From positions 6,364 through 70,363 of the forward strand of contig CAZYSP010000003.1 of the NCBI GenBank assembly GCA_964650285.1: a stretch of DNA of 64,000 nucleotides, written 5' to 3'. Under the pieces are notes generated by a model. The model was given only the letters and a program-made list of their open reading frames with translations. It had not been told where the DNA came from and ran no database searches. Source of the stretch: an uncultured Methanosarcinales archaeon. GTDB lineage: Archaea > Nanobdellota > Nanobdellia > Woesearchaeales > GW2011-AR4. Position 1 is the stretch's first letter. Every line of letters begins with the position of its first letter. The position numbers were made by a program, and so were the translations under genes. Shown here piece by piece: positions 1-64,000 of this stretch.

Positions 1-2
1 CA

Positions 3-941
3 GCAAATTATGCACTTAGAGATGCTGATTTTATTCTTGCGATTGGAAGCAGGTTCGATGATAGAGTTGCTGTAAAGGATTTTGGAAAAGGAAAAGTAAT
101 TGCACATGTTGATTTAGATGAAGCAGAGTTAAACAAGAGAGTAAATACAAATCATGCTCTTAATGCAAATGCTAAAGATTTTTTAATATATGCTTTAAAT
201 TATAACTCAAATAGTACTAATGATACTTCAGAATGGCTTAAAACAATTAACCAGTGGAAAAAGAATTTTCCTTTAAGGTACTCAAATGATGGGAAAAGCA
301 TAAAGCCTCAATATGTAATTCAACAAATATCTGAGTTAGCAAATGGGGATGCAGTAGTCACTACAGGAGTTGGCCAACACCAAATGTGGGCTGCTCAATT
401 TTATAGTTTTAAATATCCAAGGCAATGGATAAGTTCAGGAGGTTTAGGAACAATGGGTTTTGGGCTTCCTGCTGCAATAGGAGCATACTTTGCTGATCCA
501 TCCAAGCAGATTATATGTATAGACGGAGATGGCAGTTTCCAGATGAACATACAGGAACTAGCTACAATAAATGAACATAATATTCCAATAAAAGTTTTTA
601 TAATTAACAATGGCTATTTAGGCATGGTAAGGCAATGGGAAGATGAATTTAATGATGGCTACCATAGTGAAACTTGTTTAAGTCGAAAAACTGATTGTAA
701 ACCTGTATGTTTATCTGATGGAAATGAATGTCAAAACAATAATCCTAACTTTCCAGGATTAAGTTATGTTTATCCAGGCATCAGTACATTAAGAATAACA
801 AAAAAAGATAAAGTAAGGGAAGGAATATTAGAAGCTTTACAGTCGCCTGGACCTTATCTAGTAGATATATGGACAAACAAAAGAGAAAATGTAAAACCAA
901 TGATTCCCCCCGGAAAAACACTTAATGATATAATCAAGTAA
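3..941 (+). CDS. ilvB: acetolactate synthase large subunit, C-terminal part (5' end outside the window)
   Basis: Frame 3 is open from base 3. QHQMWAAQ...SSGGLGTMGFGLPAAIGA and a GDG(x)24N thiamine-diphosphate motif match IlvB/IlvG. The C-terminal region has a Cys-rich insertion (ETCLSRKTDCKPVCLSDGNEC). Confidence 0.75.
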   Translation, partial: ANYALRDADFILAIGSRFDDRVAVKDFGKGKVIAHVDLDEAELNKRVNTNHALNANAKDFLIYALNYNSNSTNDTSEWLKTINQWKKNFPLRYSNDGKSIKPQYVIQQISELANGDAVVTTGVGQHQMWAAQFYSFKYPRQWISSGGLGTMGFGLPAAIGAYFADPSKQIICIDGDGSFQMNIQELATINEHNIPIKVFIINNGYLGMVRQWEDEFNDGYHSETCLSRKTDCKPVCLSDGNECQNNNPNFPGLSYVYPGISTLRITKKDKVREGILEALQSPGPYLVDIWTNKRENVKPMIPPGKTLNDIIK

Positions 942-989
942 AAAACTTTAAAAACTTTAACTATTCTTTATTTCTAAAACTAAAAAAAG

Positions 990-1868
990 GTGGTTGTTAT
1001 ATTAATTTGTGGTATTGATGAAGCAGGCCGCGGTCCAGTTATAGGGCCTTTAGTGATGTGCGGTTTGCTGGTAAAAGAGGATGATGAAAAAGAATTAGTT
1101 AAATTGGAGGTTAAAGATTCCAAGTTATTGACCAAGGCAAAAAGAGAGTTTTTGTTTGATAAAATAAAAGATATTTCTTACAAATCTGAGATTATTGTAA
1201 TATATCCGGATGAAATAGACCATGCTGTTAATAATCATAATGGCTTAAATTTAAACAGATTAGAAGCAAGAAAATCAGCAGAGATAATTAATCTGTTGAA
1301 TCCTGATAAGGTAATTATAGATGCGCCAAGCAATAACATAGGAAGTTATAAAAATTATTTAATGGGATTTATAAAAAATAAAAAAATTAAATTGGTTCTT
1401 GAGCATAAAGCTGATTTAAATTATCCTATTGTAAGTGCTGCCTCGATTCTTGCAAAAGTAACAAGAGATGCAGAGATTGAGAAAATAAAGAAGAAAATAA
1501 AGATAGATTTTGGTTCTGGTTATATGACAGACCCTAAAACAACAGAATTTTTAGAAAAAAATTATGAAAAATACCCTGATTTATTCAGAAAAAGCTGGTT
1601 TCCTTATCAAGATGTTTTGAATAAAAAATTCCAGAAAAAACTAGAAGATTTTTCACAATTTATAGAGAAAGTTGAACATAAAAATAAGAATGTTATTGAA
1701 AAATTAAAAAAGCTGCAGGACTTTGGATATAAATTTGTTCCAACATCAACAGAGCATGAGCATGTAAGGATGAAAGGCCCCTGCACTATAACTTTGTATA
1801 ACAACGGCAAATTGTTGGTGCAGGGCAAAGAAGAGCATAAGAAATTAATTGAGAAGATGGTTTCTTAA
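990..1868 (+). CDS. rnhB: ribonuclease HII with a ~70-aa C-terminal extension
   Basis: GIDEAGRGPVIGPLV active-site motif. Body is collinear with RNase HII. Extra C-terminal domain of unknown function. Confidence 0.8.
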   Translation: MVVILICGIDEAGRGPVIGPLVMCGLLVKEDDEKELVKLEVKDSKLLTKAKREFLFDKIKDISYKSEIIVIYPDEIDHAVNNHNGLNLNRLEARKSAEIINLLNPDKVIIDAPSNNIGSYKNYLMGFIKNKKIKLVLEHKADLNYPIVSAASILAKVTRDAEIEKIKKKIKIDFGSGYMTDPKTTEFLEKNYEKYPDLFRKSWFPYQDVLNKKFQKKLEDFSQFIEKVEHKNKNVIEKLKKLQDFGYKFVPTSTEHEHVRMKGPCTITLYNNGKLLVQGKEEHKKLIEKMVS

Positions 1869-1983
1869 ATTAAAACTCAATTTCAATATAAAAACCCCGC
1901 GAAAAACATCCATTTTCCTGGGCTTTGAAAACCAAAGCTTTTTCAAAACCTTTAAATATTACTAAGATGTGGGTTTTATTACT

Positions 1984-4900
1984 ATGTACGGACAAGAGCA
2001 GGTTGCAGTAGAAGCGCAAAAAGAGACAAAGATAAACAAGATTGTAATGAGTGGTTTCAAGAGTTTTGCCAAGCATACTGAGATTTTCTTTAATAGCAAT
2101 TTCAATTGTATTTTGGGGCCAAATGGCGCTGGAAAAAGCAATATACTGGATGCTTTGTGCTTTGTTTTGGGAAAAAGCTCTTCAAAATCATTAAGGGCAG
2201 AAAGAGCAGCTAATTTAATCTATAACGGTGGTAAATTAAAAAAACCAGCTAAGCAGGGAGAAGTTTCAATTTTCTTTGACAATAACAAAAAAACATTTCC
2301 TACAGAAGATAATGAGGTTAAGATTACAAGAATTGTAAGGCAAAGCGGCCAGTCAGTTTACAAGATAAATGATGAAACCAGAACAAGGCAGGAAATTCTT
2401 GATTTACTATCAATTGCAAAGATAAACCCTGATGGCTATAATATAATCTTACAGGGAGATATAGTAAAATTTGTGGAGATGCATCCTGACCAAAGACGCG
2501 AACTTATTGGAGAAATTGCAGGCATTTCTGTTTACGAGGAAAAAAAACATAAGGCCTTGTTGGAACTGCAGAAGGTTGATGAAAGTCTCAGAGAAACAGG
2601 AATAGTGCTTACCGAAAGGAATACATATCTAAAAGAGCTTAAGAAAGACCGCGACCAAGCGTTAAAATACAGGGATATGAACGACAGAATAAAGCAAAAC
2701 AAAGCTTCTTACTTAAAACTGCAAATTGATAGGAAACAAAAAGAAAAAAATGAGCAACAGAAAAAACTGGAAGAGACAAACAATGAATTAGCCAGAATAA
2801 ATGAAAAAATTGAGAATTTAAAGAAGCTTAATGAGGAAAAAAGAGCCAAAATTGATGAAATAACCAAAGAAATAGAAGAAAAAGGCAATGTAGGGCAGAT
2901 AAAGCTGAATAAGGGAGTGGAAGAATTAAAGATAGACATTACTAAAAAAAATTCCAGGATAGACACAATAAAAAATGAGCTAAACAAAATAACCAATAGA
3001 AAGAATGACTTGCAGAACAGCATCAAGGAAACACAGGATAAGATAAAAGAGCTGGAAACAGAAAAAGAGAACATGCAGAATGAGATTTCTTCTAAAGAGA
3101 GAGAAAGAATTCTTATAACAAAAAAGACAAAGGATTTCAGGGAAAAAAATAAGCTTGACAATATTGGTGAGATAGAGAAACAGGTTGAGGATATAGATAA
3201 AAAATCAGAAGAGCTGCAAAAGGAAGTGCAGTCAGCCCGCGAACAACAACATAATCTGATAAGGGAAAAAGACAAAATAGTTCATGAAATCAGCACTATA
3301 GATGTACAGATAAATAAAGTTCTTGATATAGAAAAAGAAAACAAAAAAAGAGTTGAGGAAGTAAAAAACAAAAGAAACGAATTCAAAAAATCAACCTTGG
3401 AGCTTAACAAAAAGCTGGAAGAGGATTCATCTTCAGCTGCTCAATTATCAAATGCAAGAAAGAATATATTTAATGCAAATGAGGAGCTTGCAAAATTAAA
3501 GGCAAGGCAACTAGGGACAAGGGAATTGAGCTATGGAGAGATAGCAATCAAAAGAATACTGGACCTTAAAAAATCAGGTATTTACGGGACAGTTGCAGAA
3601 CTAGGCAATGTCAAATCAACATATGCTTTGGCTTTGGAAATTGCCGCTGGAGCAAAGCTGAAAGGTGTTGTTGTAGAGGATGATAAGACATCTTCAGAGT
3701 GTATTAAATATCTGAAAGAAAACAAGTTAGGAGTTGTGACTTTCTTTCCGTTAAATAAAATCAAGTCAAATCCTGCCAAGGTAGAAATAAAAAAGATTTC
3801 CAGGTCAAAAGGAAGCCACGGACTGGCCATAGACCTGATATCCTTTGATGCTAAATTCAAAAAAATCTTTGAATATGTTTTTGCAGACACGCTTGTAGTG
3901 GACAATATAGATGTCGCAAGAAGGCTTGGAATTGGAAGTGCAAAATATGTTACATTAGATGGTGACCTAGCAGAGAAAAGCGGGGCAATGCGTGGTGGCT
4001 TCAGACTAAAAAGAAAGCACAGCATGGGCTTTAAAGAGCAAGATGTTGTCAAGGAAATTGATAAATATGAAAATGAACTCAAAGATCTGAAAAACACAAT
4101 AGATATTCTGGAAAAAACAAGAATTGAAAATGAGGAATTAATAGCAAACTTAAGGATCAAAAAGGCAAAATTAGAAGGGGAAATAATAAAGACAGAAAAG
4201 TCCTTACATCTTGAGGCAACCGACCTTGAAGCATCAGAACAGAAAAAAGCATCTCTCATGGAGCAGGAAAAAGAAGCTGGCCAAAAAATAAAGCTTGTTG
4301 AGGAAAAAGTTGCTTCTTTAAATAATGAGCTTGCAACAATAAAAACAGAAAAGCAAAAATTAAGAGCTAACATATCGCAATTAAGCAATCCCACACTGCT
4401 TGCAGAGCTGAATGCATTTGAAGAAAAACTAAAAGAGTTGGATGAGGATGTAATAAGGATTGACTCTGAGATAAAAAATATAGATGACCAGGCAGAAAAC
4501 ATATATAAAAGCGAGTTGGGAAAGACGGATAAGATAATAAAGCAGCTTGAGAAAGATGATGAGGAGTTTAACAATGAGTTGAAAAATCTGACAGAAATAG
4601 TAAAAGATAAAAACAATGAATTAAAGAAAAAGGAAGACCTGGCTCAGGATTTCTATGCAAAGTTTAAAGGTCTATTCCATAAAAGGGATGAAATAGACAA
4701 AGAAATACAAAGAAACCAGGCAACAATGAACAACAGGCAGGATGACAGCAGAAAGGTTGAGGTCAGGGCCAATACCTTATCATTGAAATTGGCAGAGATA
4801 GAATCAGTACTTTCTGGATTGAATTTGGAATTCCAGCAATATGAAGGAGTTAAATTAGACTTAAGCAAAAATGAAGACCAGCTCAAATATGAAATAAAAA

Positions 4901-5514
4901 AATTTGAAAATATGAGAGAACAGATAGGTTCTGTAAATATGAGGGCTCTTGAAATATATGAAGATGTTGAAAAGCAATATAATGAGCTGGTTGGAAAGAA
5001 AGACAATCTGGGTAAGGAAAAAGAAGATGTACTTAAAATGATGAATGAAATAGAAGGTAAGAAAAAAGATCTGTTTATGAAAGTATTTGAAGTTGTTAAT
5101 GGAAACTTTAAGAAATTCTTTTCAATGCTAACTACAAAAGGTGAGGCAAATTTAATCATTGAGAATGAGGAAAATCCTTTTGAGGCTGGATTAAGGATTA
5201 ATGTTAAAATAACCGGCAGCAAGTTCCTTGACATAAGAAGCTTATCTGGAGGTGAAAAAACTCTGACCGCATTAGCATTTATCTTTGCAATCCAGGAGCA
5301 TGAGCCAGCTTCATTCTATATTTTAGATGAGGTAGATGCTGCTCTTGACAAGCATAATTCAGAGAAATTTGCTAAATTAATAAGGAAATATTCAGATAAT
5401 GCACAATATGTGACAATGAGCCATAACGATGCAGTAATATCAGAAGCAGACAGTCTTTATGGGATTTCAATGAACGAGCAGGGGATAAGCCAGGTTGTTA
5501 GTTTGAAGATATAA
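1984..5514 (+). CDS. smc: chromosome segregation protein SMC
   Basis: Walker A GPNGAGKSN. Long K/E-rich coiled coils with a central hinge. Signature LSGGEKTLTALAF and Walker B ILDEVDAALD. ATG at 1984 is preferred over GTG at 1969. Confidence 0.85.
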   Translation: MYGQEQVAVEAQKETKINKIVMSGFKSFAKHTEIFFNSNFNCILGPNGAGKSNILDALCFVLGKSSSKSLRAERAANLIYNGGKLKKPAKQGEVSIFFDNNKKTFPTEDNEVKITRIVRQSGQSVYKINDETRTRQEILDLLSIAKINPDGYNIILQGDIVKFVEMHPDQRRELIGEIAGISVYEEKKHKALLELQKVDESLRETGIVLTERNTYLKELKKDRDQALKYRDMNDRIKQNKASYLKLQIDRKQKEKNEQQKKLEETNNELARINEKIENLKKLNEEKRAKIDEITKEIEEKGNVGQIKLNKGVEELKIDITKKNSRIDTIKNELNKITNRKNDLQNSIKETQDKIKELETEKENMQNEISSKERERILITKKTKDFREKNKLDNIGEIEKQVEDIDKKSEELQKEVQSAREQQHNLIREKDKIVHEISTIDVQINKVLDIEKENKKRVEEVKNKRNEFKKSTLELNKKLEEDSSSAAQLSNARKNIFNANEELAKLKARQLGTRELSYGEIAIKRILDLKKSGIYGTVAELGNVKSTYALALEIAAGAKLKGVVVEDDKTSSECIKYLKENKLGVVTFFPLNKIKSNPAKVEIKKISRSKGSHGLAIDLISFDAKFKKIFEYVFADTLVVDNIDVARRLGIGSAKYVTLDGDLAEKSGAMRGGFRLKRKHSMGFKEQDVVKEIDKYENELKDLKNTIDILEKTRIENEELIANLRIKKAKLEGEIIKTEKSLHLEATDLEASEQKKASLMEQEKEAGQKIKLVEEKVASLNNELATIKTEKQKLRANISQLSNPTLLAELNAFEEKLKELDEDVIRIDSEIKNIDDQAENIYKSELGKTDKIIKQLEKDDEEFNNELKNLTEIVKDKNNELKKKEDLAQDFYAKFKGLFHKRDEIDKEIQRNQATMNNRQDDSRKVEVRANTLSLKLAEIESVLSGLNLEFQQYEGVKLDLSKNEDQLKYEIKKFENMREQIGSVNMRALEIYEDVEKQYNELVGKKDNLGKEKEDVLKMMNEIEGKKKDLFMKVFEVVNGNFKKFFSMLTTKGEANLIIENEENPFEAGLRINVKITGSKFLDIRSLSGGEKTLTALAFIFAIQEHEPASFYILDEVDAALDKHNSEKFAKLIRKYSDNAQYVTMSHNDAVISEADSLYGISMNEQGISQVVSLKI

Positions 5515-5564
5515 GTGTGAAGATTTCAAATAGTGTTCTTTGCAGTCTGATGGAACTCTAATAA

Positions 5565-6614
5565 TTAATGTGTTTTTAATTTGGCAATTGTTTTCTCCAG
5601 TTCATTAAATAAACGGGAATTGCCTTCTTTCTTGTATTTATTTAAGTTATCCCTGTACATATTGATATTAGATAAAAATTTTCTGAAGACATGTTTACTT
5701 ATCCTCTTTGAAAATAGTCCATAGCCAAATTTCTTTAAGTAAAGTGCATTTGCTATTTGTTCAAACTGCTTACCTAGGGGTATGGAAAGTATTGGTTTAT
5801 TCAAATACAAAGCTTCTCCTATCAGTGAAAAACCGCCGTTTGTAATAACTGCTTTACAGTCTTTCAAATCATTAAAGAACTCTTTTTCATTAAACTTTTT
5901 ATAAATTATATTATGGTCCCTTGCCTTGTCTTTTATAGAGTAAACGATAAAATTTTCATCAATTTTTTTCAGGGTAGATATCAACCTAATATTAGGTTTA
6001 GATATTTGGTAAACAAGTATGTGGTCTTTGATAGATGGTTTTAAGCTTAGAATTTCTTTTCTTAATATTGGCGGGAAGAGATGGACATTCTTTTCTTTTG
6101 TAGGAGGGTAAAAGAAAGTCGTAAGGAAAAAATAATCTGCCTTTCTTGTTATTACATTAGCTATAAGCTTGCTAACCAAGAAATCTTTTACGTACCTCTT
6201 CGGGATGCTTACTTTTGTTTTGCTTGTTATATGATTGTTGTCGATCACAATCAAAGGCAACTTATGTTTCTTAGCCAAGAAAGAGGAAAAATATTCAAAA
6301 TCTGATATAACTACATCTGGCTTAAAATCCCTTATGATATCTTCTACTATTTTTATTGAACGTCTTCTACCTCTTTTGAGATGTTTTATATTGTAGATTA
6401 TTGTTTTTATGTTGGAAACCTTGTTCCTAAGGTACATCAACCTTAAGGCGCGTATCTTCTCTATATCCTTTATCTTTATCGACAAGAAGTCATAGGCGTT
6501 ATCACCGCATACCACCTTTACCTTGTGTTTTTTCATCAATTCTTTTATCACTACCCAACTTCTAGTAGCATGACCCATTCCCTCTCCTGCAACACCATAG
6601 AGAATTTTTACCAT
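5565..6614 (-). CDS. GT-B fold glycosyltransferase (MurG/UGT-like, GT1/GT28)
   Basis: N-terminal G-rich loop YGVAGEGMGHATR is typical of GT-B UDP-sugar transferases. Length 349 aa. Confidence 0.5.
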   Translation of the reverse strand: MVKILYGVAGEGMGHATRSWVVIKELMKKHKVKVVCGDNAYDFLSIKIKDIEKIRALRLMYLRNKVSNIKTIIYNIKHLKRGRRRSIKIVEDIIRDFKPDVVISDFEYFSSFLAKKHKLPLIVIDNNHITSKTKVSIPKRYVKDFLVSKLIANVITRKADYFFLTTFFYPPTKEKNVHLFPPILRKEILSLKPSIKDHILVYQISKPNIRLISTLKKIDENFIVYSIKDKARDHNIIYKKFNEKEFFNDLKDCKAVITNGGFSLIGEALYLNKPILSIPLGKQFEQIANALYLKKFGYGLFSKRISKHVFRKFLSNINMYRDNLNKYKKEGNSRLFNELEKTIAKLKTH

Positions 6615-6655
6615 TATAAAAAATAATTAATCCCAATATATAAAATTAATTAAAA

Positions 6656-6796
6656 TGCGTCGGCCGGGACTTTCACCAATCTTTCCGAAGGAAAGCCTGA
6701 TTTTGGTCAAGCTTTTGCGCGTAAGCGGAAAAGATTGTTTTGAACCCGGATAGCGGGCTTGGAAGGCCCGAGTCATAGCCATTAGACCACCGACGC
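6656..6796 (-). tRNA. tRNA-Gly(UCC) with a 69-nt intron at T-loop position 59/60
   Basis: Minus strand: acceptor GCGTCGG/CCGACGC. D-arm GTCT-AATGGCTA-TGAC. Anticodon arm CGGGC-CTTCCAA-GCCCG. T-stem CCGGG + TTCAAA | intron | T + CCCGG, discriminator A. Intron ends pair (CAATCTTT/AAAGATTG) and it contains a UUCG hairpin. Confidence 0.65.
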
Positions 6797-7028
6797 ATTA
6801 AAAGTTTAAGATTGGTATTATATTTATAAATTTAATTATTTAGGGTCTGCGCCAGAGCGGACTTTAGGCAAAATACTAATTTTTATTGTAGTCGTTGCTT
6901 TATATTTCCCACCCGCCTCCCCCTAAATTAGGCACAGACCTATTTCTTAAACATAATCTATTTTGCCTATAAAATACCGAAATCCTTAAATAATGCTATA
7001 TACCTATAAGGTTATTTGGGGGTGTTAG

Positions 7029-7493
7029 ATGGACATAGAAGGTCCTATTTATAAGAATCTTATTTCTCATATTGATATTGACAGGAGTATAAACTCTATT
7101 GAATACATTAATTCCAGAGACATTAACAGTGAATTTACTTTTAAAGAATTTATCAATGATATAAACCCGAATAATGATGCAATAGAGTTGAACTTAATAA
7201 AAAATAGGGCTTACAAGGAAGCTGTTATTATGTCTTTAAACATAGATATAAGGAAAAATGACCTTTTGGTGGAGATGCTCAGAAGCGAGCAGAAAACATT
7301 CGGAGGCAGCAAGTTGTTTTATCTGAATGCTGCATTTGACAGGCTTCTTGTCATTTCAGTTTCCAGGAATCTGGAAGGAAAGCTCAATATGGTAATTAAC
7401 AGGCTAAACAAGATAAACGAGAAGATAAGCAGGCTTAATGCCAGAATAAAAAAAGAGAATTTGGAAATCTATATGAAAAGATATTGTAGTTAA
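7029..7493 (+). CDS. hypothetical protein (154 aa)
   Basis: ORF with GGTG-like ribosome-binding site (gggggtg) just upstream. No recognisable motifs. Confidence 0.4.
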   Translation: MDIEGPIYKNLISHIDIDRSINSIEYINSRDINSEFTFKEFINDINPNNDAIELNLIKNRAYKEAVIMSLNIDIRKNDLLVEMLRSEQKTFGGSKLFYLNAAFDRLLVISVSRNLEGKLNMVINRLNKINEKISRLNARIKKENLEIYMKRYCS

Positions 7494-7517
7494 TATAATA
7501 AACAGGAATTTGAAAGT

Positions 7518-8543
7518 TTAGCTTATACTCTCCCTCATCCTCTCAACAAACTCCTTGAAATCCCTTTCTTTAACATTTGCGCCGCATGCAAATTCATGAC
7601 CGCCACCGTAGCCTTCAAGGCCGGCTAATGATTTTTCCAGGATAGGGGGTATTAAAGTGTTTTTGCTCCTTATACTCATCCTGACATCATCGTCTTTCTT
7701 TCTTCCTACAATAATTATTCTCTTAGGGAATTTGTATAATAACTCATTTGATAAATCGCTAGTAAAGCTCATCTTATCATCTGCATAAGTAAAAACAAGA
7801 AGCTTTTCCCTGCCAGCTTCTTTTAGTGCGCTTTTTAATAAGCTGTCATATAACGTATTTATCTTTTCATACCTCTGGAATATAAACTTGCCTTTTGAAG
7901 TTTCCTGGTTAAGAATTTCATAAGGGCTCTCTATTCTTGTCAGGACCTTCATGCTCTTCATAATACCGCTTGTTTTTCCTTTAAGAGAGAATGAAAAAAT
8001 CTTTATGAGTTTTCCTAATTTAGTTTTGAAATAAATCTCTTCTACTAATTTTTCATTGTTCATTAAATCAGGATAAGTTTTTTTAAATTCATCAACAAAA
8101 TCAGGCATATAATAATCAGCAACACATCCCAGCATTGCAATCCATAAATCCTGCTGGGTAACTTTATAGCACATGTATGTTGTAGGTATATTTTCATCTT
8201 TTTTAGCCAGCCTTGGGTTAAAATATTTTACATTATGCCTTTCATACGGCCCATGATGGTCTATCCATATCAATGGAACCTTGCATTCATCTATGAAATC
8301 CTGCTCAAGCTTTGCAACATCAAGAACAAAAACCTTGTCAGCATCATACTGCTCTATTTTCGGTACAGACCTTGCATCAAGTTTTGGGTGCGTTTTTACG
8401 ACAAAGCCATGGCCTTCTTTTTTATATCTATATAACAACAGAAATGCACACAACCCATCAGGATCATCATCAAAAAAGAATAATGGATTCTGGCAATTAT
8501 CTAATTCTTCTTTTATTTGTTGATATTGTTTTTCTGTTAGCAT
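7518..8543 (-). CDS. DHH/DHHA1 family phosphoesterase (NrnA/RecJ-like)
   Basis: DHH motif (LIWIDHHGP) and DHHA1 motif GGGHEFACGA. Confidence 0.65.
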   Translation of the reverse strand: MLTEKQYQQIKEELDNCQNPLFFFDDDPDGLCAFLLLYRYKKEGHGFVVKTHPKLDARSVPKIEQYDADKVFVLDVAKLEQDFIDECKVPLIWIDHHGPYERHNVKYFNPRLAKKDENIPTTYMCYKVTQQDLWIAMLGCVADYYMPDFVDEFKKTYPDLMNNEKLVEEIYFKTKLGKLIKIFSFSLKGKTSGIMKSMKVLTRIESPYEILNQETSKGKFIFQRYEKINTLYDSLLKSALKEAGREKLLVFTYADDKMSFTSDLSNELLYKFPKRIIIVGRKKDDDVRMSIRSKNTLIPPILEKSLAGLEGYGGGHEFACGANVKERDFKEFVERMRESIS

Positions 8544-8558
8544 TTTGGTTAAGGAAAT

Positions 8559-9833
8559 GTGCTTGTTTATAAATGTTGCATTACAGTTAATTCAAAACCT
8601 TTAAATTTAACCAAATTCTTTGCCATGATTATGCGCCTTCCAAAATCTAAGCATCCATTATTTAATTGTGGAAATCCTAATTGTGCTATATGCAATAAGG
8701 CTTATTCCAGGTTAAAAATACAGAATAAAATAATAAAAAAGGATTTTGAAAGCGAGGCTGTTGCTCCTTTTGTTGGAAGGTTTAACTATCCAAATATTAA
8801 TGTTGGAATTTTAGCTCCACCTAATGAGGATGAGAATTCATGGCTATATGATGCTCCAAAATACTGGGCTGTCCATAATTTTCAGATTCCAAAAATAATT
8901 GATTTTAGGTCTTCTTTAATAAACTCGAGCTTCAAAGCCGATATAAGACAAAGAAATAAATTTCTTGAACTAAGCCAGGAAACAGCAATGGCTTCTGATC
9001 CAACAGATATTGAAATCAATTTGCAAGAAAAACCAAGCTTTAGGTTAAATGTTGACAATTTTGCTGCTCCTACTGGCCCAAATGCAAAGTTAAAGCACGC
9101 AAAATTAACTTCCAATCCCAAAATCCATACTAAAGTGCAGAAGGTTTATTATGATACTGATTTAAAAGCAAACGACGCTATAATTTATTTATATAAAAAT
9201 AGGTTTGATGAAAATTTTCTGTCAAGAATTTTAAGTGTTGGTAATGTTGGTGTGGGCAAAAATAGAAAGCTTGTACCAACAAGATGGTCTATTACAGCAA
9301 CTGATGATTTACTGGGAAAACATTTGACCAATGAAATAAAAAAATATAATGAAACAAACTATACAGCTTTTTTTAGTTCTTATTTAGGAAATTATTACTT
9401 AATTTTGTGTTTTCCAGAAGTTTGGAGCTATGAATTATTTGAGATGCATGTTTCCAATCCAAATAATTTTATGACTGATTACGAGCCTTATGAAGGAAGA
9501 AAGTATTATGCAGAAGAAACAGCTGGTGGCTATTACACTGTAAGGCTTGCTATTCTGGAAAAATTGAATGAAATAAAAAAACAAAGTAGTATCTTGGCTT
9601 TGAGATTCATTACTGGTGATTATACATTGCCATTAGGTGTTTGGGTTACCAGGGAAAGTGCAAGAAAAGCCATGAGTGCAAAACCAATTCATTTTTCTTC
9701 AAAAGAGTTGATGTTAGAATATGCAAAGAAATTAGTTAAGAAAAAGTTTAATTTTGATTTGGATAATATATTAAAAAAGAGTGTTCTTTTAAGGAATATG
9801 AAAGAGCAGTCTAAATTAGTTAGATTTCTATAG
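8559..9833 (+). CDS. zinc-ribbon protein, possibly NreA-like DNA repair factor, with a C-terminal PIP-box-like motif
   Basis: N-terminal CGNPNC-AICNK zinc ribbon. Extreme C-terminus QSKLVRFL fits the PCNA-interacting Qxx[LIM]xxF[FYL] pattern. True start is probably an internal Met near 8625. Confidence 0.4.
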   Translation: MLVYKCCITVNSKPLNLTKFFAMIMRLPKSKHPLFNCGNPNCAICNKAYSRLKIQNKIIKKDFESEAVAPFVGRFNYPNINVGILAPPNEDENSWLYDAPKYWAVHNFQIPKIIDFRSSLINSSFKADIRQRNKFLELSQETAMASDPTDIEINLQEKPSFRLNVDNFAAPTGPNAKLKHAKLTSNPKIHTKVQKVYYDTDLKANDAIIYLYKNRFDENFLSRILSVGNVGVGKNRKLVPTRWSITATDDLLGKHLTNEIKKYNETNYTAFFSSYLGNYYLILCFPEVWSYELFEMHVSNPNNFMTDYEPYEGRKYYAEETAGGYYTVRLAILEKLNEIKKQSSILALRFITGDYTLPLGVWVTRESARKAMSAKPIHFSSKELMLEYAKKLVKKKFNFDLDNILKKSVLLRNMKEQSKLVRFL

Positions 9834-9926
9834 GTATTTAAGTTTCCAAAACATTTATATATATAAACATATATTAATATACGAAATAGTATACTGAGTA
9901 TAAGGAAAAAGAGGTTCAAGTTAGTT

Positions 9927-11336
9927 ATGACCACAACAGCTGACTTAAAGAAATTTGGTTTTGAGAAAGAAGAGATAGCAGAGCAGACAAGACAACAGTA
10001 TATTAAAACAGGCTTTCCAAAACCAGCAAGAAGATACAGATTACATTATGAGGGCTATAATATTTCTATTGAAGAACCGTATTTCTACATTCTGCATTAT
10101 TTAAGATATTTTTCTGGTTTTCCGCATATAGACAAGATATCAGATGTGTTTGCTGCTACTGAAAACAGCGCTTTTTTTGGAGCATCTCAGCAAAGACTAG
10201 GTTTGCAGCAAGACAAAGTAAGCCAGTTTTTAGCAACAATAGGGAAAATGGTTCGAGAGTTATTTCAGTTAGTAAGAGAATTAAGAATTCTGGATGAAAG
10301 GTTAAGCTATTATTATGACAGTTTTACCACAAGCAAAAGTTCTGAAAGTGCTGAAATTACATTAAAAGGCATATGGGTGGATTTAGTTGAGCAAGGAGCA
10401 AAAAATCCTGCATCTGTTTATGGTATGGCAAGAGAAGTGCAATTTACAACTTTGCCGGATTTGTTTTTCTCAACACACCCTAAAAAACAGGAGGATGTTG
10501 ATGAGGTTGTTGAAAGAGAAAGAGGAGCATTTAACCGCAAAGTAAGGGAAGTTCTTAAAAGAAAATTAAGGACATTCTTAGCTTGGAAAGAGCATACTTT
10601 TGAAGAGATGAAAAACAGGAGAAAATTCACATTAAAATTTTTAAGGCAGCATTATGAAGTCATAAGAATGTATATACACTGGGTAAGACCTTACTTAAGG
10701 AACATACAACGCTTGCAATTAGACCAGAGCAAGACAGAAACTCCGGATTTACTTGTTGCTTTTGAAAGCTCAATGATAGAAGTGGAACTACTAGCAAGAA
10801 TACCTGGAAAAGTAAGCCAGTGTTTGCTTATACATTATTTATTCAGAACAAGGCCTGAAATGTCTTATGTGCAGGAATATCAAAGAGGGCCATTACATCT
10901 TGGCAGGGTTGAAATAGATTTTAGGATGTATGCATGGACTGTTGAAGAAATTGAAAATTATAAAAGGATGAGGGAGCAAGAAGATTTCCAGCTTTTAGGA
11001 ATCATAGACACTTCTGTTAAAGCTGCAATGGAATCTTTAGGAGATGAATTAATGAGATACTTAAAAGAGGCTGGTGAAGAGTTTGGGCCAAAAACTGAGA
11101 AAAAAATTGAGAAAAAGCGTTCTTCATTTTTAAGTCCCTATACCTCAATTTTTAAGGGTTTTTCTGAACTTTTCAGTGCCCAAAAAACAAAAAAGCAGGC
11201 AAGGCAAAAAAAACCAAGCAAGACAGATGTTATGAAGTTGAGTTTGGCAAGAACAGAGGCTGAGAAAAAGGTAAAGGCAACTGCGTGGACAATTTATCAT
11301 CACTTCAAAAAACACCACCACATGCTAAACTGGTAA
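9927..11336 (+). CDS. hypothetical protein (469 aa), compositionally atypical
   Basis: Long ORF. GC and amino-acid usage (R/Q/E/F/Y-rich) differ from the K/I/N-rich neighbours. No recognised motif. Confidence 0.5.
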   Translation: MTTTADLKKFGFEKEEIAEQTRQQYIKTGFPKPARRYRLHYEGYNISIEEPYFYILHYLRYFSGFPHIDKISDVFAATENSAFFGASQQRLGLQQDKVSQFLATIGKMVRELFQLVRELRILDERLSYYYDSFTTSKSSESAEITLKGIWVDLVEQGAKNPASVYGMAREVQFTTLPDLFFSTHPKKQEDVDEVVERERGAFNRKVREVLKRKLRTFLAWKEHTFEEMKNRRKFTLKFLRQHYEVIRMYIHWVRPYLRNIQRLQLDQSKTETPDLLVAFESSMIEVELLARIPGKVSQCLLIHYLFRTRPEMSYVQEYQRGPLHLGRVEIDFRMYAWTVEEIENYKRMREQEDFQLLGIIDTSVKAAMESLGDELMRYLKEAGEEFGPKTEKKIEKKRSSFLSPYTSIFKGFSELFSAQKTKKQARQKKPSKTDVMKLSLARTEAEKKVKATAWTIYHHFKKHHHMLNW

Positions 11337-11640
11337 AAATACAATAATAAAGAAAACAATGGAGTAAGAAATACAAAAACAATTATTTGATTAATATTAA
11401 TTTACAATTAAAATAAAAAACTCAATAAAAAAATAATTCCAATAAACAAATAAAAAACAAAAACAATCAATAGCGACGCAATGCAAAACAACGACGCAAA
11501 AATGCTTGTTTTTTTATTAATAATAAATTTTTCAATGAATAATGATATCAAGTGTAAAATAAAAAATAACTGAACAAATAATTGTGAATCATAAGATAAA
11601 AAATTAATGGAAAAATAAAAAATGATACACTGCGATTAAA

Positions 11641-13821
11641 ATGGACTTTGGAGACCTTAATTATGGACATCATCCAATGGTTGATTATTTCAATGCCATG
11701 GAACCGGAATCTTATGGCATGCAAGTAGCTAATAAACCTGATGTAAATTTAAGCGTGCAAGACATTGGAATGAGCGTTCCTATGGGAATTTCTGCTGCAA
11801 ATGTTGCTGGAATATATTCAAAAATAAGAATGGGTGCAGGTAAATTAGAAATACAATTCCCAGGCTATAGGATAGGGAACAGAAACCAGCAGACACCTGA
11901 GATGTTAGGAGAGGACCAAAGACAGGCTTTAAGGGAAATGCAACTTGCTAATGAAGTAAGGTTTAACACACATGCCAGCTTTGGCCTTATGGGAATGATG
12001 GGCAGAGATGAGAGGGGAAATTTTTCAATTCACGGAGCATACCAGGACCTACTTGAATTGAAAAGATCAATTGATTTCCAGGCAGATATGGGTAGTGGTT
12101 CTGTTGTAATGCACTCTGGAGAATTTGAAAGACCAATGACAGATATGCACTTGGATGATGAAACACATCATTTAAACTTAGCCAGGGATGAGTCAGGAAG
12201 ATTAATGGTCAGAATGGGGCATACCCAGGAATTTGATGCAAAGTTTGACTTAATGGATGCAAGGACAAGCCAGAAAATGGAAACTGTGCAGAAAGATAGA
12301 TTAGTTTCATATCCTGATTGGTTAAAGTCAAAAGAAGATTACTCAGGAATTGATGTAGATGGAAAATCTACTACAATAAAAAAAGGTGATTTTATTGATT
12401 ATCAAGGCAGAAAAATATTGGACCCTTATGATGCTGTAAAAGGAAGAGTTCCAGAATATGATAAAGAAAGAGGAAGATTTTCTGTTAAACTAAAACATTT
12501 TGATTATTTTAAGAAAGAAGCAGAAAAATATAATGAATATCAAAGACAAAAACTAGGCAGAGAGCCAAATTATTATGAAAAAGTATATCCAGAAGAAATG
12601 TTCTTGCGAGCAACCTTAGAGACACAGGAAGGCCATGCAAGAGGTTGGGCACTGCAATATGGCCTAGAGACTCAAAAGCATATTGACCGGTTAAATAAAA
12701 TCGATAAAGCTACGGAATTCTACAAAAAATTAGATGCCTCAATACCGCCAGAAGAAAAATGGAAAATTATGAAAGAAGAGCGTGCTGAGTTCATTTATCC
12801 AGAGTTAATACCGTTAGACACAAAACATCCTTTAGAATTGCTACGGAAAATGAGAAGGACGGAAGAAAGAGGTCTTGAATTTGCAAGGCAATCTTCAGGA
12901 GCCCAAGAGCAGCAGGCAGTTGACACTAAGGAAACAAAAGAAAACCTAATAACACCAATAAAGAGGCTTGAGCAGCATGGTGTCAGGATGTATGCTGAAG
13001 CTGGACTACATGCTATGAATAAAACAAAGGATCCTAATAACCCGGTTGTCGTTGCTATTGAAAACCTGTTTCCGGAAAGGTTTGGAGGCCATTTAGAAGA
13101 ACTAAAATGGACTATCAAAAAATCCAGGGATAGAATGGTTAAGCTGCTTACAGAGCCTAAGATACAGCTAGGTGTTAGCAGAATGCCTACTGAGATGGAT
13201 GAAAAAAAGTTATCTGAAGCTACGATGCCTGGAAAAAAAGGAATGTTGCAGGAAAATCCTTTTTATATGGGGATAGGCAAAGAGGAAGCAGAAAAAATTG
13301 CTGAAAGGCACATTAAAGCTACCTTAGACACAGGACATTTGAATATGTGGAAGAAGTTCTGGCAGGACGACCCAAAACTTAACCGTGAGCAGAATGACGG
13401 AAAATTTAAACAATGGTACTTAAATCAGGTTGAGAGCCTGGCAAAAGAGAATATGGTTGGAAATGTGCATCTTGCTGATAATTTTGGATACCAGGACGAC
13501 CATCTAAGCCCTGGCCAGGGAAATGCGCCAATAAAAGAAGCTGTTGCAATACTAAAAAAACACGGCTATGACCGCGCATTAACTGTCGAGCCAGGTGCAG
13601 ATGCTGCAACTGATTTAAGCGATTTCCATGGATTAATGAAAACCTGGAAACTATTTGGCAGCCCTATGTATGGTGTGGGAATGGGAAGCCCGCAAGTACC
13701 TCAAAACTGGACAGATGTTCAATACTCATATTTCGGCCAGAACAGACCTCCTTATTTTGTATTCGGGCCTTATGCGCCAAGCAATGACTGGACATTATGG
13801 TCAGCAGTACCTATGGAGTAA
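11641..13821 (+). CDS. endonuclease IV (Nfo)/xylose-isomerase-like TIM-barrel protein with ~300 aa of insertions
   Basis: Nfo-like blocks: EVRFNTHASFG (~HAPYLINLG), VVMHSG (~NFHPGS), AIENLFPE (~VIENTAGQ), ATLDTGH (~CIDTCHAF), VHLADNFGYQDDHLSPGQGN (~[24 protein letters not shown]). GC is about 40-45%, above neighbours. Confidence 0.5.
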   Translation: MDFGDLNYGHHPMVDYFNAMEPESYGMQVANKPDVNLSVQDIGMSVPMGISAANVAGIYSKIRMGAGKLEIQFPGYRIGNRNQQTPEMLGEDQRQALREMQLANEVRFNTHASFGLMGMMGRDERGNFSIHGAYQDLLELKRSIDFQADMGSGSVVMHSGEFERPMTDMHLDDETHHLNLARDESGRLMVRMGHTQEFDAKFDLMDARTSQKMETVQKDRLVSYPDWLKSKEDYSGIDVDGKSTTIKKGDFIDYQGRKILDPYDAVKGRVPEYDKERGRFSVKLKHFDYFKKEAEKYNEYQRQKLGREPNYYEKVYPEEMFLRATLETQEGHARGWALQYGLETQKHIDRLNKIDKATEFYKKLDASIPPEEKWKIMKEERAEFIYPELIPLDTKHPLELLRKMRRTEERGLEFARQSSGAQEQQAVDTKETKENLITPIKRLEQHGVRMYAEAGLHAMNKTKDPNNPVVVAIENLFPERFGGHLEELKWTIKKSRDRMVKLLTEPKIQLGVSRMPTEMDEKKLSEATMPGKKGMLQENPFYMGIGKEEAEKIAERHIKATLDTGHLNMWKKFWQDDPKLNREQNDGKFKQWYLNQVESLAKENMVGNVHLADNFGYQDDHLSPGQGNAPIKEAVAILKKHGYDRALTVEPGADAATDLSDFHGLMKTWKLFGSPMYGVGMGSPQVPQNWTDVQYSYFGQNRPPYFVFGPYAPSNDWTLWSAVPME

Positions 13822-13935
13822 ATTCTTATAAAAATAAAATAATAATTAGTAATAAAAAATTTAAAAAATAGATAAAGTTTAAAAATAATCAGTATAATGA
13901 TTAGTATTAATTAGGGGTAAACATAAAAAAGAGGT

Positions 13936-15396
13936 GTGAATTTGGAAGCTGAAAAAAAACTTATAGATTCTTATGAGTTAAACGTAAATGATATAGTAAT
14001 TGATGTTTCTATTTATTCTGATGAAAATGAGCCTGTTCCTGTTTATAGCATCTCTATAACAAATATAAGCGAAACTACGAAGATAATTCTTGAGAAAATC
14101 AGGGAGGAGTTTGTATCCCAGGAAATGAAAACATTTGAACAAGGGTCGCTTGAATCATCAACTATACAAAAACAATTTAAAAAAGGTATATTGGTATTAT
14201 TGCGCAAGTACTTTCCAACTGCTAATAAAAAAACCATGGATATGCTTATAAATTATATTTTGCAACAGAACATAGGGCTCGGAAATATTGAAGTGCTGCT
14301 TAAAGATAAAAATCTCGAGGAGGTTGCAATCAATAATGCAAATGAGCCAATCTGGATCTACCATAGGAAATATGGCTGGCTTAAAACAAATATAATGATC
14401 CCTAATGAAAGCAGAATAAGATATTACTCAACAGTTATAGGGAGAGATGTAGGCAAAGAAATAACTACATTAAATCCTTTGATGGATGCTCATCTAAAGA
14501 CAGGCGACAGGGTAAATTCAACTTTAAGTCCGATATCCTCAAAAGGGAATACACTAACAATAAGAAAGTTTGCGGTAAAACCCTGGACAATAACAGACTT
14601 CATCAAGGAAAAAACCATCTCGTATGAAGCTGCTGCTCTTTTATGGATGGCTGTTCAAAATGAGCTTTCTGTAATCATAACAGGAGGAACAGCTTCTGGT
14701 AAAACTTCTATGCTAAATGTTGTTGCAAATTTCTTCCCTCCAAATCAAAGAATACTGTCTCTGGAGGATACTAGGGAGCTAATGCTTCCTAAGATTCTTC
14801 ATTGGGTTCCTCTTGAAACAAGATTACCAAATCCAGAAGGCAAAGGAGGAATAACAATGCTTGACTTAATAGTAAACTCATTGAGAATGAGACCTGACAG
14901 GATTTTGGTAGGGGAAATTAGAAGAAAAAGGGAAGCTGAAGTTATTTTTGAGGCAATGCATACGGGTCATAGTGTTTATGGAACTTTGCACGCAAATAAT
15001 GTAAGAGAAACCATAAACAGACTAACACAACCACCAATAGGATTGTCAAAGCAGATTCTTTCAGCTTTATCATTAATAGTGGTTCAGCACATAAATAGGA
15101 GAAATGGCAGAAGGAGGACATTGCAGATAGGGGAGGTAATGTACAATGGTGATGCAAAGCCAATTATGCAACTCAATATTATGAAGGATACGCTTGAAAA
15201 GGTTAACGATCCGACTACAATTTTTGAAACACTAAATCTTTATACAGGACTTTCAAAAGGAGACATTGAGAAGGATATTAACGAAAAAGTCGATATTTTA
15301 AAATGGATGGTAAAGAATAATATAACCGACATCAACAAGATAGGAATGATTATGTCTAAACATTACAGGAAAAAACCTTTTAAACATATGGTCTAA
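13936..15396 (+). CDS. archaeal type IV pilus/archaellum assembly ATPase (FlaI/PilB/TadA family)
   Basis: Walker A TGGTASGKTS. Collinear with secretion NTPases. GTG start preceded by AGAGGTG. Confidence 0.8.
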   Translation: MNLEAEKKLIDSYELNVNDIVIDVSIYSDENEPVPVYSISITNISETTKIILEKIREEFVSQEMKTFEQGSLESSTIQKQFKKGILVLLRKYFPTANKKTMDMLINYILQQNIGLGNIEVLLKDKNLEEVAINNANEPIWIYHRKYGWLKTNIMIPNESRIRYYSTVIGRDVGKEITTLNPLMDAHLKTGDRVNSTLSPISSKGNTLTIRKFAVKPWTITDFIKEKTISYEAAALLWMAVQNELSVIITGGTASGKTSMLNVVANFFPPNQRILSLEDTRELMLPKILHWVPLETRLPNPEGKGGITMLDLIVNSLRMRPDRILVGEIRRKREAEVIFEAMHTGHSVYGTLHANNVRETINRLTQPPIGLSKQILSALSLIVVQHINRRNGRRRTLQIGEVMYNGDAKPIMQLNIMKDTLEKVNDPTTIFETLNLYTGLSKGDIEKDINEKVDILKWMVKNNITDINKIGMIMSKHYRKKPFKHMV

Positions 15397-15398
15397 AG

Positions 15399-16223
15399 AT
15401 GAAAATAGCCATAAGCAAGCTGGTGCAGAGGATAAGTTCATTCTTTCCAAATCTTAAGAAGGAAATCAGGATTGCTCATATAAAAACAACCCCCCAGGAA
15501 TTTATTTATAAAAATTTGAAATTCTCTTTACCATTTTCATTAGGATTGACTATTCTTTTTTTTTTCGTAGCGGACAAAGCAGAACTTCCCTTGATTTTAA
15601 TTCCAGTTGCTTTTATTATCCTCTTTATCCTGGTATTTAATTTTGGGTTCTTAAAACTTAAAGCGAAAATAATCCGAAGACAAAAAGAAATTGATCGCGA
15701 GGTTTTATTTGTAGGGCAGTACCTGCTTATTAAGCTTTATTCTGGCAGACCATTGCTTAATGCTTTAATTGATACAACCAAAAGTTATGGAGTCGCAGCA
15801 AAATACATTGAAGAGATTGTCAATGATATTGATACTGGAAGTTCTTTGGAAAAGGCATTGGAAAATGCCATGACTTACTCCCCATCAGGAAAGTTCAGGA
15901 AAATATTATTTCATATAAATAATGCATTGAGACTTGGAATAGATGTTAGTAAGCCGTTAAGTGCTGTTTTGGATGAGATAACAAAGGAACAGGAGATTGA
16001 GGTCGAAAGGTATGGTAAAAAACTAAACACTATTGTCATTTTTTACATGCTTGCTGCTGTAGTTATACCATCAATTGGTATGACTCTGTTTATTGTTTTA
16101 TCAAGCTTCATCAACTTTACTGTAAGCATAAATTATTTTTTAGTTGTTATGCTGTTTATGATTATAATACAATTCTTGTTTATATCTGTATTTAAGACAA
16201 TAAGACCAACTGTAAACTTATGA
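15399..16223 (+). CDS. pilus assembly membrane platform protein, FlaJ/TadB-like half
   Basis: Type II secretion system F-like domain followed by transmembrane helices. Starts 3 bp after the ATPase stop. Confidence 0.6.
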   Translation: MKIAISKLVQRISSFFPNLKKEIRIAHIKTTPQEFIYKNLKFSLPFSLGLTILFFFVADKAELPLILIPVAFIILFILVFNFGFLKLKAKIIRRQKEIDREVLFVGQYLLIKLYSGRPLLNALIDTTKSYGVAAKYIEEIVNDIDTGSSLEKALENAMTYSPSGKFRKILFHINNALRLGIDVSKPLSAVLDEITKEQEIEVERYGKKLNTIVIFYMLAAVVIPSIGMTLFIVLSSFINFTVSINYFLVVMLFMIIIQFLFISVFKTIRPTVNL

Positions 16224-16251
16224 TGCATAGTAGCATGATTAATCAACAAAC

Positions 16252-17280
16252 ATGGCATTCAGAATTATATTTTTGGAGGAATTTGGCAAAGCATTTGTAC
16301 CTAAACGAGCAATTCCGCATTTGAGGCTGTTTTTGCTTAAAGCGGGCATTTCTTATGTCCCTTATAAATTCTTTGGTGTATTATTTTATCTTACAGCACT
16401 CATAACTGCAATTATTTACCTATTTTTTGTATATCCATTTCTTTTACAATACTCCCAATTAGTCTTGTTAGTTGCATCTGCAATATTCTGGTTTATAATC
16501 CAGATTTCATTAGCAACTTTTTTCATTTTGCTGGTTTATTTTTATGTAGATCTGCGTATATATCGAAGAACAAAGAAAATGGAAGAGGCGCTTCCGGATT
16601 TTTTACAGGTAGTTGCCTCTAACTTAAAAGGTGGCTTATCATTCGAGAAAGCTCTGCTAGGGGCCATTAAACCAAGATTTACAATCTTGGCCAATGAAAT
16701 GGCTGAGGTATCAAAAAAAGTAATGACTGGCCACGATGTTAGTATTGCATTATACGAATTAGGACAAAAATATGACAGTCCTATGTTAAAGAGGTCGATA
16801 GACTTAATGGTGGGTGAGCTTGAAAGCGGAGGGCAAATAGCCAATCTAATAGACAAAATAGTTCAGCGTATCAAAGAAACCAAAGTTTTGAAGGAGGAAA
16901 TATCTGCTTCGGCTGTAGCTTATATGATTTTTATGGCAGCAATAGTAATTTTTATTGCTCCTTTGCTGTTTGCCTTATCCTATAATCTTTTAATAGTTAT
17001 TCTTAGCTTTATATCCAAGCTGTCAGTTGCAACAGCTAGAGCAGGAACTTTGCCTTTTAGTGTTAGTGGAGTGGCTATAGAACCTGACAATTTTAAATAC
17101 TTTTCAATAGCAGCTTTAGCAGTAATTTCATTTTTTTCTTCCCTTATTGTCTCTATTGTAGAAAAAGGCAACATTAAAAGTGGTCTAAAGTACATTCCAA
17201 TCTTTTTGATTGGCTCTTTAGCTTTTTATTTTATATTTATGAAAGTTTTAAGTTTTGTATTCTCCGGACTTACATTTTAA
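16252..17280 (+). CDS. pilus assembly membrane platform protein, FlaJ/TadC-like half
   Basis: Second T2SS-F-like domain (VVASNLKGGLSFEKALLGA...) flanked by transmembrane segments. Together with the previous ORF it forms a split FlaJ. Confidence 0.6.
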   Translation: MAFRIIFLEEFGKAFVPKRAIPHLRLFLLKAGISYVPYKFFGVLFYLTALITAIIYLFFVYPFLLQYSQLVLLVASAIFWFIIQISLATFFILLVYFYVDLRIYRRTKKMEEALPDFLQVVASNLKGGLSFEKALLGAIKPRFTILANEMAEVSKKVMTGHDVSIALYELGQKYDSPMLKRSIDLMVGELESGGQIANLIDKIVQRIKETKVLKEEISASAVAYMIFMAAIVIFIAPLLFALSYNLLIVILSFISKLSVATARAGTLPFSVSGVAIEPDNFKYFSIAALAVISFFSSLIVSIVEKGNIKSGLKYIPIFLIGSLAFYFIFMKVLSFVFSGLTF

Positions 17281-17287
17281 AGAAATA

Positions 17288-17408
17288 TCCCCACCGCCGG
17301 ATTTGAACCAGCAACCTTTCGGTAACGGCTGAGTGTTTTTCATTCACAGCAAAATGCTTTGTCAAACACTTTCTACAGCCGAACGCTCTGCGGTTGAGCT
17401 AGATGGGG
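17288..17408 (-). tRNA. tRNA-Tyr(GUA) with 49-nt canonical (37/38) intron
   Basis: Minus strand: CCCCATC-TA-GCTC-AACCGCA-GAGC-G-TTCGG-CTGTAG[intron]A-CCGAA-AGGTT-GCTGG-TTCAAAT-CCGGC-GGTGGGG-A. C1:G72 is the archaeal/eukaryal Tyr identity pair. Confidence 0.65.
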
Positions 17409-17429
17409 GCATATAAAGAAATATATTAT

Positions 17430-17912
17430 TCATTTAAAAACCTTACTACAAATAAAGACCCAATCTTTTTTCCCATCAATTATTTTTCTAATATTAAAGT
17501 TTTCATTGATTTTTCTTTTAATTGAATCAAATAATACGCTCTTTTTCAAAATGCTAAATGCAAAATCTTTTTTTCCAACTCTTTTTATTTCTTTTATGCT
17601 TTTTTCTATATTATCGAAATTATGCATAGAGGTGACTGAAATGATTTTATCAAAAATGTTGTCCTTGAAAGGTATGTTTTCTGCTTTTGCTTGTATTTTT
17701 TGATTATTGCTATTTTGTTGTAAAAGTTCTATTGATGAGTCTATGCCAATAATATTACAATTAAAGTCTAAAAGGCCCGTACCGCATCCGACATCCAGCA
17801 GTAAATCAGTATTTTTTATATCAAGATTTTCTTTTATTAGTTTATGCTTTATTTTCTGTTCTCCTCCATAGAGTTCATTGTATCCTTTTGCTGTTAATTT
17901 GTAAAAATCCAT
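17430..17912 (-). CDS. small class I SAM-dependent methyltransferase
   Basis: Motif I LLDVGCGTGLL. 160 aa. Confidence 0.65.
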   Translation of the reverse strand: MDFYKLTAKGYNELYGGEQKIKHKLIKENLDIKNTDLLLDVGCGTGLLDFNCNIIGIDSSIELLQQNSNNQKIQAKAENIPFKDNIFDKIISVTSMHNFDNIEKSIKEIKRVGKKDFAFSILKKSVLFDSIKRKINENFNIRKIIDGKKDWVFICSKVFK

Positions 17913-18014
17913 GCATCATGGACAATTAGTACTATATATAATTTTTTTGTTATAGTGAGCAATATTTTCGAAAAGAATAAAAATAGTTGTTAAATTCCAA
18001 TGTTGTGAGAGAAA

Positions 18015-18608
18015 TTGAATAAATTAATGATTTTCGGTATTGTTTCAATCTTGATAATTTTGTATGGGTGTGCATCTAGTTCTAAAACTATAACTTTTGA
18101 GCAAGGTGTTAAAAGAATAAATGAGATAGATAAGGAATATGGGGTTGATATGAAAACATTGCCAAATTCAACAGAAAAAATAAGTGGATTACTGACACAA
18201 ATTACTGGCTTTGCTGCATTAAATAAAAATATGCCCAAATCCCTTGAATATCTTCTTGACTTCAGGATAAAAACCCTGGAAGCAGAGTTGCTGCATATAG
18301 AAGGATGGCAGTGGGGCAGAGGCAGCACAACTGACTGGGGCTTTGGCTGCAAAAAAGGATCTGTAAGGATATTGAATTCATCAAGTATAAGGGGTAGTTC
18401 AGCACAAAGGGGTTTTGAGGCTCTGGAAGCTTTACAACTATTTGTAGATGATTTTCCTACTGAAGCAAAAAGCTTGGATTTCTCACAAAAAGATATTTTG
18501 TTCCTTAATGCTGCTTACCAGCAGGTAGAAGATAAAGCAGCAAAAGATTCAAGAACTATCAGGAGTGTTTGCAAAAAGCAGATAAAAGAGCTTAATATAA
18601 AGGGGTAA
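18015..18608 (+). CDS. hypothetical secreted protein/lipoprotein
   Basis: N-terminal hydrophobic signal followed by Cys (ILYGCASSS). Confidence 0.45.
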   Translation: MNKLMIFGIVSILIILYGCASSSKTITFEQGVKRINEIDKEYGVDMKTLPNSTEKISGLLTQITGFAALNKNMPKSLEYLLDFRIKTLEAELLHIEGWQWGRGSTTDWGFGCKKGSVRILNSSSIRGSSAQRGFEALEALQLFVDDFPTEAKSLDFSQKDILFLNAAYQQVEDKAAKDSRTIRSVCKKQIKELNIKG

Positions 18609-18612
18609 TTGT

Positions 18613-19011
18613 ATGTCACTAAAAAAGCCTAACAGCATGGAAGAATGCTTGTACTTTACTAACAGGTCAATAGGAGATGGATTTGCAACTGCATGGGTCT
18701 ACAGAAAAGAATGCCCTAAATGCAAAAAAGGAAGATTAGGTAAGCCAATAAAGAAAAACGGAAAAGTTGACAAAAAAGCAGAATATTATGAATGTCCTCT
18801 TTGCAAGCACCAGGAAAGCAATGAAGAAATAGAAAAAGACTTAAAATTAGAAGTCCAGTATAAATGCCCTTATTGCAGAAATGAGTCAGAAACAACAACA
18901 GAATACAAAAGAAAAGTCTTTGAAGGAATTCCTTCCTATGTTTTTGAATGTGCAAAATGCAGTAAAAAAATAGGCATAACCAAAAAGATGAAGAAAAGTA
19001 AGAAGAAATGA
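18613..19011 (+). CDS. zinc-ribbon protein (4x CxxC) with a Lys-rich tail
   Basis: CPKCKKG, CPLCKHQ, CPYCRNE, CAKCSKK. Starts 5 bp after the upstream ORF. Confidence 0.5.
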   Translation: MSLKKPNSMEECLYFTNRSIGDGFATAWVYRKECPKCKKGRLGKPIKKNGKVDKKAEYYECPLCKHQESNEEIEKDLKLEVQYKCPYCRNESETTTEYKRKVFEGIPSYVFECAKCSKKIGITKKMKKSKKK

Positions 19012-19070
19012 GAAAATTTATGATTAATTAATAATAATCTTTTTAAAGCAAAACTTTATTCTCAGTATAG

Positions 19071-21137
19071 GTGGTCAAGTTCAAGGAGAAAATAATTATA
19101 ACAAGCGCTTTGCCGTATGCCAATGGACCTATACATATAGGGCATTTAGTAGAATACATCCAAACAGATATATTTGTAAGATTCTTGAGGTTAATAGACA
19201 AGGATATTGTTTATTGTTGTGCGGATGATACTCATGGAACTCCTATAGAGATAAAAGCCAAGGAATTGGGGATAAAGCCAGAGCAGTTAATTGCAAGATT
19301 CTTTAAGGAGCATCAGGAAGATTTCAAAAATTTCCATATAAAATTTGATAGTTATTATACAACAAACAGCCGCGAGAATAAGCATTTTTCTGATTTGATT
19401 TTTGAAAAAATAAAGAAAAAAGGACTAATTTATAAAAAAGAGATAGAAGTTACTTATTGTGAGAATTGCAAAAGAACTTTACCAGACAGATATGTTAAGG
19501 GTAAATGCCCAAAATGTAATGCTCCTGACCAGTATGGCGATGTATGCGAAGTATGTAATGCAACATACAAAACAGTTGATTTAATAGATTCTTACTGCAC
19601 AATATGCAAAAACAAGCCTGTAAGAAAGAAATCAGAGCATTACTTCTTTAAGTTAAGTGCACTTTCAGGATTTCTGGAAAAATGGATCAAAAAAAATAAA
19701 AATTTACAACAGGAAACAAAAAATTTTGTTTTAAACTGGATTAAACAAGGTCTGGAAGACTGGAACATATCAAGAGATGGCCCTTATTTTGGCTTTAAAA
19801 TCCCAAATGAAGAAAATAAATATTACTATGTCTGGCTGGATGCGCCAATTGGATATATTTCGAGTTTAGCAAATTATCTAAATAATGATACAAAAAAAGC
19901 AGAAAAAGCATGGAACAATAGCAAAATAATACATTTTATTGGAAAAGACATAACTTATTTCCATTTTCTTTTCTGGCCGGCCATGCTGCATGCTGCTGAC
20001 TTTAAGCTTCCGGAAGACATTGTAGTGCATGGATTTTTGACTGTAAACAATGAAAAGATGTCAAAATCAAGAGGAACTTTTTTTACTGCAAAGGATTTCC
20101 TTAAAAAATATGATGCAGAACATTTAAGGTATTATTATGCCAATGTTTTATCAAAAAAACTTGCAGATATTGACCTCAACCTTAATGAATTCAAGGAGAG
20201 GATAAACAATGAGTTAGTTGGCAATCTGGGGAATTTCTGCTACAGGATAACTAGTTTTGTCAATAAAAATTTCAATGGTGAAATTAAAAATATAGATAAC
20301 AATAAAACAATAATAAATGAAATTAATAATAGAATTAATAAAATAAAAGATTATTATAATGATTTAAACTTTAATGCTGCAGTTAACGGAATATTACAAA
20401 TTTCTGATATAGGCAATAAATACTTCCAGGAAAATGAGCCCTGGGCTTTAATTAAGAAAGATAAGAAGAAAGTGCAGGAAATTTGTGCATTATGCGTTAA
20501 TATCGCAAAAAACCTGAACATTTTGATACAACCAGTATTGCCAAAATTCTCAGAAGAACTGCAAAAACAATTGAACTTGAAAGAGCTAAAATGGAAAGAT
20601 ATTGGTTTTGAGCTGAAAAACCATAAAATTGGAAAAGAGAAGCTTTTAGTAAGAAAGATTGAGGAAAGCAAAGAAGAGTTATTTCCATTAAACCTTAAGG
20701 TTGCTAAAATTGCTGAAGTTGAGGACCATCCTAATGCTGACAAACTCTATGTTATACAGATTAATCTTGGAACAGAAAAAAGGCAGCTTGTTGCAGGGCT
20801 GAAAGATTTTTATAATAAAGAAGAGCTGAAAAACAAAAAAATAATTGTTGTTACAAATTTAAAGCGTGCAAAGTTAAGAAATGTAGAAAGCCAGGGAATG
20901 TTATTGGCAGCAGAAGATAATAAAGGAAATGTAGGCTTACTGACAACAAAATCAGAACCAGGAGATGAAGTTAAATTCGGCAATCTAAAAAACTCCAACA
21001 AGGAAATAAGCTTTGATAATTTTAAAAAATTGAAAATAACAGCCAAAAATAAAAAAGTATATTTCGATGATTTAGAGCTAAAAACAGATAAAGATACTGT
21101 TTCTTATGAGAATATTAAGGATGGGAAGGTTTGTTAG
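19071..21137 (+). CDS. metG: methionyl-tRNA synthetase with C-terminal tRNA-binding (EMAP/Trbp111-like) domain
   Basis: HIGH (PIHIGHLVEY), KMSKS, zinc knuckles CENCK..CPKCN..CEVCN..CTICK. C-terminal LNLKVAKIAEVEDHPNADKLYV. Confidence 0.9.
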   Translation: MVKFKEKIIITSALPYANGPIHIGHLVEYIQTDIFVRFLRLIDKDIVYCCADDTHGTPIEIKAKELGIKPEQLIARFFKEHQEDFKNFHIKFDSYYTTNSRENKHFSDLIFEKIKKKGLIYKKEIEVTYCENCKRTLPDRYVKGKCPKCNAPDQYGDVCEVCNATYKTVDLIDSYCTICKNKPVRKKSEHYFFKLSALSGFLEKWIKKNKNLQQETKNFVLNWIKQGLEDWNISRDGPYFGFKIPNEENKYYYVWLDAPIGYISSLANYLNNDTKKAEKAWNNSKIIHFIGKDITYFHFLFWPAMLHAADFKLPEDIVVHGFLTVNNEKMSKSRGTFFTAKDFLKKYDAEHLRYYYANVLSKKLADIDLNLNEFKERINNELVGNLGNFCYRITSFVNKNFNGEIKNIDNNKTIINEINNRINKIKDYYNDLNFNAAVNGILQISDIGNKYFQENEPWALIKKDKKKVQEICALCVNIAKNLNILIQPVLPKFSEELQKQLNLKELKWKDIGFELKNHKIGKEKLLVRKIEESKEELFPLNLKVAKIAEVEDHPNADKLYVIQINLGTEKRQLVAGLKDFYNKEELKNKKIIVVTNLKRAKLRNVESQGMLLAAEDNKGNVGLLTTKSEPGDEVKFGNLKNSNKEISFDNFKKLKITAKNKKVYFDDLELKTDKDTVSYENIKDGKVC

Positions 21138-21227
21138 TTTTTTGTGTATAGTTTTGTAAAAAGTTTGCTCAATAGTTATGATACCAAAACCATAACCTTT
21201 AAATAACAACTAAGCACTACATTTTTC

Positions 21228-22070
21228 ATGGCTTCGGTACTACAAGACATGTGGAATGGGCTTTTAGACAAGGCTGCTGGTTATGCACCAAAACTTATAA
21301 CTGTGGCCATAATATTAATTATTGGATTTATAATCATAAGGATTTTGATTCACTTAATAGATAAATTCTTCAATAAGGTGAATTTTGATAGAAGTGTTGA
21401 GACCTTTCTTGAGAATGTAGCAAGAGTTATTTTATGGTCTATTCTGATAATAATTATATTGGCAAACTTAGGTGTTGATGTTACCGGCCTTATTGCAGGT
21501 CTTGGTATAATGGGATTTATTGTTGGTTTTGCACTTAAGGATACTTTAGGGAACTTGGCCTCTGGTGTATTTATTCTCTTCCATAAGCCCTTTAAAGTAG
21601 GAGACTGGATAAAAGTAGGTGGTATTGTAGGCGGTGTTGAAAGGATGGGCATTGCAGCCTGTGTTCTAAAGAGCCCAGATAATATTAAAATAACCATACC
21701 AAACAGCAAGATATGGGGGGATGTTATACAGAATTTCCATGGAAATCCAACAAGAAAATTGTTTAATCTAGAAATAGGTATAAGCTATGATTCCAACATA
21801 GACAAAGCAATCAAGATAATTACTGACATATTGAAAAAAGATGAAAGAGTTCTTAAGGATCCTGAACCACAAATTGTAGTTAAAAGCTTAAGAGATAGTT
21901 CTGTTAATATTGCTATAAGGCCTTCGATGAAAAAGGAAGACTATTGGAATGTTTATTTCGACACAATCAAGAATATCAAGGAAGAGTTTGACAAGAATGG
22001 GATAAGCATTCCATTCCCGCAAAGAGATGTCTGGATCAGGGAAATGTCAAAACGTCCTAAGAAAAAATGA
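21228..22070 (+). CDS. small-conductance mechanosensitive channel (MscS family)
   Basis: Transmembrane helices plus MscS beta-domain GDWIKVGGIVGGVERMGIAACVL. Confidence 0.8.
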   Translation: MASVLQDMWNGLLDKAAGYAPKLITVAIILIIGFIIIRILIHLIDKFFNKVNFDRSVETFLENVARVILWSILIIIILANLGVDVTGLIAGLGIMGFIVGFALKDTLGNLASGVFILFHKPFKVGDWIKVGGIVGGVERMGIAACVLKSPDNIKITIPNSKIWGDVIQNFHGNPTRKLFNLEIGISYDSNIDKAIKIITDILKKDERVLKDPEPQIVVKSLRDSSVNIAIRPSMKKEDYWNVYFDTIKNIKEEFDKNGISIPFPQRDVWIREMSKRPKKK

Positions 22071-22078
22071 GTTCTGAA

Positions 22079-22687
22079 TTACCTAGAAGCATCTGCCTGT
22101 CTTTCCACTTCTAATTTCTTTGCTATTGCATTTGAAGCATTACTTAACCTGTAGGCATTGATTATTTCTTCTGTGAGTGTGCTTTCTATGGATTTTTTTG
22201 AGTTAAAGGATTTATGGTAAGCACCTTGAGCCATGTGCCTCAAAGCTATATCTATACGTCTTTGGGGTGCACATTCAACTGCTTTAGGATATCTTGCTCC
22301 ACCATACTCAATAGTTATTATTTCCTCTCTCTGAGCAGCATTTTCCAGGGCTTTTACAAAAACCATTATTGGATTCTCTTTTGTCTGCTTTTCTATTGCA
22401 GCAAAAACATTTTCCACAATGGAAAAAGACTTGTTGGCTTTTCCTGTTGTATGATAGCTTGTCTTAAAATGCTTCTTGGATTTATGCCCTGGTATCATCA
22501 GTTTATTAATCAACCTTTCAACTATGAAAATCTTGCTTTTGTGGAAGCGGTTTTTTGCATATCTGGCCCCTGTCTTAGGAACAATTCTGGGCTCTAGTGT
22601 AATGTATGACTTTAGTCCAGGATCATCTACATTAATTCCGCTCACATCCCATCTGTTGAAAGCTTTTATTTGAGATTGCATTTTCAA
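22079..22687 (-). CDS. rps7: 30S ribosomal protein S7 (uS7)
   Basis: Collinear with archaeal S7. Lies downstream of S12. Confidence 0.9.
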   Translation of the reverse strand: MKMQSQIKAFNRWDVSGINVDDPGLKSYITLEPRIVPKTGARYAKNRFHKSKIFIVERLINKLMIPGHKSKKHFKTSYHTTGKANKSFSIVENVFAAIEKQTKENPIMVFVKALENAAQREEIITIEYGGARYPKAVECAPQRRIDIALRHMAQGAYHKSFNSKKSIESTLTEEIINAYRLSNASNAIAKKLEVERQADASR

Positions 22688-22762
22688 AAATTATTTTATT
22701 TCCTAGCCTTTTCTATTATAAGTGTTGGGGGGGTGGGAGGAAAATATGAAAAAGCGAGTAAT

Positions 22763-23200
22763 TTATTTACGAGCTTTTTCTATTATACCCTTTAGTAATG
22801 CGTCCAGGCTTTGATCATTTACTTTAATGACCTGCCATCTTACGCCAGGAATGTCACCTTTACTTTTTCCCATTGCGCCTCCTATACATTCAATCATAAC
22901 TTTATCGTGCTCATCAATAAGCTTTGTTGCTCCATCTCCCGGGCAGAATGCTGTTATTTGTCTGCCATTCTTAATTAATTGAATTCTTACGCATTTCCTC
23001 ATTGCAGAGTTTGGCTGTTTAGCTTCCAGTTGTACTTTCTCCAAAACAATCCCTTCTGCCTGAGAAGCACCTTCCAGAGGGTCAGATTTAGCTTTCAGCC
23101 TTCTAACTCTCCTTACAAACCATTTATCCTTCCATTTGCTCTTATGCCTTCTAGCTTTAAGCTTCTTTCCTGCATTTAATCCCCTGCTTTTCTTTCCCAT
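22763..23200 (-). CDS. rps12: 30S ribosomal protein S12 (uS12)
   Basis: [29 protein letters not shown] core. Confidence 0.9.
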
Positions 23201-23314
23201 ATACGTTTTAGAAATTATTCTTGGTTTTTAAATGTTGTGCATCTGTTATGGAAAAAAAGAAACTTTTAAATAATAAAGGATTTAAAGTTAGTACAATCAT
23301 AAAAGAGGGAATAA

Positions 23315-23578
23315 ATGGCTAATACTAAAGTTAGTGCTTTTGAAATTGTTCTTTTAATGGTAGGCCTTACTGCCGCTGTTTTGGGCTTTCAGTTCATAAA
23401 CCAGGTTTATATTACAGAAGGAAAGATAAGCTGGTTAATGGTAATAGCAATATTCAACTGGCTTATGCTTCTTGTTGTGTTTGTATCATTAAGCGTGGGT
23501 GTTGATGTCACCAAAAAAGAGCTTGTTGAACTGAAGAAGATAGTTGACCTGCTCAGCCAGAGGAAAGGCAAGAAATAA
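23315..23578 (+). CDS. small membrane protein (2 TM)
   Basis: Two hydrophobic helices, 87 aa. Confidence 0.35.
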   Translation: MANTKVSAFEIVLLMVGLTAAVLGFQFINQVYITEGKISWLMVIAIFNWLMLLVVFVSLSVGVDVTKKELVELKKIVDLLSQRKGKK

Positions 23579-23591
23579 TGTCTTATCAATT

Positions 23592-24824
23592 CTAAAGTGC
23601 CAGGATATCCAGTATCTTGTTTCCAATAATCCTTTTATCTGCTAAATTTATATGTTTAACCTTTTTATTTTTATCAACAATATAAACCTCGTTTGTCTCT
23701 GTATTAAAGCCAGCACCTTTTTTCCCAACATCATTTGCAACAACAATATCCGCATTCGCACTTTTTAAAAGCCAATATGCCCTGTTTATTAATTCCTGTT
23801 TGCTTGTCCTGTATTCTGCCTTAAAGCCAGCTAATACAATATTTTTTTTGAGGATTTTAATATTCTCAAATATTTTTGTTGCTGGAGTTAGCTCTAAATG
23901 CATACTTTTGTTGCTTTTTATCTTAGTTTTATTTTTGTTATTAATTGTAAAGTCAGAAACAGCAGCAGCATGAATCATTATATCTTTATTTTTAATATTT
24001 TTTTTGATTTCATTGAATAATTCTTTCACAGTATTAATTTTGATATCTTTAAAATGATAATTTGGCTCTACTGAATTAGCACCCCTGATTAATGTAACTT
24101 CTGCGCCACGTAAGAAAGCTTCTTCAGCAAGATAAACTCCCATTTTTCCAGAACTTTTATTTGTGATGACCCTTATAGGATCAATTTCTTCAGATGTTGC
24201 ACCTGCAGTTACTAAAATCTTTTTACCTGCTAAATCAGATTTTCTTTGGATAGTTACTTCTATTCTTTTTACTATTTCATCTAAATTAGCTAATCTTCCA
24301 ATTCCCTTATAACCGCAAGCTAAGATGCCATATTCCGGAGCAACAAACTCATATCTTAACTTCTTTAATTTATCCACATTTTCCTGCATAATGGAATTTT
24401 TCCACATCTTTACATTCATTGCAGGGCATATAAGAACTGGAGCATTAGTTGCCATTATGCTTGAAGTCAATAGATTGTCTGCTATGCCATTTGCTATTTT
24501 ACCTATTGTATTTGCAGTTGCAGGGCATATTAAAAATAAATCAGCTTTATCTGCCAAAGAAATATGTTTTATTTGTTTGTCTTTTTTTATGAAATCAATA
24601 TAATTTACTTTTTTATTGAAAGAGTGCACTGAAACTTCATTGTTGCTTGCTTTTTCAAAATCTTTTATATCAACTAGTTTTGTAGCACTTTCTGTCATAA
24701 TTACATGGACATTTGCATTTAATTTTCTTAGTTTTTTAATTAGCCCAAGAACTTTATAGCATGCAATGCTGCTTGTTACTCCAATAACTATATTTTTTTT
24801 GTAGAATATATTTTTATTTTTCAT
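23592..24824 (-). CDS. coaBC: bifunctional phosphopantothenoylcysteine decarboxylase/synthetase
   Basis: N-terminal flavoprotein (IVIGVTSSIACYK, PATANT), C-terminal DFP/CoaB domain. Confidence 0.85.
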   Translation of the reverse strand: MKNKNIFYKKNIVIGVTSSIACYKVLGLIKKLRKLNANVHVIMTESATKLVDIKDFEKASNNEVSVHSFNKKVNYIDFIKKDKQIKHISLADKADLFLICPATANTIGKIANGIADNLLTSSIMATNAPVLICPAMNVKMWKNSIMQENVDKLKKLRYEFVAPEYGILACGYKGIGRLANLDEIVKRIEVTIQRKSDLAGKKILVTAGATSEEIDPIRVITNKSSGKMGVYLAEEAFLRGAEVTLIRGANSVEPNYHFKDIKINTVKELFNEIKKNIKNKDIMIHAAAVSDFTINNKNKTKIKSNKSMHLELTPATKIFENIKILKKNIVLAGFKAEYRTSKQELINRAYWLLKSANADIVVANDVGKKGAGFNTETNEVYIVDKNKKVKHINLADKRIIGNKILDILAL

Positions 24825-24989
24825 ATTTTTAATATTATTTTTTAATTTATTATTGTTTTTAAAATGAATTTTAATTATTTTTTAATTTGGATTATTATTT
24901 TTATTATTGAAAATTATTTTATTAATTTTTATTTATTTTTATTGAATTATTAAATTATTGGAAACATTATTTATTGATTTTTAATGTTG

Positions 24990-25760
24990 TCAATGAAAAC
25001 TATGCTCATCTGCTGGAAACTTCCCTTCTTTCACGTCTTTGATATAATTTTCAAAAGCATTCTTCATTTCTTTTCCTAGCTCAGCATATTTTTTTACGAA
25101 TTTTGGGCTGAATTTGTCGTATAGGCCTAAAATGTCATTTGATACTAAAACCTGGCCATCACAATATGGACCAGCACCTATACCAATAGTTGGTATTGAA
25201 ATAATTTCTGTAATTCTTTTTGCAAGCTGCATTGGAACACACTCTAAAACAACACTGTAACAGCCTGCTTCTTCCAGTTGTTTTGCTAGCTTAAGCAATT
25301 TATTTGCAGTTTCTTCGTCCTTGCCTTGCACCTTAAAATCAGTAATAGTTTGTGGAGTCAACCCAATATGCCCCATAACTCCCATGCCATTATCAACTAA
25401 AAATTTTGCAATTTCCGGTTTATTCTCAATTTTTACATTATCTGCTCCTGCTTTGATAAATGCTTTTGCATTCAAAACAGCACTTTCATTGTCATTATAG
25501 CTATTAGCAGGCATATCGCCAACAATCATGGTATTTTTTGCGCCTCGTGCAACAGCTCCAGTATGCCTTAGCATATCATCCATAGTAACGCTTAATGTAT
25601 TCTCATAACCCAAAACAACCATTCCTAAGCTGTCTCCAATCAATATTATATCAACACCCACTTCATCCATGTACTTTGCAGTACTGCAATCATAAGCAGT
25701 AAGCATAGTTATTTTTTCCTTGCTCTTCATGGATTTTATTTTGTCAACTGTGGTTTTCAT
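24990..25760 (-). CDS. panB: 3-methyl-2-oxobutanoate hydroxymethyltransferase
   Basis: MLTAYD ... GIGAGP pattern. 256 aa. Confidence 0.85.
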   Translation of the reverse strand: MKTTVDKIKSMKSKEKITMLTAYDCSTAKYMDEVGVDIILIGDSLGMVVLGYENTLSVTMDDMLRHTGAVARGAKNTMIVGDMPANSYNDNESAVLNAKAFIKAGADNVKIENKPEIAKFLVDNGMGVMGHIGLTPQTITDFKVQGKDEETANKLLKLAKQLEEAGCYSVVLECVPMQLAKRITEIISIPTIGIGAGPYCDGQVLVSNDILGLYDKFSPKFVKKYAELGKEMKNAFENYIKDVKEGKFPADEHSFH

Positions 25761-25841
25761 AAGTTTATGTATACTATAATTGTTTATAAAGGTTCTTTTT
25801 TGTAAATAACAATCTTTTTAAATGTAATAACGGTATCTATT

Positions 25842-26852
25842 TTGTCTATGAAAGTCGCAGAATGGTTTGATAAAAACAGGTACAAAGCATCAAGTTTTTC
25901 AAACATAAAAAAACTGGTGGAATTGAAGAGAAAACAGAAAACTGCAATTAGTGTAGTTATTCCAACTCTTAACGAAGAATCAACCATTGGAAAGATAATA
26001 GAAGTTCTAAAAGAAAATTTAATGCAGAAATACAAGCTAGTGGATGAAATAGTTGTTATTGATTCTGGCAGCACTGACAAGACAAGAGACAACGCAAAAA
26101 AAGCAGGTGCAAACGTATATCTGGATTCTGAAATTCTAAAAAGAAAAGGAAATTACAAAGGCAAAGGTGAAAATTTATGGAAGTCCTTGTATGTAACAAA
26201 AGGTAATATAATATGCTGGATTGATGGTGATATAAAGAATATACATCCCAGATTTATTTACGGGCTTGTTGGGCCATTATTGACAAACAAGAATATTTAT
26301 TACACTAAAGCTTTTTATCAGAGAGTATCAAAAAAAGCCAATGGGACGACCCCTCTTGGAGGGGGAAGAACTACAGAACTGTGCTTTAGGCCTCTCATTA
26401 ATATGTTCTTTCCATTGCTAAGCGGCTTTATCCAGCCATTGAGTGGGGAATATGCTGGCAGGAGAAAACATCTGGAAAGACTTCCATTCTTCACTGGATA
26501 TGGTGTAGAAACAGGATTATTGATAGACATGCAAAAGAAATTTGGATTAAAAAGAGTTGCCCAGGTAGACCTTGTATCAAGGATACATAAGCACCAGAGT
26601 TTAAGAGGCCTAAGCAAACAGGCTTTTGCAGTTTTACAAGTAATATCAAAAAGAGCAAATACACTTGGGAAGTTCATACTTGTAAATGACATCAGGAGAA
26701 AAATAAAAATCATTGAAAGGGCCACTGAAGGCAAGAAAGTAGATTACAAACTTATTGATTCTCCGATTGAGCAAATACAAAGACCGCCAATAATTACATT
26801 AGAGGAATACAGAAAAAAATTCAAAAAAGAGCCTAAGTGGGTTTATGATTAA
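25842..26852 (+). CDS. GT2/GT81 glycosyltransferase, glucosyl-3-phosphoglycerate synthase-like
   Basis: ISVVIPTLNEESTIGKIIEVL ... VDEIVVIDSGSTDKT and a DGD (DxD) motif, resembling GpgS. Confidence 0.55.
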   Translation: MSMKVAEWFDKNRYKASSFSNIKKLVELKRKQKTAISVVIPTLNEESTIGKIIEVLKENLMQKYKLVDEIVVIDSGSTDKTRDNAKKAGANVYLDSEILKRKGNYKGKGENLWKSLYVTKGNIICWIDGDIKNIHPRFIYGLVGPLLTNKNIYYTKAFYQRVSKKANGTTPLGGGRTTELCFRPLINMFFPLLSGFIQPLSGEYAGRRKHLERLPFFTGYGVETGLLIDMQKKFGLKRVAQVDLVSRIHKHQSLRGLSKQAFAVLQVISKRANTLGKFILVNDIRRKIKIIERATEGKKVDYKLIDSPIEQIQRPPIITLEEYRKKFKKEPKWVYD

Positions 26853-26905
26853 TCTTTTATAAATTAAAGGAAAACTTAATAACATCTAAAACATTTATAT
26901 TCTTA

Positions 26906-28087
26906 ATGCTTATAAAAAACTATAAAAAATTGTCTAGGACTAACTTAAGAAGAAAAGCGCTTCAAATTATTAATTCTGGACTTTTAGCAATAAAAACAGA
27001 AAAAATAATAAAAAACAATATCAAATTAAAAGGTAATTCTCTGATAATAAAAAATAATAAATTCGATTTAAATAACTATAAAAGGATTTTTGTTATAGGT
27101 TTTGGAAAGGCCTCTTCTCTAATGGCAAAAGAACTAAAAAATATACTGAAAAACAGGATAAACAATGGACTAGTAATATCAACAAAGAAAATAAAGTTAA
27201 ATAAGATAAAAATCATAAAAGGAACTCATCCTCTTCCAACTGAAAAGAATATTTATGCCACAAAGAAAATGATAAACCTATTAAAAAGCCTGAATAAAGA
27301 TGATCTGGTGATTTCTCTTATTTCAGGAGGGGGTTCTGCTTTATTGTTTTATCCTAATATTAAATATTACAAATATATGGAAATATTCAACAAGGCATTC
27401 AAATCAGGAATTGGCATTTATGGATTAAATAAACTTAGGAAGAAATATTCTAATGTTAAAGGAGGCAAGCTGGCAAGACATACAAAAGCAAGAATAATTT
27501 CCTTGATATTCTCAGATGTTGTTGGTGATGATCTGGCTACTATTGCATCTGGACCAACATACGGGAAAGGGTTAAAGAATGTGGACAATATTCTGTTATT
27601 GAACAATGAAGTTGCTTTAGATGCCATGAAAAAGAAATCAGTTTTATTAGGACTAAAACCAATTATAGTTACAAATAAATTAAAAGGAGAAGCAAGATTG
27701 ATTAGGAAAAATCTGTTGAAATCAGTTAATAAGTATAAAAATAAGAATTGTTTTTTATTTGCAGGAGAAACAACAGTTACAGTTAAGGGTAATGGAAAAG
27801 GAGGAAGAAACCAGGAGTTGTGTTTAGGAGCTATAAAAGAGGTTGGGAAATTAAAAGATACTGTTATTGCTTTTGTAGGAACTGACGGCATAGACGGTCC
27901 AACAGATGCGGCAGGAGCGATAGTAGATAGTAACTCTTTAGAAAAAGCCCGAAAACTAGGATTAGATCCCACAGAATATTTAGATAAGAATGACTCTTAC
28001 AATTTCTTTAAAAGAATAAAAGATTTAGTTTTTACTGGAGCAACTGGTAGTAATGTGGCTGATATCGGGCTTATAGTTAAGAAATAA
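26906..28087 (+). CDS. glycerate kinase (MOFRL family)
   Basis: GTDGIDGPTDAAGAIVD signature and MOFRL N-terminus. Confidence 0.75.
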   Translation: MLIKNYKKLSRTNLRRKALQIINSGLLAIKTEKIIKNNIKLKGNSLIIKNNKFDLNNYKRIFVIGFGKASSLMAKELKNILKNRINNGLVISTKKIKLNKIKIIKGTHPLPTEKNIYATKKMINLLKSLNKDDLVISLISGGGSALLFYPNIKYYKYMEIFNKAFKSGIGIYGLNKLRKKYSNVKGGKLARHTKARIISLIFSDVVGDDLATIASGPTYGKGLKNVDNILLLNNEVALDAMKKKSVLLGLKPIIVTNKLKGEARLIRKNLLKSVNKYKNKNCFLFAGETTVTVKGNGKGGRNQELCLGAIKEVGKLKDTVIAFVGTDGIDGPTDAAGAIVDSNSLEKARKLGLDPTEYLDKNDSYNFFKRIKDLVFTGATGSNVADIGLIVKK

Positions 28088-28160
28088 CTTATTCTTTTAG
28101 TAAGTCTAAAAAAACAGCCATCTATATCTGTTGTGATTACAAGTTGCTCTAGCCTCATTT

Positions 28161-29210
28161 TTATTTATACACTTTGTCGTATATTGTGTTCGGGTCTATT
28201 AGCATTGGATTGTTCCTTAGAATGTGTTCAAGGTCTCCTGGCTTTTTAATAACACCTATACTCTGGCTGATGTTACCATTAACTTTATCAATCCTTGATT
28301 TGTATTTGCTGTCGTAAACAACAATTTTGCCATCAATAGGCCTTAGAACCAGTTCGGGCTCTTTTGAGATTTGGGGATCTCGCGCATTTGGCCAGTTAGA
28401 AGCATGACCATATCCAAAGAGTGGGCTTCTTCTTGCAAGCTGTTCTTCAATACCAAATATTTGCATCACTGCATTTTGGTTTTTTTCAACAGTCTTTGGC
28501 TCTAACCCTGCACCAACTATTACAAAATACAGAATCACTTCTGGTTTTTTTGGGTCTATTTTATATTCTTCCCTTAACTGCCAGTCTGCTTCTTTTAAGA
28601 CTTGGACTCTCTTATAAAGGCTTGATGCCTGCATTAATCTTACAAGAGGGTCTTCTTCATTTTCTACTCTTTGATAAAGGTCATTGCTATGCAATAATTC
28701 TTGTTCAGAAACTCCTGCTTCCTCTAGTATTGCAAGCTTTTTATCAGGGTCAATATCTGAAAGAGGGATGTAATGGTTAGCAGGTAAACTTAATCTTACA
28801 ATTTTTTCACCATCTTGATGTATTAATTGTCTCACAATATCTTTTGTTTTATCAACAACTTTACTAAAGGAACTATTTGTTTCATAATCTGGATTATCGC
28901 TATATGTAGGTGTAAAAGTACTACCATTTGTACATATTAAAACATCTTCAAATCCATTAAATTAAAAGGTAAATTCATTATTAAAGTCCGGATGAAGATA
29001 AGATTCCCCGCCACTAAACATGAGAGGCGCCCTTTTACTTCCTTTTAAGCCAGCAAATTCTTCTTTTAACAAGTGTAAGTCTAAAAATCCGGCAGTATTT
29101 CTCTCATTTGCAGCACTTTCTGAGCAGGGCCCGCACATCTTGTTACAGTAATCAGTAACAATAACTGTTATGGGGACCTGAATTTCAGTCTTATTTGTTG
29201 AATTTGTCAT
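28161..29210 (-). pseudogene. radical SAM protein interrupted by one in-frame TAA (28962-28964)
   Basis: Upstream part has CNKMCGPC (Cx3Cx2C) and FSGGESYLHPDF (GGE SAM motif). The frame continues in phase through the TAA into ...LICTNGS... and the 224-aa downstream ORF. Confidence 0.6.
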
Positions 29211-29289
29211 ATTATAGCTGTCTATGTAAAAATAGTATATACATCTTTCTGTTTTTACTACTATAAAGTGAATTATAATATTAATTTAA

Positions 29290-31002
29290 CTACTGAAGAC
29301 AATAAGCACCATATGGCTCAACTTGACCATTAAACTGTTTTTTAGAAATCAAATCAAATTTTTTTGTATATTTTGGCAAGGTTATTTTATCTTCACTAAC
29401 ATTAACAATGGCAATTATTTTTTTACCTTTGTATTTACGTTCGGTAATAAGCAATATTTTGTCTGATTTAACTGGTTTTTCCTTACAATAAGGGTCTAAT
29501 GCACTTATTCTTTTTCTGGCATTAAGAAGATGCAAATAGCTTGCCAGCACTTTATGCCTTATTGAATTTTTGTCTCTAATTTCTTGCTCTATTTTTTTAT
29601 AGTGTAATTTTCCCCTGTTAATTTCTCTATTGATGCCTGTTTTTTCAACGCCTCGCGAATAATTCCTAGAACCAAGCAAGCTGTGTATGTAAATTCCTGG
29701 AATTCCTTTGCTCAAAAGAATAATAACTTGGGAAGCCATAAATCTTTTAACTTTTTTTTCAATAGCTATTTTTTTGTTGGGATTATTAATCGCATCAAAA
29801 TAAGTTATATTTAGTTCATAAGGTGCTATCTTTCCATTCTTGGCTAATTTGTAAGATATAAGGCCATTATGTTTCTTTGTAGTAGCTAACAGACTGTTAA
29901 AATCTTTTGGAGAAATCATTCTCCTTGCACCCAAAATTCCTATACCATCATGCGAAGCTAAAAAATTGAAGAATAATGAATTCTTATTTAAAGCCCAAAA
30001 TATTTTATATGCTTTCTGTAAATAAGATGTGTCTTTCCTTGTAAATGCGTCAAAGACGAGGGGTGGCAACAGGAATTTATAGATCAACTGCGATTCGTCA
30101 TAGCCATTCCCAAAATAAGACATGTTTTCCTTAGGTGGTACATTAGTCTCGGTTATAATAATCGTATATGGTGCAACGTAATTTAGGACATCACGCATAA
30201 GCTTGACTATTTTATGAGTTTGCTTAAGATGAATGCATCTTGTCCCTAGTTCTTTCCATAAGTAAGCAATTGCGTCTAACCTGATTATTTCTACACCTTT
30301 TGAAACATAGAACAATAATATATCAATCATATCTATTAGTACATCAGGATTCTTATAATTAAGATCAATCTGATCGTTACTAAATGTTGTCCATATGTAT
30401 TTTGTTCCATTTTTAGTTTTGAATTTAGTCAATAAAGGATTTGTCCTAGGCCTGAACACAGAAGAAGTGTCTACTCTTTTATCAAAATTAATAAAATAAT
30501 TTTTGTATTTTTCATCTCCTTTCAGAAAACCCTTAAACCACTTAGATTCTCTAGAGATATGATTTACAACAAGGTCGACCATCAAACGGTAATCTTTGCA
30601 TATCCTTACAACATCCTCCCAATCTCCAAGCTTTGAGTTTACCTTCTTGTAATCAATGACTGAGAAGCCATCATCAGAGCTATAATAGAAAAATGGCAGT
30701 ATATGGACTCCTGATATGGATTTTTTAACATACTTCTTTAGGAATTTATGGAGAGTTTTTAATGGCTTTTCTCCTTCTTGCCTTATTGTGTCACCATATG
30801 TAATAAGAATAACATCTTTGTTTGTTAGTGAAATTTTACTATTGTATTTTTTCCTTTTAGCACGGACAATATTATTTTTTCTGTAATAATCCATTGTAGA
30901 TTTTAACTTTAGAATAATTTTATCAGTGTCTTTGTTTGGATAAAGGTATGCTATTTTCTTCCGTATCTTAGCCAGATTCTTTCTATCACTTGATTTTCCC
31001 AT
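29290..31002 (-). CDS. GH13 sucrose phosphorylase-family enzyme (possible glucosylglycerate phosphorylase)
   Basis: HILPFF..SDDGFSV, LMVDLVVNHIS and IRLDAIAYLWK blocks typical of sucrose phosphorylase. Confidence 0.75.
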   Translation of the reverse strand: MGKSSDRKNLAKIRKKIAYLYPNKDTDKIILKLKSTMDYYRKNNIVRAKRKKYNSKISLTNKDVILITYGDTIRQEGEKPLKTLHKFLKKYVKKSISGVHILPFFYYSSDDGFSVIDYKKVNSKLGDWEDVVRICKDYRLMVDLVVNHISRESKWFKGFLKGDEKYKNYFINFDKRVDTSSVFRPRTNPLLTKFKTKNGTKYIWTTFSNDQIDLNYKNPDVLIDMIDILLFYVSKGVEIIRLDAIAYLWKELGTRCIHLKQTHKIVKLMRDVLNYVAPYTIIITETNVPPKENMSYFGNGYDESQLIYKFLLPPLVFDAFTRKDTSYLQKAYKIFWALNKNSLFFNFLASHDGIGILGARRMISPKDFNSLLATTKKHNGLISYKLAKNGKIAPYELNITYFDAINNPNKKIAIEKKVKRFMASQVIILLSKGIPGIYIHSLLGSRNYSRGVEKTGINREINRGKLHYKKIEQEIRDKNSIRHKVLASYLHLLNARKRISALDPYCKEKPVKSDKILLITERKYKGKKIIAIVNVSEDKITLPKYTKKFDLISKKQFNGQVEPYGAYCLQ

Positions 31003-31093
31003 ATTATGAATCCAGATTGGGTATTTTATTAAGGTTTCTATAAAATCCCATAAAACTAAAGATTTATATAATACTTTATTTCTGGGAATACAA

Positions 31094-32461
31094 ATGAAAA
31101 TAAAAAAAATAGAGGTTTTCTCAACTCACGAGCCTTACAAAAGGCCTATTCCAATTGCAGTGGGAACGCATGACAATAGGAATAATATATTGGTTAAAAT
31201 AACTGCAGACAATAGTTTATCTGGATGGGGAGAAGGATCTCCTTTAATTCCTTCTTACTCTGGTGAAGTTAGGGACCAAATGGTTGATGATATTGTAAAA
31301 AGAATAGCTCCGGACATTCTTGAGCAAAAAATAACAACTGTAGATGACATCTTGGTATTAATTCAACATATTAGACACAATAAATACTATTTTCAATGCG
31401 CTATAGCTGCAGTTGATATCGCATTATTTGACCTTTTGGGCAAACAAAAGAAAAAACCAGTTTATGAACTTATTAGAGATTATTTAAGGCTGAAAAAATT
31501 CAATAAACTTCCGGAACTGCCTGCCAACTTTACAGTGAGTCGCAATGCAACTAGAACTGATGACAAGATTGATGAAATGATTAAAGAAGCAGATTATTAT
31601 GTTAGCCAAGGCTATTCTGTTATCAAGATTAAGATTGGTATCTTTAAAAACTCGGATGAGCGTGCAGTCAAGAAACTCTATCAGTATATGAAAAAGAATC
31701 ACCCTAACCATACTGTCAACCTGTTTGTAGATGGCAATCAAGCTTATTCAACAGTCCAAGAAGCACTTACTATTATCAATAAAATAAAGCCTTATATTGA
31801 CGGTCTGGAACAGCCATTCCACCGCAATATTCCTTATCTATCGGCGTCACTATACAAGAAGTTTAAATCAATGAAAGATGCTCCATTTTTGATTACTGAT
31901 GAAGGAAGCTCTTCTATTGAAGAAATGGAAAATGTCATGATTTCACATGCTGCTGCGGGTTCCTTGCTGAAAATGGTACGAAGTGGCGGTTTTAGCTTTG
32001 TGATTTGGCTTTCTAATCTGCTGCGCAAATATCCTAAATTCAAGCTAGAGCCCATGTCAATGACCGAGACAGGTATAGGTACTACTGCTAACTTGCACTC
32101 TGCTTTAGTTATTTATGAACATTGCAACTTAAACTCAGGCTTTGGCTTTGATGGTCCTATGCAGGTCATTGGAGACAGCTATAAAACAGGAAAAGACACA
32201 ATAATTTATAAGAATAAAAAAACTGGATTGATTATTAAAAATAAAAAAGGAGTTGCTATTTATGATGCAGAACAAATAATAGGGGATGGAGAAGGATTAG
32301 GTATTAATATTAACCAGAAATACATTGATAAGATTACTAAAGTGAGAATAGTTATTTGGCTAGAAAATAGTAATGTATTTAAAGAGGAAATAGTAGGAAA
32401 AGTAAATAAAAAAGAGATTATTGGAAAGCAGAAAACTATATTAAAGCACCCTAGATATTAA
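31094..32461 (+). CDS. enolase-superfamily (MR/MLE-type) enzyme with C-terminal extension
   Basis: KIKIG (KxK), FVDGNQAY (DxN) and EQPF metal-ligand pattern. Confidence 0.6.
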   Translation: MKIKKIEVFSTHEPYKRPIPIAVGTHDNRNNILVKITADNSLSGWGEGSPLIPSYSGEVRDQMVDDIVKRIAPDILEQKITTVDDILVLIQHIRHNKYYFQCAIAAVDIALFDLLGKQKKKPVYELIRDYLRLKKFNKLPELPANFTVSRNATRTDDKIDEMIKEADYYVSQGYSVIKIKIGIFKNSDERAVKKLYQYMKKNHPNHTVNLFVDGNQAYSTVQEALTIINKIKPYIDGLEQPFHRNIPYLSASLYKKFKSMKDAPFLITDEGSSSIEEMENVMISHAAAGSLLKMVRSGGFSFVIWLSNLLRKYPKFKLEPMSMTETGIGTTANLHSALVIYEHCNLNSGFGFDGPMQVIGDSYKTGKDTIIYKNKKTGLIIKNKKGVAIYDAEQIIGDGEGLGININQKYIDKITKVRIVIWLENSNVFKEEIVGKVNKKEIIGKQKTILKHPRY

Positions 32462-32491
32462 TTATTAAATAAAGTTTTGTAAGTATTTAAG

Positions 32492-34342
32492 ATGAAAACT
32501 ATAAAACCAAAAGCTGATTTTCTTATAGAAGTTTTACATGAAGTTGCTAATCCTATTGGTGGAGTTTATACTGTTGCTACAACCAGTTCAGGGGAAATGA
32601 GAAGATATTATGGAGAAAATTTTTATGTAGTTGGAGCATATTATCCAAAATTTGCTAAAGTTGAATTTGACGAAGAAATACCGCCACCGGAAATAAAAAA
32701 AATTTTTGAAGAATTAGAAAAAGAAAAAATAACTTGCTACTATGGTAGATGGCTAATCACCGGAAAGCCAAAAACAATTTTGGTTGATTATTCAAAATGG
32801 ATGAAAAAATTGAAAAAAATAAAGAAAGAAGTAACGAAGAAATATGGAATAGATTGTAGCAGATGCGGTCCTAATCTTAACAGACAAATAGTTTGGTCAT
32901 ATTGCCTAGTTAAGTTATTTGATAAATTATTAAGTCTTTCAGGATTTCAAAATAAAAAAGGAATTGCCCATTTTCATTTATCTGATCCAGGTTTATTACT
33001 TCTAGAACTTGCTGCTAAAAACACTAAGTTAGGGATAGTTTATACAGCACACTCTACAAGACTTGGTAGGTTCATAGCAATGAATAGTGAAGATCTAGTT
33101 ACTGAAATAAAAGAAGGCATTAAACATAAAAAAACTGTCAGAAAAGGTAGGGAGTATAAATATGGTGGTATAAGAGTAACTGTACACCAGTTTGAAAAGG
33201 CATGTGCAAAAGCAGCAGATGTGTTTACTAGTGTAAGTGAAACTACGGCTAGAGAAGCAGAGTACATATTAGGAAAAAAAACAGATGTTATAACACCTAA
33301 TGGGTTGGAATTCGAAAGATTTGTTTCTTTAGAAGAAAGAGCAATAAAACACAATAACTCCAAAGAAAGAATTTATAGATTTTTGAATGCATATTTTTTA
33401 CCATATTATCATGTAGACATACCACATTCCCTCCTATTCTTTACATCTGGAAGATACGAGCTTACCACAAAAGGTTATGATATTTTATTTAAAGTATTGG
33501 GTAAATTAAACAGCATATTAAAAAAAGAAAGGTATGAAAATAATATCTTTGTTTTTTTATTTATAATGACGGATTTAAAATCGAGTAATGAGGATATCTT
33601 AAATAATTTAAGCATATATGATACAATTGAGCATACTACGCAAGAAGAACTGCCTAATATAGAAAAAAGAATTATCGCAAATTTAATTCATGGTCATGAA
33701 ATAGCTAAAGAAAAAATATTCGATGAGCATTTTTTAATGGAGACCAAAAAGCTAATGCTGAAATTTATGAGAAAAGAAGATGAAACACCCCCTATCTCTG
33801 CATTTAAAGGTTTAAAAAAGGACGACATTATAATGAAGCTTTTGTTAAAAAGTGGGTTGGATAATAAAAAGGAGGACATAGTAAAGGTAATATTTTATCC
33901 GGCGCCAGTTTCAATTGCTGATGGTTTATTGTCCATGGAATACCATGAAGTTGTGAGTGGCATGCATCTCGGGATTTTTCCTTCTATATATGAACCATGG
34001 GGTTATACACCTCTGGAAACTGCAGCTCAGGCTGTTATGTCTATTACATCAGATGTTTCCGGATTCGGTAAATTTGTTATGAAAAACAGTAATCAAAGAA
34101 AAAAACCAGGAATTTTAGTGTTAAAGACAGAGAACAAAAAAAGAGAAGAAATAGTGGATGAGTTAACTGATATGATGTATTGGATTGCAAAGTTGCCTAG
34201 AAAACAAAGAATAGAAAAGAAATTACAAGCAAGAAAACTTTCAACCTTGGCAGATTGGGGAGAATTCTCAAAATATTATATCCAAGCACATAATTTGGCA
34301 ATAGAAAGAGCTGCTAAAAGACAAAAATCTAAAAAAAGATAA
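32492..34342 (+). CDS. GT3-family glycogen synthase-like glycosyltransferase
   Basis: N-terminal EVLHEVANPIGGVYTV...GENFYVVGAYYP parallels GT3 glycogen synthase (EVAWEVANKVGGIYTV...GDNYFLVGPY). Confidence 0.6.
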   Translation: MKTIKPKADFLIEVLHEVANPIGGVYTVATTSSGEMRRYYGENFYVVGAYYPKFAKVEFDEEIPPPEIKKIFEELEKEKITCYYGRWLITGKPKTILVDYSKWMKKLKKIKKEVTKKYGIDCSRCGPNLNRQIVWSYCLVKLFDKLLSLSGFQNKKGIAHFHLSDPGLLLLELAAKNTKLGIVYTAHSTRLGRFIAMNSEDLVTEIKEGIKHKKTVRKGREYKYGGIRVTVHQFEKACAKAADVFTSVSETTAREAEYILGKKTDVITPNGLEFERFVSLEERAIKHNNSKERIYRFLNAYFLPYYHVDIPHSLLFFTSGRYELTTKGYDILFKVLGKLNSILKKERYENNIFVFLFIMTDLKSSNEDILNNLSIYDTIEHTTQEELPNIEKRIIANLIHGHEIAKEKIFDEHFLMETKKLMLKFMRKEDETPPISAFKGLKKDDIIMKLLLKSGLDNKKEDIVKVIFYPAPVSIADGLLSMEYHEVVSGMHLGIFPSIYEPWGYTPLETAAQAVMSITSDVSGFGKFVMKNSNQRKKPGILVLKTENKKREEIVDELTDMMYWIAKLPRKQRIEKKLQARKLSTLADWGEFSKYYIQAHNLAIERAAKRQKSKKR

Positions 34343-34411
34343 TTTTTAATATTCATATTTAATGTTCCTGTTGGTCTCTTAAAATATTTAAATAAAAATG
34401 AATAATGCTTT

Positions 34412-35197
34412 TTGATGAAATCGATAATTTTTACAGATTTGGATGGAACTTTACTGGATCAATATAATTATTCTTATAAAAAAGCTATAAAAGCATTAAA
34501 CCTAATTAGGAAAAAAGATATTCCTTTGGTATTTTGTACTAGCAAAACAAGAGCAGAGATAGAATTTTATAGAAAAAAACTTAGTAATAAGCATCCTTTT
34601 ATTTCTGAAAATGGCGGTGCTATTTTCATTCCGAATAATTATTTTAATTTTAAAGTCGATTATGATAAAAAAGATAAAGATTATTTTATTATAGAATTGG
34701 GAACAGACTACGATAAACTAATATCTGTAATTAAAAAAATTAAAAATAACATTAATATTAGAAATTTCGGCAGCATGAGCGCTAAAGAAGTCTCAAAAAT
34801 TACAAATCTGCCTATAAGAAATGCTGAGCTGGCAAAAAAAAGATATTATGATGAACCTTTTATTTTAGTTGATAAAGAAAAAGATTTGGTGAAGATAGTA
34901 AGAAAAAATAACTTGAGCTATACAAAAGGAACAAGATTTTATCATTTAATGGGTGAGAGTGACAAAGGAAAAGCAGTAAGGATTTTAACAAATTTTTTTA
35001 AGAAGAAATATGGTAAAATAGTAACCTATGGTTTTGGAGATTCAAAAAATGATTTTGAGATGCTTGATAGCGTTGATAAAGGTTACTTGGTGATGAAAAA
35101 AGACAAAAAGTACGCTTCAAAAAAATATAAAAAAGCATATGGAATTGGTCCGATAGGATGGAGTAAGGTTGTTAAAGAAGTAATCCTAAATAATTGA
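34412..35197 (+). CDS. HAD-IIB phosphatase, mannosyl/glucosyl-3-phosphoglycerate phosphatase-like
   Basis: IIFTDLDGTLLD motif I, ~260 aa. Confidence 0.7.
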   Translation: MMKSIIFTDLDGTLLDQYNYSYKKAIKALNLIRKKDIPLVFCTSKTRAEIEFYRKKLSNKHPFISENGGAIFIPNNYFNFKVDYDKKDKDYFIIELGTDYDKLISVIKKIKNNINIRNFGSMSAKEVSKITNLPIRNAELAKKRYYDEPFILVDKEKDLVKIVRKNNLSYTKGTRFYHLMGESDKGKAVRILTNFFKKKYGKIVTYGFGDSKNDFEMLDSVDKGYLVMKKDKKYASKKYKKAYGIGPIGWSKVVKEVILNN

Positions 35198-35252
35198 CCC
35201 AATTAAATTTATCATTGAAATCAGAGGAATAGTATTTTTTTCTGGAATCGTT

Positions 35253-36194
35253 TCATAGACCCCTATAAAACCTAGCAGCATCTTCAGGCGTTACTGAATT
35301 TATTATTGCTCCTGTCGAAAGTTCAAATCCCCCCCATTTTGCAAGCCTGGGAGTTATTTCTATATGGAAATGCAAGTCGTGACCTTGTGGGGCGTAATGC
35401 AGGAAAAAATTATGTGACACGTTCAATTTCTTTAATTTTACAAGTATTTTTTTAAGCGCTGATGCCATATCGTACAATTCATGGTCATACATAGCTGTTA
35501 TACTCTTAACATGCCTCTTAGGGAATATCCATGCTTCAAAATTAAATCTGGACGCAAAGGGTGCAAAGGCAACTGTACTTTTGTTTGCTACTATCTTCCT
35601 TTTACTTTTTGATTCTAATCTTATTATATTACAATGTGGGCACCTTCTAAATTTCTTTGCTGCTTTAATTTCATTCATTACATCTTTTGGCAGAATAGGC
35701 AGAGCAGCTACTTGTGTATGGGAATGTATTAAAGATGTACCAGCGGAAGAGCCTTGATTCCTGAAAACAGTAACGTATTTTATATCCTTTAATTTTGATA
35801 GTGCTTTTATTCTTGATACGTATACATCAAAAATCTCTTTTATATGTTCTATGCTCAAATCTGAGAGTTGTTTTTTATGGTCTCTTGTTTCCGCTATTAT
35901 TTCATGCATGCCATAGGTCTTTCCTTCTTTGAGAAACTTATTTTTTGTTTTTATTCCAACATTTTCTTTTAATTCCACAACAGGAAATTTGTTTGGGAAC
36001 CATCTTACCCTCCAAGTGTTTTTTTCTTTAACGCGGCCTATTTCTGGCGGTGTCAAATGCTCATTTTCAGGGCAGAAAAAGCATGTTTTTGTGTTAACAG
36101 TATGATCTTCCTTAAACTCCCTAGGCCTTTTTTTTCTTTCAGTAGCGTAATAAACCCACCTGTCAAGAATATAGTCTTTCCTTAGTATTCCCAT
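35253..36194 (-). CDS. GalT-like HIT-superfamily nucleotidyltransferase/phosphorylase
   Basis: CFFCPENE zinc motif and HSHTQ (HxHxQ) active site. Confidence 0.7.
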   Translation of the reverse strand: MGILRKDYILDRWVYYATERKKRPREFKEDHTVNTKTCFFCPENEHLTPPEIGRVKEKNTWRVRWFPNKFPVVELKENVGIKTKNKFLKEGKTYGMHEIIAETRDHKKQLSDLSIEHIKEIFDVYVSRIKALSKLKDIKYVTVFRNQGSSAGTSLIHSHTQVAALPILPKDVMNEIKAAKKFRRCPHCNIIRLESKSKRKIVANKSTVAFAPFASRFNFEAWIFPKRHVKSITAMYDHELYDMASALKKILVKLKKLNVSHNFFLHYAPQGHDLHFHIEITPRLAKWGGFELSTGAIINSVTPEDAARFYRGL

Positions 36195-36331
36195 ATTAAA
36201 ATATCCTCAAAAACAAGCTATTTAAACTTTTTGAATTTATCCTTTGCTTAGTTCCCTCCTTTTTTGCCATTATAAAATTTTATAGAATTATCCATTTATA
36301 TACTTTTTTGTACTGCATTTAATTATTACAA

Positions 36332-36979
36332 CTATTTTAGAATATCCGGCAACTCGGCTTCTTCAAACTCTATAACATCTTTCCTTGTGTTTACTGTTTT
36401 CCAAAAGCCTTCGTGCTTATAAACTCTTAATTTAATTTTTGGAAAAACATCAAATTCCAGCATCCCTTTATCCGGCAGATAGTTTAGTATTTCTTCCCGG
36501 TTAAAAAGGTACCAACCGCAGCTAACCCAGTCATCAAGCAATGGCCTTTCCTCAAAAATCGCATATCCATCTTTTTCATGAATTCTTCCAAATTGCAACA
36601 CTGGGTGCGCTACACAAATTTTATTTTCCTTTTTTTCCTGTAATTTTAATAGGTCTATATCAACAAGGTCATCACAGTTTAAAACTACTACATAATCTGA
36701 TTCTGATTTTTGCAATGCTAATTTTAAACCTCCAGCAGTTCCTAAAAGTTTTTCTTCAATGGTGTAGTCAAGGGGAGCTGACGGATAATTCAATTTGACA
36801 TATTTAATCACTTCATCAGCTTTATAGCCCAAGGCCAGAATTATTTTCTTTATCCCAGACTTTAGCAAGTAATCAATCTGGCGGGCTACAATTGGTTTTC
36901 CTTTTACAATTGTTAATGCCTTCGGAAAATCACCTTCCATCCTGTTTCCCTTTCCACCAGCTATAATGACTGCGTCCAT
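36332..36979 (-). CDS. sugar-1-phosphate nucleotidyltransferase
   Basis: MDAVIIAGGKGNRM N-terminal signature. Confidence 0.75.
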   Translation of the reverse strand: MDAVIIAGGKGNRMEGDFPKALTIVKGKPIVARQIDYLLKSGIKKIILALGYKADEVIKYVKLNYPSAPLDYTIEEKLLGTAGGLKLALQKSESDYVVVLNCDDLVDIDLLKLQEKKENKICVAHPVLQFGRIHEKDGYAIFEERPLLDDWVSCGWYLFNREEILNYLPDKGMLEFDVFPKIKLRVYKHEGFWKTVNTRKDVIEFEEAELPDILK

Positions 36980-37000
36980 ATTAGGAAGTGATTTAGGAGT

Positions 37001-38038
37001 TTATTTAAATGTTTTTAGTTGTTTTTTATTTATTGTCCCTGCAACAAGCAAGGGAAATATCAATGTAGCATCTGCAACTACCTTAACGCGCTGTGCGTTT
37101 GGCTTTATCTTTGCCCAGCTTATTGCTTCTTCCTGGTTGCCTCCGGAATCAGAGCCGTCATACTCGTTAGCAGTAGTTATGTAAATAGAGTATTCGAAGC
37201 CCTCCCTGAATATTGCTGAATTTAATAAGAAATGTTTTGCAATTCCTCCACCTAAAACTATGCATCCTGCTTTGTCTGTGTTCTGCAGCATTTTTGTAAG
37301 CGTAAAATTATCTTTTGTGACATCTATTGCAAATTTTGGATTTTTTCTTTTAAAGAAAGTCGTTAAATCTCCCATTGCGCCATCTGTAATGCCCGGGCAA
37401 AAAACAGGGATGTTGTTTTTTGCAGCCCAATATACAAACGACTGCTCGTGAGCTTTCTTTGTCAGTTTATGCTTTTTTACATATTTTCCCATTTCTCTTA
37501 CGACTTCATAAGTACCTGGGATCCCTTTGAATTCTTTCATTAGCTTCTTAAAAAAATCATTAAAGAACCTTTCAAAATATAGATATCGGTCCATTGGAGC
37601 CAGAATATTGCCTATTCTGCCTATTGACTCATCTAATAAAAATTTTCCCTTTATATCAAAAGTACCTAAGTGGAATGGCTTTATGCATTTGATTATGTCT
37701 TCTTCTAATGAAGCAGCAGTTGTTGTTATGCCGTCAACAAGCTTGTTTTTTACTAAATAAGCTATAATTTCCCTGTTGCCAGAGCTTATCATATTTCCTG
37801 TAAAAGATATCCATATTGCAAGCTTGTTTTTCTTTTTTTCCTCAAGCATTTTTGACAGAATATTGAAAGCTGCACCAAGGTTAGAACCCTGGAAGCCCAT
37901 ATGAGTATAATTTTCTATGAATTTATTGAAGTCAAAAGGCTCTTCAAAATTATGGCCTTGTATCTCAGGAAACCTGTCCATAGACAGATAATTCTTCAAA
38001 TTCCCTTTCCATTTCCTGTTTTTGACATATATTGACAT
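37001..38038 (-). CDS. dys: deoxyhypusine synthase
   Basis: FTGNMISSGNREII...GITTTAASLEEDIIKC and GGGIAKHF blocks collinear with DHS. Confidence 0.75.
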   Translation of the reverse strand: MSIYVKNRKWKGNLKNYLSMDRFPEIQGHNFEEPFDFNKFIENYTHMGFQGSNLGAAFNILSKMLEEKKKNKLAIWISFTGNMISSGNREIIAYLVKNKLVDGITTTAASLEEDIIKCIKPFHLGTFDIKGKFLLDESIGRIGNILAPMDRYLYFERFFNDFFKKLMKEFKGIPGTYEVVREMGKYVKKHKLTKKAHEQSFVYWAAKNNIPVFCPGITDGAMGDLTTFFKRKNPKFAIDVTKDNFTLTKMLQNTDKAGCIVLGGGIAKHFLLNSAIFREGFEYSIYITTANEYDGSDSGGNQEEAISWAKIKPNAQRVKVVADATLIFPLLVAGTINKKQLKTFK

Positions 38039-38157
38039 TATATCACCAGATTGATGTATAAAACTAATAAAACCTAGAATTCCTTATGCACCGTATTTTC
38101 TGACAGTATCCATTGGTTTAGACTAATGTAACAACATTTATAAATATTTTTGTTTTA

Positions 38158-38943
38158 ATGGAAGAAATGCTCATAGACATACATTGCCATCTGGACCATT
38201 ATTATTTCAAGGATGATTTGGATAAAGTTGTTGATAATGCTAAAAAAGCAGGTTTAAGGGTAATTCTTACTGCAGGCCTTAATCCTGAAACAAACAGGAA
38301 AGTGTTGAAGATAGCGGAAAAGTATGATATAGTAAAGCCATGCCTTGGAATGTACCCTATACAAACCTTTCAGAAAGAGATTGAAGATGGAAATTTGCCT
38401 CTAAAGGAAAATAAGTTTGATGTTGATGAAGAAATAAAGTTTATAGAAGAAAATAAAGATAAAATTGCTGGTGTTGGAGAAGTAGGATTAGATTATTCTT
38501 TGGGTGAGGACTCTGGAAACCAGAAAAAAATATTTGAAAAAATGATTTCCCTTGCTGAAAAAATTGACAAGCCATTAATAGTGCATTCAAGAAAAGCTGA
38601 GCAAGATTGTGTTGAGGTTTTGGAGAGTTCTAAATCAAAGAAAATAATTATGCATTGTTTTTGCGGCAAAAAACCTTTAGTAAAGAAAATTATTGACAAT
38701 GGCTGGTTTTTAACTATACCTACCAATATTGTAAGAAGCTATCAATTTCAGTTTACAGCTAAGGAAGTTCCTATAACTCAGCTTTTTTGTGAGACAGATG
38801 CGCCTTTCCTGAGTCCTTTTAAGGACAAGAGGAATGAGCCTGCTTTTGTTGCTGAGGCATATAAAAAACTTGCAGAAATAAAAAAAATGGAATTCAGCGA
38901 AGTTGTAAATAATGTCTGGATGAATTGGCAGAATTTATTTTAA
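38158..38943 (+). CDS. tatD: TatD-family metal-dependent hydrolase
   Basis: IDIHCHLD, GEVGLDY, HSR motifs. Confidence 0.8.
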   Translation: MEEMLIDIHCHLDHYYFKDDLDKVVDNAKKAGLRVILTAGLNPETNRKVLKIAEKYDIVKPCLGMYPIQTFQKEIEDGNLPLKENKFDVDEEIKFIEENKDKIAGVGEVGLDYSLGEDSGNQKKIFEKMISLAEKIDKPLIVHSRKAEQDCVEVLESSKSKKIIMHCFCGKKPLVKKIIDNGWFLTIPTNIVRSYQFQFTAKEVPITQLFCETDAPFLSPFKDKRNEPAFVAEAYKKLAEIKKMEFSEVVNNVWMNWQNLF

Positions 38944-38947
38944 AAAA

Positions 38948-39757
38948 TTACTCAATAAGAACTTTCTCATTTACAGCAGTAATAAACCCATCTTCAGTAT
39001 CATTCAGTGTTAACCTGATGCTTTTCTTCAAATCAAGATTTATGAATTTTTTTGGACTTAAATCAATAACCCCCGTATGCTCTTTGCCAGAAGCTATGCC
39101 TGCTTCATAAGTATATTCTCCCCTGCTCCATGTTTCCCATTTTTCCTCCATTTCACTATCATACGCATAAACACGAACTAATGGCGTTAAAACCTTATCT
39201 TTACCATTATCAATAGTAAAAACAATCTTGCTTATTTCGCCCAAATCGTTATCTTCATCAATTATAGTAGTATAAATATTGTCAATATTCAATGCAATTA
39301 CTCCTGATAATTCCTTTTCTTCTACAACAGGCTCTTCTTCAACCTCTTCCACTTCTTCCACTACTTCTCCAATTTCATCAGTTTTATTCTCTTTTTGAAC
39401 AACAGCAGCAGTAATTGTCTGGTCTGTTTCTATACCAATACCCTTTCCCCAGTGGTTGGAAGACAAATCAAAAACAATATACGCAGCCAAAACAAGAATT
39501 ATTGCCATATATGCAATTTTTTCAATATTTGGAAAACTTTTGGTTGGTGCTTCACCATGCATCATTTCTTTTTTTCTTTTTTCTGCCAAGGCTTCCTTTT
39601 CTTTTTTATGCTTCTCTTTCAAATCCTGCTCTGCTTCTTGATATTTTCTTTTCAGAAGTTCTTCTTCATTAATTTCCTTCTCTTCAGCAGTATCCTCTTT
39701 ACCTTCAACTTTAGATTCAAAATCATCGAAAATGTCGTCAACGTCAGAATCTCCCAT
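38948..39757 (-). CDS. hypothetical membrane-anchored protein with acidic E/K-rich N-terminal region
   Basis: Low-complexity EEKE repeats, one transmembrane helix, ~150-aa C-terminal domain. Confidence 0.4.
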   Translation of the reverse strand: MGDSDVDDIFDDFESKVEGKEDTAEEKEINEEELLKRKYQEAEQDLKEKHKKEKEALAEKRKKEMMHGEAPTKSFPNIEKIAYMAIILVLAAYIVFDLSSNHWGKGIGIETDQTITAAVVQKENKTDEIGEVVEEVEEVEEEPVVEEKELSGVIALNIDNIYTTIIDEDNDLGEISKIVFTIDNGKDKVLTPLVRVYAYDSEMEEKWETWSRGEYTYEAGIASGKEHTGVIDLSPKKFINLDLKKSIRLTLNDTEDGFITAVNEKVLIE

Positions 39758-39879
39758 TTTTAATAATTAATTGAATAGTTTATATTTAAATTTATTGGAT
39801 TTATGCTTTTACTTTCACCACTAAATTATAGAAAACTTTATATTCTTGATTATTAAGGATAATAAAAAGAGGATATTAA

Positions 39880-40227
39880 ATGAAAATCACAATAGATACA
39901 AAAGAGGACAGTCATGATGAGTTAAGAAAAGTCATAAAGATGCTTTCTTCTTTGGTTGGGGAAGAGATCATGAGCAACCAGAGTGATATTTTTAGTGATA
40001 GTAGCAGCAATGGAAGTTCTGATATATTTGGTGATGACAGCAGCAGTAATGATTCTTCTGGAGATTCTAGCAGTTCTTCTGAAGGTTCAGGTGGTGGTGT
40101 ATTTAATATGTTCAATAGTGGTTCTGGAAGTGCAGGTTCTGAAGATACAACAGAAGACACTATTGATGATAGTAAAGAAAAAGATGATATTGGCATAGAT
40201 ATACCCGATGTAGAGGAATATCGCTAA
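39880..40227 (+). CDS. small acidic Ser/Asp-rich low-complexity protein
   Basis: ORF only. SSSNDSSGDSSSSSEGSGGG low-complexity tract. Confidence 0.3.
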   Translation: MKITIDTKEDSHDELRKVIKMLSSLVGEEIMSNQSDIFSDSSSNGSSDIFGDDSSSNDSSGDSSSSSEGSGGGVFNMFNSGSGSAGSEDTTEDTIDDSKEKDDIGIDIPDVEEYR

Positions 40228-40859
40228 ATCTCAATGATTTTGCCCTTTTTTCCAACACTAATAACTTTGGTTTTGCCTATTTTTTCCTCTATGCCTTCTG
40301 CTTCATGAACATGGCTGCAAAGCAGTATATCCGGGCTGAATTTCTCAATTGCTTTTCTAACACCTTTGCTTCCAGGGAAAAATTTTGTAAACTTTTCCAT
40401 TTTAGTGTCAGCAGGATGCACATGCGTTGCCATTATTTTTTTATGTAGATACTTAATTTTGTCAAAGCCCTTTTTTAACAGACCATAAATTTCATCCTCA
40501 TCCAATTGAAATAAACCAATATTTGCTCCTCCACATCCAAAAAATCCCACATCCTTGTACTTAACAGAATAGCCATGCAGGCTTTTTACACCATAAAGCT
40601 CAGACAGAAAATCTGTGGTAGCAACAGTTTCATGATTTCCTGGTATAAGCAGTATTTTTTCCTTTCTCTTTGCAAATGGGCCTATTAGATTCTCTGTACT
40701 TTGGTCTGCCATTGTAATATCTCCACACAAAACAACCAAATCAACATGCTCCTTCTTAGCTTTTTCAGCCAGTTTTTCAGCCAAACCTGTATCTCCATGT
40801 ATGTCAGCAGCTGCCAAAATCCTGAGTTTCTCGTGTTTCTTTTCTTCTTTGGTTTTCAT
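40224..40859 (-). CDS. calcineurin-like metallophosphoesterase
   Basis: AADIHGD, GNHE, HVH motifs. Confidence 0.7.
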   Translation of the reverse strand: MKTKEEKKHEKLRILAAADIHGDTGLAEKLAEKAKKEHVDLVVLCGDITMADQSTENLIGPFAKRKEKILLIPGNHETVATTDFLSELYGVKSLHGYSVKYKDVGFFGCGGANIGLFQLDEDEIYGLLKKGFDKIKYLHKKIMATHVHPADTKMEKFTKFFPGSKGVRKAIEKFSPDILLCSHVHEAEGIEEKIGKTKVISVGKKGKIIEI

Positions 40860-40899
40860 TGTAATAAGTATAAGAAATAGGATTTAAAAAGGTTTGGTA

Positions 40900-42615
40900 T
40901 CATTTCTCATGTCTTGGATGTTCATGACCTGCCTCTTTTCTCTTTCTTAGGTGTTCAATATGAGCAATCTTTTCTTTCAGAAATTTATTAAGATTTAATC
41001 CGTGCTCTTCAATCATTGTGGATACATGGTGCCCGCCTAAAAAATGAGGCATAAGCACATAAGTTGCGCCTGCATCATACAACTTCATTGCTTCATCAAT
41101 CTGATGAGAAACAACTGTTATAATTGCTTTTTTATTGGATTCCCTGACCTTGTTAATCAATAAAAGATTTGTATCTAAGTTATGTATTGTTGAGGCAACC
41201 ATTTTTATTTTTGAAAAGTTTAACTCATTTAGCAATTCAGAATCGCTTGCATCGCCGTACTTGCAATCAAAGCCCCCTTTTGCTAATTTTGTTATTGTTT
41301 CCGGATTATAATCTACAACAAGAAACTTCTTTTTTATTTTTTTAAAAGACTCTAGGATATCATAGCCAATTCTGTCATACCCAAAAAGAATAATATCGTA
41401 AGTTCCATCTTTATGGTGTTTATGTTCATCGACTTTTTCACCTTTTCTTTCAAATATTCCCAGATACCTTGATAAATGGGGGTATATCTTATTTGCATAA
41501 AGTATAAGGTAAGTAGAGCCAGCAATAGTTATTAAACCAATAATAGTCACGAGAGACAAGATATCAGTTGTCAGATGCCCTACTTTAACGCCTAATGCAA
41601 CAAGAATTAAAGAAAATTCACTTATCTGGGCTACGGTTAATCCTGCTAAAAAACTATTTCTTTTAGTATAGCCAAGCAAACCCATTAATACCATTACTAT
41701 TAGCGGATTCCCGATAAGTATAAATATTGAAAATATTATGATAGGAATTATATACTGGCTTATATTTGTAAATATCATTTGGGAACCCAGTAATATGAAA
41801 AACAAAATAATAAAAAAATCACGTAATGGTTTCATTTTAGAACCAATCTCATAGTGGTATGGGGATAAAGACAGAGTAATACCTGCTAATAGCGCTCCTG
41901 CTTCTATTGAAAAATTTAAATAATAAAAAAGAGAAGCTATTGCAAAACACCAGCCAATTGAAAATAATAATAAAAATTCTTGGGACTTAGCAATAGCCTT
42001 AGTTAGTTGCGGAAAAATATAAACACTTATTAGAAATAATAAAAGTAATACGCCCACACCTTTTAAAACAGTTTCAAGTGCTAAAGTAGTAAAATTTATT
42101 CCGGCTGGGATTGATGAGATGACCATCAAGATAACTATTACAATTAAATCCTGAATAATTAAAAAACCGATAGCAATCCTTCCATACAGGGTTTCTAGGT
42201 CTCCCTTATCTGATAAAAGTTTCATGATTATTATAGTGCTGCTGAATGTCAGAGCAATAGCAATATATATTGAAACTATCGTAGAAAAACCTAATAATTG
42301 ACCTATGAAAAACCCAACTAAAGAAGTGAATATAACCTGACCAACTCCAGTAACTAAAGAAACCTTGCCAACATCCTTTATTATTTTTGGATTCAAGTTT
42401 AATCCAACCATAAATAAAAGCAACACTATGCCTATCTGTGCAAAAGTTGCAATAGCATCTGTAGATTTAACTATATTGAGAAAATAAGGGCTTACTATAA
42501 TACCAGTTAGAATATAACCTATGATCAGTGGCTGTCTTAACAATCGCACTATTCCTGCAACAACAACTGCAATAAGGATAACAATGCTTAATTCAATAAA
42601 TATGCTTATAGCCAT
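40900..42615 (-). CDS. CPA2 monovalent cation:proton antiporter with C-terminal RCK/TrkA-N domain (KefB/KefC-like)
   Basis: About 12 transmembrane helices, then a Rossmann-like ILFGYDRIGYDI...VV domain. Confidence 0.8.
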   Translation of the reverse strand: MAISIFIELSIVILIAVVVAGIVRLLRQPLIIGYILTGIIVSPYFLNIVKSTDAIATFAQIGIVLLLFMVGLNLNPKIIKDVGKVSLVTGVGQVIFTSLVGFFIGQLLGFSTIVSIYIAIALTFSSTIIIMKLLSDKGDLETLYGRIAIGFLIIQDLIVIVILMVISSIPAGINFTTLALETVLKGVGVLLLLFLISVYIFPQLTKAIAKSQEFLLLFSIGWCFAIASLFYYLNFSIEAGALLAGITLSLSPYHYEIGSKMKPLRDFFIILFFILLGSQMIFTNISQYIIPIIIFSIFILIGNPLIVMVLMGLLGYTKRNSFLAGLTVAQISEFSLILVALGVKVGHLTTDILSLVTIIGLITIAGSTYLILYANKIYPHLSRYLGIFERKGEKVDEHKHHKDGTYDIILFGYDRIGYDILESFKKIKKKFLVVDYNPETITKLAKGGFDCKYGDASDSELLNELNFSKIKMVASTIHNLDTNLLLINKVRESNKKAIITVVSHQIDEAMKLYDAGATYVLMPHFLGGHHVSTMIEEHGLNLNKFLKEKIAHIEHLRKRKEAGHEHPRHEK

Positions 42616-42696
42616 CTTTTACCTCTTTGTTAATATATCCCAATGCATAATATTTAATTTTTTCGGAAGGGTTTTTCATATTTATGGCACCTTTTA

Positions 42697-42843
42697 TTAC
42701 AATATTTCTATAGTTCCGGTTTCTTTTGGTTCTTTTTTGTTATTTTCAATTAATTTCAGCTCTATTATGTCGTTTTGCTTTAGTTGTTCAATTAATTCGT
42801 CTTTTGTTATTCTCATCAATAATGCCAAATCCTCTAGTTTCAT
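42697..42843 (-). CDS. 48-aa hypothetical protein overlapping the AbrB-like ORF by ATGA
   Basis: MKLEDLALLMRITKDELIEQLKQNDIIELKLIENNKKEPKETGTIEIL. Its start overlaps the upstream stop in ATGA (translational coupling). Confidence 0.3.
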   Translation of the reverse strand: MKLEDLALLMRITKDELIEQLKQNDIIELKLIENNKKEPKETGTIEIL

Positions 42844-42992
42844 TTATTCACCTTCTTTATTTGGAGTATAAAGCCATCTTTGTGCTTCTTGAATTCAACT
42901 TCTGTACCTTTTTCCAGGCCTTCATACTCTGCAAGAATCTTAGGAATAGTTAATACAAGCTGTCCTGATGCAAGTTTTTGCACTTTTACCAT
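42840..42992 (-). CDS. SpoVT/AbrB (MazE/VapB-like) swapped-hairpin DNA-binding protein, 50 aa (not in ORF track)
   Basis: MVKVQKLASGQLVLTIPKILAEYEGLEKGTEVEFKKHKDGFILQIKKVNK matches the AbrB/MazE pattern. Confidence 0.5.
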   Translation of the reverse strand: MVKVQKLASGQLVLTIPKILAEYEGLEKGTEVEFKKHKDGFILQIKKVNK

Positions 42993-43175
42993 TTGAGACT
43001 ATATAATAGTATTTTTAATAGTTTTTTTATTGTTTTTTATATTATTTAGAATAATAGTATTTAAATGTTTTGGTTATAAATGAAAATAATGGTGTATGTT
43101 AAGAGTATTTTGTTAGATAGGTATTGTCCTAAAAAGAATTATTTTCCTGAACAAAATATCAAAAAATAGAATAAT

Positions 43176-43976
43176 TTATTTACTCAAAACACTTTTAATC
43201 TCCCAAACCATATCAGAAGCAAGGTAAGTAAATCCTTTTTTCTTTTTCAGCAGTATATCTCCAATTAGTCCATTGAAATAATCTGCATTTACTGCAGATT
43301 GTAATAAAGATAAACCCTGTCCTAAGAATCCAACACATAAGCCAGCTAAAACATCACCAGTTCCGGCTTTTGACATGCCAGGATTGCCTGTTTTGTTATA
43401 ATATGTTTTAGAAGTTGATATTATCTGATCAATAGGGCCTTTTAATATTAAGATGTTATTTTTTAGATGTTTTCTAAAATTGTTTTTGTTTAATTTTGAA
43501 TTTTTCAATAAAATGTTAAATTCTCCATGATGGGGCGTAAGTATTGAATTTTTAACGTCCTGTAGCCTTATATGCTTTAATGCGTCCGCATCAATAACCA
43601 ATGGTTTTCTTGTTTCTTTAACATATTTTTTTACAAAAGATTTAGCATGTATTCCTATTCCGTTGCCAATCAAAATAGAATCAAAGTTTTTTTCGAATTT
43701 TAAAACGTCTTTTGCATGAGAAACGCAAAAATCATCCCCTTTGTATTTTTTAACAACTAAATCTGCTGCTAAACAATTAATAGCCCATCCTACTTTTTCA
43801 GGTGCAGCAACAGTAACCCAATCTACTCCAGACCTTAAAGCAGCTAAACCAGCAAGAGCAACTGCCCCAACATAGTCTTTAGAGCCTCCAATAACTAAAA
43901 CGCGGCCATTGTCTCCCTTTTTGCTGCCCTTTTTTCTTTTTGGCAGCTTAATGTCCTTTTTTGATATGTAGTGCAT
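43176..43976 (-). CDS. nnrD: ADP-dependent NAD(P)H-hydrate dehydratase (YjeF C-terminal domain)
   Basis: GGSKDYVGA...GTGDVLAG carbohydrate-kinase-fold motifs. Confidence 0.75.
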   Translation of the reverse strand: MHYISKKDIKLPKRKKGSKKGDNGRVLVIGGSKDYVGAVALAGLAALRSGVDWVTVAAPEKVGWAINCLAADLVVKKYKGDDFCVSHAKDVLKFEKNFDSILIGNGIGIHAKSFVKKYVKETRKPLVIDADALKHIRLQDVKNSILTPHHGEFNILLKNSKLNKNNFRKHLKNNILILKGPIDQIISTSKTYYNKTGNPGMSKAGTGDVLAGLCVGFLGQGLSLLQSAVNADYFNGLIGDILLKKKKGFTYLASDMVWEIKSVLSK

Positions 43977-44095
43977 TTTATTATTAATTATTTTTTTGAT
44001 TTTTATTATTTTTTGTTGGTTTTTTTATTATTGAAATTATTATTTTTATAAATAAATTTTCATTGTATTATTTTTTATTAAACTTTTTTATTGTT

Positions 44096-44695
44096 TTATT
44101 TCTTAATCCCAATATCCGCAACAATAGTTTTACCTTTATAACTTTCTAAACCCTTTTTTATGTCGTGCATTGTTATTATTAAATCCGGATCAAAAAATAC
44201 ATTTGCCTTTTCCCCGGTATCAGGATTTATTCCTGAAGGAACATCAACAGAAACTTTATAGGCGTCTGATTTTCCGATATTTTTTATTAGTGTAACTAAA
44301 GGATCTTTTATTTCTCCTTCTATGCCTGTGCCAAAAACAGCATCTATAATAACATCATAATCAGAAAAATCAACTGCTTCCATTGATAGCATTTGAAGTT
44401 TTTCATTATTTTCTATTTTTTTGAAATTCGCTAATGCTTCTTTTGTTAATTTTGTTTCATCACCTACAAACAAAACATCAACTTCTGCATCATTGCATAG
44501 GTATCTTGCAGCAACAAAACCATCACCGCCATTATTTCCATGATATGCAACAATAAGAATTCTTTTATCCTTTAAATCAAATTTTTCTTTTAAAACATTG
44601 TATATAGCTTTGCCTGCATTTTCCATTAAGACAATTTTTGGAATGTCGCAATTGTCTTCCAAAGACCTCATTTCCTGGGTTGTTATCATTCTCAT
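44096..44695 (-). CDS. nnrE: NAD(P)H-hydrate epimerase (YjeF N-terminal domain)
   Basis: GNNGGDG motif. Encoded separately, directly upstream of the dehydratase. Confidence 0.75.
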   Translation of the reverse strand: MRMITTQEMRSLEDNCDIPKIVLMENAGKAIYNVLKEKFDLKDKRILIVAYHGNNGGDGFVAARYLCNDAEVDVLFVGDETKLTKEALANFKKIENNEKLQMLSMEAVDFSDYDVIIDAVFGTGIEGEIKDPLVTLIKNIGKSDAYKVSVDVPSGINPDTGEKANVFFDPDLIITMHDIKKGLESYKGKTIVADIGIKK

Positions 44696-44745
44696 ATGCT
44701 TAGTGTTAATTTATTTATAAATTTTGATATTTTATTGACGAATAA

Positions 44746-45540
44746 TTAGCTTTGCTGCAAAAACTCATTAATCTTAACTTTAGCATCTCTGTTTTCATCA
44801 AATTTTTTAATTAACTCTTCTTTATTATCTATGTAACCAGACTGCTCAAGAAAATCAGTAAAATCTATTTTTTCAGAATTTTCAAATCTTTTAAGGAAGA
44901 AATCATATGGATAGTTCATAGCCGGCCTTAAAAGTTTCTTCTTCATTAAGACTACTATTGTTCTGTTAACCCATTCAGTTATATAGTCAAACTGAACTGC
45001 ATTTTCAAAAGATCCATCAGGAAACGCTTTTGAAAGAAATTTAACCATATCATTATAATTTTCTGGTATTATAGGCATTAATTTCTCCATAGCATCACAT
45101 GTCCCGAACATATTTTCCTTTTTTGGTTCTTCCCCTGTTTTAAGAAAAGGACCTCTGTTAAAGGGAAATAATCTGCATACATATGCTCTTTTTGTAGTAT
45201 ATACTAAACACTTCCTGTCCTTTAAAAAAGGGCATGCATCAGAATCCATAAAATAAGTTACAATAATTGTTTTATTTGTGCTCAAATCCAAAATTGCTCT
45301 TGAGGGTTTGATTTTTGCATCTACATTCACTTCCTGCTGCCATTTTCTAAACCGCTTAGCTTCCCAGTCCCATAAAGGAAAAGACATTTTTTCTATTGGA
45401 ACCAGTTGTACTAAAGGAAGCTTTCCATAAGCCATCTCTTTCATGAATTCTTTGTCTTCTTGAGGCATCATACCTCTTATATGGCTACAGCAACTTCCGC
45501 ACTGGTTGCATTTAAAGGTTTTTTCCTGCTCTAGTTTCAT
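44746..45540 (-). CDS. YkgJ-family putative zinc/iron-chelating protein
   Basis: CNQCGSCC near the N-terminus plus CPFL..KC..C downstream. Confidence 0.55.
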   Translation of the reverse strand: MKLEQEKTFKCNQCGSCCSHIRGMMPQEDKEFMKEMAYGKLPLVQLVPIEKMSFPLWDWEAKRFRKWQQEVNVDAKIKPSRAILDLSTNKTIIVTYFMDSDACPFLKDRKCLVYTTKRAYVCRLFPFNRGPFLKTGEEPKKENMFGTCDAMEKLMPIIPENYNDMVKFLSKAFPDGSFENAVQFDYITEWVNRTIVVLMKKKLLRPAMNYPYDFFLKRFENSEKIDFTDFLEQSGYIDNKEELIKKFDENRDAKVKINEFLQQS

Positions 45541-45618
45541 TTTTTTTATTTGAATATCTTTATATTAATTTTAAAAATTTATTTGACAAATATTGAATAA
45601 TTAATTAATGGAAAAATT

Positions 45619-46449
45619 TTATTGAAAACTAAATGTACCAGCAGGCAAAGCCCTTATTATCTCATCAATATCCAAATTTCCACCTAACTTGTAGCTTATT
45701 TTCTTTGCAATGCTGCTTACTTTTTCATTTCCCTGCTTTAGTATAATATATTTTTTACAGTTCTTTTTTATTGCTTCTACCGGACCGGACATGATTGCAT
45801 TCTCTTTTGTAATCCCAACAGCTAAATTTACTTTGTTTTCTATGTAGTTAGTTTTTCCATAAATCATAAAGGCTCCTTTTCCCATGTATTCCCCTGCTTT
45901 GGTTTTTTTGCTTACCTGTTCTGGTTTAACATAGAAAACATCTGATGTCTGCAAACCTAATTTCCATGTCTTTGAGAATGTGCATACTGCATCAGCAGAT
46001 TCCTTAATTGTTGATTCAGGAATTTTTTTACCTTTTGATTTAATCACAAAGAAAGGGCTTCCTGCCATATCTGTATGCAAAACTAAGTCATTTTCATCTG
46101 TATGCTTCTTGATTGCAATTTCATTAGAAGTAGCATCTCTTCCACCTAAAACAAGAAAACCATCAGAGCTTGTGAACCATCTGAATTTTTCATACCATTC
46201 TTTTTTTCTTTCTTTTGCTTTGCTTTTTTGCTCTTCTTCTGCAGATAATTTCTCTTTTTTTGCTTCTAGCTCTTTTAACTTTTTCAGACTTTTTTGTAAA
46301 GCCTCTTCTGCACCCTTTATCTTCTTCTTTATCTTCTTGGCCTTCTCAAAATAATCAGACGCATTCTCTTCTATTGATTTCTTCAGATCCAGAACTAATC
46401 TTGCCATTAAAAGCATAATTAATGAGAAGATTTTATAAATTTTTTCCAA
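45619..46449 (-). CDS. NFACT-R (DUF814) RNA-binding domain protein with N-terminal coiled coil
   Basis: FTSSDGFLVLGGRDATSNEIAIKKH...LHTDMAGSPFFVIK. Confidence 0.5.
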   Translation of the reverse strand: MEKIYKIFSLIMLLMARLVLDLKKSIEENASDYFEKAKKIKKKIKGAEEALQKSLKKLKELEAKKEKLSAEEEQKSKAKERKKEWYEKFRWFTSSDGFLVLGGRDATSNEIAIKKHTDENDLVLHTDMAGSPFFVIKSKGKKIPESTIKESADAVCTFSKTWKLGLQTSDVFYVKPEQVSKKTKAGEYMGKGAFMIYGKTNYIENKVNLAVGITKENAIMSGPVEAIKKNCKKYIILKQGNEKVSSIAKKISYKLGGNLDIDEIIRALPAGTFSFQ

Positions 46450-46510
46450 AATCTTAAATTTCCGAATAAAAACAACAATATTTATAAAAGCTAAATCTTA
46501 GGAAAATAAT

Positions 46511-47239
46511 ATGCCAGAACAACAAGTGCCGCAACAGCAGATGAGTGGGGAGCAAATTAAGGCTCTGCAGGAGAAAATTAAGCAGATGTCTCCTGAGGAG
46601 CTTAAAGAATTTCAGAAAAAGCAATGCATTTTCTGCCAGATTGTTTCTGGAAAAGTTCAGTCAAAAAAGGTTTATGAGGATGATGATGTGATTGCAGTTC
46701 TTGATGTAAATCCAGCAAATCCAGGACATATTCTTATCATGCCTAAAGAGCATTATTCTATAATGCCACAAATACCTTATGAGGATATAGAGCATATTTT
46801 CATGGTTACTAAAGCCTTATCTAATGCTTCATTAAGAGCCTTGGGGGTACAAGGTTCTAATATTATTGTGGCTAATGGTGTTGCTGCTGGACAAAGAGCT
46901 CAACACTTCATGGTGCATTTAATCCCCAGGAAAGAAAATGACAATATACAATTTCAGGTTCCGCAAAAAACCATTCCAGAGCAGGAACTGCAAAAGGTAA
47001 GAAAAGCATTATCTGAAAGCTTAGGAGCAAAAGCAGAAGAATCTGAAGAAAAAATGACTGCTGTTCCATTAATACGAAAACAGAAGGTTGTAGAAGCAGA
47101 ATTCAAAGAAAAAAAAGAGCCAAGAAAAAGAGCCAAGAAAAAAGAAGTAAAAAAAGAAACTAAAACAAAAGGCAAGCAAAAGAAAGCTAATGAAGGTATA
47201 AATCTTGACGATATAGCAAAAGTTTTAGGACCGGGATAA
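46511..47239 (+). CDS. HIT-like protein with degenerate histidine triad (H-x-M-x-H) and K/E-rich tail
   Basis: CIFCQIV N-terminus typical of Hint. Triad region reads AQHFMVHLIP where HxHxH is expected. Confidence 0.6.
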   Translation: MPEQQVPQQQMSGEQIKALQEKIKQMSPEELKEFQKKQCIFCQIVSGKVQSKKVYEDDDVIAVLDVNPANPGHILIMPKEHYSIMPQIPYEDIEHIFMVTKALSNASLRALGVQGSNIIVANGVAAGQRAQHFMVHLIPRKENDNIQFQVPQKTIPEQELQKVRKALSESLGAKAEESEEKMTAVPLIRKQKVVEAEFKEKKEPRKRAKKKEVKKETKTKGKQKKANEGINLDDIAKVLGPG

Positions 47240-47242
47240 AAA

Positions 47243-47791
47243 ATGAAAACAAGGGAAAGCTGTTTGATATGCCAGATTGTAGGGAATAAAGTTCCATCCT
47301 ATAAAGTATATGAAGATGACTTAATCTTAGCAGTTGTAGATGTAAATGGAGCTAACCCCGGGCATTGTTTTGTGATTCCAAAAAACCATTATCCTATTAT
47401 TGAGCAAGTGCCTGACCAAGAGCTTGCAAATCTTTTTTCAGTTGCGAATAAAATTTCTTCTGCTATATTTGAAAATCTAAAAGTGCAGGGAACAAATATA
47501 TTTGTTGCTAACGGAATTCCAGCTGGCCAGACTGTAGCGCATTTTATGATTAATGTTATACCAAGAAAAGAGAATGATGGTATTAACCTGCAATGGAAAG
47601 CAAAGCAATTAAGCCAGGAAGAGATGTCCACTGTTGAGCTTAAGCTTAAAGAGCAAATACAGAATGTGGGTGTAGGAAAAATTGAAAAAACAGAGAAGCC
47701 AGAAACAGCTGCTGAGAAAGCAAAAATACCGCCAATATCAGATGATGACGAAGATGATTATTTTATGAGGCAAACAAAAAGAATACCTTAA
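47243..47791 (+). CDS. HIT-like paralogue with degenerate triad (H-x-M-x-N)
   Basis: CLICQIV N-terminus. Triad region VAHFMINVIP. Starts 4 bp after the previous gene. Confidence 0.6.
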   Translation: MKTRESCLICQIVGNKVPSYKVYEDDLILAVVDVNGANPGHCFVIPKNHYPIIEQVPDQELANLFSVANKISSAIFENLKVQGTNIFVANGIPAGQTVAHFMINVIPRKENDGINLQWKAKQLSQEEMSTVELKLKEQIQNVGVGKIEKTEKPETAAEKAKIPPISDDDEDDYFMRQTKRIP

Positions 47792-48693
47792 AGCATAAAA
47801 AACACCAGATTACCGTAAATCAAGGTGACAATATAGGCAATAAAAAAGCTCGGGACAAAAGGAATTCCTTCTTTAATTAATATTTTCTTGACTTTTCCTT
47901 TTTTATACAAGGCTGTTAGCTTATTGATTTTCTTTTTCTCAATTCCCAGGTCCTTTGGCCCAGTGATATATTTTCCATTTATTTTAACATCTTTGGCAAT
48001 CCAGTCTCCTTCTGTAAGCTGTTTGGGTGTAACATATTTGAGCATGCATGCATTTTCAACTGCTTTTATCGCAACCCAGAGATAAAATGTAATTATTGAT
48101 ATAAGCGCAAGGTAAAGAATCATTAACCTAACAAATTTATCAGGAACTAAAATAGCAAGCAAAACCAGAATTATAAATAAAACCAAAAGAAATTTTTTTG
48201 CTAACTTTGTTTTTTTACTGTTGATAGATTTTTTAAAGTTTCTGGAGAATTTCTTCTTATTCTTGAAAATATAAAAAATGCTCCACAAAATTCCATATAA
48301 GGCTCCCACAAGCAAAGCATTTATTAAAAAGTGTACAAGGAAAAAATTATTTGAAAAAATATCTATCCCTATTACAGCTCCAAGGCCCATAAGAATCTTA
48401 CTGTCACCACCACCCCACTGACCTGTGTAGAACATTATCCATGCCAGGGCAAAGAAAACTGCAAATCCTACAACACTTGCTATAATAAAATTTATTTTAA
48501 AAAAAATAATGGAAAATAACAAATTAACGCCAAAACCTATGCCTATTAAGCCAAAATTAACCCAGTCTGGGACTTCTCTTGTCTTTAGGTCTGTATATGA
48601 TGCGATTAATAGGACAAGAAATGCTATTGCATATGGGATGATTATATTTAAGGGCGCATCTATGATTTGATGAATAAGATTATCAATCACCAT
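47788..48693 (-). CDS. A24-family archaeal prepilin/preflagellin peptidase (PibD/FlaK-like)
   Basis: Polytopic membrane protein with YTDLKTREVPD and GQWGGGDSK (GxGD) aspartyl-protease motifs. Confidence 0.65.
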   Translation of the reverse strand: MVIDNLIHQIIDAPLNIIIPYAIAFLVLLIASYTDLKTREVPDWVNFGLIGIGFGVNLLFSIIFFKINFIIASVVGFAVFFALAWIMFYTGQWGGGDSKILMGLGAVIGIDIFSNNFFLVHFLINALLVGALYGILWSIFYIFKNKKKFSRNFKKSINSKKTKLAKKFLLVLFIILVLLAILVPDKFVRLMILYLALISIITFYLWVAIKAVENACMLKYVTPKQLTEGDWIAKDVKINGKYITGPKDLGIEKKKINKLTALYKKGKVKKILIKEGIPFVPSFFIAYIVTLIYGNLVFFML

Positions 48694-48725
48694 TTTAACG
48701 CTAAATTTTCACATTGTTTATTAGT

Positions 48726-49664
48726 TTATTGTTTAATCTTAACCAATGCTTTATCCTTTGCTTTATTCAGCTTATCCGCAAATTTGCAGGCATTGCACTT
48801 ATCCCTTGATGCCGGCTCTCCGCAATTCATGCAATAATTTACTGCTTCATCCTTAAATCTTTGCTTTAAGCCAGGAAGAACATGCAAAAAGGAATTTACA
48901 ATGGAATATTTTGTTCCAGGAAACTTCTGCTCAAAACCATTCATCATGTCCCTTACTTGCGCCCTGTAGCTTTTTGAAACATTGGGGCACTCCGCAAACT
49001 CATCCAATAGATTATTGACAAATGCATAAGTTGCCACTTCTTTTTCCATGCATAAATACAATGGCTTGATTCTCTGGACAAAATTTTTATTTATTTTTAC
49101 CCCGACTTTTGGGCCTAATCTGGCAGAAGCCTGTATGTTGTTCTTAAACTGGTTCATCATGATACTCTGGCACTCATCATCCAGATTATGTCCAGTTGCT
49201 AGTTTTGTAAGCCTTAGTTCTTTTGATTTTTTATTTAGAAGATAGCGCCTGAATATTCCGCATATTGTACATGGCTTTACATCAAGAACTTTTAACATAT
49301 TGTCCAAAGGCATTCCAAACTCTTCTTTGAAAGAATAAATATTTAATTTGATATTATGCTTATTGCAGAACTCTTTTGCAGTTATTAAGGATTTGTCCCT
49401 GTAATTTTTTATTCCTTCATCTATAGCTATTGCTTCTATTTTTATCTTAGGATTTCGCTTTGATAATTTATTCAAAATATATAATAATGTTAAAGAATCC
49501 TTGCCGCCAGAAATAGCAACACCCAGATTTTCTTGTTTTTCAATAAGACCAAATTTAGTTATAGTTTTGAATACTTTGTCCTCAAAATAGTTTATAAAAT
49601 GTTTTTTGCACAGCTTTTCTCCTGCCGGCAATTCAATTATCGGCTTTTCAATACAACACTTCAT
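48726..49664 (-). CDS. tRNA 2-thiolation PP-loop ATPase (NcsA/TtuA/Ctu1-like)
   Basis: SGGKDS PP-loop. N- and C-terminal CxxC zinc fingers (CMNCGEP...CNACK). Confidence 0.75.
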   Translation of the reverse strand: MKCCIEKPIIELPAGEKLCKKHFINYFEDKVFKTITKFGLIEKQENLGVAISGGKDSLTLLYILNKLSKRNPKIKIEAIAIDEGIKNYRDKSLITAKEFCNKHNIKLNIYSFKEEFGMPLDNMLKVLDVKPCTICGIFRRYLLNKKSKELRLTKLATGHNLDDECQSIMMNQFKNNIQASARLGPKVGVKINKNFVQRIKPLYLCMEKEVATYAFVNNLLDEFAECPNVSKSYRAQVRDMMNGFEQKFPGTKYSIVNSFLHVLPGLKQRFKDEAVNYCMNCGEPASRDKCNACKFADKLNKAKDKALVKIKQ

Positions 49665-49713
49665 TTTATTATTAATAATTATTATTTTTTAAATTTAATT
49701 TTTATTATTGTAA

Positions 49714-49971
49714 TTAACCTCCTGAAATAACAGATATTAGCCTTATATTATCTTTATCATTGAGTTTCTCGTCTTCTGTGACAACAGTATCATCTTTGCT
49801 TACTATTACTGTAACTGGATTTATTTTCATTTTATCTAATAGGTTTTTTACTAATGAATTGCCAGCTAACTCTATTGTTTTTTCTTTGTTTTCACGGTCA
49901 TAATATACATGTATCTCCATAGGAATGAAGAAACAAATATCAGTTTTTAAAGGTTTATATTGCTTAATCAA
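49714..49971 (-). CDS. ubiquitin-like sulfur-carrier protein (ThiS/MoaD/SAMP fold) ending in GG
   Basis: C-terminal ...IRLISVISGG. Lies immediately upstream of the thiolation ATPase on the same strand. True start may be the internal Met, giving 68 aa. Confidence 0.55.
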   Translation of the reverse strand: MIKQYKPLKTDICFFIPMEIHVYYDRENKEKTIELAGNSLVKNLLDKMKINPVTVIVSKDDTVVTEDEKLNDKDNIRLISVISGG

Positions 49972-50018
49972 ATGCTAAAACCAAAAAGCTTATAAAGTAC
50001 ATATGAATTATTATTCAT

Positions 50019-50318
50019 ATGAAGTGCAAATCATACGAGACCTTTTTCATTAATTTTTCAAATAAGAGCAAATTAGGCATAATTACAGCGCTAAGATCAG
50101 GGCCATTGAATGTAAGCACAATTGCCAAGAGGACTAAAGAAGAGCAAAGTGCTGTGTCCCACAACCTGAAAAAATTAAGCGCATGCCATATTCTGGATGT
50201 TGAAAAAGTGGGAAAAGAAAGAATATATTCATTAAATAAGGACACTGTCATGCCAATATTGAAGCTGGTTGAAAAACATGTCATAAAAAGGTGCCCTGGA
50301 GACTGCTGCAAAAAATGA
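50019..50318 (+). CDS. ArsR/SmtB-family HTH regulator with C-terminal Cys cluster
   Basis: HTH region LNVSTIAKRTKEEQSAVSHNLKKL. C-terminal CPGDCCKK. Its stop overlaps the iscS start in ATGA. Confidence 0.6.
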   Translation: MKCKSYETFFINFSNKSKLGIITALRSGPLNVSTIAKRTKEEQSAVSHNLKKLSACHILDVEKVGKERIYSLNKDTVMPILKLVEKHVIKRCPGDCCKK

Positions 50319-51469
50319 GAGCTAAGGAAATATATCTGGACAATGGGGCAACAACAAAAGTTGATCCCAAGGTTTTGGAAGCAATGATGCCCTACTTCGG
50401 CGAGAAATACGGCAATGCTTCTTCAAATCATACTTTAGGGCAAGCTTCAAAGGATGCCTTGGAAAATGCAAGAAAAATAATTGCTGAATCAATAAATGCA
50501 GAAAGTAATGAGATGATATTTACTTCTGGAGGAACAGAGTCAAATAACTTAGCAATCCAGGAAATAGCATACACAAACAGAGATAAAGGCAATCATATAA
50601 TAACAACAAAAGTAGAGCATAAAAGTATTCTAAACACTTGTAAATTTCTGGAAAAAGATGGTTTTAAAGTAACTTATCTTGGTGTTGATAAAGAAGGTTT
50701 TGTAAATCCAAAAGACTTAGAAAAAGCTATCACAAATGAAACAATTCTAGTTTCTATAATTCATGGAAATAATGAAATAGGAGCTATACAAGATTTAGAA
50801 GTTTTAGGAAAAATCTGCAAAAAAAATAATGTTTATTTTCATACTGATGCATGCCAAAGTTATACAAAAACACAGATTGATGTTAACAAGCAGAATCTTG
50901 ATCTTGTAACATTAAATTCACATAAAATCCACGGCCCAAAAGGAGTTGGTGCATTGTTTGTAAAAAAAGGAACAAATATCTACCAATTAATACATGGTGG
51001 AGGTCATGAGTTTGGATTAAGGTCAGGAACTGAAAATATACATGGAATTGTTGGTTTTGCAGAGGCTGTAAAATCAGCTGATAAAAAATATATAGAATAT
51101 ATGACGAGGTTAAGAGATAAATTAATCAATGGTGTTCCTAAGATACCATATGTAAAACTTAATGGTCCAAAAAATTCAAGATTGTGCAACAACACAAATT
51201 TTTCTTTTAAGGGAATTGAAGGAGAGGCAATTGTTGGGTATTTAGATCAGGAAAGGATTTACTCTTCAACAGGCTCTGCTTGCTCAGAAAAAACATTAGA
51301 GCCGAGCTATATTTTAAAGGCAATTGGCTTAAGTCACCAAGAAGCAAACGGAAGCCTAAGACTAGTGTTAAGCAGATTTACAACAGAAGAAGAAATTGAT
51401 TATGCTTTAAAAGTACTGCCGGGAATAGTGGAAAACTTAAGGAAAATGTCTCCATTATGGAAGGGATGA
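50315..51469 (+). CDS. iscS: cysteine desulfurase
   Basis: SGGTESNN, PLP-lysine SHKIHGPKG, SSTGSACSE motifs. Start is taken at MRAKEIYLDNGATT. Confidence 0.9.
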   Translation: MRAKEIYLDNGATTKVDPKVLEAMMPYFGEKYGNASSNHTLGQASKDALENARKIIAESINAESNEMIFTSGGTESNNLAIQEIAYTNRDKGNHIITTKVEHKSILNTCKFLEKDGFKVTYLGVDKEGFVNPKDLEKAITNETILVSIIHGNNEIGAIQDLEVLGKICKKNNVYFHTDACQSYTKTQIDVNKQNLDLVTLNSHKIHGPKGVGALFVKKGTNIYQLIHGGGHEFGLRSGTENIHGIVGFAEAVKSADKKYIEYMTRLRDKLINGVPKIPYVKLNGPKNSRLCNNTNFSFKGIEGEAIVGYLDQERIYSSTGSACSEKTLEPSYILKAIGLSHQEANGSLRLVLSRFTTEEEIDYALKVLPGIVENLRKMSPLWKG

Positions 51470-51472
51470 ATT

Positions 51473-51844
51473 ATGTACACGCAAAAAACAATCAAACATT
51501 TCAGAAGTCCTAAATTTGCAGGTGAAATAAAAAATCCTGATGCTGTTGGAGAAGTTGGAAATGCAAGATGTGGGGATGTTATGAAAATGTTCATAAAAGT
51601 AGAAAATGGTATAATTAAAGACATTAAATTCCAGACTTATGGCTGCATAGCTGCAATAGCCTCTTCAGATGTAATGTGCGAGCTGGCAATAGGAAAAACA
51701 TTAGATGATGCATTAAAAATAACCTTTAAAGATGTTATTAAAGAACTTGATGATCTGCCGCAAATAAAGTATCATTGCTCTGTTTTAGGAACTGCATCAT
51801 TAAAAAAAGCCATTCAGAATTATAAGAAAAGAATGAGTAAGTAG
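51473..51844 (+). CDS. iscU: Fe-S cluster assembly scaffold protein
   Basis: CGDVMK, GCIAAIASS, HCS cysteine and histidine ligands. Confidence 0.9.
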   Translation: MYTQKTIKHFRSPKFAGEIKNPDAVGEVGNARCGDVMKMFIKVENGIIKDIKFQTYGCIAAIASSDVMCELAIGKTLDDALKITFKDVIKELDDLPQIKYHCSVLGTASLKKAIQNYKKRMSK

Positions 51845-52004
51845 ACTAATTCAACCCAAAACAACATCAACAACATCATCAAGTAGTGGAGAAGGTGGCG
51901 GTGGTAGTGGTTCATGTTTAGAAAATTGGCAATGCACCTCCTGGTCTGATTGTATTAATAATCTGCAAACAAGGTCATGCACTGACATAAATAACTGTGC
52001 AACA

Positions 52005-52247
52005 TTGTTTAATAAACCAATAGAAACAAAACAATGCTTATTAACAGAAAAATCAATAATCAAAGACAAAGAAAAAAATAATAATAAAAAATTAAAAAAC
52101 AATGTAAAATATTCATTGCCAGACATAACTGGTTATTTATTAAATCCGCCAGAAAACACAAACTCAGGTATCAGCACTTTAATAGTCTCTGTTATTATTA
52201 TTGGGGGATTGTTTGGTTATTTCCTCTTTATCTATAAAACTGATTAA
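52005..52247 (+). CDS. small membrane-anchored protein; frame is open upstream to 51843 without an ATG
   Basis: C-terminal transmembrane helix ISTLIVSVIIIGGLFGYFLFIY. Upstream in frame: a T/S/G linker and a CLENWQCTSWSDCINNLQTRSCTDINNC cysteine motif. Only a TTG start at 52005. Confidence 0.3.
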   Translation: MFNKPIETKQCLLTEKSIIKDKEKNNNKKLKNNVKYSLPDITGYLLNPPENTNSGISTLIVSVIIIGGLFGYFLFIYKTD

Positions 52248-52286
52248 AAATATTTAAATAACCACATCAAAAACTAATTCTTATTC

Positions 52287-52439
52287 GGGGCTATAGTGTA
52301 GCTTGGTCTATCATTCCAGATCGGGGTAACCCAATTCGTAGAGTATCTGTTAAAGAGTCTGTGAAACGGAAATCTGGCGACCCGTGTTCAAATTGCTGCA
52401 TGGTCGACACCTTCGGCATTGAAATTCACGGTAGCCCCA
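52287..52439 (+). tRNA. tRNA, isotype undetermined, with two introns (~45 nt in the anticodon region, 33 nt at T-loop 59/60)
   Basis: GGGGCTA-TA-GTGT-AGCTTGGTCTA-TCAT-T-CCAGA...TCTGG-CGAC-CCGTG-TTCAAA|33 nt|T-CACGG-TAGCCCC-A. The D-arm resembles the Asp/Glu type. Confidence 0.45.
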
Positions 52440-52495
52440 CCCTTTCAAAAACATTTATATATAAGTATATTAATAGCTGAATTTGGTGGAATTCC

Positions 52496-53926
52496 ATGAT
52501 TTTAGTTAAAAAACTCGTACTTTTCGCACTTATATTCTCAATCTGTACTTCTATAGCATATGCTGCTTCATTTGATGTAAGTGTAGTTCCTATTGATGAC
52601 AGGATTGTAATTGATGAATTTGCAACTTTCCAGCTGAATATTAAGAATAACCTGCAGAAAAAAGATGAATACAGGATATATACACTTGATTTTCCAACCT
52701 GGGATGTAAGAACAGAACCTCTAGTAAACCCAATAACTCTTGAGTTAAATCCAGGAAAACAAGGCAGCGTTGAGCTTGTAGTTGATCCCTTAAAAATAAA
52801 GGACATTGGAACATACCAGGTAAATGTAAATGTAAGGTCTAAACTTACAAATAAACTTATTTCTGCCCCCCTAAAAGTCACAATATTATCAATAGGGCCT
52901 TTAATTGGTGGCTATGTTCCTACAGTTACTACCGGCATTGACGCACCAGAAAAAATAGATCCTAGAGAAGAGGTTACAATAAAAATTTCTCTTAATAACC
53001 AGAATATTATAGACTATCCAGACTTAGTTATAAAGTTAGAGAGTAATCTGATTAAAGAAACTATAAATACTCAACTGGGACCGAAAGAAGAAAAGACATT
53101 ACAGATAACAGCAAACCTTGACCCATTAACACCTCCTCAGGAAGATAGGCTGGTAGTATCAATCTTTAAAGGAAATAGAAGTATAATAAACCCAATTGTA
53201 AGGAATATAGAAATTATAGAATATACACAGCAAGAAATTGTAAAAGAAGAAAAAAAATTTTTGCTGACAAGAAAGCATTATGATTTTGTATCTAACAATA
53301 AAGATTATGAAGGTGTATCCAAGATTGAGACTACTTTGCTGGATTCAATATCCTCTTCTACAAATCCAAAAACCAGAGTTGTGAAAGAGAATGATAAAAG
53401 ATACTTTGTTTCTGATGTAAAACTAGAAAACAACAGGATGCAGATTACTGTCACCAAGAACTTGATACCCTCATTCATTGTAATTGTATTATTAATCATA
53501 TTAGTAATATCATACTACATGCTTAGGTCGCCATTGCTCATGGTAAAAGAAGCCAGTAATATAGTTAAGAAGGAAGGCGGAATCTCTGAAATAACTGTTA
53601 TTTTGCACATAAAAAACAGGTCACAGAGTAAGATAGAGCAAATAGAGATTACTGATTTTATTCCCGCTCTGGTCTCGGTAGGCGGAGATGTTCCAATAGG
53701 CTCCTTGCAGCCCAATAAAGTTCTTAAACATGAGAGGAAAGGCACCACTATAGTAAAATGGACAATAGACACTCTTGACGCTTCAGAGGAACGTGTTTTA
53801 TCTTACAGGATAAAATCAAAATTGGCTATACTTGGAAGTTTTAATTTACCTGCTGCAAAAGCAGTCTTTAAATCAAATAATAAAGGCTTTACCTCAACTT
53901 CTAACAGGTTAGGGATTGGTAATTGA
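52496..53926 (+). CDS. hypothetical surface protein with signal peptide and C-proximal transmembrane anchor
   Basis: N-terminal signal LVLFALIFSICTSIAYAAS. Beta-rich extracellular region. Transmembrane helix SFIVIVLLIILVISYYM near residue 330. Confidence 0.5.
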   Translation: MILVKKLVLFALIFSICTSIAYAASFDVSVVPIDDRIVIDEFATFQLNIKNNLQKKDEYRIYTLDFPTWDVRTEPLVNPITLELNPGKQGSVELVVDPLKIKDIGTYQVNVNVRSKLTNKLISAPLKVTILSIGPLIGGYVPTVTTGIDAPEKIDPREEVTIKISLNNQNIIDYPDLVIKLESNLIKETINTQLGPKEEKTLQITANLDPLTPPQEDRLVVSIFKGNRSIINPIVRNIEIIEYTQQEIVKEEKKFLLTRKHYDFVSNNKDYEGVSKIETTLLDSISSSTNPKTRVVKENDKRYFVSDVKLENNRMQITVTKNLIPSFIVIVLLIILVISYYMLRSPLLMVKEASNIVKKEGGISEITVILHIKNRSQSKIEQIEITDFIPALVSVGGDVPIGSLQPNKVLKHERKGTTIVKWTIDTLDASEERVLSYRIKSKLAILGSFNLPAAKAVFKSNNKGFTSTSNRLGIGN

Positions 53927-53956
53927 TTTCTATCTCAAAAGAAAGAGTTATTATTA

Positions 53957-55768
53957 TTATCTAATCAATCTTTTATGAACTTGATAAATATAACTTCTGT
54001 CAATTCTGTCCTGAGGTACTTGTAATCCTTGAAGCACATCATCAATTGATTGTGTTGGCTTAGTTAAAAGCCAGTCACACAAATCTCTACACAATGAATT
54101 ATCCCCTAACAAATATGGTAAATGAGGCGAATTTTGAGATTCTAGAATCTTCCTCGCAAATCTATAGATCAGATTACAATGTTTACCCTTCAATTCCCGA
54201 AGTTCACTTTCATGCCCAAGTTCTTTAAGCACAAAATAAGCATTCCTGACCGTATCCCCCCCTTTTCCATACTGTTCACAAAATGTATCTAACCATTCTT
54301 TTTCTTCAAACTCCCCTAATACCTTCAGCAGACCACTTCCTTTTTCATAATTCTGATTTGCTATAGCAATTAGTTCAGTGTCTTGTATTTTGCTCATATA
54401 ATCTAAAATCATATTCACTTCCAATTTAGATGCCTGAAGCCCAGCAACATCCAATATGATTCTCTGTTTATTTAACTCTTTTTCGGCACCATAACTCAAG
54501 TATGATTCGGCTATAGGTACAGAAACCCTTTGTTGTAATGCAAGCTGATAAAAATCATTAAGATGTTGATAAGTTATCCAGTCCATTGGTGTTTCAATTA
54601 ATTGTTTTGCTACTGCCTTACTGCTACCCTCATTTGCCATTGCTATATCCATAACATATACAAACGCAGTTACTTTTCTACCTCCCAAAGCTAGTTCCCT
54701 AGCTGCGTGTTCCTCTATTTCCTTAGCTGCGTGTTCCTGTAAGAACCTTGTATATTTTCCAGGTGAAACGCCATCTGACTTCATAACATCAAAACCTTGC
54801 ACATATTTCGGGTTTTCTTTAAGAAGTTCAAAAAATACAGGCTGCTGTTGAATATCATTTCCAATTAGAGTTCTGACAGTATTAAGGTTGATTCCTTGAG
54901 CAACAAGTTTTTCTAAGCCATCTTTAATCTTACATATTGTATTGTAACGGGGTGTGCCGTCAGCTACACTAGCATCAATAAGCGAAAGCATATCTGCTTC
55001 AGCAATAGCCACATAATAATCTAAACCTTTAAGTTTTGTATTAACAGCTTTGATAGCTCTTCTATTTTCAGTAGATATTTTGTCCAAATATGGTACTATA
55101 ATAGGTGGTGTCTCCTCGATAGGAATGTCCAACCCCTCCAAATCTTCTATATATTTGTTGAGACCATCTACATTCTGTTTAGCTGCTTCCCTAAGCTTAA
55201 CTACCAAACCACTCATAACATCAGAATCCCTAATAGGTTTACCACTAGAGTCATTGTTTACAATTGATAAAACTTCTAGTGTTAATGCTTTGATGCCACT
55301 AAACACAAAAGCATCATACGGAGTTCCACTTGTAGGAATTCCTTGACTCTTAAGTGCTTCTTCTAAGCTCTCCTTTGTAAAGCCCTTCTCAACTATCTGC
55401 TGCCATTCAGGAGTCTCTACAAGTTTTTTGGCTAGTTTCAAACAATCCCCAACATGTTGTAGAAGTCCCTTAGTTTTTGACGCATAATCAAGATTACCAG
55501 GCAAAAAAAGTTCAGCAAATCCATCTCCAAAACGATAACCTTCTTGGAGTAAACCCATAACAGTTGTAGTATATTGCTTAGATTGCTCTTCTGTAAATCC
55601 CATCAATCGCTGGATCCCTTGAACCATATTACCATATTTTTCTTTAAAATCAACAAATTTCTGAGGATTTGTCGCTGCAATTCTAAAGGCAATATCCGGA
55701 TGCACCTCTAACCAAGTCATTCTTTTTTTCTTCAATATACGGATTCCATTTTGTCCTTTTTGGGGCAT
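53957..55768 (-). CDS. hypothetical protein (603 aa), compositionally atypical
   Basis: Long ORF with higher GC and L/Q/G/V-rich usage. Contains a 24-nt imperfect tandem duplication at 54697-54744. Confidence 0.5.
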   Translation of the reverse strand: MPQKGQNGIRILKKKRMTWLEVHPDIAFRIAATNPQKFVDFKEKYGNMVQGIQRLMGFTEEQSKQYTTTVMGLLQEGYRFGDGFAELFLPGNLDYASKTKGLLQHVGDCLKLAKKLVETPEWQQIVEKGFTKESLEEALKSQGIPTSGTPYDAFVFSGIKALTLEVLSIVNNDSSGKPIRDSDVMSGLVVKLREAAKQNVDGLNKYIEDLEGLDIPIEETPPIIVPYLDKISTENRRAIKAVNTKLKGLDYYVAIAEADMLSLIDASVADGTPRYNTICKIKDGLEKLVAQGINLNTVRTLIGNDIQQQPVFFELLKENPKYVQGFDVMKSDGVSPGKYTRFLQEHAAKEIEEHAARELALGGRKVTAFVYVMDIAMANEGSSKAVAKQLIETPMDWITYQHLNDFYQLALQQRVSVPIAESYLSYGAEKELNKQRIILDVAGLQASKLEVNMILDYMSKIQDTELIAIANQNYEKGSGLLKVLGEFEEKEWLDTFCEQYGKGGDTVRNAYFVLKELGHESELRELKGKHCNLIYRFARKILESQNSPHLPYLLGDNSLCRDLCDWLLTKPTQSIDDVLQGLQVPQDRIDRSYIYQVHKRLIR

Positions 55769-55900
55769 AACACTGGTAATGGGGGTCTATTTTTAACTTT
55801 TTCTAAAACAATACAAATTCGTGCTATAAGAAGATTACACAATTTTTACCAATAAATTTTTAAATATCAAAAGAATGGAACTTATTTTGGGGGTGATTTA

Positions 55901-56179
55901 ATGGCTGAAGAACAAAAACCTGAAGAAAAAGCACCTGGAAAGGAAATAGGCAAAGTTACACATTTCTATACACATCTTAGTGTTGCAGTAGTTGAATTAA
56001 GCGGCACTTTGAAGATAGGCGACAAAATAAGAATCAAAGGCGCTACAAGCGATTTTGAGCAGACAATTGACAGCATGCAAATAGAGCACGACAAGATTGA
56101 GGAAGCAAAAAAAGGCCAAAGCATTGGTTTAAAAGTTAAGGAGCACGTAAGGCAGCATGATGTTGTTTACAAAATATAA
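55901..56179 (+). CDS. small EF-Tu domain-2-like beta-barrel protein
   Basis: GKVTHFYTHLSVAVVELSGTLKIGDKIRIKG...GQSIGLKVKE fits the translation-GTPase domain 2 pattern as a stand-alone protein. Confidence 0.4.
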   Translation: MAEEQKPEEKAPGKEIGKVTHFYTHLSVAVVELSGTLKIGDKIRIKGATSDFEQTIDSMQIEHDKIEEAKKGQSIGLKVKEHVRQHDVVYKI

Positions 56180-56276
56180 TTTTTATTGATTTTTCTTCAG
56201 GTTTTATGTGATTTTTGAGTTCAGGACTGTCTCTGATAGAAATTTATTTAAGGCTCCTGACAATTCTCCTCAATAA

Positions 56277-56603
56277 ATGATAAATAAAGTTGTCTTTCTT
56301 CGAGGCGAATTTAGGAGAGAAAAACGAAATACACTGCTTGATGTAATTAAGAATTGCCCAGTAGAAATTCTAGATGAAGAAGGGAATCACCCAGAACTAA
56401 ATGTTACAAGATATGGTAACAGTGGGTATAGACTTGCTTTAACCCCCATAACAGACGGAAAAGTTCGTGTAGAAGTAGACTCGAATCCTGAAACCCTATG
56501 TAAATATACAGACACTAATTTTTGGAAAGGCATACGTTATAAATACAAGCATGCGTCAGGAACAGTGAAAGAATACTGGCTTCGCATTGACAAAAAGGAA
56601 TAG
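56277..56603 (+). CDS. hypothetical protein (108 aa)
   Basis: ORF only. Confidence 0.35.
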   Translation: MINKVVFLRGEFRREKRNTLLDVIKNCPVEILDEEGNHPELNVTRYGNSGYRLALTPITDGKVRVEVDSNPETLCKYTDTNFWKGIRYKYKHASGTVKEYWLRIDKKE

Positions 56604-56626
56604 TTTTGAATTGAATATAACCATTG

Positions 56627-56863
56627 TTAAAAACCCGCTTGACAGTTTAAAATAAAAAAACCAATCAAAACAGATACAGAAAACAATATTGATGATAAAA
56701 ACAAGGGATTCCTTAGCTTTTTTATTGCCAAAAATGTTCCGGAAGCAGCAATCCCAAACAATGCAATACTCACTACCATAAATGCAAAATGATACCATTG
56801 GCTTATCGAGAAAAATCTAATTAAACTAAGTTCTAAAGCTAAAGTTGCTAAGGAAAATGCCAA
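56627..56863 (-). CDS. small membrane protein (2 TM)
   Basis: Two hydrophobic helices. Confidence 0.3.
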   Translation of the reverse strand: MAFSLATLALELSLIRFFSISQWYHFAFMVVSIALFGIAASGTFLAIKKLRNPLFLSSILFSVSVLIGFFILNCQAGF

Positions 56864-56969
56864 AATAGATTTTGTTTAAGTTTTGCATTTTTTGATTATA
56901 ATATTTTTGTTGTTTATATTTTTATTTAAAATGTTTTGTTTATTTTTTAAAATTTAAAAGAATATAGAA

Positions 56970-58739
56970 TTATTCCAACACAGCCTTAATCCTTCTTATT
57001 CCAGCAGCAGAGCTTTCTTCTTTTATTATTTTAAATTTGCCAAGTTCATTGGTATTTTTAACATGAGGTCCGCCGCATATTTCTGTTGAAAAATTTTCTA
57101 TTGAATAAACAGAGACTCTTTCAGCATATTTATGCTCAAAGACTCCCTGTGCATTCTTCTTTTTTGCCTCTTCTAAAGTCATTTCTTCCTTTTTAACTTG
57201 CAACCCGGCTTTTATTTTTTCATTAACAATGTCTTTTATCTTTTTTATTTCTCCTTCGCTTAGTTTTCTGTCAAAATTAAAGTCAAACCTTAATCTTTCC
57301 GGAGTTATGTTAGAGCCTTTCTGGATTATTTTATCATCTTTTAAAACTCTTCTTAATGCTTCATTTAACAAATGGGTAACTGTATGTAATTTTTTTGTTT
57401 GTTCGGAGCTATCAGCTAAGCCTCCTTTAAAGCGCTTTTCTGCTCCTGCCCTTGAAAGCTTTTGATGTTTTTTGAATTCTTTCTCAAAACCTTTTTTATC
57501 TACTTTGATTCCTTTTTCTTCTGCTAATTCTTCTACCATTTCTAATGGAAAGCCGTATGATTGGAATAAAAGGAAAGCTTCTTTTCCTGATATTTTTTTG
57601 TCATTTGCCATCCTTTCAAACTTACGAAGGCCTTTCTCAAGTGTTGCTCTGAATTTTTCATCTTCTTTTTTTAGTTCATTTAAGATGAAATTTTTGTTTT
57701 TTTCTAACTCATTATAATCTCCTTTATGAAGGTTGATAACTATTTTTGCCAATTCTGTTACAAATTCTTTTTCTATACCTAATAACTTTCCATGCCTTAT
57801 GGAGCGTCTTATGAATCTCCTTAGAATGTAACCTTGGTCTAGATTTGATGGTACTATCCCTAGATCGTCTCCTAAAATGAATATTGCTGCCCTTATATGG
57901 TCTGTTATTATTCTTATTGAGAGTTCTTGTTTCTCGTTAGGATTATCTATTTTTGCTAGTTCTTTTATTTTTTCTACTATTGGAGTAAAGGTTTCTATTT
58001 CATATACTGTTTTTTTGCCTTGAAGTGTTGCTATAGTTCTTTCAACACCCATTCCAGTATCAACGGTTTTTTGTTTAAAGGGAATGTATTTTCCCTCTTT
58101 TGTTTTATTGTATTGTATAAAGACATCATTCCAAATCTCAAAATATTTTCCGCAACTACATCCTGGCTTACAATCTTTACTGCATTTTTCTTTTCCAGTA
58201 TCATAAAACATTTCAGTATCTGGACCGCATGGACCTGTTGAACCAGCAGGACCCCACCAGTTATCTTTTTTTGGCAGATAAAAAATTCTTTTTTTTGGAA
58301 TTCCTAAGCTTTTCCATATTTTTGCTGATTCCTCATCTCTTGGAGCATCTTTGTCTCCTTTAAAAACAGTAATATACAGCTTGTTTTTATCCAAACCAAG
58401 CCATTTTTTTGATGTTAAGAACTCAAAGCTCCATTCAATTGCTTCTTTTTTCCAGTAATCTCCCAAAGACCAGTTACCAAGCATCTCAAAAAATGTTAAG
58501 TGGGAAGGATCTCCTATCTCATCTATATCCCCTGTTCTGATGCATTTTTGAACATCAACTAAACGCTTGCCAGCAGGATGACTTTCTCCCATTATGTATG
58601 GAACAAGAGGGTGCATACCCGCAGTTGTAAATAAAACAGTTGGATCGTGTTCAGGAATTAAAGAAGCAGAGTTAATCAATTTATGCCTCTTTTCAATAAA
58701 AAATTCAAAATATTTTTTTTTAAAATCTTTGGCTTTCAT
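56970..58739 (-). CDS. alaS: alanyl-tRNA synthetase lacking the C-terminal C-Ala domain
   Basis: TTAGM...QKCIR...HLTFFEMLGNWSLGDY catalytic core, HLLNEALRRVL and CGGPHV editing motifs. Ends about 35 aa after CGGPHV. Start is trimmed to MKAKDF so it does not overlap tRNA-Glu. Confidence 0.85.
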   Translation of the reverse strand: MKAKDFKKKYFEFFIEKRHKLINSASLIPEHDPTVLFTTAGMHPLVPYIMGESHPAGKRLVDVQKCIRTGDIDEIGDPSHLTFFEMLGNWSLGDYWKKEAIEWSFEFLTSKKWLGLDKNKLYITVFKGDKDAPRDEESAKIWKSLGIPKKRIFYLPKKDNWWGPAGSTGPCGPDTEMFYDTGKEKCSKDCKPGCSCGKYFEIWNDVFIQYNKTKEGKYIPFKQKTVDTGMGVERTIATLQGKKTVYEIETFTPIVEKIKELAKIDNPNEKQELSIRIITDHIRAAIFILGDDLGIVPSNLDQGYILRRFIRRSIRHGKLLGIEKEFVTELAKIVINLHKGDYNELEKNKNFILNELKKEDEKFRATLEKGLRKFERMANDKKISGKEAFLLFQSYGFPLEMVEELAEEKGIKVDKKGFEKEFKKHQKLSRAGAEKRFKGGLADSSEQTKKLHTVTHLLNEALRRVLKDDKIIQKGSNITPERLRFDFNFDRKLSEGEIKKIKDIVNEKIKAGLQVKKEEMTLEEAKKKNAQGVFEHKYAERVSVYSIENFSTEICGGPHVKNTNELGKFKIIKEESSAAGIRRIKAVLE

Positions 58740-58793
58740 GATTTGAATAAGGATGGGTTTATTTAAAAAGTTTGCTTTAAAAATAAATAGAAA

Positions 58794-58868
58794 TGCTCCC
58801 AACGGGATTCGAACCCGTGTCTCGGCCTCGAGAAGGCCGAATGATTGGCCGGGCTACACCATGGGAGC
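58794..58868 (-). tRNA. tRNA-Glu(CUC)
   Basis: GCTCCCA-TG-GTGT-AGCCCGGCCAA-TCAT-T-CGGCC-TTCTCGA-GGCCG-AGAC-ACGGG-TTCGAAT-CCCGT-TGGGAGC-A. 75 nt, no intron. Confidence 0.8.
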
Positions 58869-58883
58869 ATAGAAAATAAAAAA

Positions 58884-59047
58884 TGGGCCCGGAGGGATTT
58901 GAACCCCTGACCTAAAGCCAAGACATTTTATCTTTCCGGCTGGCTTAGCTCTCTAATGGCTAAAACATTTGTACCATTAGTGGTCATATAAGACCGGCGC
59001 TTTTGTCTAAGCTTGTAGCTTATCTAACCAGGCTGAGCTACGGGCCC
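58884..59047 (-). tRNA. tRNA-like locus (164 nt), canonical ends and T-arm, interior interrupted, probably by two introns; isotype unresolved
   Basis: GGGCCCG-TA-GCTC-AGCCTGGTTAGA... then ...AGGGG-TTCAAAT-CCCTC-CGGGCCC-A. TTAGA occurs twice, 73 nt apart, suggesting a D-arm intron. An AAGCC/GGCTT helix flanks a 22-nt segment in the anticodon region. Confidence 0.45.
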
Positions 59048-59097
59048 ATAGCTAGAATAGAAATTTGTTTCATATTTAAAAGTTTCTCATAAGAAAA

Positions 59098-59181
59098 TGC
59101 GGCAGCCGAGATTCGAACTCGGGTCCCAGCCTTTTTACAATGTTTGGCAAGGCCGGATCTTAACCACTGGACTACTGCCGC
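59098..59181 (-). tRNA. tRNA-Gly(GCC) with 12-nt canonical intron
   Basis: GCGGCAG-TA-GTCC-AGTGGTTA-AGAT-C-CGGCC-TTGCCA[12 nt]A-GGCTG-GGAC-CCGAG-TTCGAAT-CTCGG-CTGCCGC-A. Confidence 0.7.
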
Positions 59182-59212
59182 ATAAAAATTAGTTTATCTA
59201 AAATAAAAATGG

Positions 59213-59389
59213 TGGGCCCGACCAGACTTTCATCAGCTTTTCTGATTTTGCAAAGCAAAATCCTAGGTGAATGACCAAAGGGAAGTTCACCGCATTTTCC
59301 CAGGTTTTTTGCGTGAGCAAAAAAGCTGTTTTGAACTGGTGACCTACTCGGTGTAAACGAGTTATCATACCGGGCTAGACCACGGGCCC
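59213..59389 (-). tRNA. tRNA-Val(UAC) with a 103-nt intron at T-loop position 59/60; CCA encoded
   Basis: GGGCCCG-TG-GTCT-AGCCCGGTA-TGAT-A-ACTCG-TTTACAC-CGAGT-AGGTC-ACCAG-TTCAAA|103 nt|T-CTGGT-CGGGCCC-ACCA. Intron ends pair (CAGCTTTT/AAAAGCTG). Confidence 0.65.
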
Positions 59390-59476
59390 ATAATGTTACT
59401 AACAGAAAATTAAAGCATATAAAAATGTTTTGTTGCCATTAAATTTAAATACAACCATCACTTAAAGAATAACTAA

Positions 59477-60220
59477 ATGGATGGTCATGAACGAATATTC
59501 CAGATTCTGCATAATGAAGATGAAGTTACCTGGCAGGCTCTGCTTTATGAGCTTATTAAGAAAGAAGAGATAAATCCCTGGGATATCAATATAAGCCTGC
59601 TCACAAAAAAGTATATTGAGACTATTAAAAAACTAAAGGAACTTGATTTCCGCATTTCCGGGAAAGTTCTGCTGGCAGCCGCTATTTTACTAAAAATAAA
59701 ATCAAACAGATTAATTAACGAGGATTTATCTGAATTAGACAGGCTGCTCACACAATCAGAAGAGGAGCTTCTTGAAGAGCTTGATTTGGAAGAGCCAAGA
59801 GCTCATGATGAAGAAAAACATCCGCTTATACCAAGAACACCGCAGCCAAGAAAAAGAAAAGTCTCTGTTTTTGATCTTGTAAAGGCCCTGGAAAAGGCTC
59901 TTGAAGTAAAGCAAAGACGCGTGTTAAACTCGATTCCTCCAATGGATGTCAAGATACCCGAAAAAAAGAGAGATATAACACAAATAATAAAAGAAGTTTA
60001 TACTAGAATAAAATCTTTCGTTACCAGACAAAACAAGCTTACTTTCTCCCAACTTATACCATCCAGCACAAAAGAGGACAAAATTTACACCTTTATTCCG
60101 CTCCTCCACTTAACAAACCAAAGGAAAGTGAATCTGGACCAAAAAGAGCACTTTGGGGAAATAGAGATAATGCTTAACACCGAAAAAGAGATTGACAATG
60201 AGCTTAAGGCAGGAGGTTAA
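59477..60220 (+). CDS. scpA: segregation and condensation protein A (kleisin)
   Basis: N-terminal WQALLYELIKKEEINPWDINISLL...ELDFRISGKVLLAAAILLKIKS matches ScpA. Confidence 0.65.
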   Translation: MDGHERIFQILHNEDEVTWQALLYELIKKEEINPWDINISLLTKKYIETIKKLKELDFRISGKVLLAAAILLKIKSNRLINEDLSELDRLLTQSEEELLEELDLEEPRAHDEEKHPLIPRTPQPRKRKVSVFDLVKALEKALEVKQRRVLNSIPPMDVKIPEKKRDITQIIKEVYTRIKSFVTRQNKLTFSQLIPSSTKEDKIYTFIPLLHLTNQRKVNLDQKEHFGEIEIMLNTEKEIDNELKAGG

Positions 60221-60284
60221 TGAACAAAAATAACAATCTTTTTAAACAAAAACATAGTTCTTTTAGCCATAAGTTAGGGGTAAA

Positions 60285-61247
60285 ATGGAAGGGAAATTCA
60301 AATTAATAGCAGGAACCGCAAATAAGGGCCTTGCTTTGGAAGTAGCTAAAAAGCTAAATGTCAAGCTTACTCCAGTAGACATACGTAAGTTTAATGATGG
60401 GGAGCTTTATGTCAGAATCCTGGAAAGCGTTAGAGGTTGTAATGTATTTATCATACAGCCAACAAGCTATGATGCAAATTTGCATCTAATGGAGCTTCTG
60501 ATTATGGTAGATGCATTAAAAAGAGCGTCTCCGAAAAGGATAACTGCTGTTATTCCATACTTTGGTTATTCGAGACAGGACAGAAAAACAAAGCCTCGCG
60601 AACCAATCACATCAAAACTTGTTGCAAAACTGATAGAAGCAGCTGGTGTCGATAGAGTTATGACATTTGACTTGCATGTTGCCCAAGTGCAGGGATTCTT
60701 TGATATACCCTCTGACAATTTAGAGCTAACACCTATTTATGCAGAATATATAATGAGCAAAAAACTCAAGGACATAGTTTTTGTAGCCCCTGATGTAGGC
60801 AGCGCTCCAAGAGCACGTTCATTGGCAAGAGTGATTCATGCACCAATAGCCATTGTGGATAAAAGAAGACCAGAGCAGGGCGTTGCAAAAGTGGAGCATG
60901 TCATCGGAGACGTTAAAGATAAAACAGCCATCTTAGTGGATGACATAATAGACACAGCAGGCACTATTACAGAATCAGCATCCATGTTAAAAAAATATGG
61001 TGCAAAGGATATCTATGTCTTGGCAACACATCCTGTTCTCTCAGACCCTGCAGTAAAAAGGCTGCAAAAAGCACCTATAAAAGAAATTTTTGTTACAAAC
61101 ACCATAGAACTACCCAAGAAAAAGAAGATTAAAAAAATAAAAATAATTTCTGTAGCACCCTTGCTTTCAGAAACCATAAAAAGAGCTCATGAAGGTACTC
61201 CGATGGGCGTTGTTTATGAAAAGTTATATGAAAAACTAAAAAAGTGA
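60285..61247 (+). CDS. prs: ribose-phosphate pyrophosphokinase
   Basis: FSDGE(L)YV, PRPP-binding loop DDIIDTAGT. Confidence 0.9.
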   Translation: MEGKFKLIAGTANKGLALEVAKKLNVKLTPVDIRKFNDGELYVRILESVRGCNVFIIQPTSYDANLHLMELLIMVDALKRASPKRITAVIPYFGYSRQDRKTKPREPITSKLVAKLIEAAGVDRVMTFDLHVAQVQGFFDIPSDNLELTPIYAEYIMSKKLKDIVFVAPDVGSAPRARSLARVIHAPIAIVDKRRPEQGVAKVEHVIGDVKDKTAILVDDIIDTAGTITESASMLKKYGAKDIYVLATHPVLSDPAVKRLQKAPIKEIFVTNTIELPKKKKIKKIKIISVAPLLSETIKRAHEGTPMGVVYEKLYEKLKK

Positions 61248-61681
61248 TGTCAATGACAGAAAAAGAAGAAAACCTGCAGAAGCTTTACCTTGAATTTCAG
61301 ATGCTGGACCAGCAAATAAAGCAGCTTGAAAAGCAGAGTGCTGCCCTCAACAACCAGCTCATGGAGCTCATGGTAACAAACCAGAGCATGGATGATATGA
61401 AAAAAACAGATAAAAAAACAGAAATCCTGGTACCTTTAAGCCATGGAATATACACAAAAGCAGAGCTTAAAGACAACAAGAGTTTTATTGTGAATGTAGG
61501 CGCTAATACAGCGCTGGTTAAAGATGTGGATTCCACTAAAAAGATGATTGAAGACCAGATTACTGAAATCAAAAAACTGCAGGAAAATCTTGTAAACCAA
61601 TTGCAAAATCAAACTATGAAAGCAGCTTCTCTAGAACAGGAAATAAATAAAATTGCTTCTTCAATTCAGAATAATAAATAA
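61244..61681 (+). CDS. pfdA: prefoldin alpha subunit
   Basis: Coiled coil, central beta-hairpins (ILVPLSHGIYTKAEL...FIVNVGAN), coiled coil. Start overlaps the prs stop (TGATG). Confidence 0.6.
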   Translation: MMSMTEKEENLQKLYLEFQMLDQQIKQLEKQSAALNNQLMELMVTNQSMDDMKKTDKKTEILVPLSHGIYTKAELKDNKSFIVNVGANTALVKDVDSTKKMIEDQITEIKKLQENLVNQLQNQTMKAASLEQEINKIASSIQNNK

Positions 61682-61692
61682 GGTGTTTTACT

Positions 61693-63393
61693 ATGTTCAA
61701 CTTTTTAAAAGACAAGTTAAAAGGAGCTATCTCAAAGTTCTCCAAAAAGGTAGAGGAAGAAACCAAAGTAGAAGAACCCATAGAAAAAGAAACAAAAGAG
61801 GAAGTTATAGAACAAAAAGAAGAGTCAAGACCTGTAGAGGGACCAAAAGAGGAAATTAAAGAAGCAGAAGAATCTCGGAAAATAATATCTTCTTTACCAA
61901 TGACAAGAGCCGAAGCACTAGAGCTCGTCAAAAAATACAACAAAGATCCATCTGATTTAAACCACTACCTGGAAAGCGAAGCAATTATGAAAGCTCTCGC
62001 AAAAAAACTTGGAGAAGATGAAGAATATTGGGCTATGCTTGGATTACTTCATGATGTTGATTGGGGCATAACAAAAGATGATGCTAAAAAACACTTAACT
62101 AAAGCTCCTGAAATACTTGAACAAGCAGGATTTGATAATAGCTTCATCAACATTGTTCTCTCTCATGGCTATGGATTTAATTGCGCTGGACTAAAAGACA
62201 AACAAAGAACTCAAAAAATTGAGTATGCACTTGCATGCTCTGAAACAATCACAGGCCTTATTCATGCCTATGCTTTAATGAAGGGTTCAATAGACGATAT
62301 GGAACCAAAAGGCCTGAAAAAGAAATTTAAAGACAAAGGTTTTGCAGCCGCAGTCAATAGGGACATAATAAGAGAATGCGAAAAACTAGGCTTAGAACTA
62401 TCTGAATTTTTTAGCTTGGCAATTGATGCTGTAAAAAGCATTGCGTCAGAAGTTGGTTTAGCGAAAGAACAGCCCAGAGAAGAAGAGAAACCACTAGAAG
62501 AAATAAAGGAAGAAGAAAAAGGCTTTTTTGGAAAACTAAAGGAAAAAATAGTCACAACAAAGATTTCATATGACAAATTTGAAAATTTATTTTCTGACCT
62601 GGAACTGACACTAATGGAAAACAATGTTGCTATGGAAGTTATAGAAAAGATAAAATCAGATCTAGGGCAAAATTTGATAGAAAAACCAATAAAAAGAACA
62701 AAAATAGAGGAAACAATAAGGGAGTCATTAAAAAATTCAGTAAAAGATTTATTTGATATTGATAAAATAAATTTATTGGAAAAAATAAGAAAAGAAGAAA
62801 AGCCATTTGTTATTGCATTTTTTGGAGTTAATGGATCTGGAAAAACAACAACAATAGCAAAGATTGCAGATTTATTAAACAAAAACAAAATTTCTTGTGT
62901 ACTGGCAGCTTCTGACACCTTCCGTGCAGCTTCTATAGAGCAATTACAAATTCATGCAGACAGATTGAGAATTAAATTAATAAAGCATGGTTATGGCTCT
63001 GACCCGGCAGCAGTTGCTTTTGATGCAGTAAAGCACGCAAAAGCAAAAAACATTGATGTTGTTTTAATAGACACAGCAGGAAGATTGCACAGCAACGTTA
63101 ACCTTATGGACGAGCTCAAAAAAGTTGTTAAAGTAGCTAAACCTGATCTAAACATTTTTGTCGGAGAAAGTATTGCAGGTAACGATTGCGTTGAGCAGGC
63201 AAAAACCTTTAATGAAGCAGTTGGTATTGATGGTATAATTTTAGCTAAAGCTGATATCGACGAGAAAGGTGGTGCAGCTATTTCTGTAAGTTACGTTACA
63301 AAAAAACCCATAATATATCTTGGAATGGGCCAGGAATATTCTGATTTAAAAGAATTTGAGCCTAATTTAATTGTAGAAGGTTTGGGGATTTAA
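61693..63393 (+). CDS. ftsY: signal recognition particle receptor FtsY with N-terminal acidic region and an HD-domain-like insertion
   Basis: C-terminal NG domain (GVNGSGKTTT, DTAGR, LAKADID). Residues ~60-250 carry an H..HD..H..H..D pattern (LNHYL, LLHDVDW, LSHGYG, LIHAYA, SIDD). GGTG ribosome-binding site at 61682-61685. Confidence 0.85.
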   Translation: MFNFLKDKLKGAISKFSKKVEEETKVEEPIEKETKEEVIEQKEESRPVEGPKEEIKEAEESRKIISSLPMTRAEALELVKKYNKDPSDLNHYLESEAIMKALAKKLGEDEEYWAMLGLLHDVDWGITKDDAKKHLTKAPEILEQAGFDNSFINIVLSHGYGFNCAGLKDKQRTQKIEYALACSETITGLIHAYALMKGSIDDMEPKGLKKKFKDKGFAAAVNRDIIRECEKLGLELSEFFSLAIDAVKSIASEVGLAKEQPREEEKPLEEIKEEEKGFFGKLKEKIVTTKISYDKFENLFSDLELTLMENNVAMEVIEKIKSDLGQNLIEKPIKRTKIEETIRESLKNSVKDLFDIDKINLLEKIRKEEKPFVIAFFGVNGSGKTTTIAKIADLLNKNKISCVLAASDTFRAASIEQLQIHADRLRIKLIKHGYGSDPAAVAFDAVKHAKAKNIDVVLIDTAGRLHSNVNLMDELKKVVKVAKPDLNIFVGESIAGNDCVEQAKTFNEAVGIDGIILAKADIDEKGGAAISVSYVTKKPIIYLGMGQEYSDLKEFEPNLIVEGLGI

Positions 63394-63395
63394 GG

Positions 63396-63722
63396 TTAAT
63401 GCTTAATTACCATTTCTTCCTTGATTTTTCCATGAACTTTTTGCTTAGTTGTTTCCCAATAGAAATCCCTAAATTTTTTAACTACGGGGTTAGCTAAATT
63501 TAGCTTATACATTTTAGCTCTCCCAACTATTCTAGTTTTTACAACTATATTGCTTTCTTCCAAATTTCTCCAAAATAATTTTAATGTAGAGTAACCAACA
63601 CCAGAAAGATTGGCAATATCTGTCATGCTATAATCAAAATCTTCATTAACCACTAAAAAATCCAATACCCTTAATATAGGACTGTCTCCAAAGGTTTCCA
63701 AAAAAGCTGTTTTGTTTTCCAT
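63396..63722 (-). CDS. winged helix-turn-helix transcriptional regulator
   Basis: DIANLSGVGYSTLKLFWRNLEESNIV HTH plus wing. Confidence 0.5.
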   Translation of the reverse strand: MENKTAFLETFGDSPILRVLDFLVVNEDFDYSMTDIANLSGVGYSTLKLFWRNLEESNIVVKTRIVGRAKMYKLNLANPVVKKFRDFYWETTKQKVHGKIKEEMVIKH

Positions 63723-63807
63723 TTCAGTTATTAGATAGAGTAACTAATATATAAATCTTTCTATTTTTGGCTTATATTGGCTATAAATATTAATCAAAAT
63801 AAAAAAT

Positions 63808-64000
63808 GTTATGGGTAATAAATACAAAGCGTACCTAATGGCTAAAAAATTATCAAATCAAGATTACCAAAAAATAAAGAAAAATATAATTAGGAAATTG
63901 TATTCAAATCAAGCATTCAGCAAAGGACATCTTTTGTATGAAAGATTAACTTTAAGTATACCATCTCATTTAACTGGTTTTGTAAAAGACGTTCTTGACG
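63808..64000 (+). CDS. hypothetical protein, 3' end outside the window
   Basis: ATG at 63808, frame open to the window end. Confidence 0.25.

What the first reader, a model, noticed from the sequence alone, without database searches (positions are those of the whole stretch)
52287..52439. Two-intron tRNA whose anticodon cannot be read from the DNA
The ends (GGGGCTA...TAGCCCC-A), an Asp/Glu-type D-arm and the T-arm are clear. The T-loop carries a 33-nt insertion at 59/60 (TTCAAA|TGCTGC...GAAAT|T-CACGG). A second ~45-nt insertion sits between anticodon-stem halves CCAGA and TCTGG, and begins with a GGG-GUAA-CCC GNRA hairpin. Whichever splice point is chosen, the mature loop reads TCGG(G/A)(G/A)A, implying C33 and a GGG or GGA anticodon. 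That suggests a shifted stem or a non-canonical splice site.
Basis: partly seen in the sequence, partly recalled or inferred. Interest (0 to 1): 0.6.

Follow-up and report, generated by a model that had tools for sequence, protein, structure and literature searches.

The report
Two-intron proline tRNA carrying C33
This is a working proline tRNA gene of a tiny marine (DPANN) archaeon, interrupted by two short introns; once they are removed the anticodon reads plainly as GGG, and the only real oddity is a C, shared with most sampled related genomes, where almost every tRNA has a U next to the anticodon.

Summary
Window 52287-52439(+) is a tRNA-Pro(GGG) gene with two archaeal bulge-helix-bulge (BHB) introns: 45 nt at the canonical 37/38 site and 33 nt at 59/60 in the T-loop. 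Removing both gives a 75-nt cloverleaf that ARAGORN calls tRNA-Pro(GGG).

Its inference that the anticodon is unreadable, or needs a shifted stem or odd splice site, is not supported:
- Relatives carry the same UCGGGGA loop either uninterrupted (L009) or split at the same site (7 further lineages).
- A close relative (L021) lacks the T-loop intron and shows the predicted junction.
- The anticodon stem covaries at all five pairs.
- No alternative splice gives U33 with BHB support.

In positional orthologs upstream of a conserved 476-aa gene, C33 is seen in 8 lineages and U33 in 2. Position 33 covaries with the intron base it pairs with in the BHB helix (C-G seven times, U-A once).

The host is a marine Woesearchaeota/Nanoarchaeota-type archaeon, a group already known for disrupted tRNA genes. 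The gene is an ordinary member of a known kind. The residual point of interest is an old, heritable C33 in an elongator tRNA.

The parts
52253..52260 (+). TATA-box-like promoter element TTTAAATA, at -34..-27 from the mature 5' end
   Evidence: The same octamer lies at -33..-26 upstream of the other cryptic tRNA in the window (5' end at 59047, minus strand). Calling it a promoter is an inference from archaeal promoter architecture.
52287..52326 (+). Exon 1: tRNA positions 1-37 (acceptor 5' half, D-arm, anticodon stem 5' half CCAGA, loop UCGGGG)
   Evidence: Conserved in orthologs.
52322..52322 (+). C33, where nearly all tRNAs have U
   Evidence: C in 8 lineages and U in 2 positional orthologs. 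Pairs with intron base G52368 in the BHB central helix.
52323..52325 (+). Anticodon GGG (positions 34-36), followed by G37
   Evidence: ARAGORN on the spliced product. The frame is fixed by alignment with the UGG isoacceptors and with the uninterrupted loops of L009 and L033.
52327..52371 (+). Intron 1: 45 nt at the canonical 37/38 position
   Evidence: Its ends resemble the introns at the same site in L021, L023, L008 and L010 (shared UUCGU.. start and ..GA(A/G)ACG(G/A)A(A/C) end).
52323..52332 (+). GGG-GUAA-CCC hairpin spanning the 5' splice site. It arises from a 7-nt insertion (AACCCAA) found only in the window and L021
   Evidence: Predicted in the minimum-free-energy folds. The sequence is identical in L021, so there is no covariation evidence. 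It enlarges the 5' bulge from 3 to 10 nt relative to L010.
52335..52341 (+). Intron-1 inner helix, 5' strand UUCGUAG. Pairs with 52359-52365
   Evidence: Read directly from the sequence. L021 has CGA/UCG where the window has UAG/CUG, which looks compensatory (hand-derived from the sequences).
52359..52365 (+). Intron-1 inner helix, 3' strand CUGUGAA
   Evidence: As for 52335-52341. It abuts the central-helix strand ACGG.
52366..52372 (+). BHB 3' half of intron 1: ACGG pairs with U32 C33 G34 (G35 faces A), then the 3-nt bulge AA|A carrying the 3' splice site. A52372 is position 38
   Evidence: Pair 33:(j-4) is C-G seven times and U-A once; 32:(j-3) is U.G seven times and U-A once; 34:(j-5) is G-C six times and G.U twice; 35:(j-6) is G-C twice and G/A six times.
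52372..52392 (+). Exon 2: positions 38-59 (A38, anticodon stem 3' half UCUGG, variable loop CGAC, T-stem 5' half CCGUG, T-loop UUCAAA)
   Evidence: L021 has this stretch joined directly to exon 3.
52393..52425 (+). Intron 2: 33 nt at non-canonical position 59/60 in the T-loop
   Evidence: BHB with a perfect 4-bp central helix UUCA(52387-52390)/UGAA(52420-52423) stacked on the 5-bp T-stem, and bulges AA|U and AU|U. Absent in L021 and L036. Present at the same site in L023, L008, L035, L034, L013, L018 and L020, with A57-U versus G57-C covariation.
52426..52439 (+). Exon 3: positions 60-73 (U60, T-stem 3' half CACGG, acceptor 3' half UAGCCCC, discriminator A73). CCA is not encoded
   Evidence: The trailer is CCCTTTC.
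52496..53926 (+). Context only: 476-aa protein with no Pfam match. It is the conserved downstream neighbour used as a synteny anchor for orthologs

Best explanation
The region is a functional gene for elongator tRNA-Pro(GGG) in a marine DPANN archaeon of the Woesearchaeota/Nanoarchaeota type.

**Proposed pathway**
1. It is transcribed from a TATA-like promoter about 30 nt upstream, as a precursor of about 153 nt.
2. The archaeal splicing endonuclease (EndA) removes two introns at bulge-helix-bulge motifs. One is 45 nt at the canonical 37/38 site. There the central helix is U32.G, C33-G, G34-C plus a G35/A mismatch, the 3' bulge is AA|A, and the 5' bulge is enlarged (a relaxed motif). The other is 33 nt at 59/60 in the T-loop, with a perfect UUCA/UGAA helix stacked on the T-stem.
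3. The exons are ligated, presumably by RtcB.
4. The ends are trimmed and CCA is added.

The 75-nt product has the loop U32-C33-G34G35G36-G37-A38 and reads CCU and CCC. C33 is a genuine, inherited feature of this tRNA in most of the clade. It is not an artefact of choosing the wrong splice site.

**Shown here:** the exon and intron boundaries, the cloverleaf, the BHB pairing and its covariation, and the conservation of C33.

**Inferred:** transcription, the enzymes involved, aminoacylation by ProRS, m1G37, and decoding.
For: **The product**
- The spliced product is a 75-nt tRNA-Pro(GGG) according to ARAGORN.

**Orthologs**
- L009 is an intronless ortholog with the same loop, CCAGC-UCGGGGA-GCUGG. 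ARAGORN calls it Pro(GGG) and it scores 49.1 bits on the Rfam tRNA model.
- L010 has the same split loop and scores 43.2 bits.
- L021 is 73/75 identical in the exons, and the two differences form the compensatory 31-39 pair. It lacks intron 2 and reads CCGTG-TTCAAAT-CACGG, which proves that junction.

**Structure and covariation**
- Cloverleaf covariation: 95.2% of cells paired, with all 5 anticodon-stem pairs changed on both sides.
- BHB core: 91.7% paired, against 12-67% when slid. Pair 33:(j-4) is C-G seven times and U-A once.
- The T-loop BHB central helix is perfect in all 8 introns at 59/60, with A57-U versus G57-C covariation.
- Only 37/38 among the one-intron solutions has BHB support, and no U33-yielding two-intron solution does.

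**Sample taken without constraining the loop**
- Positional orthologs upstream of the conserved 476-aa gene give C33 in L035 and L036 and U33 in L033 and L034. All four splice to Pro(GGG).

**Decoding need**
- CCU plus CCC account for 247 of 540 Pro codons in window ORFs, against 69 for CCG. A G34 tRNA is therefore needed.

**Promoter**
- A TTTAAATA box lies at -34..-27, and another tRNA in the window has the same box at the same spacing.

**Host and literature**
- AlaRS and the neighbour protein have their best named relatives in Nanoarchaeota and Ca. Woesearchaeota MAGs.
- DPANN lineages are known for disrupted tRNA genes and broad-specificity EndA (PMC5829648).
- ARMAN-2 pre-tRNA-Pro(GGG) has introns at 53/54 and 59/60 (PMC3239211).
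- The BHB geometry, with anticodon bases 34-35 in the central helix, follows PMC4090602.
Against: - There is no expression or RNA data.
- The Rfam tRNA model does not detect the unspliced window gene, L021 or L023, even at permissive thresholds where tried. I could not score the spliced sequence with a covariance model.
- The 37/38 motif is not a strict BHB. G35 faces A in 6 of 8 genes. In the window and L021 the 5' bulge is 10 nt, and a competing GGG-GUAA-CCC hairpin is the lowest-energy local fold.
- No EndA, RtcB or ProRS gene lies in the 64-kb window.
- The only C33 ortholog with an uninterrupted loop (L009) has G73 rather than A73.
- C33 breaks a near-universal rule for elongator tRNAs (PMC5041475).
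- The rest of this genome was not available, so a second Pro(GGG) gene with U33 cannot be excluded.
Confidence: 0.85

Rival explanations
1. The gene, introns and splice sites are as described, but C33 is converted to U after transcription by C-to-U deamination, so the mature tRNA has a normal U-turn.
For: U33 is almost invariant in elongator tRNAs (PMC5041475). From my own knowledge, not tested here, site-specific C-to-U tRNA editing exists in archaea (C8 in Methanopyrus, by CDAT8) and in eukaryotes (C32). U33 is the state in two positional orthologs, L033 and L034.
Against: No cytidine-deaminase-type domain turned up among the roughly 55 window ORFs scanned, although the window is only a small part of the genome. 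No such editing at position 33 is known to me. C33 persists in the Sulfolobales tRNA-Cys gene and in eukaryotic initiator genes without any report of editing (PMC7668247, PMC5041475).
Confidence: 0.07
2. The loop is read in a shifted frame. Either U32 acts as the U-turn base with anticodon CGG, or the stem is only 4 bp (CCAG/CUGG) with the loop AUCGGGU. Either way the tRNA would be Pro(CGG).
For: ARAGORN also accepts a 73-nt product with a 4-bp-stem-compatible splice, calling it Pro(CGG). No CGG-type Pro tRNA turned up in the genome scan that used this D-arm signature.
Against: - The 31-39 pair covaries as A-U, C-G and G-C and is paired in all sequences, so the loop begins at U32.
- The alternative splice has poorer BHB support.
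- In the uninterrupted L009 loop a shifted frame would need a 9-nt loop.
- Columns 35-37 are GGG in both the GGG-type and UGG-type tRNAs, which fixes the frame.
- CCG is only 13% of Pro codons, while CCU plus CCC are 46% and would otherwise lack a G34 reader.
Confidence: 0.04
3. It is a decaying tRNA pseudogene, or a remnant of a mobile-element integration site, and is no longer functional.
For: Standard detectors miss it. It has C33 and an imperfect 37/38 BHB. In related genomes the tRNA has been lost from this site (L027, L031, L032, L037), and L035 shows a partial duplication of the 5' end.
Against: - All stems are intact.
- Exons are far more conserved than introns: 73/75 identical against about 80% versus L021, and the only exon change is compensatory.
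- Covariation in the stems and in the BHB helices indicates selection on both folding and splicing.
- The promoter box is at the proper distance.
- The gene is identical across four independent contigs (L001, L002, L004, L005), with one near-identical variant (L026).
Confidence: 0.03
4. A third cryptic intron, or non-BHB splicing inside the anticodon arm, yields a loop with U33 and a different anticodon, for example Thr(CGU) from UUCGUAG or His(GUG) from CUGUGAA.
For: Sevenmers compatible with U33 exist inside intron 1. Three-intron tRNAs exist in archaea (PMC4090602), and there appears to be one in this same window.
Against: None of the 112 two-intron solutions giving U33 and R37 has even relaxed BHB support at both sites. 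The candidate sevenmers are not conserved in the introns of L023, L008, L010, L035 and L036. The acceptor, discriminator and G35-G37 match the Pro tRNAs of the clade.
Confidence: 0.01

Closest known systems
Pre-tRNA-Pro(GGG) of Candidatus Micrarchaeum ARMAN-2 (DPANN), with introns at 53/54 and 59/60 (PMC3239211)
   Same: Same isoacceptor and same superphylum. It also has multiple BHB introns, including one at 59/60 in the T-loop. One ortholog found here (L033) also has a 53/54 intron.
   Different: The window gene combines 59/60 with the canonical 37/38 intron. Its 37/38 motif is relaxed, whereas the ARMAN-2 pair is described as strict hBHBh'. C33 is not mentioned in the passages I read. The EndA type of this lineage was not determined here.
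Multi-intron tRNAs of Thermoproteales, e.g. Pyrobaculum islandicum tRNA-Pro(UGG) with introns at 25/26, 37/38 and 56/57 (PMC4090602)
   Same: A canonical intron plus non-canonical introns in one gene. Splice sites lie in BHB or relaxed HBh'/hBH motifs and are processed by a broad-specificity endonuclease.
   Different: Different phylum (TACK, not DPANN), different intron positions, and a normal U33.
tRNA-Cys(GCA) of Sulfolobales, with 'an unusual C33' (PMC7668247)
   Same: An archaeal elongator tRNA whose gene carries C at the otherwise conserved position 33, across a clade.
   Different: Different amino acid, anticodon and phylum. It is accompanied by G27.U43. Its mature RNA had not been isolated either, so its functional status is equally untested.
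Eukaryotic initiator tRNA-Met with C33, and Candida tRNA-Ser(CAG) with G33 (PMC5041475)
   Same: Natural functional tRNAs that lack U33.
   Different: One is an initiator that binds the P-site. The other is tied to codon reassignment and ambiguous decoding. Neither is an ordinary sense-codon elongator in an archaeon.

Membership tests
tRNA (Rfam RF00005, cloverleaf) | 7-bp acceptor stem, D-arm with G18G19, 5-bp anticodon stem with a 7-nt loop, and 5-bp T-stem with a GUUCRAAU-type loop | tested here: met
   After both insertions are removed, ARAGORN draws a complete cloverleaf. Covariation on 15 clade members gives 95.2% paired cells, with 11 of 21 pairs changed on both sides.
tRNA (Rfam RF00005, cloverleaf) | Covariance-model score above the gathering threshold (29 bits) | tested here: inconclusive
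   The unspliced window gene, L021 and L023 are not reported. Orthologs L009 (intronless) and L010 (one intron) score 49.1 and 43.2 bits. The tool cannot score a spliced sequence.
tRNA (Rfam RF00005, cloverleaf) | U33 (the U-turn base) and a purine at position 37 | tested here: not met
   Position 37 is G, but position 33 is C. The same holds in 8 lineages, and two orthologs have U33. This is a deviation from a near-invariant base, not from the fold.
Archaeal tRNA-Pro identity | G35 and G36, A73 and a G1-C72/G-C-rich acceptor (identity set recalled from the literature, not tested here), plus G37 as the substrate for m1G37 | tested here: met
   These sequence features are present. They are invariant across the GGG-type and UGG-type tRNAs of the clade, except that L009 has G73. 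Aminoacylation itself is not testable with these tools.
Canonical archaeal BHB intron (37/38, hBHBh') | Two 3-nt bulges separated by a 4-bp helix that includes positions 32-35, flanked by the anticodon stem and an intron helix | tested here: inconclusive
   The 3' bulge (AA|A), the 5-bp outer helix and 3 of 4 central pairs are present and covary. G35 faces A, and in the window the 5' bulge is 10 nt rather than 3 nt. That fits a relaxed motif but not a strict one.
Non-canonical archaeal intron at 59/60 (HBh'-type) | A 4-bp central helix formed by T-loop bases 54-57 with the 3' end of the intron, a 3-nt bulge at each splice site, and an outer helix formed by the T-stem | tested here: met
   UUCA/UGAA is perfect, the bulges are AA|U and AU|U, and the T-stem has 5 bp. 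Eight introns at this site share the motif, with R57-Y covariation. The inner helix is weak (UGC/GCA with one extra base).
Archaeal tRNA splicing system | A broad-specificity EndA (with an L1, L2 or L3 loop) and RtcB ligase in the same genome | not testable with these tools
   Neither gene is in the 64-kb window, and the rest of the genome was not available. The literature reports L3-loop EndA in diverse DPANN lineages; Woesearchaeota and Pacearchaeota genomes were among those it surveyed for tRNA genes (PMC5829648).

The most novel reading that the evidence does not exclude
In a whole clade of Woesearchaeota-type DPANN archaea, the 'universal' U33 of an elongator tRNA, tRNA-Pro(GGG), has been stably replaced by C33.
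- The neighbour protein of this clade has diverged to about 29% identity.
- The C stays Watson-Crick paired with an intron base in the BHB central helix: C33-G in seven genes, U33-A in one. This suggests that selection for splicing helped carry an otherwise frozen anticodon-loop base along the path U-A, then U.G, then C-G.
- It also suggests that a G-rich anticodon loop (GGG plus G37, with a U32-A38 pair possible) can decode without a canonical U-turn.
Probability: 0.4. Interest if true: 0.55.

Novelty: new member of a known kind. Interest (0 to 1): 0.36.

Why it matters
**Annotation.** Standard tRNA finders miss this gene and at least one more in the same window. DPANN genomes therefore look as if they lack essential tRNAs when they do not. 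The conserved tRNA-to-476-aa-gene synteny gives a simple handle for recovering such genes.

**Biology.** The orthologous series offers a natural experiment.
- Across the series, introns occur at four sites: the D-loop, 37/38, 53/54 and 59/60.
- C33 and U33 alternate among positional orthologs, and position 33 covaries with an intron base.
- If the mature tRNA really keeps C33, that would add a second archaeal elongator exception to U33. It could be tested directly by comparing C33 and U33 anticodon stem-loops in ribosome binding and frame maintenance on CCC-N sites.

None of this changes the basic verdict that the gene is an ordinary disrupted archaeal tRNA.

Tried and rejected
1. **Thaumarchaeal origin.** This was my first guess from the 33% GC and marine samples. 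The AlaRS and neighbour-protein relatives are labelled Nanoarchaeota or Woesearchaeota instead.
2. **A loose BHB scan of the whole 153 nt.** It gave dozens of chance hits and was uninformative on its own. Only the T-loop site stood out.
3. **AlaRS-anchored synteny.** This cost four look-ups and found no Pro tRNA, because the linkage is not conserved.
4. **Rfam on L021 and L023.** I hoped for a covariance-model score on near-identical exons with one intron. Nothing was reported.
5. **Plain minimum-free-energy folding.** Folds of the precursor and of the mature RNA do not reproduce the cloverleaf or the BHB, and the z-scores are modest at -1.8 and -2.6. They were not used as evidence.
6. **A C/D-box guide inside the introns.** By eye I found no C-box (RUGAUGA) or D-box (CUGA) motif. 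The weak snoRNA-like Rfam hits next to the gene have E-values of 2.7-9.5 and are taken as chance.
7. **The Ser(GGA) reading, the 4-bp-stem Pro(CGG) reading, and Thr/His readings through a third intron.** All were rejected.
8. **Literature searches for C33 in tRNA-Pro or DPANN.** Searches found no report, but the library holds open-access papers only.
9. **The metagenome scan.** Its pattern forced TCGGGG, so it cannot be used to estimate how common C33 is. Only the genome scan and the synteny sample are free of that bias.

Full report
**1. The observation**

The elements are:
- acceptor halves GGGGCUA and UAGCCCC, followed by A73
- a D-arm GUGU/AGCUUGGUCUA/UCAU
- anticodon-stem halves CCAGA and UCUGG, separated by 52 nt
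- T-stem halves CCGUG and CACGG, separated by 40 nt

ARAGORN finds one other tRNA in the window and Rfam two, but neither finds this one, even when Rfam is run permissively on the region alone.

**2. The T-loop insertion**

I used the standard archaeal bulge-helix-bulge (BHB) geometry: a central 4-bp helix 5' of each 3-nt bulge, with cleavage after the second bulge base. For the canonical site this places positions 32-35 in the central helix, as described in PMC4090602.

With that geometry the site 59/60 has:
- a perfect central helix, U54 U55 C56 A57 with UGAA
- the 5-bp T-stem stacked on it
- bulges AA|U and AU|U

A close relative from a metagenome (L021) is 73/75 identical in the exons. It lacks the insertion and reads CCGTG-TTCAAAT-CACGG. 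That is direct evidence for the junction.

Seven other Pro tRNA genes of the clade carry unrelated insertions of 15-93 nt at the same site: L023, L008, L035, L034, L013, L018 and L020. All have a perfect central helix, and A57-U is replaced by G57-C in five of them. Intron 2 is therefore 52393-52425.

**3. The anticodon-arm insertion**

I enumerated every single-intron splice that leaves a 5-bp stem and a 7-nt loop.
- It gives five possible loops, and all have C at position 33.
- Only the canonical 37/38 cut has BHB support, with 3 of 4 central pairs stacked on the 5-bp anticodon stem.
- None of the 112 solutions with two introns inside the arm that would give U33 and R37 has even relaxed BHB support.

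Removing 52327-52371 and 52393-52425 yields a 75-nt RNA that ARAGORN folds into a complete cloverleaf and calls tRNA-Pro(GGG).

**4. Comparative evidence that the C33 loop is real**

*Genome scan.* I scanned one genome per species with a pattern covering only the acceptor and D-arm, so the loop was unconstrained. It returned 14 loci.
- Eleven are UGG isoacceptors with the loop UUUGGGA.
- Three are GGG-type, and all three have UCGGGG.
- L009 has the loop uninterrupted (CCAGC-UCGGGGA-GCUGG). ARAGORN calls it Pro(GGG), and it scores 49.1 bits on the Rfam tRNA model.
- L010 is split at 37/38 and scores 43.2 bits. L008 has both introns.

*Metagenome scan.* This scan was biased, because its pattern required TCGGGG. 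It added L021 and L023.

*Cloverleaf test.* On an ungapped alignment of 15 mature sequences, the cloverleaf is 95.2% paired, against 33-46% when the 3' partners are slid. All five anticodon-stem pairs change on both sides. In particular, 31-39 is A-U, C-G or G-C. The stem is not shifted and the loop has seven bases.

*Frame.* Positions 35-37 are GGG in both isoacceptor types, which fixes the anticodon frame.

**5. A sample taken without constraining the loop**

The 476-aa protein just downstream (52496-53926, no Pfam match) also follows the GGG-type tRNA in L008/L024 and L010, and lies nearby in L023. Protein identity is 29-43%. It has 285 homologs, and the named ones are from Nanoarchaeota or Ca. 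Woesearchaeota MAGs.

I fetched seven homologs spanning 46-75% identity and read the upstream gap in each.
- **L035 and L036:** UCGGGG split at 37/38, so C33.
- **L034:** UUGGGG split at 37/38, so U33.
- **L033:** an uninterrupted loop CUGGGGG (U33), with insertions in the D-loop (39 nt) and at 53/54 (20 nt).
- **L031, L032 and L037:** no tRNA at this position.

L027, which had been fetched earlier through AlaRS synteny, also lacks the tRNA upstream of its copy of the anchor gene. It keeps only ...GCCCCA plus the spacer.

All four tRNA genes splice to tRNA-Pro(GGG). C33 is thus seen in 8 lineages and U33 in 2.

On a rough neighbour-joining tree of the anchor protein, the C33 genes form a paraphyletic grade and the two U33 genes form one nested clade. 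This suggests C33 is old in the group, with one reversion or gene replacement. That is an inference from a single-protein tree.

**6. The 37/38 motif**

I built a fixed-register alignment of the BHB core from eight genes. The nine proposed pairs are 91.7% paired, against 12-67% when slid. Within the central helix:

| Pair | Observed |
|---|---|
| 32:(j-3) | U.G seven times, U-A once |
| 33:(j-4) | C-G seven times, U-A once (L034) |
| 34:(j-5) | G-C six times, G.U twice |
| 35:(j-6) | G-C twice, G facing A six times |

- Position 33 therefore covaries with its intron partner.
- The register of this alignment follows my chosen splice site, so it leans towards the structure. The slid controls argue the signal is specific.
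- In L010 the 5' bulge is GG|U, followed by a 7-bp inner helix.
- In the window and L021 a 7-nt insertion (AACCCAA) enlarges that bulge to 10 nt.
- The inner helix UUCGUAG/CUGUGAA (52335-52341 with 52359-52365) is retained, and L021 has an apparently compensatory CGA/UCG (sequences).
- The motif is thus relaxed, not strict.

**7. Host and mechanism**

*Host.*
- The window has 33% GC.
- It encodes archaeal markers: Nre, deoxyhypusine synthase, S7/S12, an A24 peptidase, and a short AlaRS.
- Its AlaRS is 75-81% identical to proteins labelled Nanoarchaeota or Ca. Woesearchaeota.
- Identical contigs come from TARA and JGI marine metagenomes.
- DPANN lineages are already known for disrupted tRNA genes and EndA variants with broadened specificity, and incomplete tRNA sets there are attributed to undetected disrupted genes (PMC5829648).
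- ARMAN-2 pre-tRNA-Pro(GGG) has introns at 53/54 and 59/60 (PMC3239211).

*Expression signals.* A TTTAAATA box lies at -34..-27, and the same octamer lies at -33..-26 before another cryptic tRNA in the window. CCA is not encoded.

*Decoding need.* CCU plus CCC are 247 of 540 Pro codons in window ORFs, against 69 for CCG. Archaea read NNY codons with G34, which is established knowledge. A GGG tRNA is therefore required.

*Inferred pathway.* Transcription is followed by EndA cleavage at the two motifs, RtcB ligation, end processing and CCA addition, charging by ProRS, and decoding of CCU and CCC. No EndA, RtcB or ProRS gene is in the window, so the enzymatic steps are inferred.

**8. Comparison with what is known, and novelty**

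- Multi-intron archaeal tRNAs with canonical plus 59/60 introns are a known kind. This gene is a new member.
- The unusual residue is C33. Reviews describe U33 as almost invariant in elongators. The listed exceptions are many eukaryotic initiators (C33) and Candida tRNA-Ser(CAG) (G33) (PMC5041475).
- Sulfolobales tRNA-Cys(GCA) is noted to have an unusual C33, and its RNA could not be isolated (PMC7668247).
- Five searches found no mention of C33 in tRNA-Pro or in DPANN. The library holds open-access papers only.
- I cannot tell whether the mature RNA keeps C33 or is edited.

**9. Verdict**

Its interpretation that the anticodon is unreadable or the splice non-canonical is not supported. The gene is tRNA-Pro(GGG) with introns at 37/38 and 59/60 (confidence 0.85). 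Interest is moderate to low (0.36). It rests on the clade-wide C33 and its covariation with the intron, and on the practical point that such genes escape annotation.

Noticed in passing
window 58884-59047 (minus strand): A second cryptic tRNA, missed by ARAGORN and Rfam. It is 164 nt, starts GGGCCCGUAGCUCAGCCUGG and ends GGUUCAAAUCCCUCCGGGCCCA. It has three apparent insertions: in the D-loop, at 37/38, and in the variable region around 44/45. After their removal ARAGORN calls tRNA-Ile(UAU) for 283 of 640 boundary combinations. The exact splice points are unresolved. tRNA-Ile(UAU) is reported for the ARMAN lineages.
   Followed up: partly
window 59098-59181 (minus strand): An 84-nt tRNA that Rfam finds (47.7 bits) but ARAGORN misses. 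By eye the loop is UUGCCA, which would be Gly(GCC) with normal U33, interrupted by a short canonical intron (14 inserted bases in the Rfam alignment). Together with tRNA-Glu(CUC) at 58793-58869 and the Ile candidate it forms a three-tRNA cluster.
   Followed up: no
window 52440-52495, and the equivalent spacers in L027, L031-L036: The spacer between the tRNA and the 476-aa gene holds a strongly conserved AAAAACATTTATATATAAGTATA block and a GGTGG(A/T)ATTT motif just before the ATG. Both persist even where the protein is only 57-73% identical and where the tRNA itself is gone. They look like the promoter (TATA) and ribosome-binding site of the neighbour gene.
   Followed up: partly
window 52496-53926 (+): A 476-aa protein with no Pfam match and a hydrophobic, signal-like N-terminus. 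It has 285 homologs, the listed ones nearly all 472-484 aa. All named ones are from Nanoarchaeota or Ca. Woesearchaeota MAGs. It is a lineage-specific conserved protein of unknown function.
   Followed up: no
L035, about 1215-1330: A 34-nt direct repeat (CGCTCAATCCACTATGGGGCTGTAGTGTAGCTTG) comprises the leader plus the first 19 nt of the tRNA-Pro gene. The two copies flank a 41-nt insert immediately upstream of the intact gene. This may be a partial duplication, an integration scar or an assembly artefact.
   Followed up: no
L027 about 14385-14420 (minus strand); also L031, L032, L037 upstream of 1501: In four relatives the tRNA-Pro gene is absent upstream of the anchor gene. L027 retains only ...GCCCCA plus the conserved spacer, so the breakpoint lies at the 3' end of the tRNA. 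That is the classic place for integrase-mediated rearrangements.
   Followed up: partly
L033 about 1270-1405; L034 about 1225-1430: Orthologous tRNA-Pro(GGG) genes show very different intron sets. L033 has a 39-nt D-loop insertion and a 20-nt insertion at 53/54, with none in the anticodon loop. L034 has a 36-nt intron at 37/38 and a 93-nt intron at 59/60. Across the orthologous series, introns occur at four different sites.
   Followed up: partly
L013, L014, L017, L018, L020 (downstream of tRNA-Pro(UGG)): By eye, the UGG isoacceptor is followed by an ORF starting MAKKK..., which looks like a ribosomal L37Ae/L43e-type protein. This holds both in MAGs labelled Woesearchaeota or Nanoarchaeota and in MAGs labelled 'uncultured Methanosarcinales'. 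The latter labels are therefore probably wrong, and those MAGs are likely DPANN.
   Followed up: no
window 56970-58802 (minus strand): The alanyl-tRNA synthetase is only about 589-610 aa. It has the catalytic and SAD domains but no Pfam-detected C-terminal domain. Close relatives share this length.
   Followed up: no

What the first reader, a model, noticed from the sequence alone, without database searches (positions are those of the whole stretch)
58884..59047. 164-nt tRNA-like locus with textbook ends but a scrambled interior
It starts GGGCCCG-TA-GCTC-AGCCTGGTTAGA, a canonical archaeal 5' end, and finishes AGGGG-TTCAAAT-CCCTC-CGGGCCC-A. The D-stem 3' strand GAGC is found only 73 nt later, preceded by a second TTAGA. 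A 15-nt insertion appears to sit between AAGCC and GGCTT. I could not derive a unique anticodon; GUC is possible but weak. This is either a doubly intron-containing tRNA, one intron being in the D-arm, or a decaying gene. It sits in a tight cluster of four tRNAs.
Basis: partly seen in the sequence, partly recalled or inferred. Interest (0 to 1): 0.5.

Follow-up and report, generated by a model that had tools for sequence, protein, structure and literature searches.

The report
Three-intron isoleucine tRNA gene
This is most likely an intact gene for the isoleucine tRNA that reads AUA codons in a marine Woesearchaeota (DPANN) archaeon; three short introns hide it from standard tRNA finders, which looks odd but is a known kind of archaeal gene.

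Summary
The 164-nt locus is real and lies on the minus strand (59047 to 58884). It is not a two-intron tRNA-Asp and shows no sign of decay.

It is a tRNA-Ile(UAU) gene with three bulge-helix-bulge (BHB) introns:
- 22 nt at tRNA position 22/23, in the D-stem 3' strand
- 45 nt at the canonical 37/38 position
- 22 nt at 43/44

Removing them gives a 75-nt cloverleaf. ARAGORN calls it tRNA-Ile(tat). It scores 78 bits against a profile of 68 natural tRNA-Ile(UAU) sequences and is 93% identical to the closest.

The decisive evidence is comparative. Related Woesearchaeota carry the orthologous gene in the same tRNA cluster without one or other intron, and the alignment gaps fall exactly at the predicted junctions. 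The D-arm intron hairpin shows three compensatory base-pair changes.

AUA is the commonest Ile codon in the window (49%), so an AUA-reading tRNA is needed. Multi-intron tRNAs and tRNA-Ile(UAU) are already documented in DPANN and Thermoproteales. This is a new member of a known kind; its 43/44 intron was seen in only 2 of about 120 genes.

The parts
58884..59047 (-). Complete tRNA-Ile(UAU) gene, 164 nt: four exons and three introns, with no encoded CCA
   Evidence: Rfam tRNA model aligned end to end at 28.1 bits. The spliced product is called tRNA-Ile(tat) by ARAGORN. It scores 78.2 bits against a natural Ile(UAU) profile.
59024..59047 (-). Exon 1 (idx 1-24): acceptor 5' strand GGGCCCG, U8 A9, D-stem 5' strand GCUC, D-loop AGCCUGGUUA, and G22
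   Evidence: Invariant in all seven aligned orthologues except for paired acceptor changes.
59002..59023 (-). Intron 1 (idx 25-46, 22 nt, ATAAGCTACAAGCTTAGACAAA) at tRNA position 22/23. HBh'-type motif: central helix GGUU/GACA (3 of 4 pairs), bulges AG|A and AA|A, inner hairpin TAAGCT-ACA-AGCTTA (6 bp).
   Evidence: Absent exactly here in L202, L015, L203, L184 and L104, and in 116 of 120 metagenome genes. Present in L026 with 3 compensatory pair changes in the hairpin and a 4/4 central helix. 0 of 20000 shuffled introns reach the observed motif.
58987..59001 (-). Exon 2 (idx 47-61): A23 G24 C25 G26, anticodon-stem 5' strand CCGGU, loop C32 U33 U34 A35 U36 A37 (anticodon UAU)
   Evidence: Rfam alignment; ARAGORN; conserved in orthologues.
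58942..58986 (-). Intron 2 (idx 62-106, 45 nt) at canonical 37/38. Central helix CUUA/UAAG (4/4), bulges UA|U and CC|A. The outer helix is the anticodon stem. An internal 7-bp hairpin CTAATGG/CCATTAG is present.
   Evidence: BHB enumeration. Homologous intron in L202 (93% identical), L015, L026 and L203. Absent in 9 natural intronless genes such as L104. 106 of 20000 shuffles reach the motif.
58936..58941 (-). Exon 3 (idx 107-112, AGCCGG): A38 plus the anticodon-stem 3' strand GCCGG (positions 39-43)
   Evidence: Invariant AGCCG in the alignment. Pair 27:43 covaries as C-G / A-U / G-U.
58914..58935 (-). Intron 3 (idx 113-134, 22 nt, AAAGATAAAATGTCTTGGCTTT) at position 43/44. Full hBHBh' motif: outer helix GCC/GGU, central helix AGCC/GGCU (4/4), bulges GG|A and UU|A, inner helix AAGAUA/UGUCUU.
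   Evidence: BHB enumeration, second-ranked motif of 261. Present in the minimum-free-energy fold of the precursor. Absent exactly here in L026, L015, L203, L184 and L104; present in L202. 0 of 20000 shuffles.
58884..58913 (-). Exon 4 (idx 135-164): variable loop AGGUC, T-arm AGGGG-UUCAAAU-CCCUC (A49.C65 mismatch, G50.U64), acceptor 3' strand CGGGCCC, discriminator A73
   Evidence: Sequence; ARAGORN drawing. The same A49.C65 mismatch occurs in L202 and L156.
59073..59080 (-). TATA-like box TTTAAATA within AAACTTTTAAATATG, about 26-33 nt upstream of the gene
   Evidence: Read from the sequence. The same motif sits at the same distance in L015 (GCTTTAAATATG), L026 (ACTTTTAAATATG) and L202 (AACTTTAAATAC). 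Function is inferred.
58878..58883 (-). Run of six T directly after A73, a likely archaeal termination signal
   Evidence: Read from the sequence. T-runs also follow the orthologues. Function is inferred.

Best explanation
The locus is a functional gene for tRNA-Ile with anticodon UAU, the decoder of AUA, in a marine Woesearchaeota (DPANN) archaeon. Three archaeal-type introns interrupt it at tRNA positions 22/23 (22 nt), 37/38 (45 nt) and 43/44 (22 nt).

Inferred pathway:
1. The gene is transcribed from its own TATA-like promoter.
2. Each intron-exon junction folds into a bulge-helix-bulge motif (HBh', hBH and hBHBh' respectively). The archaeal splicing endonuclease EndA cuts both 3-nt bulges, and the RNA ligase RtcB joins the exons.
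3. CCA is added after transcription, giving a 75-nt body (GGGCCCGUAGCUCAGCCUGGUUAGAGCGCCGGUCUUAUAAGCCGGAGGUCAGGGGUUCAAAUCCCUCCGGGCCCA).

Intron 3's central helix uses nucleotides 38-41, and its outer helix uses the last bases of intron 2. Its BHB therefore cannot coexist with the anticodon stem that forms the outer helix of intron 2's BHB. I infer that intron 3 is removed before intron 2.

Shown here: the exon/intron boundaries, the cloverleaf, the isoacceptor identity, the BHB geometry and the conservation. Inferred: transcription, the enzymes involved, the splicing order and aminoacylation.
For: 1. Rfam's tRNA model places the anticodon stem at CCGGU/GCCGG with loop CUUAUA, flanked by three large insertions.
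2. Removing idx 25-46, 62-106 and 113-134 gives a 75-nt sequence that ARAGORN calls tRNA-Ile(tat).
3. That product scores 78.2 bits (E = 6e-26) against an HMM of 68 natural mature tRNA-Ile(UAU) sequences and is 93% identical to L184 and L093. The natural intronless gene L104 scores 68.4 bits on Rfam tRNA.
4. Orthologues in the same Gly/Ile/Glu tRNA cluster lack individual introns precisely. L015 and L203 lack introns 1 and 3, L026 lacks intron 3, and L202 lacks intron 1. MAFFT places the gaps at exactly idx 25-46 and idx 113-134.
5. 116 of 120 metagenome tRNA-Ile(UAU) genes have no insertion at 22/23.
6. BHB motifs sit at all three junctions. Shuffled introns reach the observed motif 0, 106 and 0 times in 20000.
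7. Covariation: the intron-1 hairpin has 3 of 6 pairs changed on both sides with none broken. Pair 27:43 appears as C-G, A-U and G-U. Pair 7:66 is G-C in the window and A-U in L015.
8. Universal tRNA bases are all present in the spliced product, read directly from the sequence: U8, A14, G18 G19, A21, U33, A37, G53, U54 U55 C56, A58, C61 and A73.
9. ATA makes up 44.7 per 1000 codons and 49% of Ile codons in 41 window ORFs.
10. tRNA-Ile(UAU) replacing the TiaS/CAU system is documented in other DPANN lineages (PMC3239211). Heavy tRNA gene disruption in DPANN is also documented (PMC5829648).
Against: - There is no transcript or splicing evidence; none of the tools give RNA data.
- The unspliced gene is just below Rfam's gathering score (28.1 against 29). 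I could not run a covariance model on the spliced sequence.
- Intron 1's central helix has only 3 of 4 pairs (a G.A mismatch). Intron 2's inner helix is a single pair next to the bulge.
- The T-stem has an A49.C65 mismatch plus a G.U pair, although L202 and L156 share the mismatch.
- In thermodynamic folding the two BHB-presenting conformers lie about 20 kcal/mol above the minimum-free-energy structure. Only intron 3's motif appears in that structure.
- No EndA gene is on record within the 64-kb window, so the enzyme type is unknown.
- The natural Ile(UAU) profile was collected with a pattern covering positions 10-37. Its support is independent only for positions 1-9 and 38-73.
Confidence: 0.93

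Rival explanations
1. One reading: a two-intron tRNA with a roughly 73-nt intron in the D-loop (idx 24-96) and a 15-nt intron in the anticodon loop (idx 107-121). This gives tRNA-Asp(GUC) with anticodon stem AAGCC/GGCUU.
For: The spliced product is a formal cloverleaf that ARAGORN calls tRNA-Asp(gtc). A weak 4-bp helix (UGGU/AUUA: 2 A-U and 2 G.U) with 3-nt bulges can be drawn for junctions 24-96. The TAGCUC/GAGCUA pairing is part of the precursor's minimum-free-energy fold.
Against: - The 15-nt 'intron' has no BHB; only 2 of 4 central-helix pairs form.
- The loop would be AUGUCUU, with a pyrimidine at position 37.
- From general knowledge, not tested here: tRNA-Asp normally has discriminator G73 and C38, whereas this gene has A73 and would have U38.
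- L026 lacks GAGC at the required place. L026, L015 and L203 lack the GGCTT strand altogether because they have no intron 3.
- In L202 the would-be anticodon becomes AUC.
- The profile score is 43 bits against 78 for the three-intron product, and those 43 bits come from the shared 5' and 3' ends.
Confidence: 0.02
2. A decaying or dead tRNA gene. Insertions have accumulated in a former tRNA-Ile gene, it is no longer processed into a working tRNA, and another gene decodes AUA.
For: - ARAGORN and Rfam's gathering threshold both fail on it.
- The T-stem has an A.C mismatch.
- Intron 1's central helix and intron 2's inner helix are imperfect.
- Expression data are lacking.
- The rest of the genome, where another AUA decoder could sit, is not available.
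Against: - All three insertions sit exactly where removal restores a canonical 75-nt tRNA, and each carries a BHB motif.
- Stems and the intron hairpin are maintained by compensatory changes across species.
- Universal tRNA bases are intact.
- The TATA-like box and the T-run are conserved in four species.
- Relatives carry other combinations of introns in an otherwise conserved gene. Neighbouring Val and Gly genes in the same cluster are also intron-bearing. Interruption is therefore the normal state in this lineage.
- AUA is the most used Ile codon.
Confidence: 0.04
3. One gene, two products: alternative excision gives both tRNA-Ile(UAU) and a second tRNA-like RNA (the Asp-like cloverleaf) from the same transcript.
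For: Both splice patterns give ARAGORN-acceptable cloverleaves. The precursor's lowest-energy fold contains the helix used by the alternative.
Against: This reading faces the same evidence as the first rival. The alternative has no usable BHB at the anticodon-loop junction, it is not conserved in any orthologue, and its anticodon changes in L202.
Confidence: 0.01

Closest known systems
[quoted passage not shown] 2007/2008, as reviewed in PMC4090602)
   Same: Up to three short introns per tRNA gene, each bounded by strict or relaxed BHB motifs. Position 22/23 is on the published list of non-canonical sites, and 59/60 (seen in the neighbouring Val gene) is too. Similar introns shared between different tRNAs are also described there.
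   Different: The host is a mesophilic marine DPANN archaeon with 33% GC, not a hyperthermophilic crenarchaeon. Position 43/44 is not in the abbreviated list in that review. The endonuclease type here is unknown, whereas Thermoproteales use the (alpha-beta)2 type.
ARMAN-2 (Micrarchaeota, DPANN) pre-tRNA-Ile(UAU), with a 25-nt canonical intron cleaved in vitro by the epsilon2 endonuclease (PMC3239211)
   Same: Same superphylum and same rare isoacceptor. In ARMAN, tRNA-Ile(UAU) replaces the tRNA-Ile(CAU)/TiaS system. Both have a canonical 37/38 intron with a BHB.
   Different: ARMAN-2's gene has a single intron with a strict hBHBh' motif. This one has two more introns, at 22/23 and 43/44, and a relaxed inner helix at 37/38. 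Absence of TiaS and of tRNA-Ile(CAU) could not be checked here.
Methanopyrus kandleri pre-tRNA-Glu(UUC), with a canonical intron plus a relaxed HBh' intron in the D-loop (PMC5829648)
   Same: A canonical intron combined with a D-arm intron of the relaxed HBh' type. In that system the order of removal matters experimentally.
   Different: Different tRNA and different lineage, with two introns rather than three. The same paper reports that many DPANN carry alpha4-type EndA with an extra 'L3' loop and heavily disrupted tRNA sets, which is the likely context here.

Membership tests
tRNA (Rfam RF00005) | Genomic sequence reaches the family's gathering score (29 bits) | tested here: not met
   28.1 bits, full-length alignment to model positions 1-71 with three large insertions; E = 0.0013 locally and 0.11 over the window. 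The shortfall is the penalty for the insertions. The intronless relative L104 scores 68.4 bits.
tRNA (Rfam RF00005) | Four-arm cloverleaf of canonical dimensions after intron removal | tested here: met
   ARAGORN calls the 75-nt spliced product tRNA-Ile(tat). It has a 7-bp acceptor stem, 4-bp D-stem, 5-bp anticodon stem, 7-nt loops and a 5-nt variable loop. The T-stem has 4 pairs plus an A49.C65 mismatch.
tRNA (Rfam RF00005) | Universal bases U8, A14, G18 G19, A21, U33, purine 37, G53, U54 U55 C56, A58, C61 | tested here: met
   All are present in the spliced sequence, read directly.
Archaeal BHB (EndA-spliced) tRNA intron | Two 3-nt bulges separated by a 4-bp helix at the exon-intron junctions | tested here: met
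   Intron 3: 4/4 central helix with both flanking helices. Intron 2: 4/4 central helix with the anticodon stem as outer helix; the inner helix is 1 bp. Intron 1: 3/4 central helix (4/4 in L026) with a 6-bp inner helix. Introns 1 and 2 are therefore relaxed forms.
Archaeal BHB (EndA-spliced) tRNA intron | The insertion is dispensable: orthologues lack it precisely at the junction | tested here: met
   Alignment gaps fall at idx 25-46 and idx 113-134. Nine natural genes lack the 37/38 intron.
Archaeal BHB (EndA-spliced) tRNA intron | Cleavage by the splicing endonuclease and ligation of the exons | not testable with these tools
   No RNA data are available. No EndA (PF01974/PF02778) is on record among the genes called across the window.
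tRNA-Ile(UAU) isoacceptor | Anticodon UAU in a 7-nt loop with U33 and purine 37 | tested here: met
   The loop is C-U-U-A-U-A-A after removal of intron 2.
tRNA-Ile(UAU) isoacceptor | Body sequence groups with natural tRNA-Ile(UAU) genes | tested here: met
   78.2 bits against a profile of 68 natural sequences; 93% identity to L184 and L093, median 84%. Positions 10-37 were part of the collecting pattern, so the independent support comes from positions 1-9 and 38-73.
tRNA-Ile(UAU) isoacceptor | Charged by IleRS, with U34 modified so that AUG is not read | not testable with these tools
   Needs biochemistry or tRNA-seq.

The most novel reading that the evidence does not exclude
tRNA introns are being gained, lost and moved now in marine and groundwater Woesearchaeota. 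Four related species carry four different intron sets in the same tRNA-Ile(UAU) gene: {22/23, 37/38, 43/44}, {37/38, 43/44, 59/60}, {22/23, 37/38} and {37/38, 59/60}. One T-loop intron family sits in both tRNA-Val and tRNA-Ile. The 43/44 site may be a position not described before. In addition, the mutually exclusive BHB folds of introns 2 and 3 would impose an obligatory splicing order. If so, this cluster is a natural system in which the still-unknown mechanism of archaeal tRNA intron insertion could be caught in action.
Probability: 0.3. Interest if true: 0.5.

Novelty: new member of a known kind. Interest (0 to 1): 0.3.

Why it matters
AUA is the most used isoleucine codon in this window, yet its likely decoder is invisible to ARAGORN and falls below Rfam's threshold. 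Annotation pipelines would therefore report these DPANN genomes as lacking an essential tRNA. That would distort estimates of genome completeness and of 'missing' translation functions in supposedly reduced symbionts.

The locus also shows that two different intron assignments can both give a formally acceptable cloverleaf. Only comparison with relatives separated them.

The variation of intron sets among close relatives, and an intron family shared by Val and Ile genes, adds a mesophilic DPANN example to the intron-mobility phenomenon so far described mainly in Thermoproteales.

Tried and rejected
1. I rejected it on BHB geometry, position-37 and position-73 identity, and the orthologues.
2. 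Thermodynamic folding was not usable as an arbiter. The minimum-free-energy fold of the precursor (-60.7 kcal/mol, z = -4.5) is neither cloverleaf. It contains intron 3's BHB and the TAGCUC/GAGCUA helix. Folds of partially spliced forms do not cleanly reveal the remaining BHBs.
3. Identical copies of the locus in other metagenome assemblies (L001-L006) show no variation, so they give no information on constraint.
4. I looked for EndA, TiaS and other processing genes in the window using the Pfam hits on record for the contigs. None was found. One look-up found no record.
5. I searched for copies of introns 1 and 3 elsewhere in the window and in about 200 related loci. There were none beyond the orthologues.
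6. A literature search for position '43 44' together with tRNA intron terms returned nothing. This is weak evidence because of how the search tokenises text. One paper query failed on syntax.
7. My automatic parser over-called 43/44 and T-loop introns in a few distant genes (L089, L098, L188). I corrected this by a stricter check, which left only the window and L202 with a 43/44 intron.
8. A C/D-box guide RNA in the large Val intron was considered. A weak sR47 hit had E = 7.8. The TGATGA there is not conserved in L015 or L203, and it is explained by the BHB helix.

Full report
**1. The observation**

The finding lies on the minus strand. Read 5'->3' from window 59047 to 58884 it is 164 nt. I number it idx 1-164, where window coordinate = 59048 - idx.
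- the 5' end GGGCCCG-TA-GCTC-AGCCTGGTTAGA;
- a second TTAGA followed by GAGC at idx 92-100;
- AAGCC and GGCTT, 22 nt apart;
- the 3' end AGGGG-TTCAAAT-CCCTC-CGGGCCC-A.

It is the third of four tRNA genes on that strand. ARAGORN sees only tRNA-Glu(CUC) at 58794-58868. Rfam at its gathering score also sees a tRNA at 59098-59181. The finding itself aligns to the whole Rfam tRNA model (positions 1-71) at 28.1 bits, just under the 29-bit threshold: E = 0.0013 in an 801-nt search and 0.11 for the whole window. Independently assembled metagenome contigs (JGI 3300022227 and GenBank CEUD01116948) are 100% identical over the whole 697-nt cluster region that was compared. It is therefore not an assembly artefact.

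**2. Two competing intron assignments**

It placed the anticodon stem at CCGGU/GCCGG with loop CUUAUA and three large insertions of 29, 47 and 23 nt.

I enumerated all bulge-helix-bulge cores, meaning a 4-bp helix flanked by 3-nt bulges cut after the second bulge base. The second-ranked motif of 261 was idx 113-134: central helix AGCC/GGCU, inner helix 6 bp, outer helix 3 bp. A motif at idx 62-106 was also high on the list: central helix CUUA/UAAG, with the 5-bp anticodon stem as outer helix.

A third motif appears at idx 25-46 when one mismatch is allowed in the central helix. It has GGUU/GACA (3 of 4 pairs), bulges AG|A and AA|A, and a perfect 6-bp hairpin TAAGCT-ACA-AGCTTA.

Removing these three segments gives a 75-nt sequence that ARAGORN calls tRNA-Ile(tat). 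A cloverleaf alone therefore does not decide between the two models.

**3. What decides it: relatives**

The adjacent AlaRS identifies the organism as a member of the Woesearchaeota (DPANN). The best matches are 70-78% identical proteins in Woesearchaeota and Nanoarchaeota genome bins. Two of those loci carry the orthologous gene upstream of tRNA-Glu and AlaRS. A pattern scan of metagenomes returned 120 tRNA-Ile(UAU) genes. The informative ones are these:

| Locus | Source | 22/23 | 37/38 | 43/44 | T-loop (59/60) |
|---|---|---|---|---|---|
| window | marine | 22 nt | 45 nt | 22 nt | none |
| L202 | marine, CEUC01079726 | none | 44 nt, 93% identical | 22 nt | 42 nt |
| L026 | genome bin CAYTDO010000007 | 22 nt | homologous | none | none |
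| L015 | groundwater Woesearchaeota | none | homologous | none | present |
| L203 | metagenome contig (ERZ1292645) | none | homologous | none | present |
| L104 and eight others | metagenomes | none | none | none | none (75 nt) |

In a MAFFT alignment the gaps fall at exactly idx 25-46 and idx 113-134. Of the 120 metagenome genes, 116 have nothing inserted at 22/23.

It is missing in L026. The GGCTT strand is absent wherever intron 3 is absent. The would-be anticodon GUC becomes AUC in L202.

A profile HMM built from 68 natural mature tRNA-Ile(UAU) sequences gives:
- 78.2 bits for the three-intron product (93% identity to the nearest natural genes);
- 43.0 bits for the Asp-like product, which shares only the two ends;
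- 5-16 bits for the other tRNAs of the cluster.

Positions 10-37 were part of the pattern used to collect these sequences. The independent part of this test is positions 1-9 and 38-73. The natural intronless gene L104 scores 68.4 bits on Rfam tRNA.

**4. Structure support**

The window and L026 differ at three of the six pairs of the intron-1 hairpin, each time on both sides: A-U to G-C, C-G to U-A, and U-A to A-U. No pair is broken. L026 also repairs the mismatch in the central helix (GGUU/GACC). Anticodon-stem pair 27:43 appears as C-G, A-U and G-U. Acceptor pair 7:66 is G-C in the window and A-U in L015.

Intron 3's helices are fully paired in both carriers. With only two sequences there is no covariation to count.

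I shuffled each intron while keeping the junctions fixed. The observed combination of central-helix and inner-helix pairing was reached 0, 106 and 0 times in 20000 for introns 1, 2 and 3. The 15-nt segment has 2 of 4 pairs.

**5. How it most likely works**

A TATA-like box (TTTAAATA, 59080-59073) lies about 30 nt upstream. It recurs at the same distance in L015, L026 and L202. A run of six T follows A73. I infer that the gene is transcribed on its own. I further infer that EndA cuts the three junction motifs, the exons are ligated, and CCA is added, since no CCA is encoded.

The motifs differ in type:
- Intron 1 is HBh', relaxed on the outer side.
- Intron 2 is hBH, with a one-pair inner helix followed by an internal loop and a 7-bp hairpin.
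- Intron 3 is a complete hBHBh'.

Relaxed motifs outside the anticodon loop need a broad-specificity endonuclease. Published work links such enzymes, including alpha4 types with an extra L3 loop, to heavily disrupted tRNA sets in DPANN (PMC5829648). It also shows in-vitro cleavage of a DPANN pre-tRNA-Ile(UAU) (PMC3239211).

Intron 3's central helix uses nucleotides 38-41, and its outer helix uses the last three bases of intron 2. That fold excludes the anticodon stem, which is the outer helix of intron 2's motif. Intron 3's motif is also the only one present in the precursor's minimum-free-energy structure. I therefore infer the order intron 3 first, then intron 2. This step is inference only.

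The function is needed. ATA is 44.7 per 1000 codons and 49% of all Ile codons in 41 ORFs of the window.

**6. Weak points**

- There are no RNA data.
- No EndA or TiaS is on record among the genes called across the window. The rest of the genome is not available, so I cannot say whether a second AUA decoder exists.
- The T-stem has an A49.C65 mismatch and a G.U pair. L202 and L156 share the mismatch.
- The BHB-presenting conformers are about 20 kcal/mol above the computed minimum. This is common for tRNA precursors but gives no support.

**7. Comparison with what is known**

Up to three BHB introns per tRNA gene, non-canonical sites including 22/23 and 59/60, and similar introns in different tRNAs are described for Thermoproteales (PMC4090602 and references there). 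tRNA-Ile(UAU) is rare in archaea: only Korarchaeum and Nanoarchaeum among 167 genomes carry it (PMC6000648). It is known in the ARMAN lineages of DPANN, where TiaS and tRNA-Ile(CAU) are missing (PMC3239211). Kaneta et al. analysed a Woesearchaeota genome and noted that incomplete tRNA sets in DPANN point to undetected disrupted genes (PMC5829648).

This locus is one such gene. It is a new member of a known kind.

The 43/44 site is not in the abbreviated published list I could read. Among roughly 120 tRNA-Ile(UAU) genes it occurs only in the window and L202. I could not establish that it is unreported. Three-intron versions of this same tRNA also occur in L202, L138 and L158.

**8. Verdict**

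The 'decay' alternative is unsupported. Confidence in the three-intron tRNA-Ile(UAU) reading is about 0.93. Interest is modest: 0.3 overall, or 0.5 if the intron turnover seen among relatives reflects an active insertion process that this cluster could help to dissect.

Noticed in passing
window 59210-59389 (- strand); intron 59227-59329: The fourth gene of the cluster is tRNA-Val(UAC), with a 103-nt intron in the T-loop (position 59/60; central helix UUCA/UGAA) and a genome-encoded CCA (59212-59210). ARAGORN misses it and it falls below Rfam's gathering score. After splicing ARAGORN calls it tRNA-Val(tac).
   Followed up: partly
window 59227-59329; L015:1056-1183 and 2312-2472; L026:~1560-1795; L203: The Val T-loop intron belongs to a family also found at the same position in tRNA-Val of L015 and L026, and in tRNA-Ile(UAU) of L015 and L203. 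Val and Ile genes share almost identical acceptor and T-arm halves: the 3' half of L026's Ile gene equals that of the window's Val gene. Gene conversion between neighbouring genes, or intron transposition, could move the intron.
   Followed up: partly
window 59098-59181 (- strand): tRNA-Gly(GCC) with a 12-nt intron at 37/38 (central helix UUGC/GUAA, essentially no inner helix). Rfam gives 47.7 bits. ARAGORN confirms Gly(gcc) only after splicing.
   Followed up: partly
window 56973-58739 (- strand): The AlaRS next to the cluster has its closest relatives outside DPANN among Spirochaetes (about 60% amino-acid identity over the full length). This suggests a bacterial-type AlaRS acquired or exchanged horizontally.
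   Followed up: no
idx 8-13 with idx 97-102 of the gene (window 59035-59040 with 58946-58951): A 6-bp helix TAGCUC/GAGCUA between the D-stem 5' strand and the 3' part of intron 2 is in the precursor's lowest-energy fold. It is kept in L202 and L015, reduced to 5 bp in L203, and lost in L026. Whether it has a role in precursor folding is unexplained.
   Followed up: partly
window ~47700-51500 (PF01171 protein at 48726-49664, - strand): A PP-loop ATPase (ATP_bind_3) lies next to a ThiS-like small protein, a cysteine desulfurase and NifU. This looks like a tRNA thiolation module (Pfam hits on record).
   Followed up: no
L148 (metagenome contig Ga0307992_1008771): A tRNA-Ile(UAU) gene whose canonical intron carries four tandem copies of a roughly 45-nt unit that includes the 3' splice-site region (…AAATCTAAGAAAGCCA…). 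L142, L169 and L174 show two copies.
   Followed up: no
L015:2528-2636; L202 (reverse strand) ~341-435: The tRNA-Glu downstream of the Ile gene is intronless in the window. It carries a D-loop intron in L015 and an anticodon-region intron in L202. This is more evidence of intron turnover in the cluster.
   Followed up: no
L026:2900-3085 and 3300-3465: GC-rich, structured-looking non-coding stretches flank the Ile gene in L026. They may be other RNA genes; they were not examined.
   Followed up: no

What the first reader, a model, noticed from the sequence alone, without database searches (positions are those of the whole stretch)
59213..59389. tRNA-Val(UAC) split by a 103-nt intron inside the T-loop (position 59/60)
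The locus folds as a complete Val tRNA on the minus strand. Acceptor, D-arm, an uninterrupted anticodon arm ACTCG-TTTACAC-CGAGT, variable loop and T-stem 5' half are followed by TTCAAA. Then come 103 nt before the final T60 and the T-stem 3' half CTGGT, acceptor CGGGCCC, discriminator A and an encoded CCA. The two intron ends are mutually complementary (CAGCTTTT/AAAAGCTG), as expected if they form the helix of a bulge-helix-bulge splicing motif. Introns at 59/60 are a rare non-canonical class, and one this long in the T-loop is unusual.
Basis: seen in the sequence. Interest (0 to 1): 0.6.

Follow-up and report, generated by a model that had tools for sequence, protein, structure and literature searches.

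The report
tRNA-Val gene with T-loop intron
A valine tRNA gene of an uncultured marine DPANN (Woesearchaeota-like) archaeon is interrupted in its T-loop by a 103-base intron of the usual archaeal bulge-helix-bulge type. Nearly the same intron sits at the same spot in many other tRNA genes of related archaea, and standard tRNA finders miss these genes.

Summary
Window 59213-59389 (minus strand) is a 60-nt 5' exon, a 103-nt insert and a 14-nt 3' exon, followed by an encoded CCA. ARAGORN calls a 74-nt tRNA-Val(UAC) only after the 103 nt are removed.

The unconstrained minimum-energy (MFE) fold gives the T-stem, a 4-bp helix (T-loop U54-A57 with intron UGAA), two 3-nt bulges holding the predicted cut sites, and an outer intron helix (CAGCUUUU/AAAAGCUG).

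- The complementary intron ends form the outer helix, not the central one.
- Position 59/60 is a recognised recurrent site. An ARMAN-2 (another DPANN archaeon) 59/60 intron has been cleaved in vitro.

In this window, 3 of 6 tRNA genes carry a T-loop intron.

The new result concerns the intron family. I found 21 homologous introns of 35-201 nt, all at 59/60, in hosts that include Val, Ile, Ser, Ala and Pro tRNAs. Four further T-loop introns, including those in tRNA-Gly(UCC), are unrelated in sequence. The window intron is 90-92% identical to introns in tRNA-Ser and tRNA-Ala, whose exons are only 47-64% identical to this tRNA-Val. Internal helices show compensatory changes.

This is a new member of a known kind. 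The family resembles the intron transposition described in Thermoproteales. Splicing itself is inferred, not shown.

The parts
59210..59389 (-). Complete tRNA-Val(UAC) gene including the encoded CCA (59210-59212)
   Evidence: Read. ARAGORN calls tRNA-Val(tac), 74 nt, after the intron is removed.
59330..59389 (-). 5' exon, 60 nt: acceptor 5' strand, D-arm, anticodon arm (UAC), variable loop, T-stem 5' strand, T-loop nucleotides 54-59 (UUCAAA)
59227..59329 (-). 103-nt intron at tRNA position 59/60
   Evidence: It is 89-92% identical to the introns in L126 (Val), L129 (Ser-GGA) and L087 (Ala-CGC).
59213..59226 (-). 3' exon, 14 nt: U60, T-stem 3' strand CUGGU, acceptor 3' strand CGGGCCC, discriminator A73
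59332..59335 (-). Central BHB helix, exon strand: U54 U55 C56 A57
   Evidence: Paired with intron UGAA in the MFE fold and in the consensus fold. L047 carries UUCG/CGAA instead; that pairing was required by my filter, so it is not independent evidence.
59329..59331 (-). 5' bulge A58 A59 | A (intron nt 1); predicted 5' cleavage site between 59330 and 59329
   Evidence: Unpaired. AAA in 24 of 25 T-loop introns. The cut position is inferred from the BHB rule.
59321..59328 (-). Outer intron helix (h'/P1), 5' strand CAGCUUUU
   Evidence: In one search this helix is 93% paired across 20 sequences and 6 of 8 pairs show changes on both sides. My filter did not require this helix.
59234..59241 (-). Outer intron helix (h'/P1), 3' strand AAAAGCUG
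59233..59233 (-). Extra unpaired purine between P1 and the central helix. It is a departure from the strict BHB motif.
   Evidence: A in 14 and G in 7 of 21 family members at that offset.
59229..59232 (-). Central BHB helix, intron strand UGAA
59226..59228 (-). 3' bulge A G | U60; predicted 3' cleavage site between 59227 and 59226
   Evidence: AGU in 22 of 25 introns.
59305..59324 (-). Intron hairpin 1: UUUUUUGC-UCAC-GCAAAAAA
   Evidence: Alignment A1; two pairs show compensatory changes.
59262..59304 (-). Conserved inner domain: CCUGGGAAAAUGC, then hairpin GGUGAAC...(G)UUCACC, then UAGG
   Evidence: Conserved in L087, L126, L129, L026, L199 and L191. Three of the 7 hairpin pairs show changes on both sides.
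59245..59261 (-). Intron hairpin 2: AUUUUGC-UUU-GCAAAAU
59417..59425 (-). TATA-like UUUUUAUAU, 28-36 nt upstream of G1; possible archaeal promoter
   Evidence: Read. This is an inference only.

Best explanation
This is a working tRNA-Val(UAC) gene of a marine DPANN (Woesearchaeota-like) archaeon, interrupted by a protein-spliced BHB intron at position 59/60.

Proposed mechanism. In the precursor, the T-stem stacks on a 4-bp helix made of the nearly universal T-loop bases U54-A57 and the intron's UGAA. Two 3-nt bulges flank this helix, and an 8-11 bp intron helix closes the motif. The archaeal splicing endonuclease (EndA) would cut after the second base of each bulge. The RtcB-type ligase would join the exons to give the T-loop UUCAAAU, and would probably circularise the intron.

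Why 59/60. It is the geometric twin of the canonical 37/38 site: the stem ends at 53 (or 31), four paired bases follow, then two bulged bases.

Why one intron fits many tRNAs. The exon half of the motif is only a T-stem plus the conserved T-loop. The same intron therefore needs no adaptation to its host tRNA. This explains why one intron family, with ends ACAGCUUUUU...AAAAGCUGRUGAAAG, sits at 59/60 in at least nine different tRNA species of related archaea. That distribution implies spread between tRNA genes.

Shown here: the sequence, the folds, the conservation and the covariation. Inferred: cleavage, ligation, circularisation, and the route by which the intron spreads.
For: The exact spliced product is a canonical tRNA-Val.

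The BHB appears in the unconstrained MFE fold of the precursor and in 21 of 25 MFE folds of T-arm-plus-intron sequences from related loci. It is also the RNAalifold consensus.

Pair counts:
- Junction alignment A2: 96.8% paired, against 83% for shuffles and at most 62% for slid controls. The outer helix, which I did not select for, is 93% paired and 6 of 8 pairs change on both sides.
- Long-form alignment A1: 96.7% paired, against 88% for shuffles and at most 50% for slid controls.

Orthologous tRNA-Val(UAC) genes carry the intron at the same site with lengths of 42, 104, 144 and 201 nt.

The window intron is 92% identical to the intron in L129 tRNA-Ser(GGA) and 90% to that in L087 tRNA-Ala(CGC). 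The exons are only 47% and 64% identical.

All 21 occurrences of the intron's 3' motif in 1.38 Mb of fetched loci are followed directly by a T-stem 3' strand and an acceptor 3' strand.

The organism is archaeal, of DPANN type (AlaRS relatives; prefoldin and related genes).

Literature:
- 59/60 is a known intron position (PMC4090602).
- An ARMAN-2 59/60 intron was cleaved in vitro (PMC3239211).
- DPANN lineages, including Woesearchaeota and Pacearchaeota, have heavily disrupted tRNA genes and EndA with an extra loop (PMC5829648).
Against: - There are no expression or splicing data for this locus.
- No EndA gene was found in the window. The test was weak: a tblastn search with a Methanocaldococcus EndA sequence written from memory.
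- The motif is not strictly canonical, because one extra unpaired purine lies opposite the 5' bulge.
- T-stem and central-helix pairing were conditions of my own filter. Their 100% pairing is therefore not independent evidence.
- The metagenome sample was drawn with a pattern that fixes the 5' junction and the first 10 intron bases. This inflates the apparent uniformity of the family.
- I did not check whether the genome has a second, intron-free tRNA-Val(UAC).
Confidence: 0.85

Rival explanations
1. The excised intron is itself a functional RNA. It would be a stable, probably circular, roughly 100-nt structured RNA acting in trans, or binding a protein. Its high conservation would then reflect selection on that function, not recent spread or splicing needs alone.
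For: The intron is more conserved than its host exons across different tRNAs. The inner hairpin keeps its pairing through compensatory changes. An unpaired CCUGGGAAAA(U)GC stretch is conserved. Precedent: the tRNA-Trp intron that carries a box C/D guide RNA (reference list of PMC4090602).
Against: Short 35-47-nt members lack the whole inner domain, yet sit in apparently intact tRNA genes, so the domain is dispensable for the host gene. There is no Rfam match. There is no C/D box pair. The UGAUGA at the 3' end is part of the BHB and reads UGGUGA in about a third of members. Only nine long-form sequences were compared.
Confidence: 0.25
2. The gene is a pseudogene, a tRNA-Val inactivated by insertion of a small repeat-like element. 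The apparent BHB is incidental and there is no splicing.
For: The long-form intron has two near-identical hairpins and inverted-repeat-like ends around its inner domain, which recalls a miniature insertion element. No expression data exist.
Against: The exons are intact and 95-96% identical in the orthologues L126 and L199, while the intron differs by substitutions and a 40-nt insertion. The BHB is kept in 21 of 25 MFE folds. The element is only ever found at 59/60 of otherwise intact tRNA genes. Three of the six tRNA genes in this window would have to be dead.
Confidence: 0.04
3. The insert is an assembly or chimera artefact.
For: None, beyond the metagenomic origin of the sequence.
Against: An identical 180-nt locus occurs in three independent assemblies from JGI, NCBI and ENA. 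Homologous introns occur in more than 20 other contigs.
Confidence: 0.01

Closest known systems
[quoted passage not shown]
   Same: A DPANN archaeon, the same insertion site in the T-loop, and a BHB-type motif. The tRNA-Cys intron was cleaved in vitro by the organism's EndA.
   Different: Those introns are short, and the Cys one has a relaxed hBH motif. No conserved multi-tRNA family or structured core was reported. The intron here is 103 nt with both bulges and an outer helix, and the host lineage is Woesearchaeota-like rather than Micrarchaeota.
Transposed intron families of Thermoproteales (Fujishima et al. 2010, as summarised in PMC4033280 and PMC4090602)
   Same: Very similar intron sequences occur in tRNA genes of different identity, implying transfer of introns between genes.
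   Different: Those families are in TACK archaea and, as summarised, occupy both canonical and non-canonical positions. The family here was seen only at 59/60, is in DPANN, and varies in length from 35 to 201 nt through a modular middle part.
Canonical archaeal 37/38 BHB intron
   Same: The same 3-4-3 bulge-helix-bulge geometry stacked on a 5-bp stem that closes a 7-nt loop. 59/60 is the T-arm equivalent of 37/38. The enzymes are presumably the same.
   Different: The central helix uses T-loop bases instead of anticodon-loop bases, so the intron does not have to match each tRNA's anticodon.
Euryarchaeal tRNA-Trp intron carrying a box C/D guide RNA (cited in PMC4090602)
   Same: A long (about 100 nt), conserved, structured intron in an archaeal tRNA gene.
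   Different: No C/D box pair or K-turn could be found here, there is no Rfam hit, and the intron is in the T-loop rather than the anticodon loop.

Membership tests
Archaeal BHB (hBHBh') tRNA intron | Two 3-nt bulges on opposite strands, separated by a 4-bp helix | tested here: met
   The MFE fold, the consensus fold and 21 of 25 related loci show it. One extra unpaired purine lies opposite the 5' bulge, so the motif is slightly relaxed.
Archaeal BHB (hBHBh') tRNA intron | Flanking helices on both sides: h (exon side) and h' (intron side) | tested here: met
   h is the T-stem. h' is CAGCUUUU/AAAAGCUG, which is 93% paired, with 6 of 8 pairs changing on both sides.
Archaeal BHB (hBHBh') tRNA intron | Removal at the bulge sites restores a canonical cloverleaf tRNA | tested here: met
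   ARAGORN calls tRNA-Val(tac), 74 nt, with T-loop UUCAAAU.
Archaeal BHB (hBHBh') tRNA intron | The host is an archaeon that encodes splicing endonuclease EndA and an RNA ligase | tested here: inconclusive
   Archaeal DPANN origin is supported. EndA was not found in the 64-kb window by a weak test. EndA in Woesearchaeota and Pacearchaeota is reported in PMC5829648.
Archaeal BHB (hBHBh') tRNA intron | The intron is actually excised and the exons are ligated | not testable with these tools
   This needs RNA data or an enzyme assay.
Transposed or shared intron family (Thermoproteales type) | Closely similar intron sequences in tRNA genes of different identity | tested here: met
   Introns are 90-92% identical between Val, Ser(GGA) and Ala(CGC) hosts, whose exons are 47-64% identical. 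Family hosts parsed: Val, Ile, Ser(GGA), Ser(GCU), Pro, Ala(CGC), Ala(GGC). Four further family hosts have other acceptor stems and were not parsed.
Intron-encoded box C/D sRNA (tRNA-Trp type) | C box (RUGAUGA) and D box (CUGA) that can form a K-turn, plus guide sequences | tested here: not met
   The only UGAUGA is part of the BHB and reads UGGUGA in about a third of members. There is no separate D box. The best Rfam C/D hit has E = 9.8.
Group I or group II self-splicing intron | A catalytic core detectable by covariance models; a size of hundreds of nucleotides | tested here: not met
   There is no Rfam match at E <= 1 in the window, and the intron is only 103 nt.
Split or permuted tRNA gene | The tRNA halves are encoded apart or in reversed order | tested here: not met
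   Both exons are contiguous, in order, and on one strand.

The most novel reading that the evidence does not exclude
The ACAGC...GCUGRUGAAAG element would be a mobile, self-contained structured RNA specialised for the T-loop. It docks on the universal UUCA of any tRNA through its UGAA. It spreads between tRNA genes, for example by reverse splicing or by recombination. After excision it persists as a circular RNA with a conserved multi-helix core that has a function of its own, or that promotes its own spread. If so, it would be the first BHB intron family with a recognisable 'portable' design, and a usable system for the open question of how archaeal tRNA introns are gained.
Probability: 0.25. 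Interest if true: 0.75.

Novelty: new member of a known kind. Interest (0 to 1): 0.45.

Why it matters
Practical. T-loop introns of 13-201 nt hide tRNA genes from standard finders. In this window ARAGORN and Rfam miss three of six tRNA genes outright, and a fourth falls just below threshold. This fits the published remark that DPANN genomes seem to lack full tRNA sets because of undetected disrupted genes (PMC5829648). A model of this intron family would help recover them.

Conceptual. One intron sequence is kept at 90% identity across tRNA genes of different identity, always at 59/60. This is a clean case for studying how protein-spliced introns spread. It also suggests why 59/60 recurs: it mirrors the canonical site, and the exon half of the motif is the same in every tRNA.

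Tried and rejected
- ARAGORN and Rfam on the unspliced locus found nothing. Rfam at permissive E-values sees only the 5' part, at 18 bits.
- My first three scans for T-loop introns were far too loose and returned mostly noise. A stricter filter gave the usable set.
- About 80% of the metagenome hits to GTTCAAAACAGCTTTTT were chance matches outside tRNA genes.
- A scan of viral contigs for the intron's 3' motif gave 19 hits. All were chance matches in coding-like context, with no tRNA 3' half.
- A tblastn search for EndA in the window, using a Methanocaldococcus sequence written from memory, gave no credible hit. This is a weak test and is not evidence of absence.
- Box C/D RNA, group I intron, split tRNA, nested second BHB and assembly artefact were each considered and rejected (see the membership table and the rival explanations).
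- ARAGORN with intron search misplaces canonical introns. For example, it called Val genes 'Ser(tga)'. I therefore parsed anticodons by cloverleaf geometry instead.
- The papers by Sugahara 2008 and Fujishima 2010 are not in the held library. They are cited only through reviews.
- AlaRS-anchored loci from reference genomes rarely keep the tRNA cluster; only L015 and L026 do. Synteny therefore gave few orthologues.

Full report
**1. What is in the sequence**

On the minus strand, 59389-59213 reads as follows:
- GGGCCCG (acceptor 5' strand), UG, a D-arm.
- ACUCG-UUUACAC-CGAGU (anticodon arm, anticodon UAC).
- AGGUC, ACCAG (T-stem 5' strand), UUCAAA.
- 103 further bases.
- U, CUGGU (T-stem 3' strand), CGGGCCC (acceptor 3' strand), A.

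CCA (59212-59210) and a T-run follow. The 5' exon is 59330-59389, the insert is 59227-59329 and the 3' exon is 59213-59226.

ARAGORN finds no gene in the 177-nt sequence. It calls a 74-nt tRNA-Val(tac) once the 103 bases are removed. ARAGORN and Rfam at gathering threshold both miss the locus in the window.

The identical 180 nt occur in three independently assembled metagenome contigs.

**2. [quoted passage not shown]

Yes. The unconstrained MFE fold of the precursor (z = -3.28 against shuffles) contains:
- the acceptor stem and the T-stem;
- directly stacked on the T-stem, four pairs between U54-A57 (UUCA) and intron UGAA;
- a 3-nt bulge A58 A59 A(intron nt 1);
- a long intron helix beginning CAGCUUUU/AAAAGCUG;
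- a second 3-nt bulge A G U60.

Cutting after the second base of each bulge gives the T-loop UUCAAAU. This is the rule for archaeal BHB motifs, taken from established knowledge. The intron-free T-arm of the neighbouring tRNA-Ile has the same T-loop.

One unpaired purine lies between the outer helix and the central helix, so the motif is slightly relaxed.

The position has a simple geometric reading, which is my inference. The stem ends at 53, four paired bases and two bulged bases bring the cut to 59/60, and the 3' cut lies one base before the stem resumes at 61. Replacing 53 with 31 gives the canonical 37/38. So 59/60 is the T-arm twin of the canonical site.

**3. Who carries it**

The neighbouring genes are ScpA, PRPP synthetase, prefoldin, an FtsY with an HD domain, and AlaRS. 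The AlaRS is closest, at 65-78% identity, to MAGs labelled Woesearchaeota, Nanoarchaeota, Pacearchaeota and Aenigmarchaeota. The identical ScpA protein occurs in marine metagenomes, including TARA. Window GC is 33%. The host is therefore a marine DPANN archaeon of the Woesearchaeota type.

**4. The window is full of interrupted tRNA genes**

I identified six tRNA genes, and together they carry eight inserts:

| Gene | Coordinates | Inserts | Evidence |
|---|---|---|---|
| Glu(CUC) | 58793-58869 | none | |
| Ile(UAU) | 58884-59047 | three: D-stem, 37/38, variable loop | Rfam 28.1 bits, just under threshold; ARAGORN calls it only after all three are removed |
| Gly(GCC) | 59098-59181 | 12-nt canonical intron | |
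| Val(UAC) | 59213-59389 | 103-nt T-loop intron | this finding |
| Gly(UCC) | 6656-6796, minus | 69-nt T-loop intron | |
| unresolved | 52287-52439, plus | 33-nt T-loop intron and about 45 extra nt in the anticodon region | |

The three genes with T-loop introns are invisible to ARAGORN and to Rfam, even at E <= 1.

**5. Relatives of the intron**

BLAST of the intron against AlaRS-anchored genome loci found homologous sequence in L026 and twice in L015. Reading them showed the following:
- tRNA-Val(UAC) with a 201-nt T-loop intron (L026).
- tRNA-Val(UAC) with a 42-nt T-loop intron (L015).
- tRNA-Ile(UAU) with a 41-nt T-loop intron (L015).

A metagenome scan with the 5' junction GTTCAAAACAGCTTTTT returned mostly chance hits. 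After filtering for a T-stem, an acceptor stem and the central helix, it yielded 25 distinct T-loop introns. Of these, 21 belong to one family that starts ACAGC and ends ...AAAAGCUG-R-UGAA-AG. Their lengths run from 35 to 201 nt.

Family hosts parsed by cloverleaf geometry are Val(UAC), Ile(UAU), Ser(GGA), Ser(GCU), Pro(CGG), Ala(CGC) and Ala(GGC). Four further family hosts have other acceptor stems that I could not parse. The four T-loop introns outside the family sit in two tRNA-Gly(UCC) genes, a tRNA-Ser(CGA) and the unresolved tRNA at 52287.

The window intron is 92% identical to the intron of a tRNA-Ser(GGA) (L129) and 90% to that of a tRNA-Ala(CGC) (L087). The exons are 47% and 64% identical.

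All 21 occurrences of the 3' motif in 1.38 Mb of fetched DNA are followed at once by a T-stem 3' strand and an acceptor 3' strand. The family is therefore specific to position 59/60.

tRNA genes of different amino-acid identity diverged long before these organisms did. A 90%-identical intron in several of them therefore implies transfer of the intron between genes. The same inference was drawn for Thermoproteales (Fujishima 2010, via PMC4033280 and PMC4090602).

**6. Structure support**

- RNAalifold on nine long-form introns with T-arm flanks returns the T-stem, the central helix, both bulges, the outer helix, two hairpins and an inner hairpin GGUGAAC/GUUCACC.
- On that alignment, 96.7% of cells are paired, against 88% for shuffles and at most 50% for slid controls. 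The inner hairpin has three pairs with changes on both sides.
- On a 20-sequence junction alignment, 96.8% are paired, against 83% for shuffles and at most 62% for slid controls.
- In the same alignment the outer helix is 93% paired, with six of eight pairs changing on both sides. Those changes come largely from unrelated T-loop introns, for example CAAUCUUU/AAAGAUUG in the window's tRNA-Gly(UCC).
- L047 has T-loop UUCG paired with intron CGAA.
- 21 of 25 MFE folds of T-arm plus intron show the full motif.

Two caveats apply. T-stem and central-helix pairing were conditions of my filter, so only the outer and inner helices are independent evidence. The metagenome pattern also fixed the first ten intron bases.

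**7. Anatomy of the family**

Long forms (99-201 nt) contain, in order:
- hairpin UUUUUGC-loop-GCAAAAA;
- a conserved CCUGGGAAAA(U)GC stretch;
- a variable hairpin;
- CCUAGG;
- a second, near-identical hairpin AUUUUGC-loop-GCAAAAU;
- the 3' strand of the outer helix.

Extra hairpins are inserted at two points in the longest members. Short forms (35-47 nt) have a single hairpin and no inner domain. They look like deletions between the two repeated hairpins, or the long forms look like insertions into the short ones. I cannot tell which.

The inner domain is therefore not needed by the host gene. It matches no Rfam family. It has no C/D box pair.

**8. Mechanism**

The most likely course of events, at about 0.85 confidence for the splicing part, is:
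1. Transcription, possibly from the TATA-like UUUUUAUAU at 59417-59425 (inference).
2. Folding into the BHB.
3. Cleavage by EndA.
4. Ligation by the RNA ligase, with the intron released, probably as a circle.

None of these steps is shown for this locus. Precedents are the in vitro cleavage of a 59/60 intron in ARMAN-2 (PMC3239211), the listing of 59/60 among recurrent sites (PMC4090602), and the report of heavily disrupted tRNA genes with a modified EndA in DPANN (PMC5829648).

The exon half of the motif is only a T-stem plus the near-universal UUCA. The intron can therefore work in any tRNA. I propose this as the reason one family populates many tRNA genes.

Three things remain open: why the long form is so well conserved, whether the excised RNA does anything, and how the intron moves. 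Protection of tRNA genes against integrating elements has been suggested for disrupted tRNA genes in general (Randau and Söll, cited in PMC4033280). It was not tested here.

**9. Verdict**

- which helix is which;
- 59/60 is not rare;
- 103 nt is mid-range for this family.

The item itself is a new member of a known kind. The family-level result raises its interest to moderate: one intron at one site in many tRNAs, more conserved than its hosts, and hidden from standard tools. It also gives a concrete system for studying how BHB introns are gained.

Noticed in passing
window 58884-59047 (-): tRNA-Ile(UAU) gene with three inserts: about 22 nt inside the D-stem 3' strand, 45 nt at 37/38, and about 22 nt in the variable loop. 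ARAGORN calls tRNA-Ile(tat) only after all three are removed. Rfam scores the unspliced gene at 28.1 bits, just under its threshold of 29. The orthologue in L015 has instead a canonical intron plus a T-loop intron.
   Followed up: partly
window 6656-6796 (-): tRNA-Gly(UCC) with a 69-nt T-loop (59/60) intron of a different sequence family (ACAAUCUUUUCC...GGAAAGAUUGGUGAAAG) but the same BHB layout. The orthologues in L040 and L047 have 30-nt and 13-nt introns at the same site.
   Followed up: partly
window 52287-52439 (+): A further tRNA gene missed by all finders. It has a 33-nt T-loop intron plus about 45 extra nt in the anticodon region. Its identity is unresolved: Pro(GGG) with an unusual C33, or Ser(GGA), depending on where the second intron is cut.
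   Followed up: partly
window 61693-63393 (+): An FtsY/SRP54-type GTPase with an N-terminal HD-domain fusion (566 aa).
   Followed up: no
window 56970-58739 (-): The AlaRS is a short 589-aa form. After DPANN archaea, its next-closest relatives in reference genomes are Spirochaetia, at 59-61% identity over the full length. This hints at transfer between domains.
   Followed up: no
L156 1048-1500; L015 1056-2472: Single short contigs carry two members of the same intron family in neighbouring tRNA genes of different identity. Examples are Ile(UAU) with 123 nt next to a tRNA with a GCUCCCA acceptor stem (identity not parsed) and 41 nt, and Val with 42 nt next to Ile with 41 nt. This is consistent with spread within a genome.
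   Followed up: partly
L026 583-783; L199; L191; L089: The longest family members (144-201 nt) carry extra hairpin modules inserted at two fixed points of the intron: after hairpin 1 and after CCUGGGA. The origin of these modules is unknown.
   Followed up: no
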